Origin: Candidatus Omnitrophota bacterium | Lineage (GTDB): Bacteria > Ratteibacteria > UBA8468 > B48-G9 > JAFGKM01 | Direction of reading: 5' to 3' | DNA: 64,000 nt | Assembly (NCBI GenBank): GCA_016928555.1 | Contig: JAFGKM010000047.1 | Location: 462 to 64,461, forward strand | Shown here: positions 1 to 64,000 of the stretch, piece by piece | How the letters are laid out: the number at the start of each line of letters is the position of its first letter | Numbering within the stretch: the first letter of the stretch is position 1 | Position numbers and translations under genes: made by a program | Notes under the pieces: model-generated | Seen by the model: only the letters and a program-made list of their open reading frames with translations | What the model was told of the DNA's origin: nothing | Databases searched by the model: none

Positions 1-587
1 CGAAATCTAGCAACCGGATTTCTGGTAATTATATCCATCAACAGTAGGTATTTAACGGTTTTATCCGGTTTACTTTCAGTATGCCATTTCCAAATTGCCA
101 TAGGGAAAGCAGCTGCTCGGACAGGTAAATATGGAATATGGGCACCGAGAATACCCATGAAATTTTCGCTTAATGAAGAGTCTTGGCCAGTAGACACCTG
201 CTTTACATATCCGCAGGATATGGTAATAATGTCATTCCATTTGGCAGTATAAGTTTTGTTGCTTGAGTCAAGAAAAACAGTCAGCGTATCGGGAAGACAA
301 GCAATCTTTGTTATATTTAAAGCTTTAGGTATTTCTATCAGGCAGCTTTCGGGAACAATAAAACTACTGACGCCCATTCCTTTTAGCTTAGTTACCAATT
401 CTTCCGCTTTTTCTTTTGCAGTTCTGCGGCAAACAATTCCTTTTGTCTGTCCAGCCAGAAACAAGGCGTCTGCAAAAAGAATATCAAGAGTCGTTGCCAA
501 GGCATTGGCTAATTCTGGCACCTTTATGACCGGAGCCCACTCTTCCTGGATGACCGCAAATCCCTCCCGTTTTTCTTTGTCTTCCAT
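1..587 (-). CDS. hypothetical protein, 5' partial (N-terminal about 195 aa; gene continues beyond the window start)
   Basis: Uninterrupted minus-strand reading frame from ATG (revcomp of cat 585..587) to position 1: MEDKEKREGFAVIQEEWAPVIKV.... Absent from ORF track because it runs off the edge. The + strand ORF 256..633 is antisense to it. No recognisable domain by eye. Confidence 0.4.
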   Translation of the reverse strand, partial: MEDKEKREGFAVIQEEWAPVIKVPELANALATTLDILFADALFLAGQTKGIVCRRTAKEKAEELVTKLKGMGVSSFIVPESCLIEIPKALNITKIACLPDTLTVFLDSSNKTYTAKWNDIITISCGYVKQVSTGQDSSLSENFMGILGAHIPYLPVRAAAFPMAIWKWHTESKPDKTVKYLLLMDIITRNPVARF

Positions 588-791
588 TTTATTGGATTAT
601 ATCACTTTTACCAGCTATCCAAAATTTTACTGATCGACCGTTTTCATGCAAATTTAAATAGCAATCTAACAAAATAAATATCCAGATTTTTCAGCGAGAA
701 TTCATGCTGCACTCCTTAAAAAGGCAGCTGTAACATGTATCCCAGTCTTAAGTAGCTTATTGAGACAACAAGAGATGGAAAGAATTATTGT

Positions 792-1331
792 CTATTTTGG
801 AATCTGCCAAATCCATTTATAAATCGCCCAAATTGCTAACGCGATATAACCAGAAATGAAAAGCCCTGTAGTAAAGGAAGCAAAAGTTCGTGCCCGTATT
901 CCACCAAGACCTCCCCTAGATGCATCTGCTGAAGCTTTTCCTGATGTATATAGAGCAAGATTGCCGAGTTTGAGACGACTCTCATGCTCTCTCATTTTAG
1001 CGACATACATATTGTGATACTCCCATGCACGCCTTAGGGTTAAATGCCAAAGCAATGAATACAATACTCCGACAAAAGCTAAAGCTATAGTGAATAAGGG
1101 ATGCATTGCACTCCTGAAGTAACTGAGTACTGGAATGCCAGCACTATTCAATGCGATAAAAAGACTGGTTCTTGACCAAATCATCTGGCCCTCAGCAATT
1201 TTAATATTCGACACTACCTGATACGACGCTAATATTGAAGCTTCCTTTGTCTCGATATTGGAAGAATCTAATAATTTTCTGAGGTCAACGCTAATCTTTT
1301 CAAGCAAATCAAGAGTCCTATCATCAATCAT
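792..1331 (-). CDS. small membrane protein: about 50-aa N-terminal helical region plus 3 predicted TM helices; candidate effector partner of upstream ATPase
   Basis: ATG start with RBS AAGGGGGTG upstream. Hydrophobic segments about aa 51-72, 78-98, 150-172. Lies 34 bp downstream of the PHP-ATPase gene on the same strand. No catalytic motifs seen. Confidence 0.5.
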   Translation of the reverse strand: MIDDRTLDLLEKISVDLRKLLDSSNIETKEASILASYQVVSNIKIAEGQMIWSRTSLFIALNSAGIPVLSYFRSAMHPLFTIALAFVGVLYSLLWHLTLRRAWEYHNMYVAKMREHESRLKLGNLALYTSGKASADASRGGLGGIRARTFASFTTGLFISGYIALAIWAIYKWIWQIPK

Positions 1332-1365
1332 AGCACACCCCCTTATAAGTTAGAATTTTCAACTT

Positions 1366-4353
1366 TTATGACTTCCTGATATACTTTGTATCTCGTATTT
1401 CGAAAGCTGGCATTGTTCCTTCTAAAACATCAACAACTCTCTTATTTGTAGCTGGATTTTCAATGCTTCCAGCAGAATACCTGACTTGATTTAATTTTTT
1501 ATCCATCTGGGCATAAATAACCTGTTCGGCATCGCAAACTACTGCTAAATTGGGATTGTGTGTTACGGCGATAATTTGACGTTTCTGCTTAGCTTGTTTC
1601 ATATAGGGCACAAGCAAACTGTAAACAGACTCATTGTCTAGATTTTCCTCTGGCTGGTCAATTATAAGGGGTATATTGTCTCTATCAATCAGCAAATAAA
1701 AGATGAGTAACAAAGCACCTTTCTCGCCAGGAGACAATTCATTACTATTTAAATCTTTATTGTTGAACAGGACTTTGAATTTAACATCCAAATAGCCAAG
1801 CCCGAATAAGAAATCGTATAGTTTTATATTTTCTTCATCGCTTCCTCTGATTTGAGAGCGTAAGTCATTTTCCGTAGCTGGAGTTTTAGTTTTATCAAAA
1901 TTAAGATGCTCTATTAAATCATTGATAAAATTAATAATGGCCGTATCAGTTTTGAAATCGTATTTTGCTATTATACCGTCTAAAATATTTTGCCCATTCA
2001 CTATGTTTTGGAAACTCCCATCTCTATTACGATTGAGAAAGGTGAAAAAATCACTGGCAAAAGATTGCTTATCAAATGTAGTTCCAACGTCAAAACTTAA
2101 CATACTTCCGGATTTCTCCTGGGTCTTTTTTTCTTGCTTGATAAATTTAATTACTGGGCTGTATACTTCCTTATAAAAATCTATCTTTTTTATTAACTCT
2201 TGGTGTAGATTCTTCAATGCTTTAATACGTTCATTCTTTTCGGTTTCCAATTCCTTGGCAAGGTTTGATTTTATGTATTTAATTTCTTTCTCAATAGATT
2301 TGATGGTTTCCAATGAAGCATCGTCTTCTGCCCCTTCAATTTCTTTTTGCCTTGCTTTAAACTGGCAAACTTTTTCAATGTAGTCATCATATACTTTTTG
2401 TTCAGCAGTGAATGCCTTTGTTATTTCTTCTTTTTCGGTCTTGAGTTTTGCTTTCTTATTATAAAAACTAATCTTTGAGCTATTATCATCTTGTTCTAAT
2501 AAATAATCCAATCTCTTTTTTTCTTTTAATAATTCGTCTTCCTTTTGTGTGAGCATTGTATCATTTATCGTGAGCTTAATAAGTTCGGATAAATCGATGG
2601 AAAGCAAATCAGCATCCGTTTTCACCTTCTTCAACACTTCACTATGCTTGTCTTGTAATTGGCTTACTACACTTTTGATGTTGCCAAGTTTTGAAATCTT
2701 ATTATTTACATCTTTGAGGAACGTTTTTGCCTCCGAAATCTTCTTTTCAATATCTTCTAATTCTTTGGTTATTTTATCCAATTTTGCTTGATCTGATTCT
2801 GAAAGAGTGGATTTTGGTTTCTTCACTTCTTTCGGCTCGGTTAAAGCGTTTAGTTCTCGTCTTTTCTCATCTAGTTTATTAGTTAATCCGGCTAAATAGT
2901 CTTTCCTTTTCTTCTTTTCCATCATCACCATTTTCCTATTTATGGCGTTCAGTTCACTATGCAAGCAAGTTATCTTCTCCTCTACAGATTGAGTCTTAAT
3001 TTTGATTAATTCACTAAGTGTCAAAGCTCCAAGCCTACTTTCATCCGGAACATATGCAAAAATGACTTTTTCAATTTCTCGCTGAAATAAAGTGCTTACT
3101 CCAGTTTCATCACAAATTCTTTCAACAAACTTTTGTGGAAGGTATTTAACTTTTTCCACCTCGATGGCAGTATTAACCTCAGTGTTCAAATTAGCTTTTT
3201 CATTTGCTTGCCCATTTAACCATTTTAGGGTCGCTTCGTAATTTTCAGCCAAACCCCGCTTACGAAATTTACTTTTATTCAAAAAGGAATAGTCATTCGG
3301 ATCAATTTTGCTATTACCACAGCGACTAACTATGTCTGTAAAAGCACTCTTACCGCTGCCCTTACGACCAATCACAGCAATTAAACCATTATTTAATGGC
3401 AACTCATTATCAAACCATGAACCATTCTTGCCCTTGATTGAATTGACTTTGATTGAATCGATATATTTTGACCTATTTCCTTCAACCTCTAGAAGTTTAG
3501 GTGGCTTGAGTCCAATAAAAACTCTATCATGCGGTTCATTCTGCAATTGTTTAAGCCCCTCAAAAGTAGGATCAGCTTTTATCCAACAATACTTTTCGGC
3601 AGGATTGGATTTTTTATCTTTCAACTTCCCTACAGGATAGGTAGCTTCGTGAGAGTCACTACCTTTCATGCATGGTAATGGTTTCTCGAACCAATTCTTA
3701 TAGTCTTCTTCGTTGAATTTATTGTCTCTCCACAGAAAAAACTCGATTTGCTTTTCTGTAGAACTTCCAATGATGTCAGATTTCTTGATTAAACCCAATT
3801 TAAAAAAATTATCATTGGGATCTATATCGTCGATCCCACCATACTCGTCATAAGGCAACCAGATTAAAACCTCATTGCGGAGACCAAAAGTTTTCAAACT
3901 TTCTACAATCCCAAAAAAATCAACTGTGATTTTTTCTATATCTGGTTTGGGAATATTCCCGAGCTGGTCGTTATTACCTTGCGCATTATAGCAACTCAAG
4001 GAAGATAGCCAGATCTTTGCTCTTTTAAAAAAATCAGGATTGTTATTAAAAATCAGATGAAAGTTAATTTTTGCACCTTTCTGAATCGGTGTTCCTTTAC
4101 GGTTTGCCACAATATTATGCATACGAAGTTCTATAACGGGGAATAGAAACCTGTTTTTAATTCCACCCCTCTTTAAAATCTCTTCGTATCCTTCAAATGT
4201 ACAGTAGTCGTTAATACCCAAAACTTTCGCATCAGAAGCAGTCAATGTTTTTATAAGCTCGTCATAAGTTCCGATATAGCCAAATGAAGCTGGAGAATGA
4301 ATATGCAAATCCCACTTTTGCCACTCAGAACCTCGCGAAGACAAATTATTCAT
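1366..4353 (-). CDS. PHP-domain phosphoesterase fused to SMC/Rad50-like ABC ATPase with long coiled coil (995 aa); candidate anti-phage protein
   Basis: N-terminus WDLHIHSPAS...LGINDY (PHP family HxH motif). Walker A VIGRKGSGKSAFT at about aa 330. About 300 aa of K/E-rich heptad coiled coil. C-terminal ABC signature LSPGEKGALLL, Walker B LIIDQPEENLD, H-loop AVTHNP. Real ATG start. Confidence 0.7.
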   Translation of the reverse strand: MNNLSSRGSEWQKWDLHIHSPASFGYIGTYDELIKTLTASDAKVLGINDYCTFEGYEEILKRGGIKNRFLFPVIELRMHNIVANRKGTPIQKGAKINFHLIFNNNPDFFKRAKIWLSSLSCYNAQGNNDQLGNIPKPDIEKITVDFFGIVESLKTFGLRNEVLIWLPYDEYGGIDDIDPNDNFFKLGLIKKSDIIGSSTEKQIEFFLWRDNKFNEEDYKNWFEKPLPCMKGSDSHEATYPVGKLKDKKSNPAEKYCWIKADPTFEGLKQLQNEPHDRVFIGLKPPKLLEVEGNRSKYIDSIKVNSIKGKNGSWFDNELPLNNGLIAVIGRKGSGKSAFTDIVSRCGNSKIDPNDYSFLNKSKFRKRGLAENYEATLKWLNGQANEKANLNTEVNTAIEVEKVKYLPQKFVERICDETGVSTLFQREIEKVIFAYVPDESRLGALTLSELIKIKTQSVEEKITCLHSELNAINRKMVMMEKKKRKDYLAGLTNKLDEKRRELNALTEPKEVKKPKSTLSESDQAKLDKITKELEDIEKKISEAKTFLKDVNNKISKLGNIKSVVSQLQDKHSEVLKKVKTDADLLSIDLSELIKLTINDTMLTQKEDELLKEKKRLDYLLEQDDNSSKISFYNKKAKLKTEKEEITKAFTAEQKVYDDYIEKVCQFKARQKEIEGAEDDASLETIKSIEKEIKYIKSNLAKELETEKNERIKALKNLHQELIKKIDFYKEVYSPVIKFIKQEKKTQEKSGSMLSFDVGTTFDKQSFASDFFTFLNRNRDGSFQNIVNGQNILDGIIAKYDFKTDTAIINFINDLIEHLNFDKTKTPATENDLRSQIRGSDEENIKLYDFLFGLGYLDVKFKVLFNNKDLNSNELSPGEKGALLLIFYLLIDRDNIPLIIDQPEENLDNESVYSLLVPYMKQAKQKRQIIAVTHNPNLAVVCDAEQVIYAQMDKKLNQVRYSAGSIENPATNKRVVDVLEGTMPAFEIRDTKYIRKS

Positions 4354-4400
4354 AGCTATATTTTATCAAAATATCGTCATTTCAGCGATTTTTCTTGCGT

Positions 4401-6752
4401 TTAAAATTTTAAATCTTCCCAATCACTCCAATCGTTTCTCTCGCACTTAGCCCAGTTATATTTCTCTTTCTGGTTTATTTTCCATCTGCCGTTCTTTTCC
4501 AACACGATGCCGCCGAAAAAGTTCTTGCCTTGGTTGTTTTGCTCTTTAATATATTCTTGTAACTTTTCATTTTTCGCTTTCGTATATGTTTTGCCGTCAC
4601 GGTCCCCTGCTTCCTTCACCTCAAACACTCCTATCCGGCCGTCCGTTAATTGAACGAGATAATCGGGATAGAATGTATGTATAACTCCCTCCGGATATTC
4701 GTATTTAATTCCGAAATAATCTTTCTTGTTTTCGCCGTTTTTCCACCACCAGACAATTTTTCCGAAGTTTTCATTCAGAAATTTCTCAAACTGCTTTTCA
4801 GGAGTATACCTATCCACATTCAAATAGCATGGGTCATATACGTATTTCTTGCTATCAATTTTTTCATCAGCGTGTTTGTTATAAAAACTCTTCGGTGCAA
4901 TTTCGAATTCATACCATTGTTCGCTCTCTTCTATTTTTTTCTTGATTTCCTGTCCACGGATTGTTTTGTATTTTTCAATGGCATCCGCCAGAACCCTCTC
5001 AAACTGTCTTCTGTTTCCGTTATGTAAAAAAATCATCTGTACGAGAATAGCCTCTTCCGGCCAATCCTTTGCACCGAGATATTTCCTGAACCAGGAATAA
5101 ATTGCGGTCTTTACTTTCGGCACCGATCTTTTGATATTTTTGAACGAACCGAGATTGTTTTTGATGACCTGTTCAAATAGGGCCTGCAGGTCATTTCCCG
5201 CAATGGTCAGACGAGCAAAAGCATCGGCATCAATCTTACCCTCAATTTCATCAAAAACCTTTGCGTCAATCTTCGCATCAGTAATAATATCCTGTTGATA
5301 TTCCTTGATGTCAAGAATCATACCCGTCTGTTCCAGTTTCTCGATATTTTGACTGGGGAAAATATGATCGCCTTTCAGGCCGAAGTACTTACAGGATACT
5401 TCTTCGAATACCGGCGTAAAACTTGACGTAATATCGCCATAATCGGCACGTGACTTATAATAGGAAATAATGTTTGTCGGTTTGTATGCCGCAACGCGCT
5501 TGGCCGGTAGATGCTTAATTATGTTCGGATTGTATTCTTCTTTTTTAACAATAATGCTTTGAACATTCGTGTAAATATAGCCGATATTAAGGGGTTCGCT
5601 GGCATAATGCTTCTGTTCCGGCATTCTCAAAATACGCCCGACCGTCTGAATTTCAAAAGTTTCACTGTGAGACTCCCGGAATTTTACCAAAATATGGGCA
5701 CGCGGGCAGTCCCATCCGGTATCAATAGCCTGTTTGAAGATAAGAAATTCAATTTCATTATCCAAATCCTTGACCCATTCTTTCTTGGGACCCAAAGCGG
5801 CTGATTTTTCATCTGCTGTCCAAATTGCAAGTTTACGATTTTTCTCCGTTATGCCTTTGCGCGTCAAGAATTCTTTAACTGCTTTTATTTTATCCTCTCC
5901 CGCTTCCGCGGTCGGTATCTGAACAAGGGTAAGAGGATTTACAATAGATTTCTCGGCCTCAAAAAGTTTTTTCAGTTCTTTGCGCTTCTGATATGCCGCT
6001 TCCATGACTATTTCTTGGGAGTCAGTTTCGTTATTGCCGATTTCGTCTATTTTTTCGTTAATAATTAATTCTTTTTTAATCATCCCACTATTTATAACTT
6101 CTGCTGGTTCAATAAAAATAAATCCTGCCATACCTCGAGCCATATCACGCGGGTCAGGTTGAATCTTTGGCGTCGCACTCATCTCTAAAATAACGTCTGC
6201 ATTTATTTCCTCGCGCAGTTCGTTTGTACGTTCAGCTGTTGCTCCAATATGACTTTCGTCTATGATTAAAATGATTTTCCGTTGTTCTTTTGTTTTTACC
6301 AGAACATCGCGAAAATTCTTTCCATCACCGTCTTTCATCAAAACATTTTTCCAATCTCCGGTCCGACGATCCTTGCTTCGCAATTTTTCCCAATTTGCTA
6401 CCGCTATCTCGTTTTTTACAATCCGTTCGCGTCCGCCGGTAAATTCTTCTTCAACAAGCGATACTCTTGGCGCTCCTCCGAAAATTTCCTCCAGACAACG
6501 TTTACTCTGTAAATGTAAATCACCCTTACCTATACTTACCCATATGAAGCATAAATTTTCATAAACCAATTCTTTTATAATCTCTTCAATAAATTTTGCG
6601 GTCATTATAGTTTTTCCGCTACCGGTAGGGGCCTGAAAAACACATACTTTTTTCTGCCCTTCTTTTTCAAGCAGACCTTTTACAGTACTGACAAGTTCTT
6701 CAACGGCTTTTTCCTGATAGGGTTTCAGTTCAATATTCATAAATTTGCTCAT
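4401..6752 (-). CDS. res: Type III restriction enzyme Res subunit (SF2 helicase plus C-terminal PD-(D/E)xK nuclease)
   Basis: Motif I QAPTGSGKT, motif II LIIDESH (DEAH). C-terminal FYPDYLVQL...GVFEVKEAGD nuclease-like motif. Start overlaps mod stop by 23 nt (operon). Confidence 0.8.
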   Translation of the reverse strand: MSKFMNIELKPYQEKAVEELVSTVKGLLEKEGQKKVCVFQAPTGSGKTIMTAKFIEEIIKELVYENLCFIWVSIGKGDLHLQSKRCLEEIFGGAPRVSLVEEEFTGGRERIVKNEIAVANWEKLRSKDRRTGDWKNVLMKDGDGKNFRDVLVKTKEQRKIILIIDESHIGATAERTNELREEINADVILEMSATPKIQPDPRDMARGMAGFIFIEPAEVINSGMIKKELIINEKIDEIGNNETDSQEIVMEAAYQKRKELKKLFEAEKSIVNPLTLVQIPTAEAGEDKIKAVKEFLTRKGITEKNRKLAIWTADEKSAALGPKKEWVKDLDNEIEFLIFKQAIDTGWDCPRAHILVKFRESHSETFEIQTVGRILRMPEQKHYASEPLNIGYIYTNVQSIIVKKEEYNPNIIKHLPAKRVAAYKPTNIISYYKSRADYGDITSSFTPVFEEVSCKYFGLKGDHIFPSQNIEKLEQTGMILDIKEYQQDIITDAKIDAKVFDEIEGKIDADAFARLTIAGNDLQALFEQVIKNNLGSFKNIKRSVPKVKTAIYSWFRKYLGAKDWPEEAILVQMIFLHNGNRRQFERVLADAIEKYKTIRGQEIKKKIEESEQWYEFEIAPKSFYNKHADEKIDSKKYVYDPCYLNVDRYTPEKQFEKFLNENFGKIVWWWKNGENKKDYFGIKYEYPEGVIHTFYPDYLVQLTDGRIGVFEVKEAGDRDGKTYTKAKNEKLQEYIKEQNNQGKNFFGGIVLEKNGRWKINQKEKYNWAKCERNDWSDWEDLKF

Positions 6753-8430
6753 AAATGTCTAAAATTTTCTGAGGAATGGGTTCCAGTTTCACATTCTTCC
6801 AGTTGGCAAAATCCTCCTTATCCAACCCGAGGGGATCCAGAGTAAAACAGTAAAGCGTTTTCTCTCCAACCATGTTGTCTAAATTCCTTTTAAGTTCTGA
6901 AAGTCCTTCATGTTCTAAAGCATAGTATATTGCCATTATGTGTCCGTTCTGCTCAAAAATCCGGTAATCCTGCTCTTTTCTCTTTTCCTCAAAAATTCCC
7001 TCGCGTAAACAGAGCATTTCCGTACATTCCCTGGTAATTCTTATTTTTAAATCATCTCTGCTGATGGATTTTTTAACAAAAGATGTCTTGAAATATTTCA
7101 GATTTCCTCCAAGCCCTTCAATTCCTTCTCCTTTTGGTATTTTATAGCCCTTTATTGCTTTCTGTATGCGCGGATAACATGCATCAATGCAAATATTCTC
7201 TTCGTTGTTGGTACAAAGAATAAACTGGCGATTGCTACCGTCCTTTTGTTTGTTTAGTTTTAAAATAGCATGACCGGTTGTTCCTGATCCCGCGAAAAAA
7301 TCAAGGCATATAATAGACTTACTGCGTATCATTTCTATTATCATTTGTATTAAAGCTGTTGGCTTCGGGTTAGAAAAATTGATTCCCATTTCCTTCAACT
7401 CTTTAGTTCCACTACTGTTAATTACTTCGGTTATTAAGTTCTTAAACGGAGCTCCGCGTTCAATAGCATTCCCCTCGTTGTCAGCAAACATATAGTTTTT
7501 ATAGCAAACAGACCAGCCACTTGCCTTTGTTTTTGATTTTCTAAATTCTAAATAGCCATTTTCTTCTGCCCATTTAATTTTCTCTTTCCCCCACTTCCAT
7601 GTCCACCCATCATTTTTAAATTTTGTTCGACCATTCGGAAAGGTCATTTTTCCATTTGGAGTCTTGATTGCATAATTTAACGAATCACTATAACGAAGAC
7701 CACCACGATCAAGGTTGTCAATATAATAGGCACCCCGCTCCTTAAAAAACTCATCTTTGTATTTGTATCTTTCTATATTATATGAATCATAATTTTGCGA
7801 AAAAATATCTCTCCACCTTTCTACTAAATTATTTTTACAATAAACTAAAATATATTCAGTAATGGTCGCGATTCCTTTTGCGTCTGATGCTCCAGTTTTC
7901 CTTCGCCATATAATTGGACTTACAAAGTTTTGCTCTCCAAATATTTCATCGCAAAGCAGTTTTAACTGTGCAATTTCATTATCATCTATTGAGATAAATA
8001 TAACGCCGTCATCTTTCAATAAATTTTTTGCCAATCGCAAACGCTTACTCATAAACGAAAGCCATTTGCTATGGCGATATGCGTCTTCTTTATCCACATA
8101 ATCGTCGTTGTATTTAAAATCTTTATTTCCCGTGTTATACGGCGGATCAATGTAAATAACATCAATTTTGCGTTGGTGGGTGTAATTCAAGACAGATAGA
8201 GCGTGATAGTTGTCGCCTTCAATCAAAATGTTCGTCGGCTTTTTGATGTCGGTTTTGATTTCCTTGCCTTTGACTTCTCTCAAAACTGGCAAGGCGTTTT
8301 CTGATTCTTTTTCAAATTGCTCTTTAGTTTTTTCTTCATCCCAGACAATACCGTATTTCTTACGGGATTCCAATTTCTCAATAATTTTGAGAAGGTCGTT
8401 TTTTTCTATCTTTGAATAATCTTTAGCCAT
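6730..8430 (-). CDS. mod: Type III R-M Mod subunit, N6-adenine DNA methyltransferase
   Basis: Motif IV IYIDPPYNTG, SAM-binding FFAGSGTTGHA. Immediately upstream of and overlapping res. Confidence 0.8.
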   Translation of the reverse strand: MAKDYSKIEKNDLLKIIEKLESRKKYGIVWDEEKTKEQFEKESENALPVLREVKGKEIKTDIKKPTNILIEGDNYHALSVLNYTHQRKIDVIYIDPPYNTGNKDFKYNDDYVDKEDAYRHSKWLSFMSKRLRLAKNLLKDDGVIFISIDDNEIAQLKLLCDEIFGEQNFVSPIIWRRKTGASDAKGIATITEYILVYCKNNLVERWRDIFSQNYDSYNIERYKYKDEFFKERGAYYIDNLDRGGLRYSDSLNYAIKTPNGKMTFPNGRTKFKNDGWTWKWGKEKIKWAEENGYLEFRKSKTKASGWSVCYKNYMFADNEGNAIERGAPFKNLITEVINSSGTKELKEMGINFSNPKPTALIQMIIEMIRSKSIICLDFFAGSGTTGHAILKLNKQKDGSNRQFILCTNNEENICIDACYPRIQKAIKGYKIPKGEGIEGLGGNLKYFKTSFVKKSISRDDLKIRITRECTEMLCLREGIFEEKRKEQDYRIFEQNGHIMAIYYALEHEGLSELKRNLDNMVGEKTLYCFTLDPLGLDKEDFANWKNVKLEPIPQKILDIYEQIYEY

Positions 8431-8711
8431 TAGTTAATTAACTTGCAAGGTAATATTTATTATCCTTCTTCACAAAGCAAATTTGTTTTTCTGATTTTTC
8501 ATTATAGCACTTTACGAAACGAACCCCAAAACAGAAACAATCATTTTTTTTCGAATAAAAAGAGCCAATGCAAGAGATTGCCATTGGCTCGTAAAACGAT
8601 TCACTCGGAAACGATTTCTTCTTTCGGTTCTTTCAGTCTCTTCATGTACTCCTCAATCGCTCAGTTGAATATAATACTATAGTAAAGACCCTATATAGGA
8701 ATGGAAAAAAC

Positions 8712-9476
8712 TTATGTAATATTGATAATACCTTTGCATTGAGGGTATTTTGAGCATCCCCAGAATTTTTTGCCTGAATTCTGCCCTTTTTTAACTTCCC
8801 GCAAGACCATAGGACTTCCGCATCTCGGGCATAAATTGGCCGCCTTTTTCTCTTCGGCAATCTGACGGACGTGCTTTACATGTTCCCGCTCAGTCTTTAA
8901 GGATGGAGTTAATCTTCCCTCTTCAATCTTAGCTGTAATTTCAGAAACTTCAGATTCGGTAAATACCTGTTCGGTCTTGGACTTTATAAAACGGGCTAAC
9001 TCACCTCCGCCGCTGGTAACGTTTTCCGGCATATCTGTTTTAAATTCGCTTTCTCCGGCAAACGCAACCACTGAATATATCTGTTTATCATTTAGTCCGA
9101 GCAATGCCTGAAGGGTTTTAACGTGCTTGTAGTTCTGGTGCAGGGGATTCTGGAATTCGCCTGTATGGCTGTAAATTTTCTGGGTCCATGTTTTCTGGTC
9201 CGCGGAACCAAAAATCCAGCCTTTCATGTTTTTCGTTTCAACCACAAAGATTCCATATACCGAAAGAATTATATGGTCGATTTGAGTTGTCCCATTTTCG
9301 GTGGGCAGAGTGACATTGTTTATAATGCGGTACTTGTCTTTATCCAGCAGCATCTTGAAGGAGAGCCTTACTGTTCCTTCTCCAAATCGCCCTTTAAACC
9401 ATGGGGATTTAAGGAAAACTCCTAATGCAATGAAGGCACCCAAAATTAAATAAAGTTTTAAAATGGCACCGGTCAT
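8712..9476 (-). CDS. NERD domain protein with N-terminal TM helix and C-terminal topoisomerase-type C4 zinc ribbon
   Basis: N-terminal hydrophobic helix. NERD-like core GEGTV...DHIILSVYGIFVVETKNMKG. C-terminus CPRCGSPMVLREV...WGCSKYPQCKG (zf-C4 topoisomerase type). Confidence 0.65.
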   Translation of the reverse strand: MTGAILKLYLILGAFIALGVFLKSPWFKGRFGEGTVRLSFKMLLDKDKYRIINNVTLPTENGTTQIDHIILSVYGIFVVETKNMKGWIFGSADQKTWTQKIYSHTGEFQNPLHQNYKHVKTLQALLGLNDKQIYSVVAFAGESEFKTDMPENVTSGGGELARFIKSKTEQVFTESEVSEITAKIEEGRLTPSLKTEREHVKHVRQIAEEKKAANLCPRCGSPMVLREVKKGQNSGKKFWGCSKYPQCKGIINIT

Positions 9477-9671
9477 AATAGCTCCTCCTGTATAGGCTGC
9501 AGAATATATAATTGAAATATCTTAACTTATAAGCATACAAAGTCAAAATCAGTATTCTACTACCAACAGGAGTTGATGATCTCGGTGGAATCCGTACAGC
9601 AGTATATCTTAATGTTGTTAACATTTTTATAGTAAACGTTTTAAGTGAAATTATAAATTTTGCATGAAAAC

Positions 9672-9700
9672 TTGACAAATTGAAAAAGTGGTTGTATAAT
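9672..9700 (+). promoter_or_regulatory. consensus sigma70 promoter (TTGACA, 17 nt spacer, TATAAT) driving the xis-like/int operon
   Basis: TTGACA at 9672..9677 and TATAAT at 9695..9700 with exact 17-nt spacer. RBS GGGAGGTGA and ATG at 9721 follow. Confidence 0.55.
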
Positions 9701-9720
9701 GTTTGCGGGAGGTGAGAATC

Positions 9721-10656
9721 ATGGTTCTAAGAGAAAGAACGCGTATTGGTAAAAAGGAAGTGGCGCTCTGGCAGTATGCACTGAGGGTTTTCAGGGAGGA
9801 TATGTACTGGTCGCGCGAGCAGTTGGCACAGTACATTGGGGTTTCGACGAGAAGTATTGTTTATTGGGAAGAGGGGCAAGAACCTGGCTTAAGGGCCCAA
9901 GCAAAATTGGTTATGGCTTTACAGGAATTACCAGTGCAGATAGAAAGAATGTCTAAAAGGTTTTTTTCGCGTTTTTTTCCGGCAACAGCTATGCTTACCG
10001 GGGAAGAAATCATAAAAATTCTTGAAAGCAAAGGTCTCGATAAGAAGATAAAAAGTGTTTTGGCAGAAGAAATGCCCGAAATTGCAGACCTCCCCTTCCG
10101 TGAGGCACTGTATGTCTGTTCACAGAAAAAACCGGAGCTTGAGGACGGGTACATGCAGAACCGGGAAGCTGAGCAGTACGTAAAATTGCAGAAAGTTTAT
10201 ACCGCACTTAAGGGAAAAAAGAAAAATCCGGGAGTGTCTTTTGCAAGGCGGAAAGCGCCGGAAAGCAAGAAACCGGTGGCGGGAAAAGGAAGGGGCGGAC
10301 AAAGACGCAAGACAAAAGATCCTGGCGGGGGAGACGACGAAGGAGGCTCAGATTCAGATGGTGACTCTTCTGAAACAGGAGACGAGGATGTATGGCTTGA
10401 TATCGGGCAACTTGCACGGTATCTTAATATCAAGGAATCAACATTGTACTCGTGGGCAGAAAGCAAGTTTATACCAAGTTACAAATTAGGAAGGTTACGG
10501 CGATTTAATAAAGGGGAAATTGATTCATGGATAAAGCAACGCGGAAATCATGACGGAAATTCCCCGACGTTCATTGACAATTTGACAAGGGATTTGCGGA
10601 AAACCAGACCCGGCTACAGGGTCAACCACAAGGAGGTTGACAATGGCTCTTTTTAA
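9721..10656 (+). CDS. DNA-binding protein with N-terminal XRE-like HTH, low-complexity K/G/D/E linker, and C-terminal excisionase/AlpA-type HTH
   Basis: ORF track start 9703 is TTG; the first ATG with RBS is 9721. C-terminal WLDIGQLARYLNIKESTLYSWAESKFIPSYKLGRLRRF resembles excisionase/MerR-type HTH_17. Overlaps the integrase start. Confidence 0.6.
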   Translation: MVLRERTRIGKKEVALWQYALRVFREDMYWSREQLAQYIGVSTRSIVYWEEGQEPGLRAQAKLVMALQELPVQIERMSKRFFSRFFPATAMLTGEEIIKILESKGLDKKIKSVLAEEMPEIADLPFREALYVCSQKKPELEDGYMQNREAEQYVKLQKVYTALKGKKKNPGVSFARRKAPESKKPVAGKGRGGQRRKTKDPGGGDDEGGSDSDGDSSETGDEDVWLDIGQLARYLNIKESTLYSWAESKFIPSYKLGRLRRFNKGEIDSWIKQRGNHDGNSPTFIDNLTRDLRKTRPGYRVNHKEVDNGSF

Positions 10657-11716
10657 ACGAGGCCGGTTTTACTGGTTTTCCAAGAATATCGGAGGGAAGC
10701 ATTATCGGGAGTCTACCGGTTGCGCGGAACGCAATGAAGCAGAGGTGTTCTACGCTAAATGGTTGCTGAAGCATAACCATGTGCCTCCACAGACAGAGAA
10801 TTTATACCAGCGACCACAGGCGAGTTCTTTAACGCTTGAGCAATTGGTGGACAAGTGTTTCAAGCATCGTTCCTTCAGCAAGCTTGCTCTGCAATCTCAA
10901 AGAAGGTACAGAACTTCTGCAAAACTCTTCTTGGACAAGTTAGGCAATCTCCCGGCAGACGAGATTACTACCGATATGCTGGAGGATATTCAGAAAGACC
11001 GCCTAGCAGAAGGGATAAATACATCCACCATAGACAGAGATTTTGCTTTTTTACGCCATCTCTTTAACTGGGGGATTGACCATGAATATTGCAAAAAGAA
11101 CCCAGTTAAAAACTGGCTCTTTGAAAAGGCAAACAATGCTCGGACCAGGCGGCTTTCTGATGAAGAAGAGAATCTGATCCTTGCGGAAATGAAGAAAGAA
11201 AACCTTAACGGGTTTTTAACCATAACCGTTTTGGGACTATACACCAGGGGCAGGAGAGCGGAAATAACAAACCTGCGGCGCAAGAATATAGACCTTGAAG
11301 AGAGAACGATTACATACGAGGTGACGAAAAACAAGACGCCTCGGGTTGAGCCTCTCTGCCAAATTGCCTATATGACACTTGAAGCCTGGCTAAAGGACAA
11401 AAACTTCTCTCCTCAAGACTATATTTTCCCGGGCATCACACCTGACAGAGTAACCAGAATCTTCATCCGGATAACCAGGAAGCTGGGTATAAAAGATCTC
11501 CGGTTTCATGACACCGGAAAGACTTTTACGAACCGGCTTATAGAAGCTAAGGCAGATATCTACAGCGTGAGCAAGCTTTCTGGACATAAGAGCATTTCGG
11601 TTCTGGAGAAGTACTATCTTAATCCCAGAATACTGCCCTCTCTCAGTGAAGAAGTGGCAAAACTGGACAGGAATCTGTCACAATTTGTCACAATTTTGGA
11701 GTCCGGGAAGAAATGA
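10643..11716 (+). CDS. int: tyrosine site-specific integrase (phage integrase family)
   Basis: N-terminal RGRFYWFS...KHYRESTG arm-binding-like region. C-terminal catalytic LRFHDTGKTF (HxxR) and GHKSISVLEKYY (catalytic Tyr). RBS AAGGAGG 7 nt before ATG 10643 (track start 10637 is TTG). Adjacent to the tRNA-Thr 3' end. Confidence 0.85.
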   Translation: MALFKRGRFYWFSKNIGGKHYRESTGCAERNEAEVFYAKWLLKHNHVPPQTENLYQRPQASSLTLEQLVDKCFKHRSFSKLALQSQRRYRTSAKLFLDKLGNLPADEITTDMLEDIQKDRLAEGINTSTIDRDFAFLRHLFNWGIDHEYCKKNPVKNWLFEKANNARTRRLSDEEENLILAEMKKENLNGFLTITVLGLYTRGRRAEITNLRRKNIDLEERTITYEVTKNKTPRVEPLCQIAYMTLEAWLKDKNFSPQDYIFPGITPDRVTRIFIRITRKLGIKDLRFHDTGKTFTNRLIEAKADIYSVSKLSGHKSISVLEKYYLNPRILPSLSEEVAKLDRNLSQFVTILESGKK

Positions 11717-11765
11717 AAAAGGAAGGTTTTGCAGATGCAAATGCATGACGTACAACAACTTAATT

Positions 11766-11840
11766 TGGAGCCCATGGTCGGACTTGAACCGACGACCCGC
11801 GCATTACGAATGCGCTGCTCTGCCGCTGAGCTACACGGGC
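11766..11840 (-). tRNA. tRNA-Thr(CGU)
   Basis: Revcomp gives GCCCGTGTAGCTCAGCGGCAGAGCAGCGCATTCGTAATGCGCGGGTCGTCGGTTCAAGTCCGACCATGGGCTCCA. Cloverleaf with anticodon loop TTCGTAA (CGT), T-loop GGTTCAAGTCC, CCA encoded. Confidence 0.85.
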
Positions 11841-11900
11841 TAAGTGTTTTAGTGAGGGTTATATTATAAAACTTTTCAGGCAGGAGGGCAATTAAAATTA

Positions 11901-13043
11901 TCACGCATCATTAACAAAAATATCTGCGTATTTTTTATACACGTACGATTTATCATACGTTCTTTTCGGATCACGATCATGTAAAATGCCAAGACCAATA
12001 AAACGGTCAATAAGATTTTGCGCACCGGCACGCGTAAATCCGGTCCATTTCTGGATTCTCGCAACGTTCACAATGGGCATTCTGTAAAGTTGCGGAAGTA
12101 CCTTAATGGCACTTTCCGATGAACGTTTACTCAGGGATTGGATTTTCAGCATATCTTGTTCCCGCAATTTGGTGATATCAAGAACCGTATGAATTGCTTC
12201 ATTGGCAATTTCTTCAACCCCGTCAAGGAAAAATTCAATCCACTCTTCAACATCTCCATCGTGATATTTATCAAGACAATCATAATATACCTTCTGATGC
12301 TTCTTGAAATATGAAGACAAGAAAAGCATCGGTTTTTCAAGAAGCTTTTCTCTCCAGAGGTAAAACGTAATAAGCATCCGGCCTGTACGCCCGTTGCCAT
12401 CCAGAAAAGGATGAATTGTTTCAAATTGCGCGTGAAGAAGTCCTGCTTTTATCAAAGGCAAAACATCGTCTTTTGCATGAAGGAATTTTTCCAAATCATT
12501 CAGGGAACGCTCCATATCGGTAACCGGTGGCGGTACAAAATGAGCATTGCTCGGTCTTGTCCCGCCTACCCAATTCTGGCTGCTGCGAAATTCCCCGGGA
12601 TTTGCAAATTGAGTTGCCCGTGCACCTTTCATTAACTCCTTATGTAATTCCTTAAGAAAACGCAAACAGAAAGGGAATTTTTTCAATCGTTCCAAACCAT
12701 AGTTGAGGGCTTTAATGTAATGCAGAATATCATCCACGTCCGCAGGAATGTCTGAACTAACATTGGCTTCTGCTTCAATGGCGTTAATTATTGTCGCTTT
12801 CGTTCCTTCAATCTGGCTTGACGATGCCGCATCTTTTCTTATGTACATAAACAAGAAGAAATCCATGTCCGGCAAAAGCTGGGTGATGCCGTCCAATTTT
12901 CCAAGTAATCGGATAGCCGTATCATTCTTTCTCTCTATCGCGCGGGAAAAATGAAATCCGCCCTTAGGAGGAAAGAGATAAGGGATGAAAGCCTCGAACC
13001 CACTTTTCTGTCGTCGTAATTCGCCTATTAGTATTTTTTCCAT
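11901..13043 (-). CDS. fic: Fic family protein (AMPylator/Fic-DOC), class II with N-terminal inhibitory motif
   Basis: Fic motif HPFLDGNGRTGR. N-terminal SxxIEG (SSSQIEGT) inhibitory-helix motif. ATG start. Confidence 0.85.
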   Translation of the reverse strand: MEKILIGELRRQKSGFEAFIPYLFPPKGGFHFSRAIERKNDTAIRLLGKLDGITQLLPDMDFFLFMYIRKDAASSSQIEGTKATIINAIEAEANVSSDIPADVDDILHYIKALNYGLERLKKFPFCLRFLKELHKELMKGARATQFANPGEFRSSQNWVGGTRPSNAHFVPPPVTDMERSLNDLEKFLHAKDDVLPLIKAGLLHAQFETIHPFLDGNGRTGRMLITFYLWREKLLEKPMLFLSSYFKKHQKVYYDCLDKYHDGDVEEWIEFFLDGVEEIANEAIHTVLDITKLREQDMLKIQSLSKRSSESAIKVLPQLYRMPIVNVARIQKWTGFTRAGAQNLIDRFIGLGILHDRDPKRTYDKSYVYKKYADIFVNDA

Positions 13044-13045
13044 AG

Positions 13046-13120
13046 TTTGTTTACATCTTTATTAACTTGTAAAGAAAGTATATCTCTTTGTTTACATCTT
13101 GTCAAGATTGTAAAGAAAGT
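13046..13120. repeat. two tandem imperfect 34-bp repeats (TTTGTTTACATCTT...TTGTAAAGAAAGT) in the fic upstream region
   Basis: Unit 1 13046..13079 and unit 2 13087..13120 share TTTGTTTACATCTT at the 5' end and TTGTAAAGAAAGT at the 3' end. Located between the fic start and the IS3 left end. Confidence 0.5.
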
Positions 13121-13185
13121 GTGAGCTTTACCTGATTTTATAGACACGAAGGGTATAGTAAAATAAGAGAGAAAAGAGGCCCTTC

Positions 13186-13446
13186 GTGAAAAGATATGAT
13201 GAAGAGTTTCAGAAAGACGCGGTAGAGATGCTGATTAACGAAGACCGGTCTTTAAGGCAGCTTGCCAGAGAGTTGGGAGTAAGTCCCCAGACATTACGCA
13301 ACTGGAAAGACGTATATCTGGGCAAGAAAGCCCGTCAATCAGGCAAAGAGATAGCAGATGTGAAGCAGACGTATGAGGAATTGCGGAAGTTAAAGGTAGA
13401 GAACGCTACCTTAAAGCGGCAGCGGGACATCTTAAAAAAGCATTGA
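13186..13446 (+). CDS. IS3-family transposase OrfA (HTH)
   Basis: VKRYDEEFQKDAVEMLINEDRSLRQLARELGVSPQTLRNWK typical IS3/IS911 OrfA. Ends at slippery A6G (13434..13440) followed by TGA. Confidence 0.75.
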   Translation: MKRYDEEFQKDAVEMLINEDRSLRQLARELGVSPQTLRNWKDVYLGKKARQSGKEIADVKQTYEELRKLKVENATLKRQRDILKKH

Positions 13447-13480
13447 GCATACTCTCGGAACCGCCGGCAGGAGGTATGCG

Positions 13481-14369
13481 TTGATAGAGAAGCTGGCGGC
13501 AGAAGCAAGCATAGCAGAGTTATGCAGTCTGTTCAATGCAGCCCGCAGCGGATATTACGCATGGAAGAAACGCGGTCTGGGCAAACGGAGAAAGGAAAAC
13601 GCTCTCTTAAAGGAAGAAATACGAGGCATCCACAAAGAGAGTGACGAAAACTACGGTTCTCCGAGAATAACTCCGGAACTGAAGAATAAGGGTTATAGAT
13701 GCGGCCATAACAGAGTGGCAAGGCTGATAGGAGTTGGGGATAAAAGGTGCCTTAAAACGCAAATTCAGGCCCAGGACGACCGACAGCAGACATGCCTTAC
13801 CGGTAAGCCCTAATCTTCTCAAAGAAATTCCGGCAGTGACAGAACCGGACCGGGCATGGGTATCGGATATAACCTATATCAAGACAGATGAGGGATGGTT
13901 GTATCTGGCAGCGATAATGGACCTTTGGTCCCGCAGGATTGTAGGATGGCAGGCTTCCGAGAATCTGAAGTCTGAACTGGTAACGGATGCGTTACAGAAG
14001 GCAATTGATATGCGGCGTCCGAACAAGGGTCTGATTTATCATTCGGACAGGGGTGTACAGTATGCAAGCCAGGTATGCCGGAATATTCTTCAATCGGCAG
14101 ATATAGCCAGCAGCATGACGAAATCCGGCAATTGTTACGACAATGCCGCCATGGAATCGTTTTGGAGTACACTGAAGACAGAGATGGTATACCGCAGGAG
14201 ATTGGAGAGCCGCAGGGATGCGCGGCTTGCGTTGTTTAATTACATTGAGGTATTCTATAACAGAAAGCGGTTACATAGTGCGCTGGGATATCGTTCCCCG
14301 GAACAGTTTGAATCCCGGCATAAACGCTACAGTTTTACTGTACCACAGGTGTCTATAATTTCGGGGTAA
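13481..14369 (+). pseudogene. IS3-family transposase OrfB (HTH_21 plus DDE rve core) split over two frames; likely inactivated or carrying homopolymer indel(s)
   Basis: 13481..13813 (frame 2) carries an IS3 OrfB N-terminal-like region (IAELCSLFNAARSGYYAWKKRG...); its first codon is TTG, not ATG. 13734..14369 (frame 0) carries the rve core PDRAWVSDITYI...HSDRGVQYAS...NCYDNAAMESFW. Frame switch occurs at a G4 run about 13733..13737. The N-terminal segment is +1, not -1, relative to orfA. Confidence 0.6.
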
Positions 14370-14451
14370 TTCCTGTTCCAGTTCATCAAGGCCGTCGGGC
14401 TTGCCTAAAATCAGATATTTCAGCCATTCTATCAGTTCCTGCAGGGTCATT

Positions 14452-14712
14452 TTATTTTTTCTGTCCTGCCATGCAGCACAAAGCCCAAACGGAAATTGCA
14501 AGCCCTATCAACAAGAAAAGCCAAAGCACGGAGTCTTTATTCATAAGCGGCATTCTGTCGAGCAATATCCACATGCTCCTGAAAATAAAAACGCTCCCGA
14601 TTATTAAAACCATTTCCGCAAGGATCAGCTTTTTCGCTTTCATGTTTACTATGTTATACCTACTATGGCTGCAATTGCAACTATTACGGATGCTTGAAGT
14701 GATTTCTCTCAT
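14452..14712 (-). CDS. small hypothetical membrane protein (2 TM)
   Basis: 86-aa ORF with two hydrophobic helices. No homology recognisable by eye. Confidence 0.3.
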   Translation of the reverse strand: MREITSSIRNSCNCSHSRYNIVNMKAKKLILAEMVLIIGSVFIFRSMWILLDRMPLMNKDSVLWLFLLIGLAISVWALCCMAGQKK

Positions 14713-14747
14713 AAATTATTTCCGCCTTTAGCCGGGCGGGATAGAAA

Positions 14748-15344
14748 TCAGGTTCCATCAAGTCTCTGCCAGTATTCAATCCATGTATCGGAAGAATATC
14801 TTTTTACGGCGTTCAACCACCCTGCTGAGCCGTCGCTGTAACCGGCAACCACTCCATACCTGTGGGCGGTCATGCCTTCTTCAGGAAATTCAACATCGCT
14901 TATAAGAGCCTTCTTGCCTGCCGATTCATCTAATTCACCGGAACCTCTGACATAATAACTGCTTCTGCTTGTAAAACCGGGCTCTTCAAAATTCTGAAAG
15001 CCGAAATCGGGATTATCCCTTTTGTAATATCTCTGGCTCGGGCAATAAATAATTGCGGGGTTTTGCAGGTACTCCGGTATCAGCCTTCCAACTGATACCT
15101 TCTCGTCCAAATACCATATGTCGTTTGTCGTAACGCTTTCATGGAAAACTTTCCCGCCGTGATTCTGAGCGAACATATGCGCCGAAAAAAATATCTGCTT
15201 TATATTGTTTATACAGACCGTCCTTCGCGCCTGCTCCCTCGCCCTGTTTAAAGCAGGGAGAAGCAGTGCGGCAAGTACGGCTATAATGAAGATAACCACC
15301 AGCAGTTCGATTAGCGTAAATCCTTTATTTTTTTTCCGTTCCAT
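14748..15344 (-). CDS. prepilin-type N-terminal cleavage/methylation domain protein of the DUF1559 (H-X9-DG) family
   Basis: [45 protein letters not shown] is the canonical DUF1559 N-terminus. C-terminal AGYSDGSAG. Family is hugely expanded in Planctomycetes/PVC. Confidence 0.7.
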
Positions 15345-15419
15345 CTTTTTCTCATACCGCGGAAACTGCCTTTTTTGAAATGTTTATCAAGCCGGCCGTT
15401 TCCTGCCTTTTCCCTTGAA

Positions 15420-15740
15420 TCAAAATGTAACGACCCTATCGCTTTCCTTGACTATATCATACATATCCTTCATAGTACTTAGGGGACACATCTCGCTGCC
15501 CTCTTGGTTTCGCGTCTTGATGCAGGAACCGCAGGCTAAAATCTTTCCTCCCAATTCCATGAATTTTTCCACCTGTTCGACCGTATTGAATTTTTCAGCG
15601 CTTATCGTTTGATATTCAACGCCCTTACCCATGAAAAATATTTTTACTTCTTCTTTTTGTCCAAGGCAAAAGTTAGCATAGCGCAATGCGTTCCAGCATG
15701 TTTCCGGGTCATTACTCGAAATAATAACTCCTATCTTCAT
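15420..15740 (-). CDS. DsrE/DsrF-like family protein
   Basis: MKIGVIISSNDPETCWNALRYANF...ACGSCIKTRN...CPLSTMKDMYDIV. Start placed at internal ATG (MKIGVII); the longer ORF is an unsupported N-terminal extension. Confidence 0.5.
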   Translation of the reverse strand: MKIGVIISSNDPETCWNALRYANFCLGQKEEVKIFFMGKGVEYQTISAEKFNTVEQVEKFMELGGKILACGSCIKTRNQEGSEMCPLSTMKDMYDIVKESDRVVTF

Positions 15741-15868
15741 TTTCCATGCCTCCCTTGATAGTTTAAAACGGATGTGGGCTTTATAGTATTCTTCCCCGGG
15801 TGCATCTTCCGCGTTCACTTCCGAACCACAAAAAGAACAAGGTCAATTCTGATGATACAATCTTTTTG

Positions 15869-16606
15869 CTACAATATCCAATTCCGCCGGATATTTCTCA
15901 AACTCATCTGGAAAAGAATAGTACAGAAAGCTATCAGCATAAAAAAATTAAAAGCAAGCGGCATATGTCCCGCCCGCTGGAAAGAAAAATGCAAGATATC
16001 CGCTCCGTATGTAAGCGGCATAATGTAGGAAAGCGGCTTTAGAAAAACGGGCAGTTGTTCTATTGGAAAAAACAGTCCGCAAAGGAAAAGCATTGGGAAA
16101 CGTATGAAATTGGAAAAGGTCTGGGCTTCAAAAACTTCGCTTACAGACACTGCTACGAAAAGTCCGAGAAAAGTGGAACTTATCGCTATGAGAACTATTG
16201 CAGGTATAAGAGTTATCCAGTTAACGCCTGAAAGGTCTGTGAAGAAAGCAGCCATAATAACGGGGACAAAAGCATTGACTATGCCGAATATTATGGCGCC
16301 GGTAGTTTTGGCAAGCATAAGCAGTTCAAGTGAAATCGGCGCCAGAAGAAGACGCTCAAACGACCGTCCTTTCTTTTCAAAAGTTATGGTTACGGAGAGC
16401 AGGCTTGTCGTGCCGAATAAAACGGAAATGGCGACAACGCCGGGGAGAAGTCCGGGTATGCTGTCAAGACCCTGCCCCGACCTCATGAAAAACATTCCGG
16501 TCCATGCAAGAGGGAAAATAATTCCCCAGCTTATGTTGGGCGGTTTAAGATAATAGGACCGGGTATCTTTCAGCAGTATGCTCCAGAATGCCGTGTTTGA
16601 CTTCAT
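15869..16606 (-). CDS. ABC-2 type transporter permease
   Basis: 245 aa, 6 hydrophobic helices. Overlaps upstream ATPase gene by 4 nt. Confidence 0.7.
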   Translation of the reverse strand: MKSNTAFWSILLKDTRSYYLKPPNISWGIIFPLAWTGMFFMRSGQGLDSIPGLLPGVVAISVLFGTTSLLSVTITFEKKGRSFERLLLAPISLELLMLAKTTGAIIFGIVNAFVPVIMAAFFTDLSGVNWITLIPAIVLIAISSTFLGLFVAVSVSEVFEAQTFSNFIRFPMLFLCGLFFPIEQLPVFLKPLSYIMPLTYGADILHFSFQRAGHMPLAFNFFMLIAFCTILFQMSLRNIRRNWIL

Positions 16607-17589
16607 TTACTATTATCTCCCTTTTCCTTTTCTCCCTTCATCGCGTGGGCTTCAATACCCGTTATCTCAACAAACACGTCTTCAAGCGACGGCCTTATCT
16701 TGCGGGCTTCGGACACCTCTGCCCCGCGGTCTTCCATAAACTTTACAAAAGGCCCTATGAAAATGGGCTTTCCGGATTCAATTCTGACGGTAGCCCCAAT
16801 CAGCTCGCGGCATTTGATTCCAGGAAATTCTTTCTCCATGGCACTGGCAAGCCCTTCAATATCTTTTGAAAGAGCAAACTGGACGATGTGTCGTCCTTCC
16901 GTCAGGCGCATGAGGTTGTCGGTTGTGTCCGTGCGGACTATTTTTCCGGAAACTATAAAAGCGATCCGCCGGCAAAGCCTTTCCGCTTCTTCTATATAGT
17001 GCGTGGTTAAAAATATGGTTGTTCCGCCTGCATTCAAATCGTAAATCAACTGTCTTATCTGTCTGGCGCTGGCAACGTCTATCCCTGTTGTCGGCTCATC
17101 CAGAAACAGTATGGGCGGCGAGTGGACAATGCCCGCGGCAATGGTGAGTTTTCGCTTCATCCCCTTGGAATATCTGGCGAATTTTCGGTTTGCGGCGTCG
17201 GCAAGTCCAAACTGCTCCAGCAGTTGGCGGGCGCGGCTTTCCCTGCTTTGTCTTTTCATTCCGTAAAGGGCGCCGCAAAAAGCAAGATTTTCATAACCGG
17301 TAAGTTCGGGATAGAGGTTGCTTTCATCGGGGACGATTCCCATGAGATGCTGGGCGGCCTTCGGGTTTGCGGAACAGTCTATTCCCTGGATGCGTATGGA
17401 GCCTTTGTCCGGCCGTGCGAGTCCGGTAAGCATATTTATGGTTGTTGTTTTTCCCGCACCGTTCGGGCCCAGAAAACCGAATAACTCCCCTTCACAGATA
17501 CTGAAATCAACGCTGTCTACCGCCTGCACTTCTTCGAATTTCTTGCTCAACCCTTTTACTCTAATTATGCTTTTGGCGACTACATCCAT
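16603..17589 (-). CDS. ABC transporter ATP-binding protein
   Basis: Walker A GPNGAGKTT, signature YSKGMKRKL, Walker B ILFLDEPTTGID. Confidence 0.85.
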   Translation of the reverse strand: MDVVAKSIIRVKGLSKKFEEVQAVDSVDFSICEGELFGFLGPNGAGKTTTINMLTGLARPDKGSIRIQGIDCSANPKAAQHLMGIVPDESNLYPELTGYENLAFCGALYGMKRQSRESRARQLLEQFGLADAANRKFARYSKGMKRKLTIAAGIVHSPPILFLDEPTTGIDVASARQIRQLIYDLNAGGTTIFLTTHYIEEAERLCRRIAFIVSGKIVRTDTTDNLMRLTEGRHIVQFALSKDIEGLASAMEKEFPGIKCRELIGATVRIESGKPIFIGPFVKFMEDRGAEVSEARKIRPSLEDVFVEITGIEAHAMKGEKEKGDNSK

Positions 17590-17876
17590 TTATTTCCCAT
17601 CCTTATTTTTCTTGCTCACAGTAATGTTCCCTGGCATCCCCGCGGTATTCCTTTATCTGTTCAGGATTGCAGGTTTTAGGGTCTTTGCCATTTAAAAAAG
17701 TTTTAACAGACAGTTATGTTCTTTCTTTTCTTTCAACTTATCAATTTTGTTGAGAAACAAAAGACCTTTCCTGGATCCTTCCGGTGCAAGAGTGTAATGA
17801 ATCCAGTAGCCTTGTTTCACCCTGAAATATTATCCATTCTTCCCGAGCATTATAGAATTGCAATTTTATGGGGACA

Positions 17877-18266
17877 TCAGAAGCCTTCTCTTCTTTTCCG
17901 TTCTCTGACGATGGCGGCTTTCAATTCTTTTATGAGGGCCAGCCTGGGGGATTTATCGCCCGCCCAGTAAAAGGATGAGAGAACGCCGTCAAGAAGCTGT
18001 TTCGCGTCCAGATGCCTTTCCGGATACATGTCCGCCATCCTCTCTGCCAGCCACTCGAGGGAAGGAAGAAAAACCAGCCGCCCCGAGCGCCTGAGCTTGG
18101 ATATTGAGGGCATGTTGCCCGGTTCTATAAGAATAAATTCGTTTGTCAATTTATCAAAAATCTCGTCCTTGAGAACGGGAGACCATGATTCCTGTATCTC
18201 TGGGCATTCGCATTCGTCAACATATTCCTGTTTCTCGTTTCCCTGCACAATGTGCGGGTCTTCCAT
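17877..18266 (-). CDS. hypothetical protein
   Basis: 129-aa ORF with ATG start. No recognisable motifs. Confidence 0.35.
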   Translation of the reverse strand: MEDPHIVQGNEKQEYVDECECPEIQESWSPVLKDEIFDKLTNEFILIEPGNMPSISKLRRSGRLVFLPSLEWLAERMADMYPERHLDAKQLLDGVLSSFYWAGDKSPRLALIKELKAAIVRERKRREGF

Positions 18267-18306
18267 TTTAGCCTCTCCGCATCAAGAAAATGCAGCCATT
18301 GATGAT

Positions 18307-18618
18307 TTAACGCCACATTGACTTTTCCTGCGGTGCGATAACCCTGTGTGCCGTGCCTTTGCGCGGCTTTGCCATCATGTTTTCAGCCAGTTCGCGCCAC
18401 TTCAGATAATGCGGCGTTTTCTTATGGGCCGCAGAGGCCTCTTCCGTTTCATAAGCCTCGTAAAGGGTAAATCGGGAAGGGTCTTCAATGCTCTGCAATA
18501 CGTCAAACCTCAAGTTTCCCGGCTCTTTGACCGATTCCCGATGGTTATCAACGATTATCTTTATAAATTCGTCAATCTTGTCTTCCCTGACATGAATTTC
18601 CACTGTAGCAACTATCAT
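18307..18618 (-). CDS. antibiotic biosynthesis monooxygenase (ABM) domain protein
   Basis: About 100-aa ferredoxin-like ABM pattern (IVATVEIHV...FLEAYETEEA..H....H.KW). Confidence 0.5.
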   Translation of the reverse strand: MIVATVEIHVREDKIDEFIKIIVDNHRESVKEPGNLRFDVLQSIEDPSRFTLYEAYETEEASAAHKKTPHYLKWRELAENMMAKPRKGTAHRVIAPQEKSMWR

Positions 18619-18630
18619 TTTATCCCCCTG

Positions 18631-19446
18631 TTACTTAATCCCCTTAAGAATCTTTTGAAGGAAAGGAATGTCCTCTTTCAACTTGGTTTCGGACTCTCTT
18701 CCGTCAAGCGCTTCCAGAGACAGGTATCCTTTGTAGCCGATGCCGTCAAGCTGTTTTATTATCTCTTCCCAGTTCAAGTCTCCTTTTTCAAGAGTCCCGA
18801 ACTCCATGGGATATTTTCTGCCCGCAGGCACGCTTCCACCTTCCTGTACATAACGGGCTGATTTGACATGCACGTGGTTTATGTGCCCGCCCATAACGCT
18901 TAAGGCATACCCGGTCTTTGTGAACCCTTCAAACAGGCTGTTGCCCGGGTCGTATATAATGCCTATCCTCTCGGGGGGGAATTTAGCGACCATTTGCAGG
19001 CAGGCGTTGGGCGTACAGCATATCATGTTATGGTGTTGTTCAATGTTCAATTGAACGTCAAATTCCTCCGTCGCCGGCAAAACCTCTTTCTCCAGCCACC
19101 TTATCTGCCTTTCCATAAGCTCTGCGACAGAACTCTCTCCCGGGAAGGGATAGCTGTGACAGCGCACTTTCCCGGTATTCAATATCTTGGCTACATTGAA
19201 GATTTTTGCTATCTCGTCCCTTGTTTCATTGTACTTGAAATAGGGCGCTATGCCGGCCGTTTCCAACTGTGAGTCTTTCATTATTTTCGCAACATCCTCC
19301 GCTGACTTGGGAAGATTATTCACGTCTATATGCCCTTTTTCCCTGCACCACCACTCCACCCCGCCGCATCCGTATTTCTCGGCAAGTTTTATTACTTCCG
19401 CAGGGTTTTTATCCGCGCAGGACAGAGAATACACAGATATCTTCAT
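18631..19446 (-). CDS. sugar phosphate isomerase/epimerase (xylose isomerase-like TIM barrel)
   Basis: 271 aa. Typical AP-endonuclease-2 / TIM barrel family spacing of E/H/D metal-ligand residues. Confidence 0.6.
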   Translation of the reverse strand: MKISVYSLSCADKNPAEVIKLAEKYGCGGVEWWCREKGHIDVNNLPKSAEDVAKIMKDSQLETAGIAPYFKYNETRDEIAKIFNVAKILNTGKVRCHSYPFPGESSVAELMERQIRWLEKEVLPATEEFDVQLNIEQHHNMICCTPNACLQMVAKFPPERIGIIYDPGNSLFEGFTKTGYALSVMGGHINHVHVKSARYVQEGGSVPAGRKYPMEFGTLEKGDLNWEEIIKQLDGIGYKGYLSLEALDGRESETKLKEDIPFLQKILKGIK

Positions 19447-19571
19447 GTTTCCCTCCGTTTTGTTTTTGAAAGGTATTATATCATACCATTAAAAAACCTA
19501 TTCCGAAAAACGGGTTTGCCAGTCAATCCGGTTTATACTAAAATTAGCATGCAGATTTAAAGAGAGTTTTC

Positions 19572-20054
19572 ATGAAACATTTAAAGCATCCGCTGAAAAC
19601 CGGATTCAGCTTCGGGCTTACGTCGGGTATCATAACAACGCTTGGATTGATTGTGGGGCTGCATTCGGGGACGCAGTCAAAATCCATAATACTGGGCGGC
19701 ATTCTTACAATCGCTATTGCCGATGCCTTCTCCGACGCTCTGGGAATTCACATATCCGAGGAATCGGAGATAAAGCATTCCCCTGCAGAAATATGGACCG
19801 CGACTATTTCAACGTTTATTTTCAAGTTCGTTTTCTCTGCCTCTTTTCTCATCCCCGTTATTTTTCTTTCTCTTGACCTTGCGGTTGCGGCAAGCATTGC
19901 ATGGGGCACAGCCCTGATATTGTTATTCAGCTATCTGCTGGCGAGACAGCAGAAAGAAAAACCTCTGAAGGTCATAGCGGAACACCTGCTGATAGTTCTG
20001 GCAGTTATTGCAGCGACTCACTACACGGGAGAATGGATAGCCGGCAGGTTTTGA
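19572..20054 (+). CDS. small integral membrane protein, VIT1/CCC1-like
   Basis: GFSFGLTSGIITTLGLIVGL plus three further TM helices. Confidence 0.4.
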   Translation: MKHLKHPLKTGFSFGLTSGIITTLGLIVGLHSGTQSKSIILGGILTIAIADAFSDALGIHISEESEIKHSPAEIWTATISTFIFKFVFSASFLIPVIFLSLDLAVAASIAWGTALILLFSYLLARQQKEKPLKVIAEHLLIVLAVIAATHYTGEWIAGRF

Positions 20055-20061
20055 CGAACGT

Positions 20062-20814
20062 TCATCTCTGGAAATTGGGGAATATGTTTGAAATCCACAC
20101 TATATCTTTAGCCCAGCCCTCTCCGCCAGAGTCTTTATCCATGGCATAACTGCCGAGAATGAAAAATTCCCGGGTAGGCACGGTATTTGCAGAAATGCTG
20201 GCTATAAGAAAATCTCCGGGCGTACTCCTCGCCCAGACAAGAATATTATTCCCGGGAATAAGGTCTATCTCCTTTTCTATTATCTGGGGCCGCGGATTGT
20301 TCTTTAATTCCCACTCATATACCACAATTACGCCGTTTAAGGTGATATCGCAGGCGGTTATGCCGTAGTTCTCAATACGCAGTATGCCTTTCCCGGGGTT
20401 TGTTTCAAAAGAATCCGTGTAAGTGTCAGGCTGGCCGTAGGTTCTGGGAAGAGGAGGAGAGGTAAACAGAGTTGTGGGCGGAATCTGGTAGAAATAAGGA
20501 GAGCCCCACGGGTCAAAAGGAACTTCTCTGGTATAAGGCCCTCCCCACCCTTTTTCTTGCATGAGAGGCGGTTCGGCCGCTGTAAGATGGCTGAGGTAAA
20601 CGGGATAATAGCCCGTATCGTCCTTTATCTCTTCAAGAAGCAGGGACAGCTGTGCAATCTGGGCCTTGGCGCTTACCACCTTTGCCTTATTGGAAATGGT
20701 TCTTATAACCCCTATGCTTATCCCGACTATCACTACAAAAATCGCTATTACAACAAGAATCTCCATAATCACGGAACCGTAACTTTTAATCTTCCCGTCA
20801 CTTTCCATATTCAT
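20062..20814 (-). CDS. type II secretion / type IV pilus pseudopilin-like protein (GspG-like N-terminus) with C-terminal extension
   Basis: Prepilin cleavage motif G|SVIME (E at +5), hydrophobic helix, then AQIAQLSLLLEEIKDDTGYYP (GspG-like). Confidence 0.6.
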   Translation of the reverse strand: MNMESDGKIKSYGSVIMEILVVIAIFVVIVGISIGVIRTISNKAKVVSAKAQIAQLSLLLEEIKDDTGYYPVYLSHLTAAEPPLMQEKGWGGPYTREVPFDPWGSPYFYQIPPTTLFTSPPLPRTYGQPDTYTDSFETNPGKGILRIENYGITACDITLNGVIVVYEWELKNNPRPQIIEKEIDLIPGNNILVWARSTPGDFLIASISANTVPTREFFILGSYAMDKDSGGEGWAKDIVWISNIFPNFQR

Positions 20815-20869
20815 ATTATACCTTGATTATAAAAAAGAGCAATAGATTACATTATTAACAAAGAAAACT

Positions 20870-21448
20870 TTATTTCTTCCGATAGTATTTCAGAATATAA
20901 AGTTTTTTATCCCTGCCGGTGTTCATCCATCTTGACATTGATATGGGCACCACTATTTTTTCCTTGTCGAGGTTTATGACCGTCTTTGCCCTTGTTTGAA
21001 CGCCGAAGATGTTGTTATAGTACCTGAACCCGACCTCTATCTGGGGGAGGTCCACGTCGGGCCTGAAAGGCGTCGTATACATGAATACCGGGGTTTTGAT
21101 AAGAATAAAAACGAATGCGGCGGCCCCGAAAACAACAATGTAAAATTTAGTGTTTTTAAACAGTGCAAATAAGCCGGAACTCCTTTTCTTTCTCTCCCTG
21201 TAAGGATAATCCGGCTTATAGCGCTTCTGGGTCTTTTCTCTCTTCTCCTCCGGATTTTCAACAGAAGGAAGTTTCTTATATCCGATTCTGTCCTCTTCTT
21301 CATCTGAAAAGGAATCCCCTTTTATCTTTATATCAGGAGCGCTTTTTGAAAAAGCTTTCAGTTCTCTTTCCAGCCGTTTTATATTATCGTCAATATTTCC
21401 TTCTCCGCCAATCTTGAATTTTCCCTGTTTTCTTGACATCCTTCCCAT
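20870..21448 (-). CDS. hypothetical membrane protein with K/E-rich N-terminus
   Basis: 192 aa, one TM (FYIVVFGAAAFVFILI). Confidence 0.4.
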   Translation of the reverse strand: MGRMSRKQGKFKIGGEGNIDDNIKRLERELKAFSKSAPDIKIKGDSFSDEEEDRIGYKKLPSVENPEEKREKTQKRYKPDYPYRERKKRSSGLFALFKNTKFYIVVFGAAAFVFILIKTPVFMYTTPFRPDVDLPQIEVGFRYYNNIFGVQTRAKTVINLDKEKIVVPISMSRWMNTGRDKKLYILKYYRKK

Positions 21449-21486
21449 GTGTTTTCTCCCAAAAATTTCACTTTATATTTTACCCC

Positions 21487-22833
21487 TTAATTACGGTTTT
21501 GTTCAATATATGTTTCAGCATTGAATCTTGCCCTGATGCTTTTGCCGCCCATATATCTGACCGAGCCGAACACAGGCCTTTTGAACCACGGCCTATCATG
21601 AAGCCCCCCCACCGACCAGGCTATGCCGGCGTAACCGCTTGGGTCCCTGCCGTCAAGTTCATATCTGTCATTAAGGCGGACGGCAAAGGAAAAAGCCTCT
21701 TCCGGCGTCCTGCTCCACTCCAGAATCTTCTTTGCCCAGTACATCCTCATGTATCCGTGCATCTTTCCCCTGTTCACCATCTCTCTCTGCGCCGCATTCC
21801 ACAAATCGTCGTGGGTTTCGGCATTCTCAAATTGTTTTTCGGAATATATGTATTCCCTGATATCTTTCCTGCGGCTGTCCAGCGTTTTTCTCGCCCATCC
21901 GGGAATTCCCTCGAAAGAATCGCAACGTCCGTTATAAAAACAGAAGTTTTCGGCAAGCTCTCTTCGCACGATAAGTTCCTCAATGAAAGATTCGGTTGAT
22001 TCCACATCCTTCCCCGCCCGCTGAACCTCAAGGGCTATTCTTTGCGCCGAAATCTGCCCGAAATGAATGTAAGGGGAGAGATTTGACTGCCCGTCTTTCG
22101 CGGGATTGTTCCTGTCGGCGCCGTAGCCGTTAAGTTTTTTATTGATGAAATTCTTAAGAACTTTTACGGCTTCTTCCTCCCCGGGTTTCAGCCATGTTAT
22201 CCTCCCTGCGGATTTATCAGACTTAAGCGTTTTATACAGCATTTTAAAATCATTCCTTTCGGTTTTTACAGGCCACGGGAAGGGATGCCGCTTTACGGCA
22301 GGCACAGGGGTTAAAAACACGGGCAGAAGCCGGTGTATCTTAGGCCTGAGCGTCCGGGCGGAAAACTCCTGTTTTCCCGAAGCCAGGCGGCACGGGACTA
22401 TATTATGGCTGTCTATTTCTATAAAGGCAGTTCTTGTTCTGCCGGAAACTTTGTCCTTCCACTCCCTGTGTATCTTAAGCGGAGAAAAGTCGGTGACAAG
22501 AGCTCCCGCCTTGTGTTTTTTTATGAATTTCACTATTTCATCGGGTGGATTACCCGGGAGAATGAAGAACGGTATGCGGAGTTTTTCAAGGCGGCTTTCA
22601 ATTAAAGCAAGGCCTTCCAGCATAAATGAATACTGCCTTTCCGCCGCTCCGAGAAAGGAAGGGGCAAGAGTGAAAACAACGGCCAGCGGCTGTTTCATTC
22701 TTATTGCCGCATCCTGGGCATAAAGCAAAGCCCAGTTATCCCCTGCCCTCTGGTCCCTGCTCATCCAGTATATAACAGGACAGGGCTTTGCTGATATGCC
22801 GTTGAGGCTTGCGGCCCTTCTTTCATCTGCCAT
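21487..22833 (-). CDS. phr: deoxyribodipyrimidine photo-lyase (class II-like cryptochrome/photolyase family)
   Basis: N-terminal photolyase alpha/beta domain (YWMSRDQRAGDNWAL). C-terminal FAD-binding GIAWSVGGLHDRPWFKRPVFGSVRYM. Track start 22842 is GTG; ATG at 22833 used. Confidence 0.75.
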   Translation of the reverse strand: MADERRAASLNGISAKPCPVIYWMSRDQRAGDNWALLYAQDAAIRMKQPLAVVFTLAPSFLGAAERQYSFMLEGLALIESRLEKLRIPFFILPGNPPDEIVKFIKKHKAGALVTDFSPLKIHREWKDKVSGRTRTAFIEIDSHNIVPCRLASGKQEFSARTLRPKIHRLLPVFLTPVPAVKRHPFPWPVKTERNDFKMLYKTLKSDKSAGRITWLKPGEEEAVKVLKNFINKKLNGYGADRNNPAKDGQSNLSPYIHFGQISAQRIALEVQRAGKDVESTESFIEELIVRRELAENFCFYNGRCDSFEGIPGWARKTLDSRRKDIREYIYSEKQFENAETHDDLWNAAQREMVNRGKMHGYMRMYWAKKILEWSRTPEEAFSFAVRLNDRYELDGRDPSGYAGIAWSVGGLHDRPWFKRPVFGSVRYMGGKSIRARFNAETYIEQNRN

Positions 22834-22869
22834 AAAACGCACCCTCTTCCCGTTAAAACCTGCGTTTAA

Positions 22870-23139
22870 TTATAAAAACTTTTTAATTACAAGATACAGT
22901 ATGAATAAAACCGCAAGGAAGATGATGAGTTTTACAAAGGCTTTCACTCCGGAAGGCTTGGTCCGTTTTGCTTCAATCTCTTCGGCGCGCTGTGCAAAAA
23001 CGGAAAATGAATCAAGGCACTTCTGACTGCAAAAAATGCCACCTGCCCCCACAATGCGGCATTCGCCGCAAAGCGGCCTTCCGCACTGCTTGCACCGTGC
23101 TACGGCAGGCCTTCCCGTATGATAGAAACAGTCCGCCAT
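22870..23139 (-). CDS. zinc-ribbon (4-Cys) protein with C-terminal TM anchor
   Basis: MADCFYHTGRPAVARCKQCGRPLCGECR...FCSQKC then hydrophobic C-terminus. RBS AAGGAGG. A repeat-family copy lies in its 5' region. Confidence 0.45.
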   Translation of the reverse strand: MADCFYHTGRPAVARCKQCGRPLCGECRIVGAGGIFCSQKCLDSFSVFAQRAEEIEAKRTKPSGVKAFVKLIIFLAVLFILYLVIKKFL

Positions 23140-23245
23140 TTCACCCACCTCCTTTATCCCGAACCGACGTTTTTTGTTGTTGCGAGCCCCGTTTCTTTGG
23201 GACGCGGCAACCTCAACCTTTCGCCCTCTTTTGAGGGGTCTGGAT
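23140..23245. repeat. repeat family copy B (partial; upstream of zinc-ribbon gene 22870..23139)
   Basis: CCTCCTTTATCCCGAACCGACGTTTTTTGTTGTTGCGAGC...CGGCAACCTCAACCTTTCGCCCTCTTTTGAGGGG. Left arm plus internal hairpin CCTCAA...TTGAGG, which is a compensatory variant of ATCTCAA...TTGAGAT in copy D. Confidence 0.5.
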
Positions 23246-23420
23246 TTATCGCTTTTCACTTGATTAGCTTTCCAAGTGAGAAATTTATGATTTTGTTTCT
23301 ATTATATTTAAAAATAATAGCAGGTTTTACGGTTTTTTTCAAATAACCCTGCCGCAGTGAATTTGACAAGCTCGGAAGTTTCGTAATAACATTTTAAAAA
23401 ATTAAGGCGAGGAGGTAAAT

Positions 23421-24455
23421 ATGGCTGGCACATATCGTTTTTCTTTCGGTCCATGGAACATTCACGAAGGGGCGGACCCGTTCGGTCCGGCAGTGCGCAA
23501 CTCAATCGCTTTCGGGAAAAAGCTAAGCATGTACAGAAATCTCGGCTTCGGCGCGGTCCAGTTTCACGACGACGACGCTGTCCCGGACATGAATAATCTT
23601 AAACCCGAACAGATAATCAAAAAAGCGCGGGCAGTCGCAAAACTTTTGAAAAACGAAGGGCTGAAAGCCGAATTCGTCGCTCCGAGAATGTGGGAGGACC
23701 CGAGAACAATAGACGGGGGATACACATCCAATAATGCGGCCAACCGCAGGTATGCGCTGGAAAGAAGCCTGAGGACCATAGACATTGCAAACGAACTCGG
23801 GACAAAGCTCATAGTCCTCTGGCTTGCAAGGGAAGGCACGTATATACGCGAATCCAAGGACAGCAAGCTGGCAGTGGAAAGAACCGCGGAAGCCGTAAAC
23901 AAAATGCTGGAATACGACGGCAAAATACGGATTGCCGTAGAACCCAAGCCCAACGAGCCGATGGACCATACATACATCCCGACAACGGGGCATGCTGTTG
24001 CGCTCTCGCTTCTGACCTGCGACCCGGACCGGGTGGGCGTAAACATTGAAAGCGCGCATGCAATCCTTGCCGGCCTTGACCCGTCAGACGAAATGGGCTT
24101 TGCCCTCGCTTTCGGCAAACTCTGGACAGTACATCTCAACGACCAGAACGGCCTTAAGTTTGACCAGGATAAAACGTTCGGTTCCGTTGACCTGCGCCGC
24201 GCATTCAACCAGGTCAGGATCCTGGATAAATACGACTACGGGGAGAACGGCGAGTGGGTGGGCCTTGACGTAAAGGCGATGCGTACACAGAAGGCTCCGG
24301 CGGTCAAACACCTGACAAACAGCAGGGAGATATTCCTGCGTCTTTTGAAGGTGAGCAGAAGCCTGGACGATTCAAAGATGGACAAGATGATTAAGGAACG
24401 CGACTACGAAGAGCTTGACCGTTACATAATAGAAAGCCTGATGGGGGGAAAATGA
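23421..24455 (+). CDS. xylose isomerase-like protein (class I XylA-type TIM barrel sugar isomerase)
   Basis: N-terminal FSFGPWNIHEGADPFGPAVR matches the class I xylose isomerase FTFGLWTVGW..DPFG signature. RBS GGCGAGGAGG. Confidence 0.65.
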   Translation: MAGTYRFSFGPWNIHEGADPFGPAVRNSIAFGKKLSMYRNLGFGAVQFHDDDAVPDMNNLKPEQIIKKARAVAKLLKNEGLKAEFVAPRMWEDPRTIDGGYTSNNAANRRYALERSLRTIDIANELGTKLIVLWLAREGTYIRESKDSKLAVERTAEAVNKMLEYDGKIRIAVEPKPNEPMDHTYIPTTGHAVALSLLTCDPDRVGVNIESAHAILAGLDPSDEMGFALAFGKLWTVHLNDQNGLKFDQDKTFGSVDLRRAFNQVRILDKYDYGENGEWVGLDVKAMRTQKAPAVKHLTNSREIFLRLLKVSRSLDDSKMDKMIKERDYEELDRYIIESLMGGK

Positions 24456-25612
24456 AAAAATTCAGAGTTGCGGTTATCGGCACGGGTTTTATCGGGAATA
24501 TACACTGCGAACAGCTGATGAGGATTTCCAACGTTATGCTTGCAGGCATAGCGGACAAGAATCCTGCGCTTGCTTCCGAAGCGGCGGCTCGGTTCGGAGC
24601 GGAGAAGATATATAAGAACGCCGACGAGGTCTTGTCCGACGGGACGATTGACGTTATACACAACTGCACGCCGAACAACCTGCACTATGAAATTAACAAG
24701 CGGGCGCTGGAATCCGGAAAACAGGTCTTTTCTGAAAAGCCGCTTGCACTCACGGCAAAAGAGTCTTCTGAACTGGTGAAACTGGCAGAAAAAGAAAACG
24801 CCGTAACGGGGATAAACTTCTGCTACCGCTACTATCCGGTAGTGCAGGAAGCGGCAGTCCGAGTGGCAGGCGGAGAAATAGGCGCAGTTTATAATATTCA
24901 CGGCAACTATCTGCAGGACTGGCTGTTATATCCAACCGATTATTCATGGCGGCTTGACCCTTCAATGGCAGGCGCTTCAAATATAGTCGGAGACCTCGGA
25001 AGCCACTGGTGTGACCTTGCACAATTCGTTTCCGGGCTGAAAATCATTGAGGTAATGGCTGAATTGAAAACAATTTTGCCGGTAAGGAAGCGTCCGAAAA
25101 CCAAGGAAACGCTGACCTTTTCCAATGCCTCCGATATAGACTACGAGGACGTTAAAATCTCCCTTGACGAATACGGTGCACTGCTTCTGCGTTTTGACAA
25201 CGGCGCCTGCGGAACCTTCACCACCTCACAACTGGCGGCCGGACGCAAGTGCAACATAGACCTGCAGGTCTACGGCTCCAAGGGCTCTGTCGCATGGAAC
25301 CACGAGCGTTCCGCAGAACTCTGGTTCGGACACCGCAATGAACCTAACCGGATTTTCTTTGAATCCCCGAACATTCAGTCTCCGGAAACCAGACGCTTCG
25401 CCCGCCTTCCCTCCGGACATCCAATGGGATACATGGATGCGATTATGAACCTTTTCAATGATTTTTACCGGGCGATTGAACTGAAAAGAGCGAACAAAAC
25501 ACCTGATTTCCGGCATCCCGACTTTAAGGCCGGACACGAAGAGATGCTTATACTGGAAGCGGCAATCCGCTCCCGGAAAAGCGGCACATGGGCAAAGGTG
25601 GATACTGTCTGA
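24452..25612 (+). CDS. Gfo/Idh/MocA family NAD(P)-dependent oxidoreductase
   Basis: N-terminal Rossmann VAVIGTGFIGNIHCEQL. Overlaps upstream stop (ATGA). Confidence 0.8.
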   Translation: MKKFRVAVIGTGFIGNIHCEQLMRISNVMLAGIADKNPALASEAAARFGAEKIYKNADEVLSDGTIDVIHNCTPNNLHYEINKRALESGKQVFSEKPLALTAKESSELVKLAEKENAVTGINFCYRYYPVVQEAAVRVAGGEIGAVYNIHGNYLQDWLLYPTDYSWRLDPSMAGASNIVGDLGSHWCDLAQFVSGLKIIEVMAELKTILPVRKRPKTKETLTFSNASDIDYEDVKISLDEYGALLLRFDNGACGTFTTSQLAAGRKCNIDLQVYGSKGSVAWNHERSAELWFGHRNEPNRIFFESPNIQSPETRRFARLPSGHPMGYMDAIMNLFNDFYRAIELKRANKTPDFRHPDFKAGHEEMLILEAAIRSRKSGTWAKVDTV

Positions 25613-25704
25613 GAACAGGCGAGAAAAAACGAAATAAAATTTTCCGACAAAATTGACCTGAACGTACAACGTTTATTCTTGAGATAAAACTGTCATATTA
25701 TATT

Positions 25705-26790
25705 ATGAACAAGATATTCCTCCCGGTAACATTTGTTTTCCACCCAGAATGGTGGCATAAAAATTACGGGATAACTTTTGGAAGAGATTTTTTTTATAAT
25801 CCGGATTTGCGGGTGGAATCTGACTTTAAAATGCGCAATATATTGTATGAGCGCTTCGGCAGATTCGGCACGGATGAAAAACCGGTCAAACCAAGGCCCT
25901 GCATAGGAGCCACCTATCTGGCCGCTGGATATATAATCTCGGAAATGTTCGGTTGTAAAATTGAATATTATAAAGATGCGTCTCCGAGCGTCTTGCCTGA
26001 AATGTTATCTGACGAAAAAGCGGATAAAATAGAACCTGTTAACTTAAAAACAAATGCTGTTTTTAATCAGGTATCAGAACTCATGGATAAACTTAAGGAA
26101 AAATTCGGCTATGTTACCGGAGACATCAACTGGCAGGGAATTCTTAATGTAGCCTTAGATATCAGGGGGCAGGAAATTTTTGTCGACATGGCGGAAAAGC
26201 CCCAGAGAGCGAGGAGGATTTTTTCGTCTATAACTGAGACAATCATAGAATTTGTCAATTATATCCGCGGGGAAACAGGGACATCATCAATCTCGGTAAA
26301 TCGCGCAGTGGAATATGTCAATCCTGAAATTAATCTGCATTCCAATTGTTCAGTAGTGATGGTCTCACCAAAAACGTACAAAGATATTCTTTTAGAATAT
26401 GATATCAAACTATCCCGTGCGCTACAGCCATACGGAATTCATCATGACGGAAATAATCTGCATCTCCATGCGGATGGGTATGCTGAAGTTCCCAATGTTT
26501 GTTTTTTTGACGTAGGATGGGGCTCTGACATCTCCCTCTGCCGCAAAAAACTCTCAGGCGCCTTTTTAAATCTTCGCTATGACCCGGTAAAAATGCGCGC
26601 GGCTTCGTCAGAAGAATTGGAAGAAGATATCCTGAGAATGCTTAAAGAATCCGGCGACCCTGATAAGACCGGATTCTGCTGTATCAATATGGGCTGGGAT
26701 GTGCCTGATAAAAATATTGAAACTGTTTATTCAACCGTGGATAAATACCGGAAAAAGTTTTTATCCAAACCTGTCTTAAAAAACGGATAG
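25705..26790 (+). CDS. hypothetical protein, possibly uroporphyrinogen decarboxylase (UroD)-like fold
   Basis: 361 aa. Weak UroD-like segments (DVGWGSD...). Adjacent to a clear UroD-family paralog. Confidence 0.4.
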   Translation: MNKIFLPVTFVFHPEWWHKNYGITFGRDFFYNPDLRVESDFKMRNILYERFGRFGTDEKPVKPRPCIGATYLAAGYIISEMFGCKIEYYKDASPSVLPEMLSDEKADKIEPVNLKTNAVFNQVSELMDKLKEKFGYVTGDINWQGILNVALDIRGQEIFVDMAEKPQRARRIFSSITETIIEFVNYIRGETGTSSISVNRAVEYVNPEINLHSNCSVVMVSPKTYKDILLEYDIKLSRALQPYGIHHDGNNLHLHADGYAEVPNVCFFDVGWGSDISLCRKKLSGAFLNLRYDPVKMRAASSEELEEDILRMLKESGDPDKTGFCCINMGWDVPDKNIETVYSTVDKYRKKFLSKPVLKNG

Positions 26791-26905
26791 TGATACAAGG
26801 CACATTGAAGCGTATCCTTCGATTAAAGTGAGATAATAATTCACAAACATGCATATTGCTGAAGATAAGGCAATGTCAACTTTTAAATTTATTTAGAGGA
26901 GAGAA

Positions 26906-28147
26906 ATGAATTCAAAAGAGAGAGTTATACAAACGTTAGCTCATATAGAGCCGGACAGGGTTCCCTTCGGAGAATGGGGAATAGACCATGATATAGTTGA
27001 AAAGGTAATCGGGAGAGATACTTATTGGAGAAATAAAAAGAAAGTTATTTTAGCTTTATGGTCAGGCAAAAGGGATGAAGTAGTTGAGAGTTATAAAAAG
27101 GATTTGGTAGAATTAACGAAAAAACTTGATTACGATTTGGTACCGGTACATTTAGTGCCGCCCGCAGGACTTCCACCCCAAAAGATAGAACAGACAGATG
27201 AAAATACATGGAGAGATGGAAGGGGACAAACATGGAAATACTCACAAGGAAACGATGCTATACTGCTTGTAGACAGTCCGGTCAAGTCATTTAAATCTCG
27301 CGATGAATTAAGAGAATATTTTGAGTCAGAATTGGTAAAACGCTTTGGGTTCAAAATAAAAAACCGCACGGGAAACGGTTATGATATGAAATTAGATGAT
27401 GAATCCCGGCTGGATTTGGTGAGGCATGCAGTCAATCAATTAGGCAATGAAAAATTTATAATCGGACGCGGATTTGAGGAAGGCGTCGGGAATATTGATC
27501 CCCTCTACCTTTCCGAATTTGAAGTCGCCATGGTTTTTTTCGGCGGAAATTTGGAAAATTTTCTGCTTAACATTGCTATGAAACCGGAATTAGTCCAGGA
27601 GGCTTTTAATCTCTATACCGAGATTAATATTGCTGCAGCTAAAGCAATGATAGATGCAGGGGTTGATGCCGTCATGCCTGGAGGGGATTTTTCCGATTCT
27701 AACGGCCCTATGGTTTCCCCTGAAAGTATCAGAAGAATCTTTCTGCCGGGAATGAAGAAATTAAGCACATATTGCCATCAAAGAGGAGTAAGGGTAATGA
27801 GCCATAACTGCGGCAATAACTGGAAAATAATGGATATACTGATTGAAGCCGGTTATGAATCATGGCAATCTATTGCTTGCAAAACAGCAAGTATGGATCT
27901 CAAGAGATTAAAGGAGGAATATGGAGAAAAAATTTCCTTCTGGGGAGGAATAAATATTGAAACTCTTGTCGACGGAACTCCTGAAGAGAATGAGAATGAT
28001 GTGCTTTACGCCTTAAAATATGCCGCTCCCGGAGGAGGTTTTATCATGGGAACGAGCAACAGTGTTTGTTTCGGAAGCAAATACGAAAACTATATGTCTG
28101 CTTTGGAAACTCTTCATAAATACGGAGATTATCCAATTCAATTATAA
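26906..28147 (+). CDS. uroporphyrinogen decarboxylase (UroD) family protein, MtaA/MtbA-like methyltransferase type
   Basis: N-terminal ERVIQTLAHIEPDRVPFG. C-terminal MPGGDFSDSNGPMVSPE...FIMGTSNSV typical of UroD-like methylcobamide:CoM methyltransferase family. Confidence 0.6.
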   Translation: MNSKERVIQTLAHIEPDRVPFGEWGIDHDIVEKVIGRDTYWRNKKKVILALWSGKRDEVVESYKKDLVELTKKLDYDLVPVHLVPPAGLPPQKIEQTDENTWRDGRGQTWKYSQGNDAILLVDSPVKSFKSRDELREYFESELVKRFGFKIKNRTGNGYDMKLDDESRLDLVRHAVNQLGNEKFIIGRGFEEGVGNIDPLYLSEFEVAMVFFGGNLENFLLNIAMKPELVQEAFNLYTEINIAAAKAMIDAGVDAVMPGGDFSDSNGPMVSPESIRRIFLPGMKKLSTYCHQRGVRVMSHNCGNNWKIMDILIEAGYESWQSIACKTASMDLKRLKEEYGEKISFWGGINIETLVDGTPEENENDVLYALKYAAPGGGFIMGTSNSVCFGSKYENYMSALETLHKYGDYPIQL

Positions 28148-28349
28148 CTTAAAGAGGAAGATTAAAAAGATATTCCACTTCTGATATTGCTTTGCGTCAG
28201 AATTATAAATTCACCCGCAAATATGTCAATAATAAGAATAAGCAAGACGGCGTTTCATTTGCAAAAATCAAGCGTGATTGTAAAAATGACAAAACAAATT
28301 TCTAAGGAAGCTGTCCCTGGGATAAATTCATTGTTGGAATAACCGAGAT

Positions 28350-28712
28350 TTGGAGGCAAATAAAATGGCCAAGGCAGGACTGCGTACTGACCAAGACCTT
28401 CTGGTTAAGTATTTCGGGACAACCTATGACAATGTTTCAAAAATATTCCTGGCGGGAGCATTTGGTAACTTCATAGATGTTTCCAACGCTATGAAAATAG
28501 GCTTATATCCATCCATAAACAAAGATAAATTTATAAGGTTTGGGAATGGCGCGCTTGCAGGAGCAAGAGATATGCTTCTTTCAAGGAAAAGAAGAGCTGA
28601 TGCCGAGAAAATAGCAACTACCATACAGCACACAAAACCGAATGAAATGGAAGGCTCAGAATTCCAGTATATTGTAGCAGACAACATGTACTTTAGCAAA
28701 AGGGAAGAATGA
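28350..28712 (+). pseudogene. C-terminal fragment of an ASKHA-fold RACo-like (DUF4445) corrinoid-activation ATPase; gene remnant
   Basis: LAGAFGNFIDVSNAMKIGLYP matches the conserved C-terminal motif of DUF4445/RACo proteins, which are about 600 aa. Only 120 aa present, with no upstream body. Confidence 0.4.
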
Positions 28713-28786
28713 AACACACATTAAGCCGGGCTTTACGGCAAAAGCGAACCTGTTTCTTCCCGTTCTAACCTCAAAAAATATATAAG

Positions 28787-29118
28787 CTCCGGCGGTAGGA
28801 TTCGAACCTACAACCTTGCGGTTACAAGTACCCCCGAATTACTTCAGGGCTTGGACTATCTCTTCATCCTTTCCGAATTTTTTGGATTGGGATGTCGGGC
28901 GCTTCCCCGTTACCTGGAAAACAGGTACCGGGTACTCCATTTCTGGATAGTCTCTGCACCTTCCATTTTTTTGAAACAAATGGCTTGGCTCAGGATTGTC
29001 CGCCAGCTTTTCTTTTGTCTGATGGATTTCCCTGAATTCACCCGATTTTTCAACCACGATTTCTCGTGGAAGCTGCAACTGCTCACAGCCGCTTGCTCCA
29101 CCGTTGAGCTACGCCGGA
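28787..29118 (-). tRNA. tRNA-Asn(GUU) gene interrupted by a 260-nt group I intron between anticodon positions 35 and 36; exons 29118..29085 and 28824..28787
   Basis: 5' exon TCCGGCGTAGCTCAACGGTGGAGCAAGCGGCTGT and 3' exon TAACCGCAAGGTTGTAGGTTCGAATCCTACCGCCGGAG. Spliced product is a 72-nt cloverleaf with U1-A72, G73 and anticodon loop CUGUUAA as in E. coli tRNA-Asn. CCA is not encoded. Confidence 0.75.
28825..29084 (-). ncRNA. group I intron (IC3-like, tRNA-Leu(UAA)/tRNA-Ile intron family core), no ORF
   Basis: Intron RNA GAGCAGUUGCAGCUUCCACGAGAAAUCGUGG...CAGGGAAAUCCAUCAGACAAAAG...GACAAUCCUGAGCCAAGCCA...GGAAGGUGCAGAGACUAUCC...GAAGAGAUAGUCCAAGCCC...GUACUUG. It carries P7 halves GACUA and UAGUC, a P1 pairing GGCUGU with GCAGCU (U.G at 5' splice site), a P2 hairpin CCACGA-GAAA-UCGUGG, and a terminal G. 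Confidence 0.75.
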
Positions 29119-29169
29119 ATTATCAAATTGTCAATTGAACTTTAAGCGGCCTCTGAAAAAGTCGTTAAA

Positions 29170-29290
29170 CCCTTGTTTTGTCATTGCGAGCGCAACAAGC
29201 CGAAGCCACGAGCGAAGCTTGGCGGGAAGCAATCTAAGTAGATTGCCGCAGTTGCAAAAAACGCTCCTTCGCAATGACAAGTTGGGAAGT
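29170..29290. repeat. palindrome-flanked intergenic repeat family, copy A (between fmdB-like gene and tRNA-Asn)
   Basis: Terminal inverted repeats TTGTCATTGCGAG (29178..29190) and CTTCGCAATGACAA (29267..29280). Internal hairpin GCAATCTA-ag-TAGATTGC. Shares arms and flank with copies at 23140, 45082, 46674 and 48174. Confidence 0.6.
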
Positions 29291-29338
29291 TTTTCAGAAA
29301 CCCCATTAAGTATACCTGATTTGCACGTCAAAATCAAT

Positions 29339-29632
29339 TTATTTCTTGCAGGTTGAACAGCTTGAAGACGAACATGAAGAGCAGGATGATGGCGAGGAGC
29401 TTCCTGCAGCTACCCCGCTTTTTTCTTCCTTTGCCTTCTTCTTGTAATCCTCACTTCTGTACTCGGTGGTATAAAACCCGGGGCCCTTAAATATGACTCC
29501 GCCTCCCAGGCCGATAATCCTTGACACTTTTCCTTCGCACTCAGGGCATTTTGAAACAGGCGCATCGGTCATTTTCTGGAATTTTTCAAACCTGTGTCCG
29601 CATTTTTTACATTCGTATTCGTAAGTAGGCAT
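29339..29632 (-). CDS. FmdB family zinc-ribbon protein with Ser/Cys-rich tail
   Basis: MPTYEYECKKCGHRFEKFQ...CPECEG matches the FmdB putative regulatory zinc ribbon signature. Confidence 0.7.
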   Translation of the reverse strand: MPTYEYECKKCGHRFEKFQKMTDAPVSKCPECEGKVSRIIGLGGGVIFKGPGFYTTEYRSEDYKKKAKEEKSGVAAGSSSPSSCSSCSSSSCSTCKK

Positions 29633-29691
29633 GATAATACCTCCTCAAATAGTATAAAAATATACCTTAAAACAGAAAAAAGTCAAGGGAT

Positions 29692-30954
29692 TCAGAACGG
29701 AAGGGGATTTTCGTCTATTCTCTTCCTGTCTTCCTTTTTGCCTGCGGCATCCTTGTTTAGATTTTCCAAGTACAAGGACATCGTCGGGAAAGCGATTGAG
29801 AGCCCCATTTCCTTCAGTTTCCGCATGATTGCAAGGTTGATTTTTTCTTTCACTTCAAGATGCTCGTCAAAAGCGACCTCTTTACTAAAGTACAATATGC
29901 TTATGTCAAGGCTGGAGCTTCCGAAATCCGAGAATCTAACAACCATGAATTCCTGGTCGACGCGTTTCTCATTCATCAATATTTCTTTTATTGCGGATAC
30001 CGCCCGTTCCATCTGCCCGGCAGTCGTTTCATATGTAACCCCGATTGTCTGGGAAACCCTTCTTTTCGGCATTTTTGACAGGTTGTCTATTGTCGCATTG
30101 GCGACAGTTTTGTTGGGAATGGTTACAAGGGTTTTGGGCCATGTTCTTATACGCGTTGAACGAAACCCCACCTCTTCAACGATGCCTTCCACGTCGCCTG
30201 TTTTGACCCAGTCTCCTATAATGAAAGGCCTGTCAAGAAATATAAACACCGAGCCGAAAAAATTTGAAAGGGTATCCTGCAGTGCAAGGGCCACGGCAAG
30301 GCCTCCTATTCCAAGCCCCGCAAGGAGGCTGGAAATATTGTAGCCCAGCAGTTGCATTATCCATAAAAAACTGATGGCTCCAACGGTTACCTTGATTGCC
30401 TTGCTTACAAGCGGAACAAGCTGTTCATCGAGCTTTGATTCGGTTCGTTCGGCAAGGCGTGTAAGATATTTTACGGCTATATCAACTATTCTGAACAGAA
30501 ACCAGAGGAAATCCAGGGCAACGAGAATTTTAACGGCCCCGAAAACAAAACCGTTGATATCCGGAGTTTCGGGAAACGGCAATACCGCCATGGCTCCCGC
30601 CAACCCGCCCAGCAATAACAAGAACCCTACCGGTTTGCTCAGGGCTTCCAGAAAAAGATTGTCAAGGTCAATCCGCGTTTTCTTAAAAAGCGGGATGAGC
30701 TTTTTTTCAAAGATGTAATCCGATATTTTCTTCAGTACCAGCCCAAGAAGGATAAACGCAAATGCGGCGATAAACTGCCATACGGCGACATTCATTATTG
30801 CCCTGCGCATCCACACAGGAAAATGTGCCGATAAATCAATCTTCGGCAAAGGAGCGATTTTCGTCTCTCCACCAGTCTGCGCGGAAAGGATCTGCATTAA
30901 AAATAAAAACATCCCAGCCGAATACACATATTGTTTTCTGGAAAGAAACTTCAT
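29692..30954 (-). CDS. mechanosensitive ion channel family protein (MscS-like)
   Basis: TM region then conserved MscS beta domain FFGSVFIFLDRPFIIGDWVKTGDVEGIVEEVGFRSTRIRTWPKTLVTIPN. Track start 30990 is TTG; ATG at 30954 gives a signal-peptide-like N-terminus. Confidence 0.8.
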   Translation of the reverse strand: MKFLSRKQYVYSAGMFLFLMQILSAQTGGETKIAPLPKIDLSAHFPVWMRRAIMNVAVWQFIAAFAFILLGLVLKKISDYIFEKKLIPLFKKTRIDLDNLFLEALSKPVGFLLLLGGLAGAMAVLPFPETPDINGFVFGAVKILVALDFLWFLFRIVDIAVKYLTRLAERTESKLDEQLVPLVSKAIKVTVGAISFLWIMQLLGYNISSLLAGLGIGGLAVALALQDTLSNFFGSVFIFLDRPFIIGDWVKTGDVEGIVEEVGFRSTRIRTWPKTLVTIPNKTVANATIDNLSKMPKRRVSQTIGVTYETTAGQMERAVSAIKEILMNEKRVDQEFMVVRFSDFGSSSLDISILYFSKEVAFDEHLEVKEKINLAIMRKLKEMGLSIAFPTMSLYLENLNKDAAGKKEDRKRIDENPLPF

Positions 30955-30993
30955 GGTTTTCAGTATACCAGATATGCGGAATTTGTGCAAGAT

Positions 30994-31770
30994 TCACAGA
31001 AGCGTTTCGGCAAAGAAACCGACCGTCTCGCCGATAGCTTCCTGTTCGGAAAATTCAGTCGCAAGAGTATGGCCGCCCTCGTCAAGAACGAGGATGCGCG
31101 GGAAAAGAGCGTTCTTGTGGAAGGATTTAAAATAAGACAGGGAATGTTTCAAGGGCACGCTTACATCATCTTTCGCATGAACCAGCAGGACATTCCCTCT
31201 GTATGATTCGGCAGATTCCAGAGGTTTCACCTTCTCTGTTGATTTTATAAACTTCTTACCGAGATAGTTTCCGAAACCCGGCGGATACACCCTTCCCTTT
31301 TTAAACAAAATCTTTTCAAGTTTTTTCGGCAGCTTTTTTCGCATTATCTCCGGATAAGCGACCGGAGACCACAAAACAAGCGACCTTGTTTTATATTCCA
31401 ACGCAACGGATACGGCAGTTACCGCTCCCATTGAAAGGCCGAGAACACCGAGCCGGTTCTTGTCAAACGTTTTGTCTTTCATAATAAATTCCACCGCTTT
31501 CTTTCCGTCTTTTATTTCCGTGAGAAGGCTCATATTCTCAAATTTACCTTCGCTGTCACCCGAGCCCATGAAGTCAAACCTTAACACCGCCATACCCTTT
31601 GCGGCAAGGCGCCGGGCCGTCTTTGTGAATATAAAGTGGCTTCCGGATTTGCTGCCTGTAAAACCGTGGAACATAACTACGGCGGGATAAGGTCCCTTAC
31701 CCCGCGAAGGGATGTGCAGAATCCCGGCAAGGCTGTATCTTCCGCTTTTAAAACTGAAGCTCTTCTCCAT
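30994..31770 (-). CDS. alpha/beta hydrolase fold protein
   Basis: HGFTGSK oxyanion region, nucleophile elbow GLSMGA, C-terminal His. Track start 31797 is GTG; ATG at 31770 with RBS AAAGGAG. Confidence 0.7.
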
Positions 31771-31851
31771 ATTGCTCCTTTGCAAACATTTTACCACATA
31801 ACCCGTTATTTGACTTTATTCGGGTTAATTCCTAAAATGATAGAACTAATT

Positions 31852-33543
31852 ATGGACACTGGAGAGAACAAAAAAAACGATTTTATCAGGGAAATAATAC
31901 GAGAAGATCTGAAGACGGAGAAATACGGAAAGAAGGTGCATACCCGCTTTCCTCCGGAGCCCAACGGATATCTCCATATAGGCCATGCAAAATCCATATG
32001 CCTTAATTTCAGCATAGCCGAAGAATTCGGGGGCAGATGCAATCTGCGCTTTGACGACACCAATCCGGAAAAGGAAGAAGAAGAATACGTAAATTCCATT
32101 AAAGAAGACATTAAATGGCTCGGATTTGACTGGGAAGACAGGGAATATTACGCTTCCGATTATTTTGAACAACTGTATGATTTCGCGGTAGTACTGATAA
32201 AAAAAGGCAAAGCGTTTGTATGCGACCTTACGGCCGAAGAGATAAGCGAATACAGGGGAACTCTCACGGCTCCCGGCAAAGAGAGCCCTTACAGAAACCG
32301 CACGGCGGAGGAAAACCTCAGGCTGTTTGCGGAAATGCGCGAAGGTAAATACCCCAACGGAGCAAAGGTCCTCCGTGCAAAAATAGATATGGTTTCCCCC
32401 AACCTGAATATGCGCGACCCTGTAATTTACCGTATTCTTCACAGCAGCCACCACAGAACCGGCAATAAATGGTGCATATATCCCACTTACGACTGGGCGC
32501 ACGGACAGTCCGACTCCATAGAAGGGATTACGCATTCCATATGCACGCTGGAATTTGAAGTCCACAGGCCGCTTTACGACTGGTTTATTGAACAGCTTGG
32601 GATACACCACCCGAGGCAGATAGAATTTGCAAGGCTCAACCTTACATATACCGTAATGAGCAAGAGGCGCCTGCTTGAACTGGTGGAGGAGAAGCATGTA
32701 AGCGGATGGGACGACCCGCGGATGCCGACCATCTCGGGGATGCGGCGCAGAGGCTATCCGTCCGAAGCGATACGCAATTTCTGTTCAAGAATAGGCGTGG
32801 CAAAAACCGAAAGCACCGCAGACATGGCCCTGTTGGAACACTTCGTCCGCGACATCCTGAATAAAAGCGCCTCGAGGGTTATGGGAGTGATGAGGCCATT
32901 AAAAGTGGTCATAGACAATTATCCGGAAGGGAAAACAGAAGAGCTTTCTGCCGTAAACAACCCCGAGGACCCTTCGGCCGGAACAAGGAAAATACTGTTT
33001 TCCAAGGTCATTTATATAGAAAAAGACGATTTCATGGAGGAACCTCCGAAAAAGTTTTACAGGCTGGCGCCCGGAAGAGAGGTGCGCCTGCGTTATGCCT
33101 ATTTTATAAAATGCATTTCTGCGGCCAAGGATAGCGAGGGCAGAGTGACGGAACTGCACTGCACCTACGACCCCGCCACCAAGGGAGGGGATGCGCCTGA
33201 CGGAAGAAAGGTGAAAGCAACTCTGCACTGGGTATCCGCTACGCATTGCATAACGGCCGAAGCTCGTCTGTACAACTCCCTGTTTGTTAAAGAAAACCCT
33301 CTTGATATCCCCGAAGGAGGGAATTTCAAGGAAACGCTGAATCCCGAATCTCTGGAAACACTGCCGGAATGCAGGGTTGAACCTTCACTTACGGGGGCAA
33401 AATCCGGGACAGTATACCAGTTTGAACGGCTCGGCTACTTCTGCGTAGACGCTGACGCTTCGGATAAAAAACTGGTTTTTAACCGTACTGTGACGTTGAA
33501 AGACGACTGGGCCAAGATAAAAAACTCCGGAGGATTAAAATGA
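31852..33543 (+). CDS. glnS: glutaminyl-tRNA synthetase
   Basis: [12 protein letters not shown]...[19 protein letters not shown] (HIGH) and VMSKR (KMSKS). Track N-terminal extension overlaps the divergent hydrolase gene. Start could also be ATG 31837. Confidence 0.8.
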
Positions 33544-34853
33544 ACAGCATCCGCTACGCCAAAAAAATACCGGTCAAATATAACGTTGATATTTTTGTTG
33601 CCGGAGGAGGCCCGGCAGGAGCCGCTGCGGCAATCATGGCTTCCAGACAGGGAAGCAAGGTGTATCTTGCCGAAGCGCATACATGCTGCGGAGGCATGGG
33701 AACGGCAGGGCTGGTCCCTCTCTTCATGACATTTACAGACGGTGTTAATTTTCTTGCCGGCGGCATCGGAAAGGAAATCCTTGAACGGCTGAGGAAAGCC
33801 GGAGGAACACTCACCGAAGGCAGAGCCATTATAAGAGCAGAGGTTCTGAAACGGCTTTACGAAGAAATGCTCATGGAATCGGGCGTACAATTTACTTATT
33901 ACACTAAACTTGTTGACGTCGTAGTAAAAAACGGTATGGTCAGCGAAGCAATCTGCGATGGAAAATCAGGACTTTTTGCCGTGAAAGCAAAGGTGTTTAT
34001 AGACGGGACCGGCGACGGCGACCTTGCCGTCTCTGCAGGGGCGAAGTATGAAAAAGGCGATGACAAAGGGTTGATGATGGCAGGGACGCTGTGCAGTCTG
34101 TGGTCGGGCATTGACTGGGATAAAGTTGCAAAGAGCGGGCTGGCGCAGGCATCCATGCTTGAAAAGGCGTTTAAAGACGGGGTCTTTACCGTAAAGGACA
34201 GGCATCTTCCCGGCATGATGCAGTTGGGGGAAACGCTCGGAGGCGCAAACATAGGACATACCTTCGGAGTCGACGGGACAAATGAGCAATCGCTCACAAA
34301 GGCGTATCTGCAAGGAAGAAAATACGTTCCTGAATATGAAAGGTACTACAAAAAATATTTTAAAGGATACGAAAAGATGGAGCTTGCGGCAACGGGCTCT
34401 CTGCTTGGCATAAGAGAAACACGCCGCATAATCGGAGATTATATTTTGAACGTTGATGATTTCAAAAAATGCGCCGTATTTGAAGACGAGATAGGCCGGT
34501 ATTCATACCGGATTGACATACACGCTTCAAATCCGGACAAAAAATCATTCGCGAAGTTCAAGAAGGAATTTTCCTTCCTGTACCTGAACAAAGGAGAAAG
34601 TTACGGCATCCCTTACAGGATACTGGTACCGTCAAAACTGAAAAACGTGCTGGTTGCCGGCAGGTGTGTCAGCACCGACCGCTACATGCAGTCATCCATA
34701 AGAGTCATGCCCGGCTGTTATATAACCGGACAGGCGGCGGGTATGGCGGCGGCAATAATGGCCGAAGATAAAAAAGACTCCCGCTCCATAGACGTACGCA
34801 AATTGCAGAAAAAACTGAAGAAGGCGGGCGCATACCTTCCCAACCTTAAATAA
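33540..34853 (+). CDS. FAD-dependent oxidoreductase (PF12831-like)
   Basis: [29 protein letters not shown] dinucleotide-binding motif. Confidence 0.7.
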
Positions 34854-34856
34854 ACG

Positions 34857-36020
34857 ATGAGGTATATAAGAGAATTAGAACGCAAAATACCTGTTTGCGC
34901 CGAATATGATGCGGCGGTTGTCGGCGGCGGCATAGCCGGGATTGCGGCGGCTGCAGCCGCTGCGAGAAACGGCGTTAAGGCATGCATTATTGAAAAACAG
35001 TTTGCCCTTGGCGGACTCGCCACGCTGGGCAATGTGGCAATATATCTGCCTATTTGCGACGGATGCGGCAATCAGATAGTGAAAGGGCTCGGAGAGGAAC
35101 TTCTGCGCCTTTCCGTAAGCGACGGATACAGCAAGATACCTGCCTGCTGGGAAAAGGGCGGGAATGGGCGGAATAGAAGCAGAAAACGCTTTACGGTTAC
35201 ATTTAACCCGCCTTCATTTATGCTCGCCCTTGAACCGTTAGTGCTTGACAGCGGCGCTGACATCATGTATGACACGCGGTTCTGCGGAGTCAAAAAAAGG
35301 GGAAGTGCTATCACTCATTTAATAATAGAAAACAAGGATGGACGCTCGGCTGTCGCCTGCAAAACTGTCGTTGATGCTTCAGGAGACGCGGACGTATGCG
35401 CGGCGGCAGAAGAAGAAACCGTTTCATTGAATACCAACGTTGCATCAGGATGGTTTTTCAGTCTTGATAATAAGAAACCAACTCTGCACGTGATGTCCGA
35501 AAGTTACGACCCGAGCGGAAAAACCGTTCCCGGAGGAAAACGCGGATTTTCAGGCGTAAATGCAAAAGATGTTACGGAGCAGGTGCTTGCCGCCCGCCGC
35601 ATGTTCAGAGAACGGGTTCATACGCTTCCGTTGAATATTCCCGCAATCCCGGGTTTGAGGATGACGCGCAGGTTAAAAGGACTGACAGAACTCCAGGAAA
35701 AAGACGAAGGAAGGATATTTCGGAATTCGGTAGGTATGACAGGCGATTGGCGCAAAGCAGGGCCGGTATACTGCATACCGTTAACCGCCCTTGCCGCAGT
35801 GAGAACGCCAAACCTCGTTACTGCGGGCAGGTGCATTTCTTCGGACAGCGCATGGGACATAACCCGCGCCATACCTGCCTGCGCGGTTACGGGAGAAGCG
35901 GCAGGAACCGCAGCCGCCCTTCTCTGCCTCTCGGGCAACAAAAGTTTTGCTTCTTTGGACATAAAACTGCTGCAAGCCATGTTGAAAAAGCAGAATGTTC
36001 CGGTTGACAAAAAATTATAA
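34857..36020 (+). CDS. FAD-dependent oxidoreductase (paralog of upstream gene)
   Basis: DAAVVGGGIAGIAAAAAAARNGVKACIIE. Confidence 0.7.
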   Translation: MRYIRELERKIPVCAEYDAAVVGGGIAGIAAAAAAARNGVKACIIEKQFALGGLATLGNVAIYLPICDGCGNQIVKGLGEELLRLSVSDGYSKIPACWEKGGNGRNRSRKRFTVTFNPPSFMLALEPLVLDSGADIMYDTRFCGVKKRGSAITHLIIENKDGRSAVACKTVVDASGDADVCAAAEEETVSLNTNVASGWFFSLDNKKPTLHVMSESYDPSGKTVPGGKRGFSGVNAKDVTEQVLAARRMFRERVHTLPLNIPAIPGLRMTRRLKGLTELQEKDEGRIFRNSVGMTGDWRKAGPVYCIPLTALAAVRTPNLVTAGRCISSDSAWDITRAIPACAVTGEAAGTAAALLCLSGNKSFASLDIKLLQAMLKKQNVPVDKKL

Positions 36021-37355
36021 AAACAGCAGAGCTATTGAGAAGAAGATAAACAATCCCGAAGTATCCATTATCGTTGAGATAAGCGGACTGCTCACTATGG
36101 CCGGGTCAAGACGCAGTTTTCTCAAAATTATGGGCAGTAAACTGCCAAGCAGGTTGGCCCACAGCGTAATACCCATAACCGAAAGGCCTATTACGAAACT
36201 TACCAAAGGTTCTCCCTTCCATGCGTAACTCCACATATAAAGAATACATCCCAGGGAAAATCCGAGGAAAAAACCTACCAGCAGTTCTTTTTTAACAACA
36301 TTAAACCACTTTTTAGGCGTAAGGTCCCCGGTTACCAGCGCTCGGATGATAAGAGTGGCGGACTGTGTGCCTGTATTGCCGCCTGCGCCGAGAAGAACAG
36401 GTATAAAAAAAGCCAGGATGATAACCTTTCCCAGCGTTTCTTCAAATGCGGCGATAACGTTGCCCGACACAAATCCGGCCATGGCAAGAATAGAAAGCCA
36501 TATAATCCTCTTTCTGAACAGAGAAAATACCGGGGCGGTTGTATAGTTTACCTCAAAAGGTATGACACTGGCGCCTTTGTGTATATCTTCCGTAACCTCG
36601 TCCTCGTATACGTCAATTACGTCATCAACGGTCACAACTCCGAGAAGGACTTTCTTGGAATCCACGACCGGCAGAACGATGAGATTGTATTTTTTCATCA
36701 TCTCCACCGCCTGCTCCTGGTCCACGGCGGCAGGGATTGAATGGAACTCGCGGTCCATCAGATTCTCCACCTTTTCCGCGGGGTCGGCAAGTATCAATTT
36801 TCTCAGTGTTATATCGTCGATAAGGTGCCATTGTTCGTCAATTACAAAAACTATGTTGACCGTCTCTGCATCTTTTCCGAATTTCCTGATGTGTTCAAGC
36901 GACTGTGCAACCGTCCATGAAGGACGTATCGCCACAAAATCGGTGGTCATCAGCCTGCCGACGCTGTCTTCCGGATAGCCGAGAAGCTGCATCGCTTCTT
37001 TGCGCTCTTCCTGCGGCAGAAGGCTAAGGAGCCTTTTGGTGACTTTTGCCGGCAGTTCTTCGAAAACATCGGTCCTGTCGTCCGGCGTGAGCTCCAGAAA
37101 TATCTCTTTTATGTGCTCGTTGCTCATCTGCTTCAAAAGAGCTTTCTGTTCTCCCGATTTAAGTTCGCTGAAGACTTCTGCGGCAAGGTCGCGGGGCAGG
37201 ATTCGGAACAGTACCACCTTGTCCGGCTCCTCAACGCTGTCAAGCAGGTCAACTATATCCTGGGGAGCCCATTCCGATAAGATTTCCTTGAGAATGCGCC
37301 AGTCTTTTGACATAAGAAGCTCTTTTATCTCGGGAGTCAGCAGTTCCTTAAGCAT
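36015..37355 (-). CDS. mgtE: magnesium transporter MgtE
   Basis: MgtE N-domain, tandem CBS, C-terminal 5-TM MgtE domain (PVLLGAGGNTGTQSATL). Confidence 0.85.
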   Translation of the reverse strand: MLKELLTPEIKELLMSKDWRILKEILSEWAPQDIVDLLDSVEEPDKVVLFRILPRDLAAEVFSELKSGEQKALLKQMSNEHIKEIFLELTPDDRTDVFEELPAKVTKRLLSLLPQEERKEAMQLLGYPEDSVGRLMTTDFVAIRPSWTVAQSLEHIRKFGKDAETVNIVFVIDEQWHLIDDITLRKLILADPAEKVENLMDREFHSIPAAVDQEQAVEMMKKYNLIVLPVVDSKKVLLGVVTVDDVIDVYEDEVTEDIHKGASVIPFEVNYTTAPVFSLFRKRIIWLSILAMAGFVSGNVIAAFEETLGKVIILAFFIPVLLGAGGNTGTQSATLIIRALVTGDLTPKKWFNVVKKELLVGFFLGFSLGCILYMWSYAWKGEPLVSFVIGLSVMGITLWANLLGSLLPIILRKLRLDPAIVSSPLISTIMDTSGLFIFFSIALLFL

Positions 37356-37436
37356 AGTGGAGAGATTTTAACATTCAAAAGACTAAAAATCAACGGCAAT
37401 TTGACCGCGAAAAAGTTATCTGTTAATATACGAAAT

Positions 37437-39578
37437 ATGGAAAAACATGTTTTCAGCAATTACGGGGGAAGCTACCAGCTTGATATAAAAACTCCCGGAG
37501 ACCTTGCAAAAATTCTTGACATGGACGAGGCGTTATGGGCGGCTGCAAGCATACCCCTAAACATACTCAACATCGACAGGAAATTTCTCGAATATCTTGA
37601 TTCCGATAAAAACGGACGCATAAGAACGGATGAAATAAAATCCGCAATAAGCTGGCTTTTATGCGTTTTAAAGGATTACTCCCATATTTCGGGCGCAAGC
37701 GATGCACTGTCCATAGAAAGCATAAACGGGGATATTCCCGAAGGTAAAATACTCGTAAGGACCGCAAAAAGAATACTCTCAAACCTCAAAGCTTCGGATA
37801 ATTCCGATAAAATAACTCTTTCACAGGTAAGAAACCTGCAGGGCATAATGGCAAGTTCGGCAACCAACGGGGACGGCGTCATTACGCCTGACGATACGTC
37901 CGAGGAGGAAATTTCCGCTCTTATAAAATTGATTATTGAAATTACCGGGGGGACAGCCGACGCAAGCGGAAAACAGGGGATTAGCATTCGGCAGGCTGAC
38001 GATTTTTTCACTAATGCCTCCCTTTTTCTCGAATGGTCCGCAAAAGGGAAAATCCCTCCCGGGCAGGAAAAAACAGAGATAATGGTATGGGGAGCCGGAA
38101 CACCCGCCGCCTATGAATGTCTTAAAAAAATAGAGCCCAAAATGAACGAGTTTTTCACCCAATGTGCGATAGCGGGGTTTGACGGAAGGGTTAAAAACTC
38201 TCTTAAGCTCACGCAGAAGGAACTTGAAGAAACGGACTTTACCGACACGAAACTTGTACTCAAACGGCTTGCCAAAGCTCCTCTTGCAGAAATAGACGAT
38301 GAAGGGACGTTGCGGCTCAACGGTTATATAAACCCTGTATTTGCGGACGCCGTTAATTCTTTACGCAGAAACGTCATTGAAAAAGCGCTCGGGAAGAATA
38401 CTGACAGACTGACACAGAAGCAATGGGAAACGGTTAAAAGCATATTTGCCGTGTACGGGACCTACCTTGACGGGAAAAAAGGAGGCGCGGTTGAAAGCGT
38501 TGGAGAAGAAATTTTGAGAAAATACACGGAAGGAGCCTTAAGGGATAAGATAAACGCCCTTATTGAAAAGGACATTGCCGCCGCAAAACAGATACAGCAC
38601 ATACAGGATGTTGAAAAACTTATACTTTTCCAGAAGTACATGCTGGAATTTGCAAACAACTCCGCCAGTTTTGCAAACGTATATAACCCCGGTATACGCT
38701 CCATATTCGAAGCGGGCACCCTTGTAATAGACGGCAGGAAAATAACGTTCACTCTTCTGGTTTCCGACAGGAACATACATAAAAATACCGCCAGGGACAG
38801 CAACGTCTACCTTATGTACCTTGACATAACCGGCAGGCACAACGGGGAATCAAAATTCGGGATAGCCGCGGCGGTAACGTCAGGGGATTCCGGAACCCTG
38901 CGGATAGGGAAAAGAGGGGTATTTTTCACACGGGACGGAAGGGAATGGGATGCGGAGGTAACCGATATAGTAATAAATCCGATAGGGCTTCTCGAATCCG
39001 TAAAAACGCCTTTTATCAAGCTTTCCGACGCGATAAGAAACCAGGTGGAAAAATTTGCGAAGACGAGGGAGGCAAGGATACAAACGACCCTTGTTGCCCC
39101 CTCTGGAGCAAGTATGGCGAGGGACCTGCTTGTGGGAGGCGGAGTCGCAATAGCGGCGCTCGGCTCTTCCTTTGCCTACGTTACAAAAGCGGTTTCTCAG
39201 GTAAAGCCGGTTCATTTTTTCATAACGATAGGACTTATACTTTCCATTGTTCTTTTGCCCAGCCTGGTTATGGGAATAATAAAACTAAGGCGGAGAAATC
39301 TGAGCATACTTTTTGAGGCTTCCGGGTGTGCGATAAACGTAAAGATGCGGCTTACGGTATGGCTGGGCAGGCTTTTCACCTATATCCCTCCATATCCCGC
39401 CGGTTCCCGTAAAAAGAAAATTGACATTGTGGCGCAGCTCGCCGCCGGTGCGGGGGGGAAAACAAGGGGACAAATTTTCAGGCGCATGGTAAAGATAGCC
39501 CTGGCTACAATAATAATCTGCATAATTGCCGCGGCTCTTCTCTTCCTCCGCCTGCGCTATTCTGGAAGGCTGTTTTGA
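37437..39578 (+). CDS. hypothetical large protein with N-terminal EF-hand-like Ca-binding loop and C-terminal TM helices
   Basis: [12 protein letters not shown] fits the 12-residue EF-hand loop. Track start 37401 is TTG; ATG 37437 is preceded by TTGACC-17nt-TAATAT (possibly leaderless). C-terminus has 3-4 hydrophobic helices. Confidence 0.45.
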
Positions 39579-40303
39579 TAGAATATGCCGAGGGGCAGTT
39601 TTTCGGATTCCAGCGCCCGTGTGAATGCAGACGCCCTGTCATGAGGCGAATATCCGTATTCAAGATAATAGGTGTTTTCCCTGAACCACTGGTAAGTGTT
39701 CAGCTTGTTGAACGTGACGCACGGCTGTAAAATATCAACTACCGAGAAACCCCTGTGCCCTATCGCCGCCTTTATTATCTCCTTAGTTTTTTCCGCATCG
39801 CCGGCAAATGCCCGGGCAACAAAAGAAGCGTTCAGAGCGACGGCAACGGCGAGAGGGTTGAACGGCTCAAGGACAACGCCGTCAATCTGCAGAGGAGTTT
39901 TAAAACCTTTCATGCTGGTCGGCGAAGCCTGTCCCTTGGTCAGCCCGTAAACCATATTATCGTGAACTATTGCGGTAATATCCGTATTTCTTCTTATTGC
40001 ATGCATGAAATGGTTGCCGCCCTCCCCGTACATACAGCCGTCGCCGCTTTCAACTATTACGGTAAGGGCGGGATTTGCCGTTTTTATCCCCACCGCTGCC
40101 GGAAGCGCCCTTCCGTGCAGGCCGTTGAAATAATGCACGTCAAGATACTGCGGCGCCTTTGCCGCCTGTCCAATACCTGAAACAAATACGAGGTTTTTCC
40201 CATCAAGATTCATTTCATCTATTACTTTTTTCATGGTATTCAGGATTGCAAAGTTGCCGCAGCCCGGACACCATGCTATATCATGCCTTTTCATCTCTTC
40301 CAT
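39557..40303 (-). CDS. 2-oxoacid:ferredoxin oxidoreductase beta subunit (TPP-binding)
   Basis: WCPGCGNF N-terminus, TPP motif [17 protein letters not shown]. Confidence 0.8.
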
Positions 40304-40306
40304 TAT

Positions 40307-41989
40307 TCAGCCTCCACGGAAAAAACGGGTAAGTTTTTCCGCAACATCCTCAACGTAAAAAGGCAGGCCGTCATACTTGCCTATCTTTCCTGCCTCGTAT
40401 CCGGTTTCAAGTTTTATTAGATCGGCAAACTGTCCAGAATAGTTGTTTTCGATGACCGCAGCTTTCTTTACCCTTCCGAGATATTTCTTTATTTCACTGC
40501 CGAGCGGATAAACCTGCCTGAAATGCAGGAAACCTGTTTTTTTATCCCCCATAGTATCCAAAGCTTCTTTTATAACGTGGTATGTTGAACCCCAGCCGAT
40601 AACGAGATTCTCAAAATCCGCTTCGCCGTGATACTCCGGAGTTAAAACTTCTTTTTCAATTAAAGGGAGCTTCTTCCACCGTTTTTCAACCATCTTTTTT
40701 CTTATGCCCATATCCTCGGTTATAAAACCGTCTTCATCGTGCTCATCGCTGTCAACCCTTACCAAACCGCCGCCATAGCCGGGTATGCCGCGCGGAGATA
40801 TCCCCGTTTCGGTAAATTTATACCTTTTGTATACGTTGCCTGTCTCAGTTATATATTTTCCGTTTTCTGTTTTCAAGCCGGTAAAATCGGGAAGGTTGTA
40901 ATATGAATCCAGGAAATACTGGTCTGTCAGAATAAAAACGGGTATCTGGTATTTATCGGCGAGGTTAAACGCTTTCTGCGTGAGTGAAAACGCGTCTTCT
41001 ATCTTTCCGGGCGCAAATATTATTCTCGGAAACTCACCGTGTCCCGCATAAAGAGCAAGGTTAAGGTCGGCCTGTTCCATGCGCGTGGGCAGTCCCGTTG
41101 CGGGAGCAGGCCTCTGCCCGAGGTGGATAACGATAGGAGTTTCCGTCATCCCTGCAAGGCTGACGCCTTCCTCCATAAGGGCAAAACCTCCTCCGGATGT
41201 CGTAACCATCCCCCTTGCGCCTGCATACCACGCCCCCAGCACCATATTCACCGCTGATATCTCGTCTTCCGCCTGTTCAACAATTATGCCGTGTTCCTTC
41301 TGTTTGCCCGCAAGGAAAGTCAGCACCCCTGTTGAAGGGGACATCGGATATGAAGCGACAAAATTGCATCCTCCGGCAATGGCTCCGAGCCCGACCGCCT
41401 CGGTGCCGTTTATGAACAATTCTTTATCTTGTTTGCCCGACGGCCGGACTACGGGAACGGAATTACTTTTCAGTATCCGCTCTCCGTTCTCGTATCCTTT
41501 CTCAAGAGCCTTTATGTTTTGCCCGACAATCTCCTCGCCTTTGCGTCCGAAAGCCTTTTTCAAATACTCTTCAGGCATCTCTCTCTTAATGCCCAGCAGT
41601 GAAAGAATAATCCCTGATGCAATAACATTGGCAAAGACCGGATTGCCAATCTCTTTTGCCAATGCCGTCAAACCGACTCTTTCGTTTTTGCCGGCCGTAC
41701 CTTCCGAAAATTCGCCTATAACAAGTGTATCTTTCTTTATCCTTACGGATATTCTGTTAACGGAACCTTCGTCAAGAACAAGCAGTATATCTATCCTGCC
41801 GGTACATGCCCTCACCCTTTCGCCGGAAATCCTAATCTGTGTGGAATTTGCCCCGCCCCGCACCCTGCTCATGTATTCCTTTGTGGCAAAAACGTTGTAT
41901 CCCGCGGCGCCGAGCATGCCGGCAAGCATTTTTTCCACAGTCTGAATGCCCTGCCCCGCCTGACCAGTTATCAAAATAGATATATCCAT
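40307..41989 (-). CDS. 2-oxoacid:ferredoxin oxidoreductase fused gamma-alpha subunit
   Basis: N-terminal gamma-like [14 protein letters not shown]. Alpha domain [20 protein letters not shown]. Start chosen at ATG 41989 forming TGATG coupling with the upstream gene (alternative ATG 42010). Confidence 0.75.
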
Positions 41990-42492
41990 CAGATATTCAT
42001 CCAGTTCCATACCTTGCTTTCTTCCTGCTCAAGCCAGTCTTCTGTGCCTGAAAGATAAGAATAAACGTTGGCAATCGCTTCAAGGTGTTTTTTTTCTTCG
42101 TTTAACAGAAATTCCAGCAGCTGCCTCTCTTTATCTTCTTTTGACTCCCTGTAAAACCCTTCATATGCCCTGTAGCCCTCTTTTTCCAGTTCCATCGCCG
42201 TCTTGTAACCGTCAATGTTCTTTTCCGCCGGCATTTCCGTCTCTTTAATCTTCTGAAAGAAAGTTTTTATTTCTTCTTCAATGCGTTCAATGTTTTTATA
42301 AATCACTGCAGGCAGTTCCTTTCCTGAAGCGGTATAAAATGCATCTATTCTCTTCGCATGTTCTATCTCCTGCTGTGCAAGAGTATAGAACAGGTTTTTG
42401 CTCAGGGAGTTTTTCGCTTTTGAGGCAAGTTCAAGATAAAGCAAGGTCCCTCTCTTTTCAAAATCCAGCGCAAATTCGGCTATTTTGTTCAT
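41989..42492 (-). CDS. rubrerythrin/ferritin-like diiron protein
   Basis: Four-helix-bundle ExxH-type motifs (EIEHAKR, EEKKHLE). RBS GGGAGGAG. Confidence 0.55.
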
Positions 42493-42602
42493 ATTCTCCT
42501 CCCATGTTTCTCATGCAGGCACAATATTGGATATCATCCAGCATTGTTGTCAGCCATGTAAAAACATTGGCCGGAAAGGCGAGTAAAACAGGATTCAATC
42601 CT

Positions 42603-43526
42603 TTAATGTTCTCTATCATTTATGAAATAAAGGTATTCCGAAGCCGCAATTGCCGCCTTTGCGCCCTCGCCGCATGCGATTATAATCTGTTTTTTGTATA
42701 CATTTGTTACGTCCCCCGCGGCAAACAGGCCGGGAACAGAGGTCTTAACGGAACAATCCACTATTATTTCTCCCCATTCATTCTTTGCGGCGCCGGCCGC
42801 AATGCCGGAATTGGGAACCGAGCCTATTTCAACCATAACCCCTTCCGCGGCAATTTCTCTTTCCGTTCCGCCGGAATTTTTTATTCTGATTCCGTTTACA
42901 AATTTATCGCCGTATATTTCCGTTATTGCGGCGCCGGTAATTACCTCGGCATTCCCGTATTCCGCAAACTTATCGGTCAGTATCCTGTCTGCGGAAATAT
43001 AAGCCAGTTTTTCTATGAGATAAACCCTGTCTGCAATCCTTGCCATCTGGAGAGCTGCTTCCAATCCGGCATTCCCCCCTCCTATAACCGCCACTTTCTT
43101 GCCGGCAAACAAGGGGCCGTCGCACGTTGCACAGTAAGTAACGCCCCTGTTCTTAAATTCCTTCTCTCCTGGAACGGAAAGCTCCTTCGGCTTTCTGCCC
43201 GTGCATACAATAACCGTTTTGGCGGTGTACTCCTTTTTTTCCGAAGATACGGTAAAAACATCGCCGGATTTAATTATACCCGCAACCTTTTCGCCTTCGT
43301 TTAACTCTATATTGAATTCTCTAAGGTGGGCGGCAAATTTTTCGGCAAGTTCGGGGCCTGTAATATACTGGTGCCCTACATAATTTTCAACGTCGCCTGT
43401 CCAGAGAGTCTGCCCTCCCACGTCCATTGTCAACATGGCAAAACTTACCTTCTTTCTTGCCAGATAAATCCCTGCGGTTATCCCCGCAGGCCCTCCGCCG
43501 ACTATTATGGATTCGTAAACCGTCAT
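42603..43526 (-). CDS. trxB: thioredoxin-disulfide reductase
   Basis: GGGPAG FAD motif, redox-active CATCDG, NAD(P) motif GGGNAG. Confidence 0.85.
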   Translation of the reverse strand: MTVYESIIVGGGPAGITAGIYLARKKVSFAMLTMDVGGQTLWTGDVENYVGHQYITGPELAEKFAAHLREFNIELNEGEKVAGIIKSGDVFTVSSEKKEYTAKTVIVCTGRKPKELSVPGEKEFKNRGVTYCATCDGPLFAGKKVAVIGGGNAGLEAALQMARIADRVYLIEKLAYISADRILTDKFAEYGNAEVITGAAITEIYGDKFVNGIRIKNSGGTEREIAAEGVMVEIGSVPNSGIAAGAAKNEWGEIIVDCSVKTSVPGLFAAGDVTNVYKKQIIIACGEGAKAAIAASEYLYFINDREH

Positions 43527-43759
43527 ATTCCGAGTTCTTCTTTTATCGCTTCCCTGTCGAAACCTATTATTATCCTGCCGCCTATATCGGTTACCGGAAC
43601 GCCCATCTGCTCGGACTTGTTCATCATTTCTTCCCTTTTTGCGGCATCAGTGCCAACGTCAAAAGATTCATAGGAGATGCTGTTGGCATCGAGAAAATCC
43701 TTTAACATTCTGCAGTAAGGACAGCTTGAAGTTGAATAAACCTTGACTTTTTTCTGCAT
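43523..43759 (-). CDS. glutaredoxin-like protein (NrdH/Grx family)
   Basis: MQKKVKVYSTSSCPYCRMLKDFL with CPYC active site. The longer track ORF lacks support. Confidence 0.7.
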   Translation of the reverse strand: MQKKVKVYSTSSCPYCRMLKDFLDANSISYESFDVGTDAAKREEMMNKSEQMGVPVTDIGGRIIIGFDREAIKEELGI

Positions 43760-43761
43760 TT

Positions 43762-44376
43762 TTATTTTCCTTTCAGTTTTTTTGATATCACAGTTATCCG
43801 CCTTCCGAGTTCTTCCGCTATCTTCAGGTCGGTTGAATTCGGCGGAACGGAAGCATCGGTGCCGACGACTGCAGACGGCCCGTAAGGCGTCCCGCCCGAT
43901 TTTGACTCCATAAGCTCTTTTACCGAATAGGGGACGCCTACAATCACAGCCCCGTGATGCATCAATGTAAACATCATTGATATAAGAGTGGTCTCCTGTC
44001 CCCCGTGCATGGTAGCCGTACAGCAGAAAAAGCCCGCCGGTTTGTTCACCAGCGAACCCTTCGTCCACAGGTTTCCGGTCGCATCAAAAAAATTTCTCAA
44101 CTGCGAGCACATGTTCCCGAACCTTGTGGGACTCCCCACTATAATCCCGTCTATTTCTTCAAGCTCTTCCAATTTTGCTACAGGCACATCCTTCTGCAGT
44201 TTTTTCGCTTTCTTTATTCTGTCATCCCCTTCAATTACGCCGGCCGGCAAAAGCTCCTGCACGGTGCGCAGGACCGGCGCTCCACCTTCTTTTTCAATGC
44301 CCGAAACTACAGCCTGCGCCATACTGTATGTATTGCCTAACATGCTGTAATAAAGGACCATTACCCTTGTTTTCAT
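43762..44376 (-). CDS. wrbA: NAD(P)H:quinone oxidoreductase WrbA (flavodoxin-like)
   Basis: MKTRVMVLYYSMLGNTYSMAQAV...GSPTRFGNM is the WrbA signature. RBS GGAGGG. Confidence 0.7.
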   Translation of the reverse strand: MKTRVMVLYYSMLGNTYSMAQAVVSGIEKEGGAPVLRTVQELLPAGVIEGDDRIKKAKKLQKDVPVAKLEELEEIDGIIVGSPTRFGNMCSQLRNFFDATGNLWTKGSLVNKPAGFFCCTATMHGGQETTLISMMFTLMHHGAVIVGVPYSVKELMESKSGGTPYGPSAVVGTDASVPPNSTDLKIAEELGRRITVISKKLKGK

Positions 44377-44954
44377 GTTTTCCCTCCGGCAATAAGCATG
44401 CCTATTTCTTCAGCCCTTTTAAGACAATCCGCGTGATTGTTTACCGCACCTTTTTCATCCGTAAGGGAACAGAAAAGTTCGTGTTTATAGGAAGCGCCGG
44501 CCGTTGCAAAAAAGTTCTTAATTATTGCCTTTGAATTATCAAAGAAATCCTTCCTGTCCGTTCCGGCGACGCACAAAAAAACTCCGCTTTTCCTTTTCAC
44601 TATTTTATATGTCTTGTAAAAGTATAAGCCGAGCCACTGGCACTGAAACCTGTCAATCATCATTTTTGTCTGGGCGGACAGACTTCCGAAAAAGACGGGA
44701 GAGGCAACAACGACGGCATCCGCCTGTTCGAGCGCGGGATAAATCTTCTGCATATCGTCTTTAATTTTGCACATGCCGTCCTTTGTAATTTCCGCACATT
44801 CCTGGCACGGTACGAACTTCATGGAATTAAGGACAAATTTTTCGGTTTCCGCACCGTTTTTTTGCGCGGAACCAAGGCACAGGTCCAGCAGAATCTCGCT
44901 GTTTCCTCCTCTCCTCGGACTGCCCAGAATCCCGAGCACTTTTATCTTGGACAT
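44373..44954 (-). CDS. NADPH-dependent FMN reductase family flavoprotein (iron-sulfur flavoprotein-like)
   Basis: MSKIKVLGILGSPRRGGNSEIL, Cys cluster CQECAEITKDGMC. Confidence 0.6.
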   Translation of the reverse strand: MSKIKVLGILGSPRRGGNSEILLDLCLGSAQKNGAETEKFVLNSMKFVPCQECAEITKDGMCKIKDDMQKIYPALEQADAVVVASPVFFGSLSAQTKMMIDRFQCQWLGLYFYKTYKIVKRKSGVFLCVAGTDRKDFFDNSKAIIKNFFATAGASYKHELFCSLTDEKGAVNNHADCLKRAEEIGMLIAGGKT

Positions 44955-44955
44955 A

Positions 44956-45081
44956 TCATCTCTGTTCTTTCATCATCTCGCCGCAGCAGTACTTGGGCTC
45001 ATTCCCCGTTTTCCCGCATTTTTTACACTCATAGACTTTCCCTTCGTCCTTTTTCTTGCTTCCGCAGCAGCATTTGCACAT
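44956..45081 (-). CDS. small cysteine-rich protein (41 aa, 9 Cys), not in ORF track
   Basis: MCKCCCGSKKKDEGKVYECKKCGKTGNEPKYCCGEMMKEQR. RBS GGTAAAGGAG. Preceded by repeat copy E; first gene of the flavoprotein-grx-trxB unit. Confidence 0.5.
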   Translation of the reverse strand: MCKCCCGSKKKDEGKVYECKKCGKTGNEPKYCCGEMMKEQR

Positions 45082-45190
45082 TTGTGTCACTCTCCTTTAC
45101 CCCGTACCGGCGCATTTTGTCGTTACGCGCATTCCGCAGGAATCTCACTCCTCGCAAAAACAGGCAGTAAGGGGTTATTATTTATATCTT
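45082..45190. repeat. repeat family copy E (diverged; immediately upstream of small Cys-rich gene)
   Basis: CTCCTTTACCCCGTACCGGCGCATTTTGTCGTTACGCGC...GGAATCTCACTCCTCGCAAAAACAGG...AAGGGGTTATTATTT. Confidence 0.5.
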
Positions 45191-45241
45191 TCCATGCATT
45201 TAATGCTCACTCCAATTTACCAAGATTTATTGCCGCAACCC

Positions 45242-45724
45242 TTATTCCTGCATGTCGTCAAGCAGATTCATAAGGTCATCTTCGTGTTCAATTTCATCCT
45301 TGAGAATCTCCATAACCATGTAAAAGGATATTGAATCTTTATCCTTCAGGGATTCGCTCAGCTTTTTATATACGGTTATGGCGCATTGTTCACCCTTTAT
45401 GTTTTGTTTCACTACAGGTTTAACAGCCGGATCTTCAGGAGCGTCATAACCGCAGTTTGTAAGCTTATACCAATCCTCGGGTTTAAGCACAGGCGTTCCG
45501 CCAAGCTGTAAAATCCTGTCCGTAATCATCCCCGCATGCCTGAGCTCATCTCCCGCGTGTTCCGTCAACTCGGCCACTACCTGCCCTCTCATCTGTCCCG
45601 CTACAACCTTGGAGCCAATCCAGTACTGGTAGTAAGCAAGCCACTCGTCCGACAATGCTTTGTTAAGCATCTCAATAATCTGCTTAACATCGCCCTTAAT
45701 CAATTCTCTTCCTTTTCTTTCCAT
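45242..45724 (-). CDS. ferritin-like / Dps family protein
   Basis: ELTEHAGDELRHAGMITDRILQLGGTP resembles the Dps iron-site helix. RBS AAGGAGGGG. Confidence 0.55.
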   Translation of the reverse strand: MERKGRELIKGDVKQIIEMLNKALSDEWLAYYQYWIGSKVVAGQMRGQVVAELTEHAGDELRHAGMITDRILQLGGTPVLKPEDWYKLTNCGYDAPEDPAVKPVVKQNIKGEQCAITVYKKLSESLKDKDSISFYMVMEILKDEIEHEDDLMNLLDDMQE

Positions 45725-45737
45725 TTACCCCTCCTTT

Positions 45738-46112
45738 TCAAATTTTTAATTCCCCCTCCCATAAACCGTGTACGTTGCAGTAGGAAGCCGCGTATAAAGT
45801 TCCGCTTTTTCCGGTTTTAAAGGTTAATACGGCTTCAGGCAGGGAATAAACCGTGCTTGTATCGGCGCCTTCCGTCGAAGCGCCGTGGGACGTAAACTCA
45901 ACCTTGCCTGTCTGATAAGGGAATTTTCCCCCTTCGGGAAGAAAATAAAGCTCTATCCATGCGATATGATGCGCAGTCGTGTTGGGATGAGGTATCTCTT
46001 TCCCGACAGATACTTTTACCTTAACTCCTTTCTCCCCGTCTCTCTCAAGCACCTCCATTAGGGGTACGTGCTTCTCCTTTGCCCAGTCTCCGCTCTGAAA
46101 CAGTCCTTTCAT
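45738..46112 (-). CDS. sor: superoxide reductase (1Fe neelaredoxin/desulfoferrodoxin family)
   Basis: AKEKHVPLMEV (EKHVP hallmark), C-terminal YCNVHGLWEG (Cys ligand). Track start 46121 is GTG; ATG 46112 with RBS AAAGGAGGTG. Confidence 0.75.
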   Translation of the reverse strand: MKGLFQSGDWAKEKHVPLMEVLERDGEKGVKVKVSVGKEIPHPNTTAHHIAWIELYFLPEGGKFPYQTGKVEFTSHGASTEGADTSTVYSLPEAVLTFKTGKSGTLYAASYCNVHGLWEGELKI

Positions 46113-46193
46113 TGTATCCACCTCCTTTGCCCGGAATCACGCATTGTTTCCCTTTCAAATCAATGGAATCCGATAGGGCCTTTTTATAATCTT

Positions 46194-46673
46194 TTATTCT
46201 TTCGCAAATCTTTCTTTCATCTTGGAAAGCCTCACAAAATGGCTTCTTTCTTCATCAATTATCTTATCCATTATTTTGTGCTGTGTTTCGGGAACGATAT
46301 CCTTCGTCTCAAGGTAATACATTATGGAATCGAGCTCCCGCCTGATTCCGAAATCCAGGGCTTTTACGACTCCTCCCGCCGTTTCCAGCTCTCTTTCTAT
46401 CTCCGGAGGGAAAACGAGCGTATCTGCGTACGATTTAAGGTACTGGAAATACTCGCCCGGATAGGTTTCGGAAGGCTCGTAATTTGCTATCCTGCCCACC
46501 ATATCCTCAAAAATCTTTTTGTGTCTTGCTTCTTCATCGGCAAGAAACGTAAAAAGGTCATTCACTTCCTTTTCAGAACTCTTTTCGGCAACTTTCCTGT
46601 AAAAACTTTCCCCGTTCTCCTCAATCCTTATGGCAAACTGGAATATCTCGCTTACATCAAAGAATACGGCCAT
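46194..46673 (-). CDS. rubrerythrin family diiron protein
   Basis: EEARH and EERSH ExxH motifs. Start at ATG 46673 with RBS AGGAGG; the track ORF is extended through repeat copy C. Confidence 0.65.
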   Translation of the reverse strand: MAVFFDVSEIFQFAIRIEENGESFYRKVAEKSSEKEVNDLFTFLADEEARHKKIFEDMVGRIANYEPSETYPGEYFQYLKSYADTLVFPPEIERELETAGGVVKALDFGIRRELDSIMYYLETKDIVPETQHKIMDKIIDEERSHFVRLSKMKERFAKE

Positions 46674-46800
46674 CTCTCCTCCTTTACCCCGAACCGAAGC
46701 ATTTTGTCGTTGCGAGCGCCTTGTGCGCGTCAATCTCAACCTTATTTTGAAATTGCTTCGTCGTTCCACTTCTGCAATAACAAGCAATTAGGGGTTTAGA
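46674..46800. repeat. repeat family copy C (immediately upstream of rubrerythrin-like gene 46194..46673)
   Basis: CTCCTTTACCCCGAACCGAAGCATTTTGTCGTTGCGAGCGCCTTGTGCGCGTCAATCTCAACCTTATTTTGAAATTGCTTCG...TCTGCAATAACAAGCAATTAGGGGTTTAGATTTT. About 90% identical to copy D. Confidence 0.6.
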
Positions 46801-46802
46801 TT

Positions 46803-47987
46803 TTATTTTAACAGATTAAGCTGTTTGTGTTTTTCCGCTATTGTTTCAGCCAGATTTTCAAGCTTATTGAAATCGGATTCTAAAGGATACCCGTTAACCA
46901 CGACCGGTTCTAAAATTTCAATATTGCGCGAAGGCATCATCTCCGTAATTGATTTTACCATACTGCCGCCCCATCCGAAAGAGCCGATGATAGAAACAAA
47001 CCTCGTTTTAGGCCTGAGGATTTTGAAAAGATAGGCGGCATAAACCGCCGAAGGATGGGGACCGGACAGTACTGTAGGAGTACCGAGAACCATGGTAGCG
47101 GCGTCCACAAGAGCGATTGCCAGTTCTCCAATATCGGCGCCCGTAAGGTTATAAGGTTTCACCGCAATGCCTTTTTTTATCAGAGAATCCGCAAAAAAAT
47201 CAACCATTTTTGCGACACTGCCGTGCATTGAGACGTAAGGGAGTACCACTTCGTTTTTAACTCTGTCCGAAGTCCAGTCTTCATAAGCTTCCATTATAAA
47301 ACCCGGTTTGTCGTACACCGGCCCGTGACTCGGAGCGATAATTTCAATATCCAGTTTTTTTAAAACCTCCAGGTGTTTTTTTATGTTTGAGCGGAAAGGC
47401 ATCATAATCTCCGCATAATAGCGTTTTGCGGATTCGTGAATTTTTTCATTGCATGAACTGTAAAATTCGCTTGCCGCAAGATGGGAGCCGAAAAGGTCGC
47501 ACGGGAAAAGCATCTTATCCTCAATATCGTAAGTGACGATAGTTTCCGGCCAGTGAACCCAAGGCATATGGAAAAATTTCAGCTTTCTGCCGCCTATTGA
47601 TACAATTTCTTCATTTTCCACTTTAACACACCTGGTTTCGGGAACGAGAAGAAGTTTTTTCAGAAAATCGGCGCCTTTTTCGCTTGCCATAACCTTTGAA
47701 CCCGGGTATTGTTCAAGAACCATAGGTATGCTTCCGGAATGGTCCTGTTCCGAATGATTTGAAACCACGTAGTCAATTTTCTCTATCCCCAGAGACTTAA
47801 GCGCGGAAAGAAATTTATCCGCCTTTACCGGGTCGGAGGTATCAATCAGTACATTCTTTTCATCCTTTATAAAATAGGCGTTATATGTCGTGCCGTCCGG
47901 CAAAGGTATAAGCTCGTCAAAAAGCCTCCTGCTCCAGTCGTTCATTATTATTCCGTAAACGCCCTTTTTAATTTCCCTGATAATCAT
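46803..47987 (-). CDS. flavodiiron protein (rubredoxin:oxygen/NO oxidoreductase; metallo-beta-lactamase plus flavodoxin domains)
   Basis: HSEQDHSG diiron motif, C-terminal flavodoxin-like domain. RBS GGGAGG. Confidence 0.8.
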   Translation of the reverse strand: MIIREIKKGVYGIIMNDWSRRLFDELIPLPDGTTYNAYFIKDEKNVLIDTSDPVKADKFLSALKSLGIEKIDYVVSNHSEQDHSGSIPMVLEQYPGSKVMASEKGADFLKKLLLVPETRCVKVENEEIVSIGGRKLKFFHMPWVHWPETIVTYDIEDKMLFPCDLFGSHLAASEFYSSCNEKIHESAKRYYAEIMMPFRSNIKKHLEVLKKLDIEIIAPSHGPVYDKPGFIMEAYEDWTSDRVKNEVVLPYVSMHGSVAKMVDFFADSLIKKGIAVKPYNLTGADIGELAIALVDAATMVLGTPTVLSGPHPSAVYAAYLFKILRPKTRFVSIIGSFGWGGSMVKSITEMMPSRNIEILEPVVVNGYPLESDFNKLENLAETIAEKHKQLNLLK

Positions 47988-48002
47988 CCGGCCTCCCGTA
48001 TT

Positions 48003-48173
48003 TCAGAACTTCCCGTTTTCTTTTTCAAACTGGTCTTTGCCCGCCCCGCATTCGGGGCAAACCCAGTCTTCCGGCAAATTTTCAAAGCTTGTACCCGGAG
48101 CAATGCCGTTATCAGGGTCTCCCTTCGCAGGGTCGTATATGTATCCACATACCGTACAAATATATCTGCTCAT
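48003..48173 (-). CDS. rd: rubredoxin
   Basis: [15 protein letters not shown]...[13 protein letters not shown], two CxxCG knuckles. Strong RBS AAAGGAGG. Confidence 0.85.
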
Positions 48174-48303
48174 AAAATCCTCCTTTACCACGAACTTTCG
48201 CATTTTGTTATTGCGAGCGCCTTGTGCGCGGCAATCTCAACCTTATTTTGAGATGGCTTCGTCTTCGCCTCGCAATGACAAACAATTAGGGGTTTTGATT
48301 TTG
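48174..48303. repeat. repeat family copy D (immediately upstream of rubredoxin gene 48003..48173)
   Basis: Arms TTGTTATTGCGAG (48204..48216) and CTCGCAATGACAA (48268..48280) form a perfect 13-bp inverted repeat with one G.U position. Internal hairpin ATCTCAA-ccttatt-TTGAGAT. Flank ACAATTAGGGGTTTTGATTTT. Confidence 0.6.
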
Positions 48304-48337
48304 CTTTAAATATTTTCCGCGTAAACACTTTCCTTTT

Positions 48338-48748
48338 TCAGTTCTTCCTGCAGTTTTTGCACAGTCCTTTAAGGTAAAGATGGTGTTCATCGACAGAATG
48401 CCCGTCAATTTCCTTCTCGTCCAGCAGACTGCATTTGTGGAAGATATCATAAAGCTCTCCGCATTTTTTGCATTTGAAATGGAGATGAGCGCCTTCCGAA
48501 AAATCGTACCTGACTTCCTTTTCCTCTACGGTAACTTGAGAAATGATTTTCTTATCGACAAAAACCTTTAACGTATTGTAAATCGTCGTTTTTGAAAGAG
48601 TCGGGATTCTGGAAGAAAGATATCTATAAATATCCTCCACAGTGGGATGAGTCCTGTTCTTCACGAGATACTCAAAAATTTTCATCCTCTGATATGACGC
48701 CTGAATGCCGTTATCCTCCAATGTCTTCATAATATCTGCCTGTTTCAT
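48338..48748 (-). CDS. Fur family transcriptional regulator, PerR-like
   Basis: Fur-family winged helix N-terminus. C-terminal HLHFKCKKCG...CKNCRKN (2x CxxC structural Zn). Sits at the head of the oxidative-stress cluster. Confidence 0.75.
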   Translation of the reverse strand: MKQADIMKTLEDNGIQASYQRMKIFEYLVKNRTHPTVEDIYRYLSSRIPTLSKTTIYNTLKVFVDKKIISQVTVEEKEVRYDFSEGAHLHFKCKKCGELYDIFHKCSLLDEKEIDGHSVDEHHLYLKGLCKNCRKN

Positions 48749-49380
48749 TTGAAAACCTCCTTATTGAAAAAATACCAGAAAACAAAATCCAGATGCGGCA
48801 TCGGTATTTTTATTTCTCCGGCAAACTTTTTCATGAATTCTTCCGTCATAATGTATTGTGAGGCCGTCATCGCATTTGGTATCTTTTTTATAACCCCCGC
48901 CATAAAAAGCCCTCTCAGTATATGCCTGTCAAGAATTGCAAGCTCTCCGCCTTTGCCAATATTGCGCAGGAAATGGCTTGCTTCCTTGTATCCCATTCCT
49001 TTTACGTTATCCGCAATATGTTTCCTTAAAACCTTTTCATCTTTTTCTTCTGAAAGCATATCAAGAAAGGAGCTCTTGCCGTTGAAGAATTTACTGCGCG
49101 CTTCAACGATATATCCTGCCTTGTTATTCCTGAACCTAACTCCGCAGAAATTTTCTGAAATCTGTTTCTCTGTCCCTTCATGCAAAATTCCGTTTGCGGA
49201 AAGGCGCTCTACATTGTCCCAGCAAACCCGCGCTTTGCACTGGGGAGTGAGCAGGCAGAAAAAAAATTCTTTTTCTATCTTATCCTTCGTATCGTTCTTT
49301 TTAAACTGCCTCAGCCTTTCATCTACCTGCGGTTTTATGTTTTTGTGCACTCTTTTCAAACTTGTAATAATTCCACTCAT
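48745..49380 (-). CDS. N-glycosylase/DNA lyase, Ogg2-type 8-oxoguanine DNA glycosylase
   Basis: About 210 aa. HhH-GPD region GMGYKEASHFLRNIG...LAILDRHIL. Confidence 0.55.
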   Translation of the reverse strand: MSGIITSLKRVHKNIKPQVDERLRQFKKNDTKDKIEKEFFFCLLTPQCKARVCWDNVERLSANGILHEGTEKQISENFCGVRFRNNKAGYIVEARSKFFNGKSSFLDMLSEEKDEKVLRKHIADNVKGMGYKEASHFLRNIGKGGELAILDRHILRGLFMAGVIKKIPNAMTASQYIMTEEFMKKFAGEIKIPMPHLDFVFWYFFNKEVFK

Positions 49381-49435
49381 AGATAAAGTATACCTTAAAA
49401 TAAAAATAGAGCAAGTTTTACGCTAAAATCAAAAC

Positions 49436-50461
49436 ATGAAAAAAATTGCGGCAGATTCCGAATTAATATATAATAGGAATTCAAAAGAAATGATTATTTT
49501 CGTCCTGATAATTCTCGCCGCCCTATATATGGGCTGGTCCATGGGGGCAAACGATGCGGCAAACTGCGTCGGGGCCGACATAGGCTCCGGAATAATGCCG
49601 CTCAAGTTCGGCATAGCAATCACCTGCTTTTTCAGCCTTATCGGGGCACTGCTCCTCGGAGGCAATGTAATAAAAACCATAGGCAGGGGGGTGGTTGCGT
49701 TAAACGAAATGCCCAATTCCGATGCCGGTATTCTGGCTCTTGCCGCCCTGTTCAGCGCCGCACTCTGGGTAACGCTTGCAACCTATAAAAAATTTCCGGT
49801 TTCCACTTCCCATTCCATAGTGGGCGCCGTTGCAGGAGGAGGACTTGCGTTAAATACGGCGGTCCAGTGGGAAAAGATAGGACAGATTTTTATTTGCTGG
49901 GCGCTTACCCCTGTGGGTTCATGCATCCTTGCAATACTGCTTTATCCCGCTTTTAAACTCTTTTTCGGAATTTCTGTTATTAAAAAACGGGAACGCTTAA
50001 TTCTGCACGTTCTCATATATGTTACAAGCGCGTATCTCGCCTTTACATGGGGGGCAAACGACGTTGCGAACGCAACGGGGATACTTTTCGGAACGCAAAA
50101 ATTCACTCCGCACTCCGCAGCCCTTCTGGGAGCGCTGGCGATAACCGTTGGGGTTGTCACGTGGGGTTACAGGGTGATTGAGACGGTGGGATTCAAAATA
50201 GCGCATATAACGCCTCTAATGACTGTCTCAATTGAGGTGGCAACCGCGCTTAACGTCCACATCTATACCCATTACGGCATCCCCGTTTCCACATCGCATT
50301 CAATCGTCGGAGCCGTATGGGGAGCGGGAATAGTGCAGGGCATAAAAACAATGAACCTGAAGCTTGTGAGGGAAATAATCCTTACATGGGCGCTTACGCC
50401 TTTAATTTCAGGTATAATTACCTATGTATTGATAACCGTATTTTTATTTCTGGTTAAATAA
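49436..50461 (+). CDS. inorganic phosphate transporter, PiT family
   Basis: Duplicated GANDAANCVG / GANDVANATG motifs (PHO4). Confidence 0.85.
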   Translation: MKKIAADSELIYNRNSKEMIIFVLIILAALYMGWSMGANDAANCVGADIGSGIMPLKFGIAITCFFSLIGALLLGGNVIKTIGRGVVALNEMPNSDAGILALAALFSAALWVTLATYKKFPVSTSHSIVGAVAGGGLALNTAVQWEKIGQIFICWALTPVGSCILAILLYPAFKLFFGISVIKKRERLILHVLIYVTSAYLAFTWGANDVANATGILFGTQKFTPHSAALLGALAITVGVVTWGYRVIETVGFKIAHITPLMTVSIEVATALNVHIYTHYGIPVSTSHSIVGAVWGAGIVQGIKTMNLKLVREIILTWALTPLISGIITYVLITVFLFLVK

Positions 50462-50474
50462 CGGGAGGATAAAA

Positions 50475-51143
50475 ATGGAACGAACGAGAAACATATTTGC
50501 ATGGCTGGGAGAAAAAGAAGAACAGGAGGTATTAGCTCTTGCCTTAAAACACGTTGAAAAATCCTTTGAATGCGTCTTGGAAATGAAAAGCGGCATTGAA
50601 TCCCTTGTAAACAATGACATTGAAAGTAAAAAGCGTCATATAGTCCTTGCAAAAAACGCCGAGCACGACGGGGATGAAATCAAGAAAGTTATAATGAACG
50701 AACTGTCAAAAGGCATGTTCCTTCCTCCTGACAGGGAAGATTTGATTCTGCTGAATGAAAACCTGAACGACATAGCCGACAGCGCAAAGGGGGTTGTGCG
50801 TTTGCTTGAATTCTTTGAGAAAGAACCCTCTGCCGAACTTGACAGGCTTCTGCTTGAAAACAGCACGCTTGCCGTGAAAGCGGGGGAGAAGCTGAAAGCG
50901 GCAATCAACTACCTTGTAAAAAGCGACATTCAGAAGGTGATGGAGGAATGCGCCCAGATTGAAACACTGGAGGAAGAAGGAGACGATAAGAGGCGGGACC
51001 TTATAAAGGCACTGATAAAAACCGAGTTAACCCCCCAGCTGACCATTCTTGTTTACGAGATGATAGACAACCTTGAAAACGTTATTGACTGCGTCAAAAA
51101 GGCCGGCGACATGGTGAGAATTCTTGCAATCAAGGCGAGGTAA
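50475..51143 (+). CDS. PhoU-like / DUF47 phosphate transport regulator
   Basis: 222-aa all-helical protein immediately downstream of pit. RBS GGGAGGA. Confidence 0.65.
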   Translation: MERTRNIFAWLGEKEEQEVLALALKHVEKSFECVLEMKSGIESLVNNDIESKKRHIVLAKNAEHDGDEIKKVIMNELSKGMFLPPDREDLILLNENLNDIADSAKGVVRLLEFFEKEPSAELDRLLLENSTLAVKAGEKLKAAINYLVKSDIQKVMEECAQIETLEEEGDDKRRDLIKALIKTELTPQLTILVYEMIDNLENVIDCVKKAGDMVRILAIKAR

Positions 51144-51144
51144 A

Positions 51145-52431
51145 TTATATCCTTACCTGTTTTTCGTAATAGGGCGAGACATCAAATATGCCGCCGTTTT
51201 TCCCGTAAAAATCCGCATCAAGGCTGAATATGCCGTTGACAGGGCTTGTCCAGCCAGCCTCAGGGAAAGGGTGGCGCGATATAAGCTTGTCCCAGTCGCG
51301 GTAGTGCTGATGGCCGTTTGACTCAACCACCGGTATTTTCAAGCCGGGCAGAGGCTTAAGGCGGCAGGCAACATTTTTATTCCACTCAAGCAGCGGAGGC
51401 GTAACGGTAAGGTCCGCGCAAAAATAGTCCATGCCTCTTTTTTCAGCCTCACTCAATATCTTCAACGTCATGCTTAGTGTTTTTGCTATAGGTTTAAGGG
51501 CTACTCCCCTGTATCCCATCTGGCTTCTTTTAAGCGTATCTTCCTGCGTGTGGGCGCTCTCATCAGCCACAATCCTTACGGGAAAATCGCTGACATCCGC
51601 CTCAAGTTCTTCGGGAAACGGCTCTTCCATTATTATCACCCTGTCAAGGGCGCCTATCTTGTCTATGAAGTCTATCAGCCGCATCAATCGCTCTTTGCTG
51701 TCATACCTGCCGTTTGCATCAAAATAGTACGGAAGTTTCCCGTTTTCCGTATATTCCGTCGGGATCTCTCCGAATCTGCCGTGGATGCTTTTAATCCTTT
51801 CCATGTCCCACTTGAGCATTTTTTCCCGGTCTCCGTCCTTATCCGGGTCGGAGCCGATTTTTATCTTGAGGGTAAAAAAACCGTCGTTTATCGCCTTGCC
51901 TATATCCTCCATAGGCACTGCGTAAGACATGAGAGGGATACATGCGACAAGCGGATGTTTGTACTTCAAGGGTTCCCTGTACTCCACTGGAATCATGCCG
52001 TAAAAATCCTTCTTCCCCGTTTCTTTCGCATAAAGCACCCATAATGCATTGTCAAGAGCCACCAGAGCATTAAGGGTGAAGGTCTTTCTCAGGTTATTCC
52101 TTCCGGTTATTTTTTGCGCGTAAAAATGCACTTCATCAAGGATTGATTCCTGGGCGCTTATGGGATTATCAATCTCCCTGCCCTGCAGAAGCTTTGCGGC
52201 ATATTCAGTTACGGCGAACATAATGGAGTTGCCGCCCGCCTCGCTGTGAGATGTAAAAACCCCGGCATCCGACCATAAGACGCTCTGCGTCCCCATCCCT
52301 ATTGCGTAGTTTGATTCGGTCTCAACGCATACAATGGACTGCCACGCTCCGCTAAGGTATCCGCCCTTAAAACCCAGCGGCATCTTGAACGGCTCTATGT
52401 CGAAATTCAAATTGGCTTTTTTTATTTTCAT
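51145..52431 (-). CDS. enolase superfamily protein (mandelate racemase / muconate lactonizing enzyme-like)
   Basis: KxK (LKIKIG), DxN (FDANGRYD), EEP and DES acid residues with the spacing of the MR/MLE barrel. Confidence 0.45.
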   Translation of the reverse strand: MKIKKANLNFDIEPFKMPLGFKGGYLSGAWQSIVCVETESNYAIGMGTQSVLWSDAGVFTSHSEAGGNSIMFAVTEYAAKLLQGREIDNPISAQESILDEVHFYAQKITGRNNLRKTFTLNALVALDNALWVLYAKETGKKDFYGMIPVEYREPLKYKHPLVACIPLMSYAVPMEDIGKAINDGFFTLKIKIGSDPDKDGDREKMLKWDMERIKSIHGRFGEIPTEYTENGKLPYYFDANGRYDSKERLMRLIDFIDKIGALDRVIIMEEPFPEELEADVSDFPVRIVADESAHTQEDTLKRSQMGYRGVALKPIAKTLSMTLKILSEAEKRGMDYFCADLTVTPPLLEWNKNVACRLKPLPGLKIPVVESNGHQHYRDWDKLISRHPFPEAGWTSPVNGIFSLDADFYGKNGGIFDVSPYYEKQVRI

Positions 52432-52500
52432 TGCTTTTCTCCTTGCATAAAACCTTTGAAATTAGGATTTATACGGCTAAAGTTATATAATACATCATAA

Positions 52501-53196
52501 ATGGAAACAACTCAAAACTCCACCTTGCTGTTAAGTTTCGCGGCGGGCTTATTGTCTTTCGCCAGCCCGTGCATACTTCCTTTGATTCCAGCATATCTTT
52601 CATACATTACTGGCGCTTCCATTGAAAATCTTAAGGCAGGCGGGCTGTATAAAAAGAATATTTTGCTTTCGCTTGTCTTCGTGCTTGGATTTACCGCGGT
52701 ATTCACAATACTCGGAGCCTCGGCTACATGGCTGGGCAGGCACATGCTGATGAAGCAGGAGATTATAAGAAAAACCGGGGCAGTCATAATTGTACTGTTC
52801 GGCCTGCATCTTGCGGGAATCCTGAAAATTAAGCCGTTATACAGACAGAAAAGAATCAGCTCCGGAAAGACCGCCGGAAACTATGCCGGCGCATTTGTCA
52901 TAGGCATGGTTTTCGCCTTCGGCTGGACACCGTGCGTCGGGCCGGTGCTGGCCTCAATATTGATTATGGCTTCTGCGGAGGAATCCCTGTCAAGAGGAAT
53001 ATTACTGCTCTTTTTCTATTCAATGGGCATAGGCCTGCCTTTTATAATCACGGCATTGTTTTTGAATAAAGCCCTTTCCGTTTTTACAGGCATAAAAAGA
53101 CACTACAGAAAAATAGAAACAGCCACAGGCATTCTTCTTATCGCTTTAGGCATCCTGATGTTTTTCAACAAGTTCCGTGTTTTTACCGGCCTTTAA
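52501..53196 (+). CDS. ccdA: cytochrome c-type biogenesis protein CcdA (DsbD-like thiol:disulfide transfer membrane protein)
   Basis: FAAGLLSFASPCILPLIPAYLSYI and second Cys motif GWTPCVGPVL. Confidence 0.8.
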   Translation: METTQNSTLLLSFAAGLLSFASPCILPLIPAYLSYITGASIENLKAGGLYKKNILLSLVFVLGFTAVFTILGASATWLGRHMLMKQEIIRKTGAVIIVLFGLHLAGILKIKPLYRQKRISSGKTAGNYAGAFVIGMVFAFGWTPCVGPVLASILIMASAEESLSRGILLLFFYSMGIGLPFIITALFLNKALSVFTGIKRHYRKIETATGILLIALGILMFFNKFRVFTGL

Positions 53197-53200
53197 ATTC

Positions 53201-54412
53201 TTATTTCCTTAATACGGGATATTTTTTTAAAAACCCGACATCAGGAAGTTTCCCCACAAGAGGCTTTGCGTAATTTATAAAATCTGCCGTAACGCCGTTG
53301 CCCGCCCTGTTTATAAATGCTGGCGGCATGCTCCTCGTATTTTTAGCTACTTTATTAAGGTTCACCACCTCAAAATATGCGCCGTATTTTTTCCCTGCTT
53401 TTCTCTTGATTGAAACGGAACCGTCTATGTTGCCCGATACGGCATACCTTACGGCGAGCTTGCCTGCCTCATAGGCCTCTTTGGCGTCAACTTCTGAAGA
53501 GATGCCTGGGAAAGACCTCTGCAGGTATCCGAATGTGTCGGCTCTCACGCGGCTGACCTTTAACTCCTGTCTTATCATATCGGCGAGCAAATCGCCGAGA
53601 ACTCCGGTTCCGCTTAACTGTACGTTTCCATGGGTATCCACCTCTTTTGTAAACTTTGAAGCTATGGCTTCCCCTTTTTCATCCGAAATTCCTTCGGAAA
53701 CTGCGATAAGGCACCTGCCGTATTTTGAGTAGGTTTTTTCAACATCTTTGAGGAATTGCTCTTTTGTGAAAGGCCTCTCCGGGAAATATATAAGATGCGG
53801 ACCGTCGCTTGCGTTTACCCTTGCGAGGGCTGATGCGGCGACGAGAAACCCTGCATGCCTTCCCATAACTACGTCTATCTTAACGCCCGGAAGAGACATG
53901 TTATCCTGATTGTCGCCCATAACAGCCATAGCCACGAATTTCGCCGCGCTGCCATAGCCCGGGGTATGGTCGTTTTCCAGAAGGTCGTTGTCAATAGTCT
54001 TGGGAATATGAAAACACCTGAATTCATAATTTACTTTTTTGGCGCTTTCATTGAGGATATTTGCGGTTTCGGCCGAATCGTTTCCGCCGATGTAGAAAAA
54101 ATACCTTATATCGTACTTCTGAAGCATCCTGAAAATAATCTCGCAGTCCTGCTCATTGGGCTTCTTTCTTACACTGCCCAAGGCCGAACAGGGGGTAGCC
54201 GCCACCTTGCCGAGGTTTGCGGATGTTTCCTTCCTTAAATCTACAAACCTCCCATCCATGACGCCCTTTATCCCGTTGAGCGAACCGTAAACGCCTTTTA
54301 TCTGATTATGCCTCTTAGCTTCAATCACCGCTCCGACAAGACTCTGGTTTATGACAACCGTGGGTCCGCCGCTCTGCGCAATCATCATGTTGCCTTTCAA
54401 TTTTTCACTCAT
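53201..54412 (-). CDS. pfk: 6-phosphofructokinase (likely PPi-dependent type)
   Basis: SGGPTVVINQS, IGGNDS, PKTIDNDL, MGRHAGFLV. Strong RBS AAAGGAGG. Confidence 0.8.
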   Translation of the reverse strand: MSEKLKGNMMIAQSGGPTVVINQSLVGAVIEAKRHNQIKGVYGSLNGIKGVMDGRFVDLRKETSANLGKVAATPCSALGSVRKKPNEQDCEIIFRMLQKYDIRYFFYIGGNDSAETANILNESAKKVNYEFRCFHIPKTIDNDLLENDHTPGYGSAAKFVAMAVMGDNQDNMSLPGVKIDVVMGRHAGFLVAASALARVNASDGPHLIYFPERPFTKEQFLKDVEKTYSKYGRCLIAVSEGISDEKGEAIASKFTKEVDTHGNVQLSGTGVLGDLLADMIRQELKVSRVRADTFGYLQRSFPGISSEVDAKEAYEAGKLAVRYAVSGNIDGSVSIKRKAGKKYGAYFEVVNLNKVAKNTRSMPPAFINRAGNGVTADFINYAKPLVGKLPDVGFLKKYPVLRK

Positions 54413-54587
54413 TTCATCCTCCTTTACTCCGAACTCCCCAACTTTATTGCTTACAAAGTGAGGAGCTTGGATTTTATCTTCCGCAGTTAAAAATTTAACT
54501 TTTTATTATAAATCAAACATCCTTTAAAATCCATTTTATTTCTGTTATTCCAAATTCCGACATAAGTAATTTGTTTATATGGTAGCC

Positions 54588-54760
54588 GCAGGTCCCGCCT
54601 ATGCTAAAAAAGCTTCGGCGGGTAAACTTCAGCCTGCAAACCATAAAATCTACGCTCTCATTACAGCGCAACCTGAAGAGTTGCGGCTACCGGCGCTCAA
54701 CCGCTCTATGCCGGAATTTAAGGCAATATTTTTTATCTTGCGTTTTTTTTCTTCATGTGC
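54588..54760 (+). promoter_or_regulatory. candidate structured RNA leader (multi-stem, closed by a 10-bp helix) followed by a U8 tract, upstream of the B12 radical SAM gene
   Basis: GGUAGCCGCA (54591..54600) pairs with UGCGGCUACC (54692..54701). Nested hairpins CCCGCC/GGCGGG, CUUCAG/CUGAAG, CCGGC/GCCGG, then GCAA..UUGC plus UUUUUUUU (54751..54760). Class not identified. Confidence 0.3.
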
Positions 54761-54856
54761 TATTATTTTTTCCATTCAAACTAAAGTCTTTTTCTTGATT
54801 TGTTTTTAATAAATGTTTCAAATAAGGCGTCGAGCCACAACCTGAAGGAATTAATT

Positions 54857-56173
54857 ATGCGGGTAAATCTTATTTCACCCAGATCGCCGGTAACGGTTGT
54901 CACAAGAAGAGAGAAGGCAATCCAATTTTCACGATTGAGCCTGATGACCGTTGCGGCATTATTTCCTGCGGATACGAATATAAGGTTAATAAACGACAGT
55001 CTGGAAGGCATAGATTTTGATGAAAAAGTTGATATGGTGGGCATAACCACCTTAACATCAACTGCCCCGCGCGCATATGAAATTGCCGACAGATACAGGG
55101 AAAGAGGCATTCCCGTTATTCTCGGAGGCATCCATCCGTCAGCATTGCCTGAAGAAGCATCTCTACACGCCGATGCGGTAGTCATCGGAGAAGCGGAAGG
55201 GTTAATGGAGCGATTGCTCAGCGATTTCAGAGGCGGGAAACTGCAGAAAATTTACAAGTCCGACGAAAGACCAAACCTTGCAAACCTTCCCCTGCCGAGA
55301 AAAGACCTTTTGTCCGGGAATAAATTTTACAGGGAGATGGATTTAGTTCAAACAACACGAGGATGCCCCTTCGGCTGCGATTTTTGCAGTGTCTCGGATT
55401 TCTTCGGGCGGACTTACCGAACAAGGCCTGTTGAGGACGTAATAAGAGAAGTGAAATTATTGAAAAACCGCAGAATAATATTTTTTGTGGACGATAATAT
55501 CGCAGGTCGCCCGGATTATGCCAAACAGCTTTTCAAGGCATTGATTCCACTGAAGGTGCATTGGTTCGGACAGGCTTCCATAATTATCGCCAAAAACAGG
55601 GAATTGCTCCGGCTTGCCGCGAAAAGCGGATGCATAGGGCTCTTTATAGGTTTTGAGTCCCTTTCCCCCGAAGGGTTAAAACAGGTGCATAAAACTGTTA
55701 ACCGCGTTAATGATTATGACGAAGGGATAAGGAAAATACATGACAGCGGAATTGGGATTATAGGCGCTTTTATTTTCGGTTTTGATTCTGATAACGAAGG
55801 GGTTTTTGAAAATACGGTTGATTTTATTGAAAGGAACAGGATTGAACTGGCAAGTTTTTCCATCCTAACCCCCCTGCCTGGAACGCGTTTATACAAACAG
55901 TTTGACGAACAGGGAAGAATATTTGAAAGAGACTGGGCAAAATATACCTGCGGAGAGGTTGTTTTTAAACCTGCCATTCTGAGTATCGACCAGTTGCAGG
56001 ACGGCTATTACTGGGCAAGAAAACAGATATCATCATACGGCTCAATTTTCAGAAGGACAGCCCGCCTCAACAAAATAGCGCTTTTATCACTCCCCGTAAA
56101 TTTAGTAATGCGAAAGGCAAGCAGGGCCTCTTTAAAGGACATAAAAACCTCTATGTTCGATAAAACAACCTAA
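54857..56173 (+). CDS. B12-binding domain radical SAM protein
   Basis: N-terminal B12-binding fold, radical SAM RGCPFGCDFCS. RBS AAGGAA; track start 54800 is an unsupported extension. Confidence 0.8.
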   Translation: MRVNLISPRSPVTVVTRREKAIQFSRLSLMTVAALFPADTNIRLINDSLEGIDFDEKVDMVGITTLTSTAPRAYEIADRYRERGIPVILGGIHPSALPEEASLHADAVVIGEAEGLMERLLSDFRGGKLQKIYKSDERPNLANLPLPRKDLLSGNKFYREMDLVQTTRGCPFGCDFCSVSDFFGRTYRTRPVEDVIREVKLLKNRRIIFFVDDNIAGRPDYAKQLFKALIPLKVHWFGQASIIIAKNRELLRLAAKSGCIGLFIGFESLSPEGLKQVHKTVNRVNDYDEGIRKIHDSGIGIIGAFIFGFDSDNEGVFENTVDFIERNRIELASFSILTPLPGTRLYKQFDEQGRIFERDWAKYTCGEVVFKPAILSIDQLQDGYYWARKQISSYGSIFRRTARLNKIALLSLPVNLVMRKASRASLKDIKTSMFDKTT

Positions 56174-56201
56174 CCTGCTTTTTTTATTTTTGAAATTTAA
56201 T

Positions 56202-56642
56202 TCAAGGTTCCATCAGTTCAAAACCGGATTTTTCATCCCTCACCCTGTGCCCGGATGTTTTTATTTCCAGAAGTATAACTTCTCCGACCTGCCAGATTTG
56301 TATACCCGGACGGATACATCCGGTAAGACTTTTGTCCTTCCTGCCCATGGAAGCATGCATATGAAGCTTAGGTTTTCCTTCGCTGTCAGGGAAAATAGTT
56401 CCTACCCCGATTATTTCATGAACCCCTTCCAGATGCAGAAATATCGGATTTACAGGCATTTGCTCGCCTGACACCGGACCTGAAACAATCTTACCGCCCG
56501 AACGCACACCTCCAGCGAGTATGCACATGCCGCCCGCAATCCCGTTCTCTTCGGCAAATCTTTCCAGCGTGGAAGGAAGAGCATCCCCGTCCTCCAGCCT
56601 TACAACAAAAATACGCCCTATCTCCCCTTGCGAGTATTTCAT
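56202..56642 (-). CDS. PPC (DUF296) domain protein
   Basis: GEIGRIFVVRLEDGDALPSTLERFAEENGIAGGMCILAGGV is typical of the PPC/DUF296 fold. Strong RBS AGAAGGAGG before ATG 56642. Confidence 0.55.
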   Translation of the reverse strand: MKYSQGEIGRIFVVRLEDGDALPSTLERFAEENGIAGGMCILAGGVRSGGKIVSGPVSGEQMPVNPIFLHLEGVHEIIGVGTIFPDSEGKPKLHMHASMGRKDKSLTGCIRPGIQIWQVGEVILLEIKTSGHRVRDEKSGFELMEP

Positions 56643-57044
56643 TTTGAAAACCTCCTTCTCTGATTTTCTAATTTTATCATATAAAACGGAAAAGGAGGAA
56701 CATAAAATCACCGGTCGGAATATTCGTTGAAAATCTCTGAAAAGACATTGTTGATTTTTATAAACGCCCGCATAACGTCCGGGTGCGGTAAAACCCAGAA
56801 GTATGATTTTACCCGTAAAAAACAATTCCGAATATTTTCCTGCGACAATATTCGACATTGAAACACATGGAAACGTTGAAGGGGCACCGTAATAGTTTAT
56901 CAGAGCATTATCTGCCTGGAAAACCTCTTTAATGTATTATACCTTCATTCTCCCTCATTTGGTCAATACGCCCTTGTATTTGCATTTGACATTTATAAAA
57001 TGGCGGGAGTAAAATAGAACTGAGAGAAAAGGGAGGGAAGAATT

Positions 57045-57221
57045 ATGGCAAAATTTACTGGGCATTGCATGAAGTGCAGGGAGAAGAAGGAATTTGAAGG
57101 TGAGGAAGTAATAAAAGACACGAAGAAAGGCCAGGTAAAATTCGTAACGGGACCATGTCCCGACTGCAAGGGGGCAATCTGGAAGATAGTCGGAAGAATC
57201 GTTAAGAAACAGGATCAGTAA
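57045..57221 (+). CDS. small zinc-ribbon protein (58 aa), not in ORF track
   Basis: MAKFTGHCMKCREKKEFEGEEVIKDTKKGQVKFVTGPCPDCKGAIWKIVGRIVKKQDQ with CxxC...CxxC. Strong RBS AAGGGAGGGAAG. Confidence 0.45.
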   Translation: MAKFTGHCMKCREKKEFEGEEVIKDTKKGQVKFVTGPCPDCKGAIWKIVGRIVKKQDQ

Positions 57222-58690
57222 CCTTCCTTCTTTTTAAACAGCGCCTGCTGTATCTGGGGGATGTCTTCCTTTTTTGCCAGCACGAGAATGGCATCTCCTC
57301 CCTGAAGTATTGTCCGCCCGCCCGGTATAAGGAAACGGTCCTCTCTCGCTATTACGACAATCAGAGAAGATTCGGGTATATCCAGCTCAATTACGGGACG
57401 CCCCACAGCGACTGAATGGTACGGTATGACTATCTCTTCGAGAATCGCGTCAAAACTGTCCGAAGGAGCCAGTTCTATGGGATACCGTTTCTTTCTTTCC
57501 ATAGTACTTGTCAGTTTTAGAGCGCGGGATACAGACGGAATAAGAGTGCCCTGGATAAGCAGGGAGGTTATGACTATGAAAAAAACAACGTTGAAAATTG
57601 TGTCCGAACTGCCGATGCCTGCGGCGAATGGAAAAGTGGCCAGTATGATTGGCACCGCTCCTCTAAGCCCCACAAAAGATACCAGCGTTTTTTCCCTGAT
57701 TCCGGCGGTTTTCGAAAAAAGCAGGGTAACAAATACGCTTAAAGGTCGGGCTAAAAGCATCAGTATGACAGATATGAGAAGGCCCGGCCAGAATATTGCA
57801 GCGATGCGCGAAGGAGTAGCCAGCAAACCCAGAAGCAAAAACATCGCTATCTGCATAACCCATGCTATGTAATCATGCAATGTCGCTATAACATATTTTT
57901 TGACAACCTTGCGGTTTCCCACGACAATTCCGGCAATATATACCGCAAGAAAACCGTTTCCTCCCGCGAATTTTGCAAGCAGATAGGTCATGGGAACGAG
58001 AGAAATGTCAATTACCGGCCTCAATCCTTCCTGCTCCAGCCTGATGTGGTTGAAGATAAAAACTATAACCCTGCCCATCAGATATCCTGCAACGCCGCCG
58101 AAAACCATCTCTCTCAAAAAAGACGGTACCATGCGCCACGCAGAACCCTCTCCTGCCATCAAGGAAATACATCCGATGGTGAGAAAAACCGCCATGGGGT
58201 CGTTACTGCCGGATTCAAGCTCAAGAAGATTCTGCACCTTATTTTCTATTTTTAATCTTCTGGAGCGGAGGAGGGCAAAAACCGAGGCGGCATCCGTAGA
58301 AGATACAATCGCTCCCAGCAGAAAGCCCTCCCGGATAGATAACCTGAGTATCCATACCGCGAAACAGCCCGTGATTACGGCCGTAATCAAAACGCCTATT
58401 GTAGCGAGGGATACGCCGGGAAGGAAAAGAGGCTTGACTTCCTTCCATTCAGTATTGAGCCCTCCGTCAAATATGATGAAGGAAAGAGCTATGATGCCGA
58501 AGAACCTTACCGCCTGATAGTTTTCAAAAAATATGCCCCCCGGCCCTTCTGAACCGGCCAGCATACCTACAAGTATGAACATTAACAGCGACGGAACGCC
58601 AAGCCTGTCCGAAATTTTGCTGGAAAGCACCCCTACAAGGAGCATCAACGTGGCGGCGAGAAGCAAGTAATGAAAAGAATCTATAGTCAT
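57215..58690 (-). CDS. K+/H+ (cation:proton) antiporter, NhaP2/CPA1 family, with C-terminal TrkA-C domain
   Basis: About 12 TM helices plus a C-terminal regulatory RCK_C-like domain (ILQGGDAILVLAKKEDI). Confidence 0.8.
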   Translation of the reverse strand: MTIDSFHYLLLAATLMLLVGVLSSKISDRLGVPSLLMFILVGMLAGSEGPGGIFFENYQAVRFFGIIALSFIIFDGGLNTEWKEVKPLFLPGVSLATIGVLITAVITGCFAVWILRLSIREGFLLGAIVSSTDAASVFALLRSRRLKIENKVQNLLELESGSNDPMAVFLTIGCISLMAGEGSAWRMVPSFLREMVFGGVAGYLMGRVIVFIFNHIRLEQEGLRPVIDISLVPMTYLLAKFAGGNGFLAVYIAGIVVGNRKVVKKYVIATLHDYIAWVMQIAMFLLLGLLATPSRIAAIFWPGLLISVILMLLARPLSVFVTLLFSKTAGIREKTLVSFVGLRGAVPIILATFPFAAGIGSSDTIFNVVFFIVITSLLIQGTLIPSVSRALKLTSTMERKKRYPIELAPSDSFDAILEEIVIPYHSVAVGRPVIELDIPESSLIVVIAREDRFLIPGGRTILQGGDAILVLAKKEDIPQIQQALFKKKEGY

Positions 58691-58776
58691 TTTAATTCTT
58701 TTCGGCTGACCTGAAATTTATATTTTTAATTGTATAATACATGTACTGCAAATACAAGGAAAACTATCTGAATTTT

Positions 58777-58805
58777 TTGACATAAGCGACTTTTGATTGT
58801 ATAAT
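58777..58805 (+). promoter_or_regulatory. consensus sigma70 promoter (TTGACA, 17 nt spacer, TATAAT with upstream TG) for the PilZ-response regulator unit
   Basis: TTGACA 58777..58782 and TATAAT 58800..58805. A second TTGTATAAT copy lies about 66 bp upstream (58730..58738) without a good -35. Confidence 0.5.
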
Positions 58806-58909
58806 ACGCATGGAGGCAGGAGAATGGAAAAGAGCATTCTGTCTCCTGCCGGTGTCCTGAATGATTTCTTGCGGGATATAAACGACAACGCCCAAAGGAG
58901 CCGTCCCGA

Positions 58910-59521
58910 ATGGATACGGCGAATCTCTTCAGAAAAATAGCCCTGCTTAAGAACGAACGCCTGCTTATAGACTGCCATATCATAAAAGGCAAGATAACAG
59001 ATATCTATAAAACGGGCGAAATAATTTACATACTCGAACCTGATTCGGTATTCCACACCTCCGGCATGGAACAGCACGGCACGCTCTTTTTCGACGCAAT
59101 GGGAGAAAGCTGTTTTGTGTTTGGCAAGATATTCTTTCAGCCGCCTGAAAAAATAGTGCTGATTCCCAAGGGACCGACGGGCATCAATAAAAGGGGCGAA
59201 ACACGCATCGAGACGCCTGCCCTTCCTGCGGAGATATCCGCCCATCACGGACTCATGAATTTCAAAACCAGAGGCACTATACTGAATCTATCCCTGAAAG
59301 GAGCGGCGGTGCTGACTCCCAAGGAGCTTAAAGGCTCAGTTGTTTATCTTCTTAAGACCTTTTTCCCTTTTCATGACCAATCTCTGCGGTTTACGTGCCC
59401 TTTTGTAAAACAGCACTGTACGGGCAAACAGAATATGTTTCTTGCCGGAATCTCATTTATAGATATGGAGGAGCCGTCAGGGAACAACCTTGTTAAATAT
59501 CTCAAGAGAAAAAACGCCTGA
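58910..59521 (+). CDS. PilZ domain protein (c-di-GMP binding)
   Basis: RGETR (RxxxR) followed 25 aa later by NLSLKG (D/NxSxxG). RBS AAAGGAG. Confidence 0.55.
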   Translation: MDTANLFRKIALLKNERLLIDCHIIKGKITDIYKTGEIIYILEPDSVFHTSGMEQHGTLFFDAMGESCFVFGKIFFQPPEKIVLIPKGPTGINKRGETRIETPALPAEISAHHGLMNFKTRGTILNLSLKGAAVLTPKELKGSVVYLLKTFFPFHDQSLRFTCPFVKQHCTGKQNMFLAGISFIDMEEPSGNNLVKYLKRKNA

Positions 59522-59585
59522 CTTTTTTCAAAACAGGATAAAAAAAGTTGATTTTATAATATCCAAAGGTTAAAATGTAAAAACT

Positions 59586-59963
59586 ATGGAAAAAAAACAC
59601 AAAAGGATTCTTGTGATTGACGATGAACCGGATTCGCTTATGACGCTTTCCATGGCTCTGAAATCACTGGGATATGTGGTTCTCGGAGCCCTGAACGGCA
59701 AAGAAGGGCTGAAGATTTTCAGAGAGGAAAAGCCCGACCTTGTGATACTTGATATTGTCATGCCTCTTATGGACGGATGGGAAGTGCTGAAAAGAATAAA
59801 AGCCGGGTTTAAGAGCAAACGCGTTCCAGTAATACTTATAACAGGCAAAAGCGAGGAAGAGAGCAAAGAGAAAAGTTACAGATACAAAGCCGATTTCTAT
59901 GTGACCAAGCCTTATGATTTAAAACACCTTATACTGACCATAGAGGATATGCTGTCGGAATAG
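59586..59963 (+). CDS. response regulator receiver domain protein (CheY-like, single domain)
   Basis: ILVIDDEPD, phospho-acceptor D in LVILDIVMP, conserved T and K (ILITGKS). Confidence 0.8.
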   Translation: MEKKHKRILVIDDEPDSLMTLSMALKSLGYVVLGALNGKEGLKIFREEKPDLVILDIVMPLMDGWEVLKRIKAGFKSKRVPVILITGKSEEESKEKSYRYKADFYVTKPYDLKHLILTIEDMLSE

Positions 59964-60081
59964 CACATACAAACTTTTACGCCAGTCATCTTTCGAATGT
60001 AAAACTGAAGTCTTATTGCATTTGATAACTGTGTTGATAAAATAATTCAATAAGGACCTGCACATTTTGTGCTAATGCTTG

Positions 60082-60099
60082 AAAAAAAAGGGGGGGGGG
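60082..60099 (+). repeat. homopolymeric tract A8 followed by G10 immediately preceding the ATG of the surface beta-helix protein
   Basis: gAAAAAAAAGGGGGGGGGG then ATG at 60100. The G-tract occupies the SD/spacer position. Confidence 0.9.
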
Positions 60100-62904
60100 A
60101 TGGACAAGTGCTTGAGAAAGAAAGGCATTGTTGCGGCATTTTTTGCTTTTCTGATGACGTTTTTTCTCGGAATTTGCCCGGCATCTTCAGCGGCAACATT
60201 GACGGTTGACGACAGCGGCGGAGCGGATTATACAACCATTCAGGACGCAATAGACAATGCGGGAGACAGCGATACAATTCTCGTATCTCCGGGGACATAC
60301 AACGAACAATTGATGATTGACGTGGACGAATTAACCATTCAGTCCACGGACGGGGCGGCTACCACCATTATAAATTGTCCCACGACAGTTGCTCCCGGCG
60401 GGATAACATTTGATACCAGCGGAACAACTTTTGACGGCTTTACGGTACAGGATTTCTCCGATACATCCAGCGAAAGCAAAATTTTCAGGGTGGGTTTGCC
60501 TCCGAATACCGCAGACCAGAACCTAATCAAGAACTGCGTCATACAGGGCAACCTAAATCAAGGAGGAGTGACATACCAGACCGACTACGGAATTCTCGTC
60601 TACGGTTCCGACAACCAGATAACAGACAATGAAATTTTTGACATGGGGTATATGGGCATTAACGTTGTCGGCACGCCGCACTCTGAAGCCGCAAACAATA
60701 TTATCAGCGGCAACAATATCCACAACATAGGCATCTATGCCATAGGAGTTGACAGGAGTCCAAACAACAATGTCATTATAACCGAAAACCAGATTTCCAA
60801 TCTCGTCGGCGGCGACTTATGGGGCTATTATTACGACCCCAACCTTTACTGCTACGCCATCGTTGCATGGGGCGCATCTGCCGAAGGCACGGTTATAAGC
60901 GGACATAATCTTTCGGGAATTCCCAACGGCATAGTTCTTTCATCTGCCTGCGGCGTTTATGTCCTGGAGAATACCATAACCGCTGACAACGTCGGATTAA
61001 GAATAAGCTGGACATCATGGGTGGGCGATATCCCCGACAACAATGTTATTGCTGGAAACACCATTACGGGATGCGGCACGGGAGTAGTTATCAGCCCCGG
61101 GGCGGGAAGCATCGGAACAGATAACTTCCTCGGTTTCAACAATATCTACGGCAACACGATTGGAGCGGATAACCTCGGAACGGAAATCTTCACAGCGGAA
61201 AAGAACTGGTGGGGAGATGCAAGCGGGCCTTATCATTCCGATACCAATCCCGGAGGACTGGGGAACGAGGTAAGCGACTACATTGACTATGAGCCATGGT
61301 TCGGAGCGGAGATAACCGACCTTATAATTATTGATTCTGAAAACCCTTATGAAGAAAACGGCGATGCAGGCATAGCCGTTGACGTCGCTTTTGACGGAGG
61401 TACCGAAGGCATTGTTATCGTAGCAGCCTTCGGTGAGAACAATCCAACGGAAGATGATGATTTTGAGGGAAATTTCTTTGATGTTTTCATACCCGAACTC
61501 AGCGATATAGAAGAAGTAATTGTGAGGTTGTATTACAACGAGCTTTCCGCAAAAACGGCTTACTGGCACAACGTGGATGAATGGATAGTCTGTTCTGACC
61601 AGGAAGTCGTTGAAGGAACCGTTGTACTTGAAGGGGTTATTTATGACGGCTATGTCGAGGTAACCATAAACGACGGGACGTCTCCTTCTCTGGCAGACTT
61701 AACGGGAACGATAATGGCTCTCAGGGATACCCCTCTATACGATGACGTATCCGGACAGAGCAAGTGTTTCATAGCAACTGCGGCTTTCGGCTCCCCTTTT
61801 GAACGCCACGTCCAGGTTCTCAGGGAATTCAGGGATAAGTATCTTTTGACCAACCCTGCCGGACAGGCCTTTGTCAGGTGGTACTACAGCCACAGTCCGA
61901 AGTATGCCGCAGTTATAGCGCAAAATCCTGTGCTGAAAACTGCGGTAAGAGTTGCGCTGATGCCGTTTTTCGCAGCCGCCTTCCTTGCAGTAAAGGGCTT
62001 CCTTCCGTATCTACTTCTTGGCGCAGGGCTCTTCCTGCTGTCTTTGATTGGAAGAGCAAGAAAAGCCGCATTGACAATACTTGCAGCAGGACTGCTTTTC
62101 GGTTTTTCAGCAGGTTCCTATGCCGCCGACGGAAACCACTTTGACGTCTCCCCTGGTGAAAACTACTCTGTGACGGTTCCGACAACCCATACAATAGGCC
62201 ACTTCAACTGGGAAATGGATATCTTCTACTCCTACGCAAACAAAGCGCTTGAGGCGGAACTGGCGGGAACAGAGATGGACCTTGTAAAAAACCAGCATTT
62301 GCTCCAGGCCACGTTGACCTTCGGAATCTGCAATTTACAGCAGATATCGCTCGTTGTACCTTATATTGCCGACCAGCTTTCCGAGGTGGGCGGCACAGGG
62401 AAAAGCGGGATGGGAGACCTTTCTCTCATTTACAAATTCCGGTTTCCGACGCAGAATGAAAACGGATTCAAAGTAGCCGTTGCGCCGTATCTTCAGCTTG
62501 ATACCGGTAAAGACGGTATCTACATGAATGCAGGCGACTACGCTGTGGGAATTCGCGGAATAGTGGATAAACGACTTAACGAAAATCTGCTCTGGACGGG
62601 AAATATAGGTTACGCCTACCAGCCAAAAGAAGAACTGGGAAACAACATTGAGATAGAACATACACTGCTTTTCGGCATGGGCATGGTTTTCAATATACCA
62701 AAAACCTGTTCTTACATTTCCGCTGAGCTTTTCGGCAGAAGCGAAGATATGTTTGATACGGAGAACACGCCTGTTGAAGGCATCATCTCATACGGATTCG
62801 CAAAGGAACATACAACCTTCACAATCGGCGCAGGTCTTGGAGTGGTGGACGGTTACGGAGCGCCTGACTGGCGGTTATTTACAGGATTGCGTTTCGGGAT
62901 ATAA
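60100..62904 (+). CDS. secreted/surface protein: signal peptide, right-handed parallel beta-helix repeats, CFIATAAFGS-containing segment, hydrophobic helices, C-terminal outer-membrane beta-barrel-like domain
   Basis: Signal peptide MDKCLRKKGIVAAFFAFLMTFFLGICPASSAA. Repeated NxxIxGN beta-helix rungs. CFIATAAFGSPFERHVQVLREFRDKYLL. C-terminal about 270 aa with alternating amphipathic strands ending LRFGI. Track start 60079 is TTG inside the homopolymer. Confidence 0.7.
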   Translation: MDKCLRKKGIVAAFFAFLMTFFLGICPASSAATLTVDDSGGADYTTIQDAIDNAGDSDTILVSPGTYNEQLMIDVDELTIQSTDGAATTIINCPTTVAPGGITFDTSGTTFDGFTVQDFSDTSSESKIFRVGLPPNTADQNLIKNCVIQGNLNQGGVTYQTDYGILVYGSDNQITDNEIFDMGYMGINVVGTPHSEAANNIISGNNIHNIGIYAIGVDRSPNNNVIITENQISNLVGGDLWGYYYDPNLYCYAIVAWGASAEGTVISGHNLSGIPNGIVLSSACGVYVLENTITADNVGLRISWTSWVGDIPDNNVIAGNTITGCGTGVVISPGAGSIGTDNFLGFNNIYGNTIGADNLGTEIFTAEKNWWGDASGPYHSDTNPGGLGNEVSDYIDYEPWFGAEITDLIIIDSENPYEENGDAGIAVDVAFDGGTEGIVIVAAFGENNPTEDDDFEGNFFDVFIPELSDIEEVIVRLYYNELSAKTAYWHNVDEWIVCSDQEVVEGTVVLEGVIYDGYVEVTINDGTSPSLADLTGTIMALRDTPLYDDVSGQSKCFIATAAFGSPFERHVQVLREFRDKYLLTNPAGQAFVRWYYSHSPKYAAVIAQNPVLKTAVRVALMPFFAAAFLAVKGFLPYLLLGAGLFLLSLIGRARKAALTILAAGLLFGFSAGSYAADGNHFDVSPGENYSVTVPTTHTIGHFNWEMDIFYSYANKALEAELAGTEMDLVKNQHLLQATLTFGICNLQQISLVVPYIADQLSEVGGTGKSGMGDLSLIYKFRFPTQNENGFKVAVAPYLQLDTGKDGIYMNAGDYAVGIRGIVDKRLNENLLWTGNIGYAYQPKEELGNNIEIEHTLLFGMGMVFNIPKTCSYISAELFGRSEDMFDTENTPVEGIISYGFAKEHTTFTIGAGLGVVDGYGAPDWRLFTGLRFGI

Positions 62905-62956
62905 CATTATTGACCGCCGTTAATAAAAAGATAAAATTGCACAGTGAGGAACTGGC

Positions 62957-64000
62957 ATGATTATCGGTGTGCCGAAAGAAAGAAAAGTTGAAGAATACAG
63001 GGTTGGTATGCTTCCGGAAACGGTATCAGTTCTGGCCCGAAGAGGGCATAAAGTTCTGGTGGAAAGCAATGCGGGACTGGGTATCAATATAGAAAATAAG
63101 GAATTTGCCCGCGCCGGAGCCCGTATATGCCGTAATTCCGCGGATATATGGAAAAAGAGCGGATTGATTGTCAAGGTAAAGGAACCCCTGCCTGAAGAAT
63201 ATGAATTTTTAAGAGCCGGTCAGATAATATTCACTTTCTTCCATTTTGCAAGCAATATAGAGATGACAAAACATTTATTAACTAAAAAAACGGAATGTTT
63301 TTCTTATGAGCTTGTGGAAAAAAACGGGTGCCTTCCGGTTCTTGCCCCCATGAGCGAGGTTGCCGGAAAGCTTGCGGCACAGGAAGGCGCAAAGTACCTT
63401 GAAAAAGAGTATGGAGGGAAAGGGATATGCCTTAGCGGCGCGAAAGGAGTTAAAAAAGGAAAGGTTGTGATTATCGGCGGAGGCGTTGTCGGGACAAATG
63501 CCGCAAGGATAGCGCACGGAATGGGAGCTGAAGTCGTTATTATGGATAAATCCTATCCGAAAGTCTGCTCTTTGAAAAAGTGCATGAAAGCGGGATACAG
63601 AATTGTGCAGTCTGACAGGAAAAAGATAAGGAAGGAAATCAGGGATGCCGATGTCGTCATAGGCGCCGTACTGGTATCCGGGGCAAAAGCGCCAAAAGTA
63701 TTAAAAAAAGAAGACCTCAAAATCATGGAGGCGGGAACGGTCCTCGTGGATGTTGCAATCGACCAGGGCGGATGTTTTGAGACAAGCCGCCCCACTACCC
63801 ATGAAAACCCCGTGTATGAAAAAGAAGGCATTATACACTACTGCGTTGCCAACATGCCCGGGATTGTCCCAAGAACATCCACATATGCTCTGGTTGCGGC
63901 CACCGCGCCGTATATTGTTCTTCTGGCAGAAAACGGCATTTCTGCAGGAAAAAACAACAAACCCCTGTCCAGAAGCCATGCATTGTCCGGAGGCAAGATA
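62957..64000 (+). CDS. ald: alanine dehydrogenase, 3' partial (continues beyond window)
   Basis: MIIGVPKERKVEEYRVGMLPETV...GHKVLVESNAGLG, NAD motif VVIIGGGVVGTNAA. RBS GAGGA. Absent from track because it runs off the end. Confidence 0.8.
   Translation, partial: MIIGVPKERKVEEYRVGMLPETVSVLARRGHKVLVESNAGLGINIENKEFARAGARICRNSADIWKKSGLIVKVKEPLPEEYEFLRAGQIIFTFFHFASNIEMTKHLLTKKTECFSYELVEKNGCLPVLAPMSEVAGKLAAQEGAKYLEKEYGGKGICLSGAKGVKKGKVVIIGGGVVGTNAARIAHGMGAEVVIMDKSYPKVCSLKKCMKAGYRIVQSDRKKIRKEIRDADVVIGAVLVSGAKAPKVLKKEDLKIMEAGTVLVDVAIDQGGCFETSRPTTHENPVYEKEGIIHYCVANMPGIVPRTSTYALVAATAPYIVLLAENGISAGKNNKPLSRSHALSGGKI

Follow-up and report, generated by a model that had tools for sequence, protein, structure and literature searches.

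Does the length of a homopolymer tract that adjoins a start codon act on expression of the gene behind it? Contingency loci of this kind are best known from host-adapted pathogens, and the present case, a run of eight A and ten G residues before the gene of a 934-aa surface protein, comes from an uncultured Omnitrophota bacterium. That the tract abuts the start codon, as the original prediction had it, is confirmed both by its coordinates (Table 1) and by a second assembly: the local sequence reads ...gcttgAAAAAAAAGGGGGGGGGGATGGACAAG, with G10 directly adjoining the ATG at 60100-60102. In the window, by which we mean the whole 64,000-nt stretch analysed, G10 is the longest G/C run and no other exceeds 7; the runners-up are two G7 runs and one C7 (G7 at 18973-18979 and 39452-39458; C7 at 21604-21610). 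If bases are taken as independent at the window frequencies, about 0.04 G/C runs of at least 10 are expected in 64 kb, and arithmetic from the same frequencies puts the expectation of such a run abutting one of about 50 start codons at the order of 1e-5. The Logan assembly of run SRR13394437 (L001), made by a separate assembler but probably from the same reads as those behind the window, contains the identical A8G10. The tract is not a single-assembler artefact. Its presumed proneness to slippage is also supported: tracts known to be hypermutable include ones of about this length (PMC4965091, PMC8355987), and G10 exceeds the length of about 7 or more G/C that serves as the threshold for contingency loci in C. 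jejuni (PMC4965091).

Table 1. Features at the surface-protein locus, in window coordinates.
Feature	Coordinates	Strand	Basis or remark
Putative sigma-70-like promoter	60016..60043	+	TTGCAT, 16-nt spacer, TAAAAT; weak match
Conserved palindrome TGCACATTTTGTGCT, presumed 5'UTR	60059..60073	+	Shared with ortholog leaders
TTG, ORF-finder start	60079..60081	+	Rejected as start codon
A8 tract	60082..60089	+	Last two A's part of SD-equivalent
SD-equivalent AAGGGGG, A/G junction	60088..60094	+	Predicted anti-SD pairing
G10 tract	60090..60099	+	First 5 G's in SD-equivalent, last 5 form spacer to AUG
Gene, 934-aa surface protein (P0001)	60100..62904	+	Exact protein on record; five full-length orthologs
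N-terminal signal peptide, aa 1-31	60100..60192	+	MDKCLRKKG, hydrophobic core, ASSA; by eye and ortholog alignment
Right-handed parallel beta-helix, aa ~33-330	60196..61089	+	Pfam NosD, E = 9e-11
CFI-box-CTERM domain, aa 556-623	61765..61968	+	NCBIfam NF041770, E = 1.2e-28
Internal signal-peptide-like segment, aa ~654-675	62059..62124	+	RKAALTILAAGLLFGFSAGSYA, then AD; ortholog-conserved
C-terminal outer-membrane beta-barrel, FapF/COG4313 type, aa 676-934	62125..62901	+	AF2 and Foldseek

In the alignment with the five orthologs (58-65% identity) M1, encoded by ATG 60100, is invariant, which places the translation start there; a GTG at 60568, chosen by an SD-maximising start picker, is overruled by the same alignment. 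With this start the protein is of 934 aa, not 941 as first proposed, and the tract is untranslated, so that changes in its length cannot shift the frame.

The expectation that the tract sits where the SD and its spacer should be is borne out by the orthologs, all of which carry, at the homologous position, an AGGAGG separated from the ATG by 6-8 nt. Other genes of the window have GGAGG-type SDs at 4-9 nt, and judged by its sequence the organism uses canonical SDs. If a canonical anti-SD (ACCUCCUUA) is assumed, duplexfold gives the A/G junction AAGGGGG a pairing energy of -11.2 kcal/mol over 7 bp, one of them G.U, and gives the orthologs' AGGAGG sites -10.2 to -11.6 kcal/mol with the same anti-SD; by this model the junction can pair as strongly as the ortholog sites. 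The A8-G10 tract is probably the ribosome-binding site of the gene. The remaining G's then make up the spacer, which equals the number of G's minus 5 and thus 5 nt at G10, and the length of the G run would set the SD-AUG spacing.

Since it occupies both SD and spacer, the tract is placed where its length is predicted, by a crude initiation model with assumed spacing parameters, to alter expression. The model gives relative initiation of 0.73 at G9, 0.16 at G8, 0.03 at G7 and 0.9-2 from G11 to G16. A longer G run should have little effect, since the paired segment can shift within it; strong loss is predicted only at G8 or below, and the length of the A run is predicted to make no difference. 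The proposal that length modulates initiation thus survives, within this crude model, as a graded effect but not as a sharp switch, gain or loss of a single G giving 0.7-0.9x; the tract is predicted to be a graded knob rather than a frameshift or on/off switch. In the mechanism we envisage, the 10-G run would be a hotspot for slipped-strand events, so that lineages with shorter or longer spacers should arise, and contraction to G8 or below would reduce synthesis of the surface protein in steps at the level of translation. With a surface-exposed product that has a recombining, polymorphic passenger domain, this gene belongs to the type that usually carries such tracts. We see about an even chance that the tract is the gene's RBS and also a candidate for a 'volume control' of its translation that is both heritable and reversible; the fuller proposition, that this composite homopolymer is a self-contained mutable RBS providing graded, reversible control of a polymorphic fused surface protein, we regard as doubtful.

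A repeat tract in a 5'UTR or RBS is an element of a known kind, plausible although unproven here. There are precedents for hypermutability of G/C tracts of at least 7 and for quantitative effects of tracts in a 5'UTR or SD context (PMC4965091, PMC8355987, PMC13317227, PMC11898584). Like them, the present tract lies outside the frame near the gene start, where quantitative rather than ON/OFF effects are expected; unlike them, it is itself the SD, at the A/G junction, together with the whole spacer, abutting the AUG, and it is known in a single length from an uncultured Omnitrophica MAG. The poly-G of the M. tuberculosis espR 5'UTR (PMC11898584), whose +1 variant alters translation efficiency, is also a leader G tract, but in the present case the tract itself makes up the probable RBS, and the UTR has no evident structure. 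H. pylori tlpB, with a variable G-repeat targeted by RepG (PMC8322730), shares a leader G-repeat, a cell-envelope product and control at the translational level; its repeat, however, lies upstream of the RBS instead of forming it, and the system requires a conserved C/U-rich sRNA, of which none is known here. In H. influenzae hmw1A (PMC12721329) expression of a large secreted adhesin is graded by the number of repeats in a 5'UTR tract, as is predicted here, but the repeats are heptamers with a long hairpin processed by RNase III, whereas here we have a homopolymer and no hairpin. Nor is the tract of the promoter-spacer type: it abuts the start codon, and the candidate hexamers lie upstream, at 60016-60043.

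The main alternative is that A8G10 is a fixed, unusual but working RBS with no switching, into which a purine-rich SD (AAAGGAGGAAAA-like, as in the ortholog locus L002) has drifted and slipped; expression would be constitutive or ordinarily regulated, and length changes rare and either deleterious or neutral. We hold this to be a real possibility, at clearly less than even chances. It draws strength from the relatives. No homopolymer tract is present at the RBS of any ortholog examined, nor of three more distant beta-helix homologs (L027-L029), so that nothing in the orthologs and paralogs examined points to repeated selection for such a tract, and the ortholog leader is invariant across six assemblies. 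Orthologs without the tract had been named in the original prediction as one half of what would count against it, and on this half the comparison goes against it. The distance from the conserved palindrome to the ATG is also kept, at 27 nt here versus 26 nt in the orthologs. Six ortholog loci of 65% identity (L002, L003, L004, L006, L016 and L030) share an identical 14-mer, TGCACATTTTGTGC, at equal distance to the ATG, and L005 has a related palindrome, TGTGCAAATAGCACA. The conserved palindrome may form a hairpin or serve as an operator; as a regulon motif it was discarded, its count in the window being no more than chance.

Tract lengths in other material bear on the same alternative. Exact-protein look-ups with the 934-aa protein, with its 941-aa form and with the response regulator encoded upstream led to a single Logan contig only; patterns made of the two flanks with a variable gap had no match in metagenome_contigs or genome_contigs, and a looser, palindrome-anchored pattern added just one L002-type locus, whose SD is normal. 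The species is thus seen in one sample, in which both assemblies, probably from the same reads, show A8G10. That G10 is the only length seen, and in one sample, counts against a volume control and suits a fixed RBS, as does the predicted near-neutrality of a one-G change in the crude model, which weakens the selective value of the tract as a switch. By the same arithmetic as above (independent bases, window frequencies), about one G/C run of at least 10 is expected by chance in a genome of a few Mb, which again speaks for a fixed RBS and against a volume control; SD regions are purine-rich anyway. Strict fixity is nevertheless unlikely, given the hypermutability of such G/C runs elsewhere: to our knowledge, runs of this G/C length are hypermutable in every bacterium measured. 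Published measurements on long G/C runs in bacteria point the same way (PMC4965091, PMC8355987, PMC1891110). A position adjoining the start codon, combined with a polymorphic passenger, also fits the customary profile of a contingency locus.

It is improbable that the tract acts at the RNA level, either as the target of a C/U-rich sRNA that recognizes the G run, in the manner of RepG and tlpB, or through slippage of RNA polymerase on A8 or G10, with heterogeneity of expression arising at the RNA level instead of, or on top of, slippage of the DNA. The tract does lie in the leader, adjoining the AUG, and both routes have antecedents, in the sRNA that acts on a variable 5'UTR G-repeat (PMC8322730) and in the transcriptional slippage on long homopolymers treated in a review (PMC5009743). 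Against this, a search of the window with Rfam at the gathering threshold yielded nothing beyond a tRNA and a group I intron, and no sRNA, and the UTR is without special structure: no fold that would hide the RBS was found in the 5'UTR, its folding energy being like that of shuffled sequences (z = -0.39), and the L002 leader likewise does not differ from its shuffles.

The supposed promoter is present as hexamers, TTGCAT at 60016-60021 and TAAAAT at 60038-60043, but with a spacer of 16 nt and not the 17 nt first given; it matches the consensus weakly, at 8 of 12 positions, and is not listed by a consensus promoter scan. The putative -10 region can be aligned with the leader of the L002 ortholog. 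The stretch that separates the surface-protein gene from the response-regulator gene before it has no predicted terminator, so transcription may read through from upstream.

An artefact of sequencing or assembly, such as two-colour poly-G or a chimeric join, is very improbable. Poly-G artefacts do occur on some sequencing platforms, and the two assemblies probably share their reads; but ten G's are shorter than the assembly k-mers, so that reads must cross the tract and span both flanks, these flanks are homologous to those of the orthologs with the correct spacing, and the results of two assemblers show no mismatch in the 4576 nt that the Logan contig has in common with the window. Equally hard to credit is a frameshift ON/OFF switch, in which translation from TTG 60079 would read the tract as KKKGGG and a one-base change would throw it out of frame: this TTG is in frame with no stop before ATG 60100, but it is an ORF-finder artefact, having no purine-rich SD upstream in the sequence and no ortholog support, since all orthologs begin at the Met matching ATG 60100 with their own SD just upstream; the exact-protein look-up has no record of a 941-aa product, the public gene call being of 934 aa, and initiation at the ATG with its junction SD would go on independently of any use of the TTG.

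If the length of the tract varies, the logic of contingency loci would extend to uncultured environmental nanobacteria. A volume control, if true, would give the phylum its first described contingency locus and would be a clean case of spacing-based translational phase variation and a natural instance of translation tuned through SD-AUG spacing; our literature search found no papers on CFI-box-CTERM or on phase variation in Omnitrophota. The recombination that shuffles the exposed domain of the protein may reflect pressure exerted by phages, predators or partners. If the length is fixed, the tract amounts to no more than an unusual ribosome-binding site. The architecture of the protein may be the more useful lead.

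The description of the product as a secreted beta-helix and outer-membrane protein agrees with its NosD match, its CFI-box and the FapF-like model of its barrel. A full-length AF2 model built on 5 sequences is confident for the beta-helix only, which is all-beta at aa 33-330 with pLDDT mostly 60-90 (10-residue blocks) and short dips below 50; compared among orthologs, this passenger is a recombination mosaic. The barrel needed a deeper alignment: with 18 sequences its model reaches pLDDT 86.6 and pTM 0.84, with 13 strand segments by DSSP, where the solved FapF and COG4313 barrels (5o68, 4rl8) are 12-stranded. These two are also its top Foldseek matches (TM 0.66-0.71, E down to 7e-12); a sequence search of the barrel against the PDB gave no match. 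Sequence profiles gave the TraB N-terminal region (NF033763; E = 5e-7, 28 bits against a cutoff of 700) and PF13557 (E = 0.025, 15 bits, below the cutoff of 22). The protein is not a type Va autotransporter, lacking a C-terminal autotransporter beta-domain: Pfam finds no autotransporter domain in it, and in Foldseek the barrels of BrkA, NalP and Hbp reach TM of only 0.43-0.51, well behind FapF and COG4313. Its architecture is analogous, not homologous, to that of type Va autotransporters.

By score the CFI-box belongs to NF041770 (98.7 bits against a cutoff of 40), but it is internal, with about 310 residues of signal-like segment and barrel following it; a C-terminal position would require cleavage at the internal signal-like site. 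Such cleavage, after SYA (aa 675), would divide the product into a beta-helix protein anchored by the CFI-box and a free barrel. That segment aligns with the N-terminal signal peptides of the stand-alone barrel homologs P0064 and P0066. The arrangement resembles TraA/TraB, the outer-membrane exchange pair of Myxococcus, in combining a surface protein that bears a Cys-containing C-terminal sorting tag with a TraB-N-like barrel, here with a polymorphic passenger. TraA and TraB are paired proteins, whereas here both parts share one reading frame with the signal-peptide-like segment between them; the tag is CFI-box and not MYXO-CTERM, and an OmpA domain is absent. The layout recurs in each of 10 further fusion proteins checked: the CFI-box sorting domain regularly precedes, in frame, a signal-peptide-like segment and a FapF/TraB-like barrel.

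The leader of the target gene reads ...GCTTG-AAAAAAAA-GGGGGGGGGG-ATGGACAAG; the A8 and G10 runs follow one another and the ATG comes directly after the last G, bearing out the original prediction that an A8-G10 tract abuts the start codon. No other G/C run in the window's 64 kb exceeds 7, and next in length to the G10 are two G7 and one C7; G/C runs of at least 10 are expected ~0.04 times per window (iid, base frequencies of the window), and simple arithmetic on the same basis puts the expectation for one adjoining a sense-strand start codon orders of magnitude lower. A8/T8 runs, of which there are nine, are not rare. The A8G10 sequence is real: it is also present in L001, an independent Logan assembly contig of run SRR13394437 identical to the window at 4576/4576 common bases. 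An assembly join or poly-G artefact is ruled out, because ten G's are shorter than the assembly k-mers and both flanks of the tract are homologous to those of the orthologs.

Protein searching recovered the exact 934-aa product (NCBI source name Candidatus Omnitrophica MAG) and four full-length ortholog clusters, P0002 to P0005, at 58-65% identity. The first Met is invariant in their alignment, the N-terminus MDKCLRKKG pairing with MKDCLRKTG of P0003. The ORF-finder start, TTG 60079, was rejected on this ground, and because no purine-rich sequence precedes it and exact-protein look-up found no 941-aa product in public records. On these three grounds the tract is untranslated, and the proposal that its length changes could shift the frame from TTG 60079 is rejected with that start.

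DNA was fetched for every ortholog locus and the sequence 5' of each ATG compared. All have a textbook Shine-Dalgarno (SD) sequence there and none has a homopolymer tract before the start; three more distant beta-helix homologs likewise have ordinary leaders. The window shares a 14-nt palindrome, TGCACATTTTGTGC, with the L002-type leader, whose orthologs are 65% identical, and the distance from its end to the ATG is nearly equal (27 nt in the window, 26 nt in L002), so that the 18-nt A8G10 takes the place of the SD-plus-spacer segment at preserved length. The position assigned to the tract, that of SD and spacer, is thus upheld by both the ortholog SDs and the palindrome distance. As to its role, the palindrome may form a small hairpin or act as an operator; the rest of the window shows no enrichment of it.

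Features of the window and of ortholog loci
Feature	Sequence	Position	Strand	Remarks
A8 tract	the window	60082-60089	+	
G10 tract	the window	60090-60099	+	ATG at 60100
Putative promoter	the window	60016-60021, 60038-60043		TTGCAT, 16-nt spacer, TAAAAT; 8/12 consensus positions
Palindrome	the window	60059-60073		TGCACATTTTGTGC
Palindrome	L002	about 5961-5975		TGCACATTTTGTGC
Related palindrome	L005	upstream of 6001		TGTGCAAATAGCACA
Pre-start sequence	L002, L003, L004, L006, L016, L030			aaAGGAGGaaaacagaATG; six assemblies, several samples
Pre-start sequence	L005			AGGAGGtgggaaaATG
Pre-start sequence	L007-L012			AGGAGGcaggctATG
PilZ-domain protein gene	the window	58910-59521	+	
CheY-like receiver gene	the window	59586-59963	+	
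A8 run, codons 2-4 of receiver gene	the window	59590-59597		ATGGAAAAAAAACAT, MEKKHK
A7 run	the window	59540-59546		
Apparent G-run SD	the window	1331-1356	-	ataaGGGGGtgtgctATG
Group I intron, full-length	the window	28832-29094	-	RF00028, 96.5 bits, E = 1e-23
C9 run (G9 on gene strand)	L007	12850-12858		
C9 run (G9 on gene strand)	L008	8093-8101		
A9 run in P0005 coding region	L007	8427-8435		also L008-L012, L015

Throughout the window, genes have SDs of GGAGG type at 4-9 nt from the start, which makes a canonical anti-SD a fair assumption for this organism, whose 16S gene lies outside the window. Another gene of the window apparently has a G-run SD (see table), so that G5 can seemingly serve as SD in this organism. 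In duplex calculations against the assumed anti-SD ACCUCCUUA, the A/G junction pairs best, through AAGGGGG (7 bp including one G.U, -11.2 kcal/mol), against -10.2 to -11.6 kcal/mol for the ortholog SD sites. Pairing there would leave the last five G's as spacer, whose length would be the number of G's minus 5; A-tract length has no effect on SD or spacing in these calculations. Secondary structure of the leader is unremarkable (folding energy z = -0.39). A crude initiation model, combining hybridisation and a spacing penalty less local mRNA folding and of indicative value only, gives relative initiation of 0.73 for G9, 0.16 for G8, 0.03 for G7 and 0.9-2 for G11-G16 (G10 = 1.0); in longer runs the pairing would slide and keep good spacing. 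If the tract slips, its control would on these values be graded and bite only upon loss of two or more G's, rather than being that of a one-step on/off switch.

Whether the tract does slip we consider an even question. In favour of a mutable ribosome-binding site are the length class of the G-run, contingency loci having G/C runs of 7 or more as their standard hypermutable element (PMC4965091, PMC8355987, PMC1891110); the precedents, quantitative effects being known for tracts in 5'UTR and SD contexts (PMC13317227, PMC11898584, PMC8322730, PMC12721329); and the gene class, a usual carrier. Against it, the comparison of orthologous loci went the other way, every examined relative lacking the tract; a one-G change is predicted to be near neutral; and about one such run is estimated to arise by chance per genome of a few Mb. 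A fixed, unusual ribosome-binding site, to which the same points lend weight, is a somewhat less probable reading. Exact-protein look-ups and flank-pattern scans of metagenome and genome collections found the species in one sample only. Of the proposed switch there remains a ribosome-binding site of a surface-protein gene, plausibly mutable, but out of frame, not sharp in action and without counterpart in any relative examined. As a candidate mutable site, A8G10 would be an example, from an unstudied phylum, of an element whose kind is known.

The promoter proposed for the gene fared less well: both hexamers are present, but they match the consensus only in part, with a spacer of 16 nt, and the site is missing from the list of a consensus promoter scan. 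No terminator is predicted between the response-regulator gene directly upstream and the target gene. That gene and the PilZ gene before it may connect the target gene with c-di-GMP or adhesion signalling; the orthologs have different neighbours. The stand-alone response-regulator gene has an A8 run of its own, which may be chance, such runs being common in the window, and an A7 lies just 5' of its promoter-like site.

The product is 934 rather than the predicted 941 aa long; its secreted and outer-membrane character is supported by a signal peptide and a beta-barrel. The N-terminal signal peptide is followed by a NosD-type right-handed beta-helix (Pfam E = 9e-11; AF2 pLDDT over aa 33-330 mostly 60-90 in blocks of 10 residues, with short dips <50), a poorly modelled middle part, a CFI-box-CTERM domain (aa 556-623, E = 1e-28), a basic patch, a signal-peptide-like segment ending SYA/AD and a 260-aa C-terminal domain. 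The last is a confident beta-barrel (pLDDT 86.6, AF2 with an 18-sequence alignment), nearest to the FapF polypeptide transporter and a COG4313 channel (TM 0.66-0.71) and matching weakly the N-terminal barrel of Myxococcus TraB. Exhaustive search found 858 barrel relatives. Stand-alone proteins of 270-290 aa make up part of them, and the internal segment of P0001, the target protein, aligns with the signal peptide at their N-terminus; others carry the barrel at the C-terminus of large proteins, with the CFI-box immediately N-terminal to it in 10/10 fusions checked. The target protein is thus a conserved fusion, which suggests that CFI-box proteins are functionally paired with this barrel; it may be a polyprotein from which signal peptidase frees the barrel, leaving the beta-helix part anchored. 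CFI-box-CTERM is not C-terminal in P0001, where the patch, segment and barrel follow it in the same frame (the window 61765-62901; proteins P0062-P0077), and our literature search found no paper mentioning the domain.

Orthologs P0002, P0003, P0004 and P0005 (loci L002, L005, L006, L007) were compared along their length. P0002 and P0004 do not differ in leader DNA, the first ~40 residues and the whole C-terminal half (100% identity), whereas their identity falls to 44-75% in the beta-helix (A1 columns 80-480), where P0002 resembles P0005 (74-87%) and P0004 resembles P0003 (71-87%). The beta-helix passenger is evidently a recombination mosaic, of a kind typical of exposed, diversifying surface domains.

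Elsewhere in the window, the group I intron sits in a ~1.5-kb stretch lacking long ORFs, in which ARAGORN found no tRNA. The C9 run of two ortholog loci, equal in length in two samples, occupies a short gap between two hypothetical genes adjoining an N6/N4 DNA methyltransferase, with the Ratteibacteria ortholog about 4 kb away. The A9 run is of equal length in 7/7 assemblies, a comparison that rests on exact-protein look-up and is biased to in-frame copies. MAGs with these closely related genes (loci L014, L015, L016; protein P0001) are labelled variously Omnitrophica, Hydrogenedentota, Ratteibacteria and 'Pseudomonadota', and L016 and L014 differ in label yet have identical leaders, which suggests mis-binning, mislabelling or horizontal transfer.
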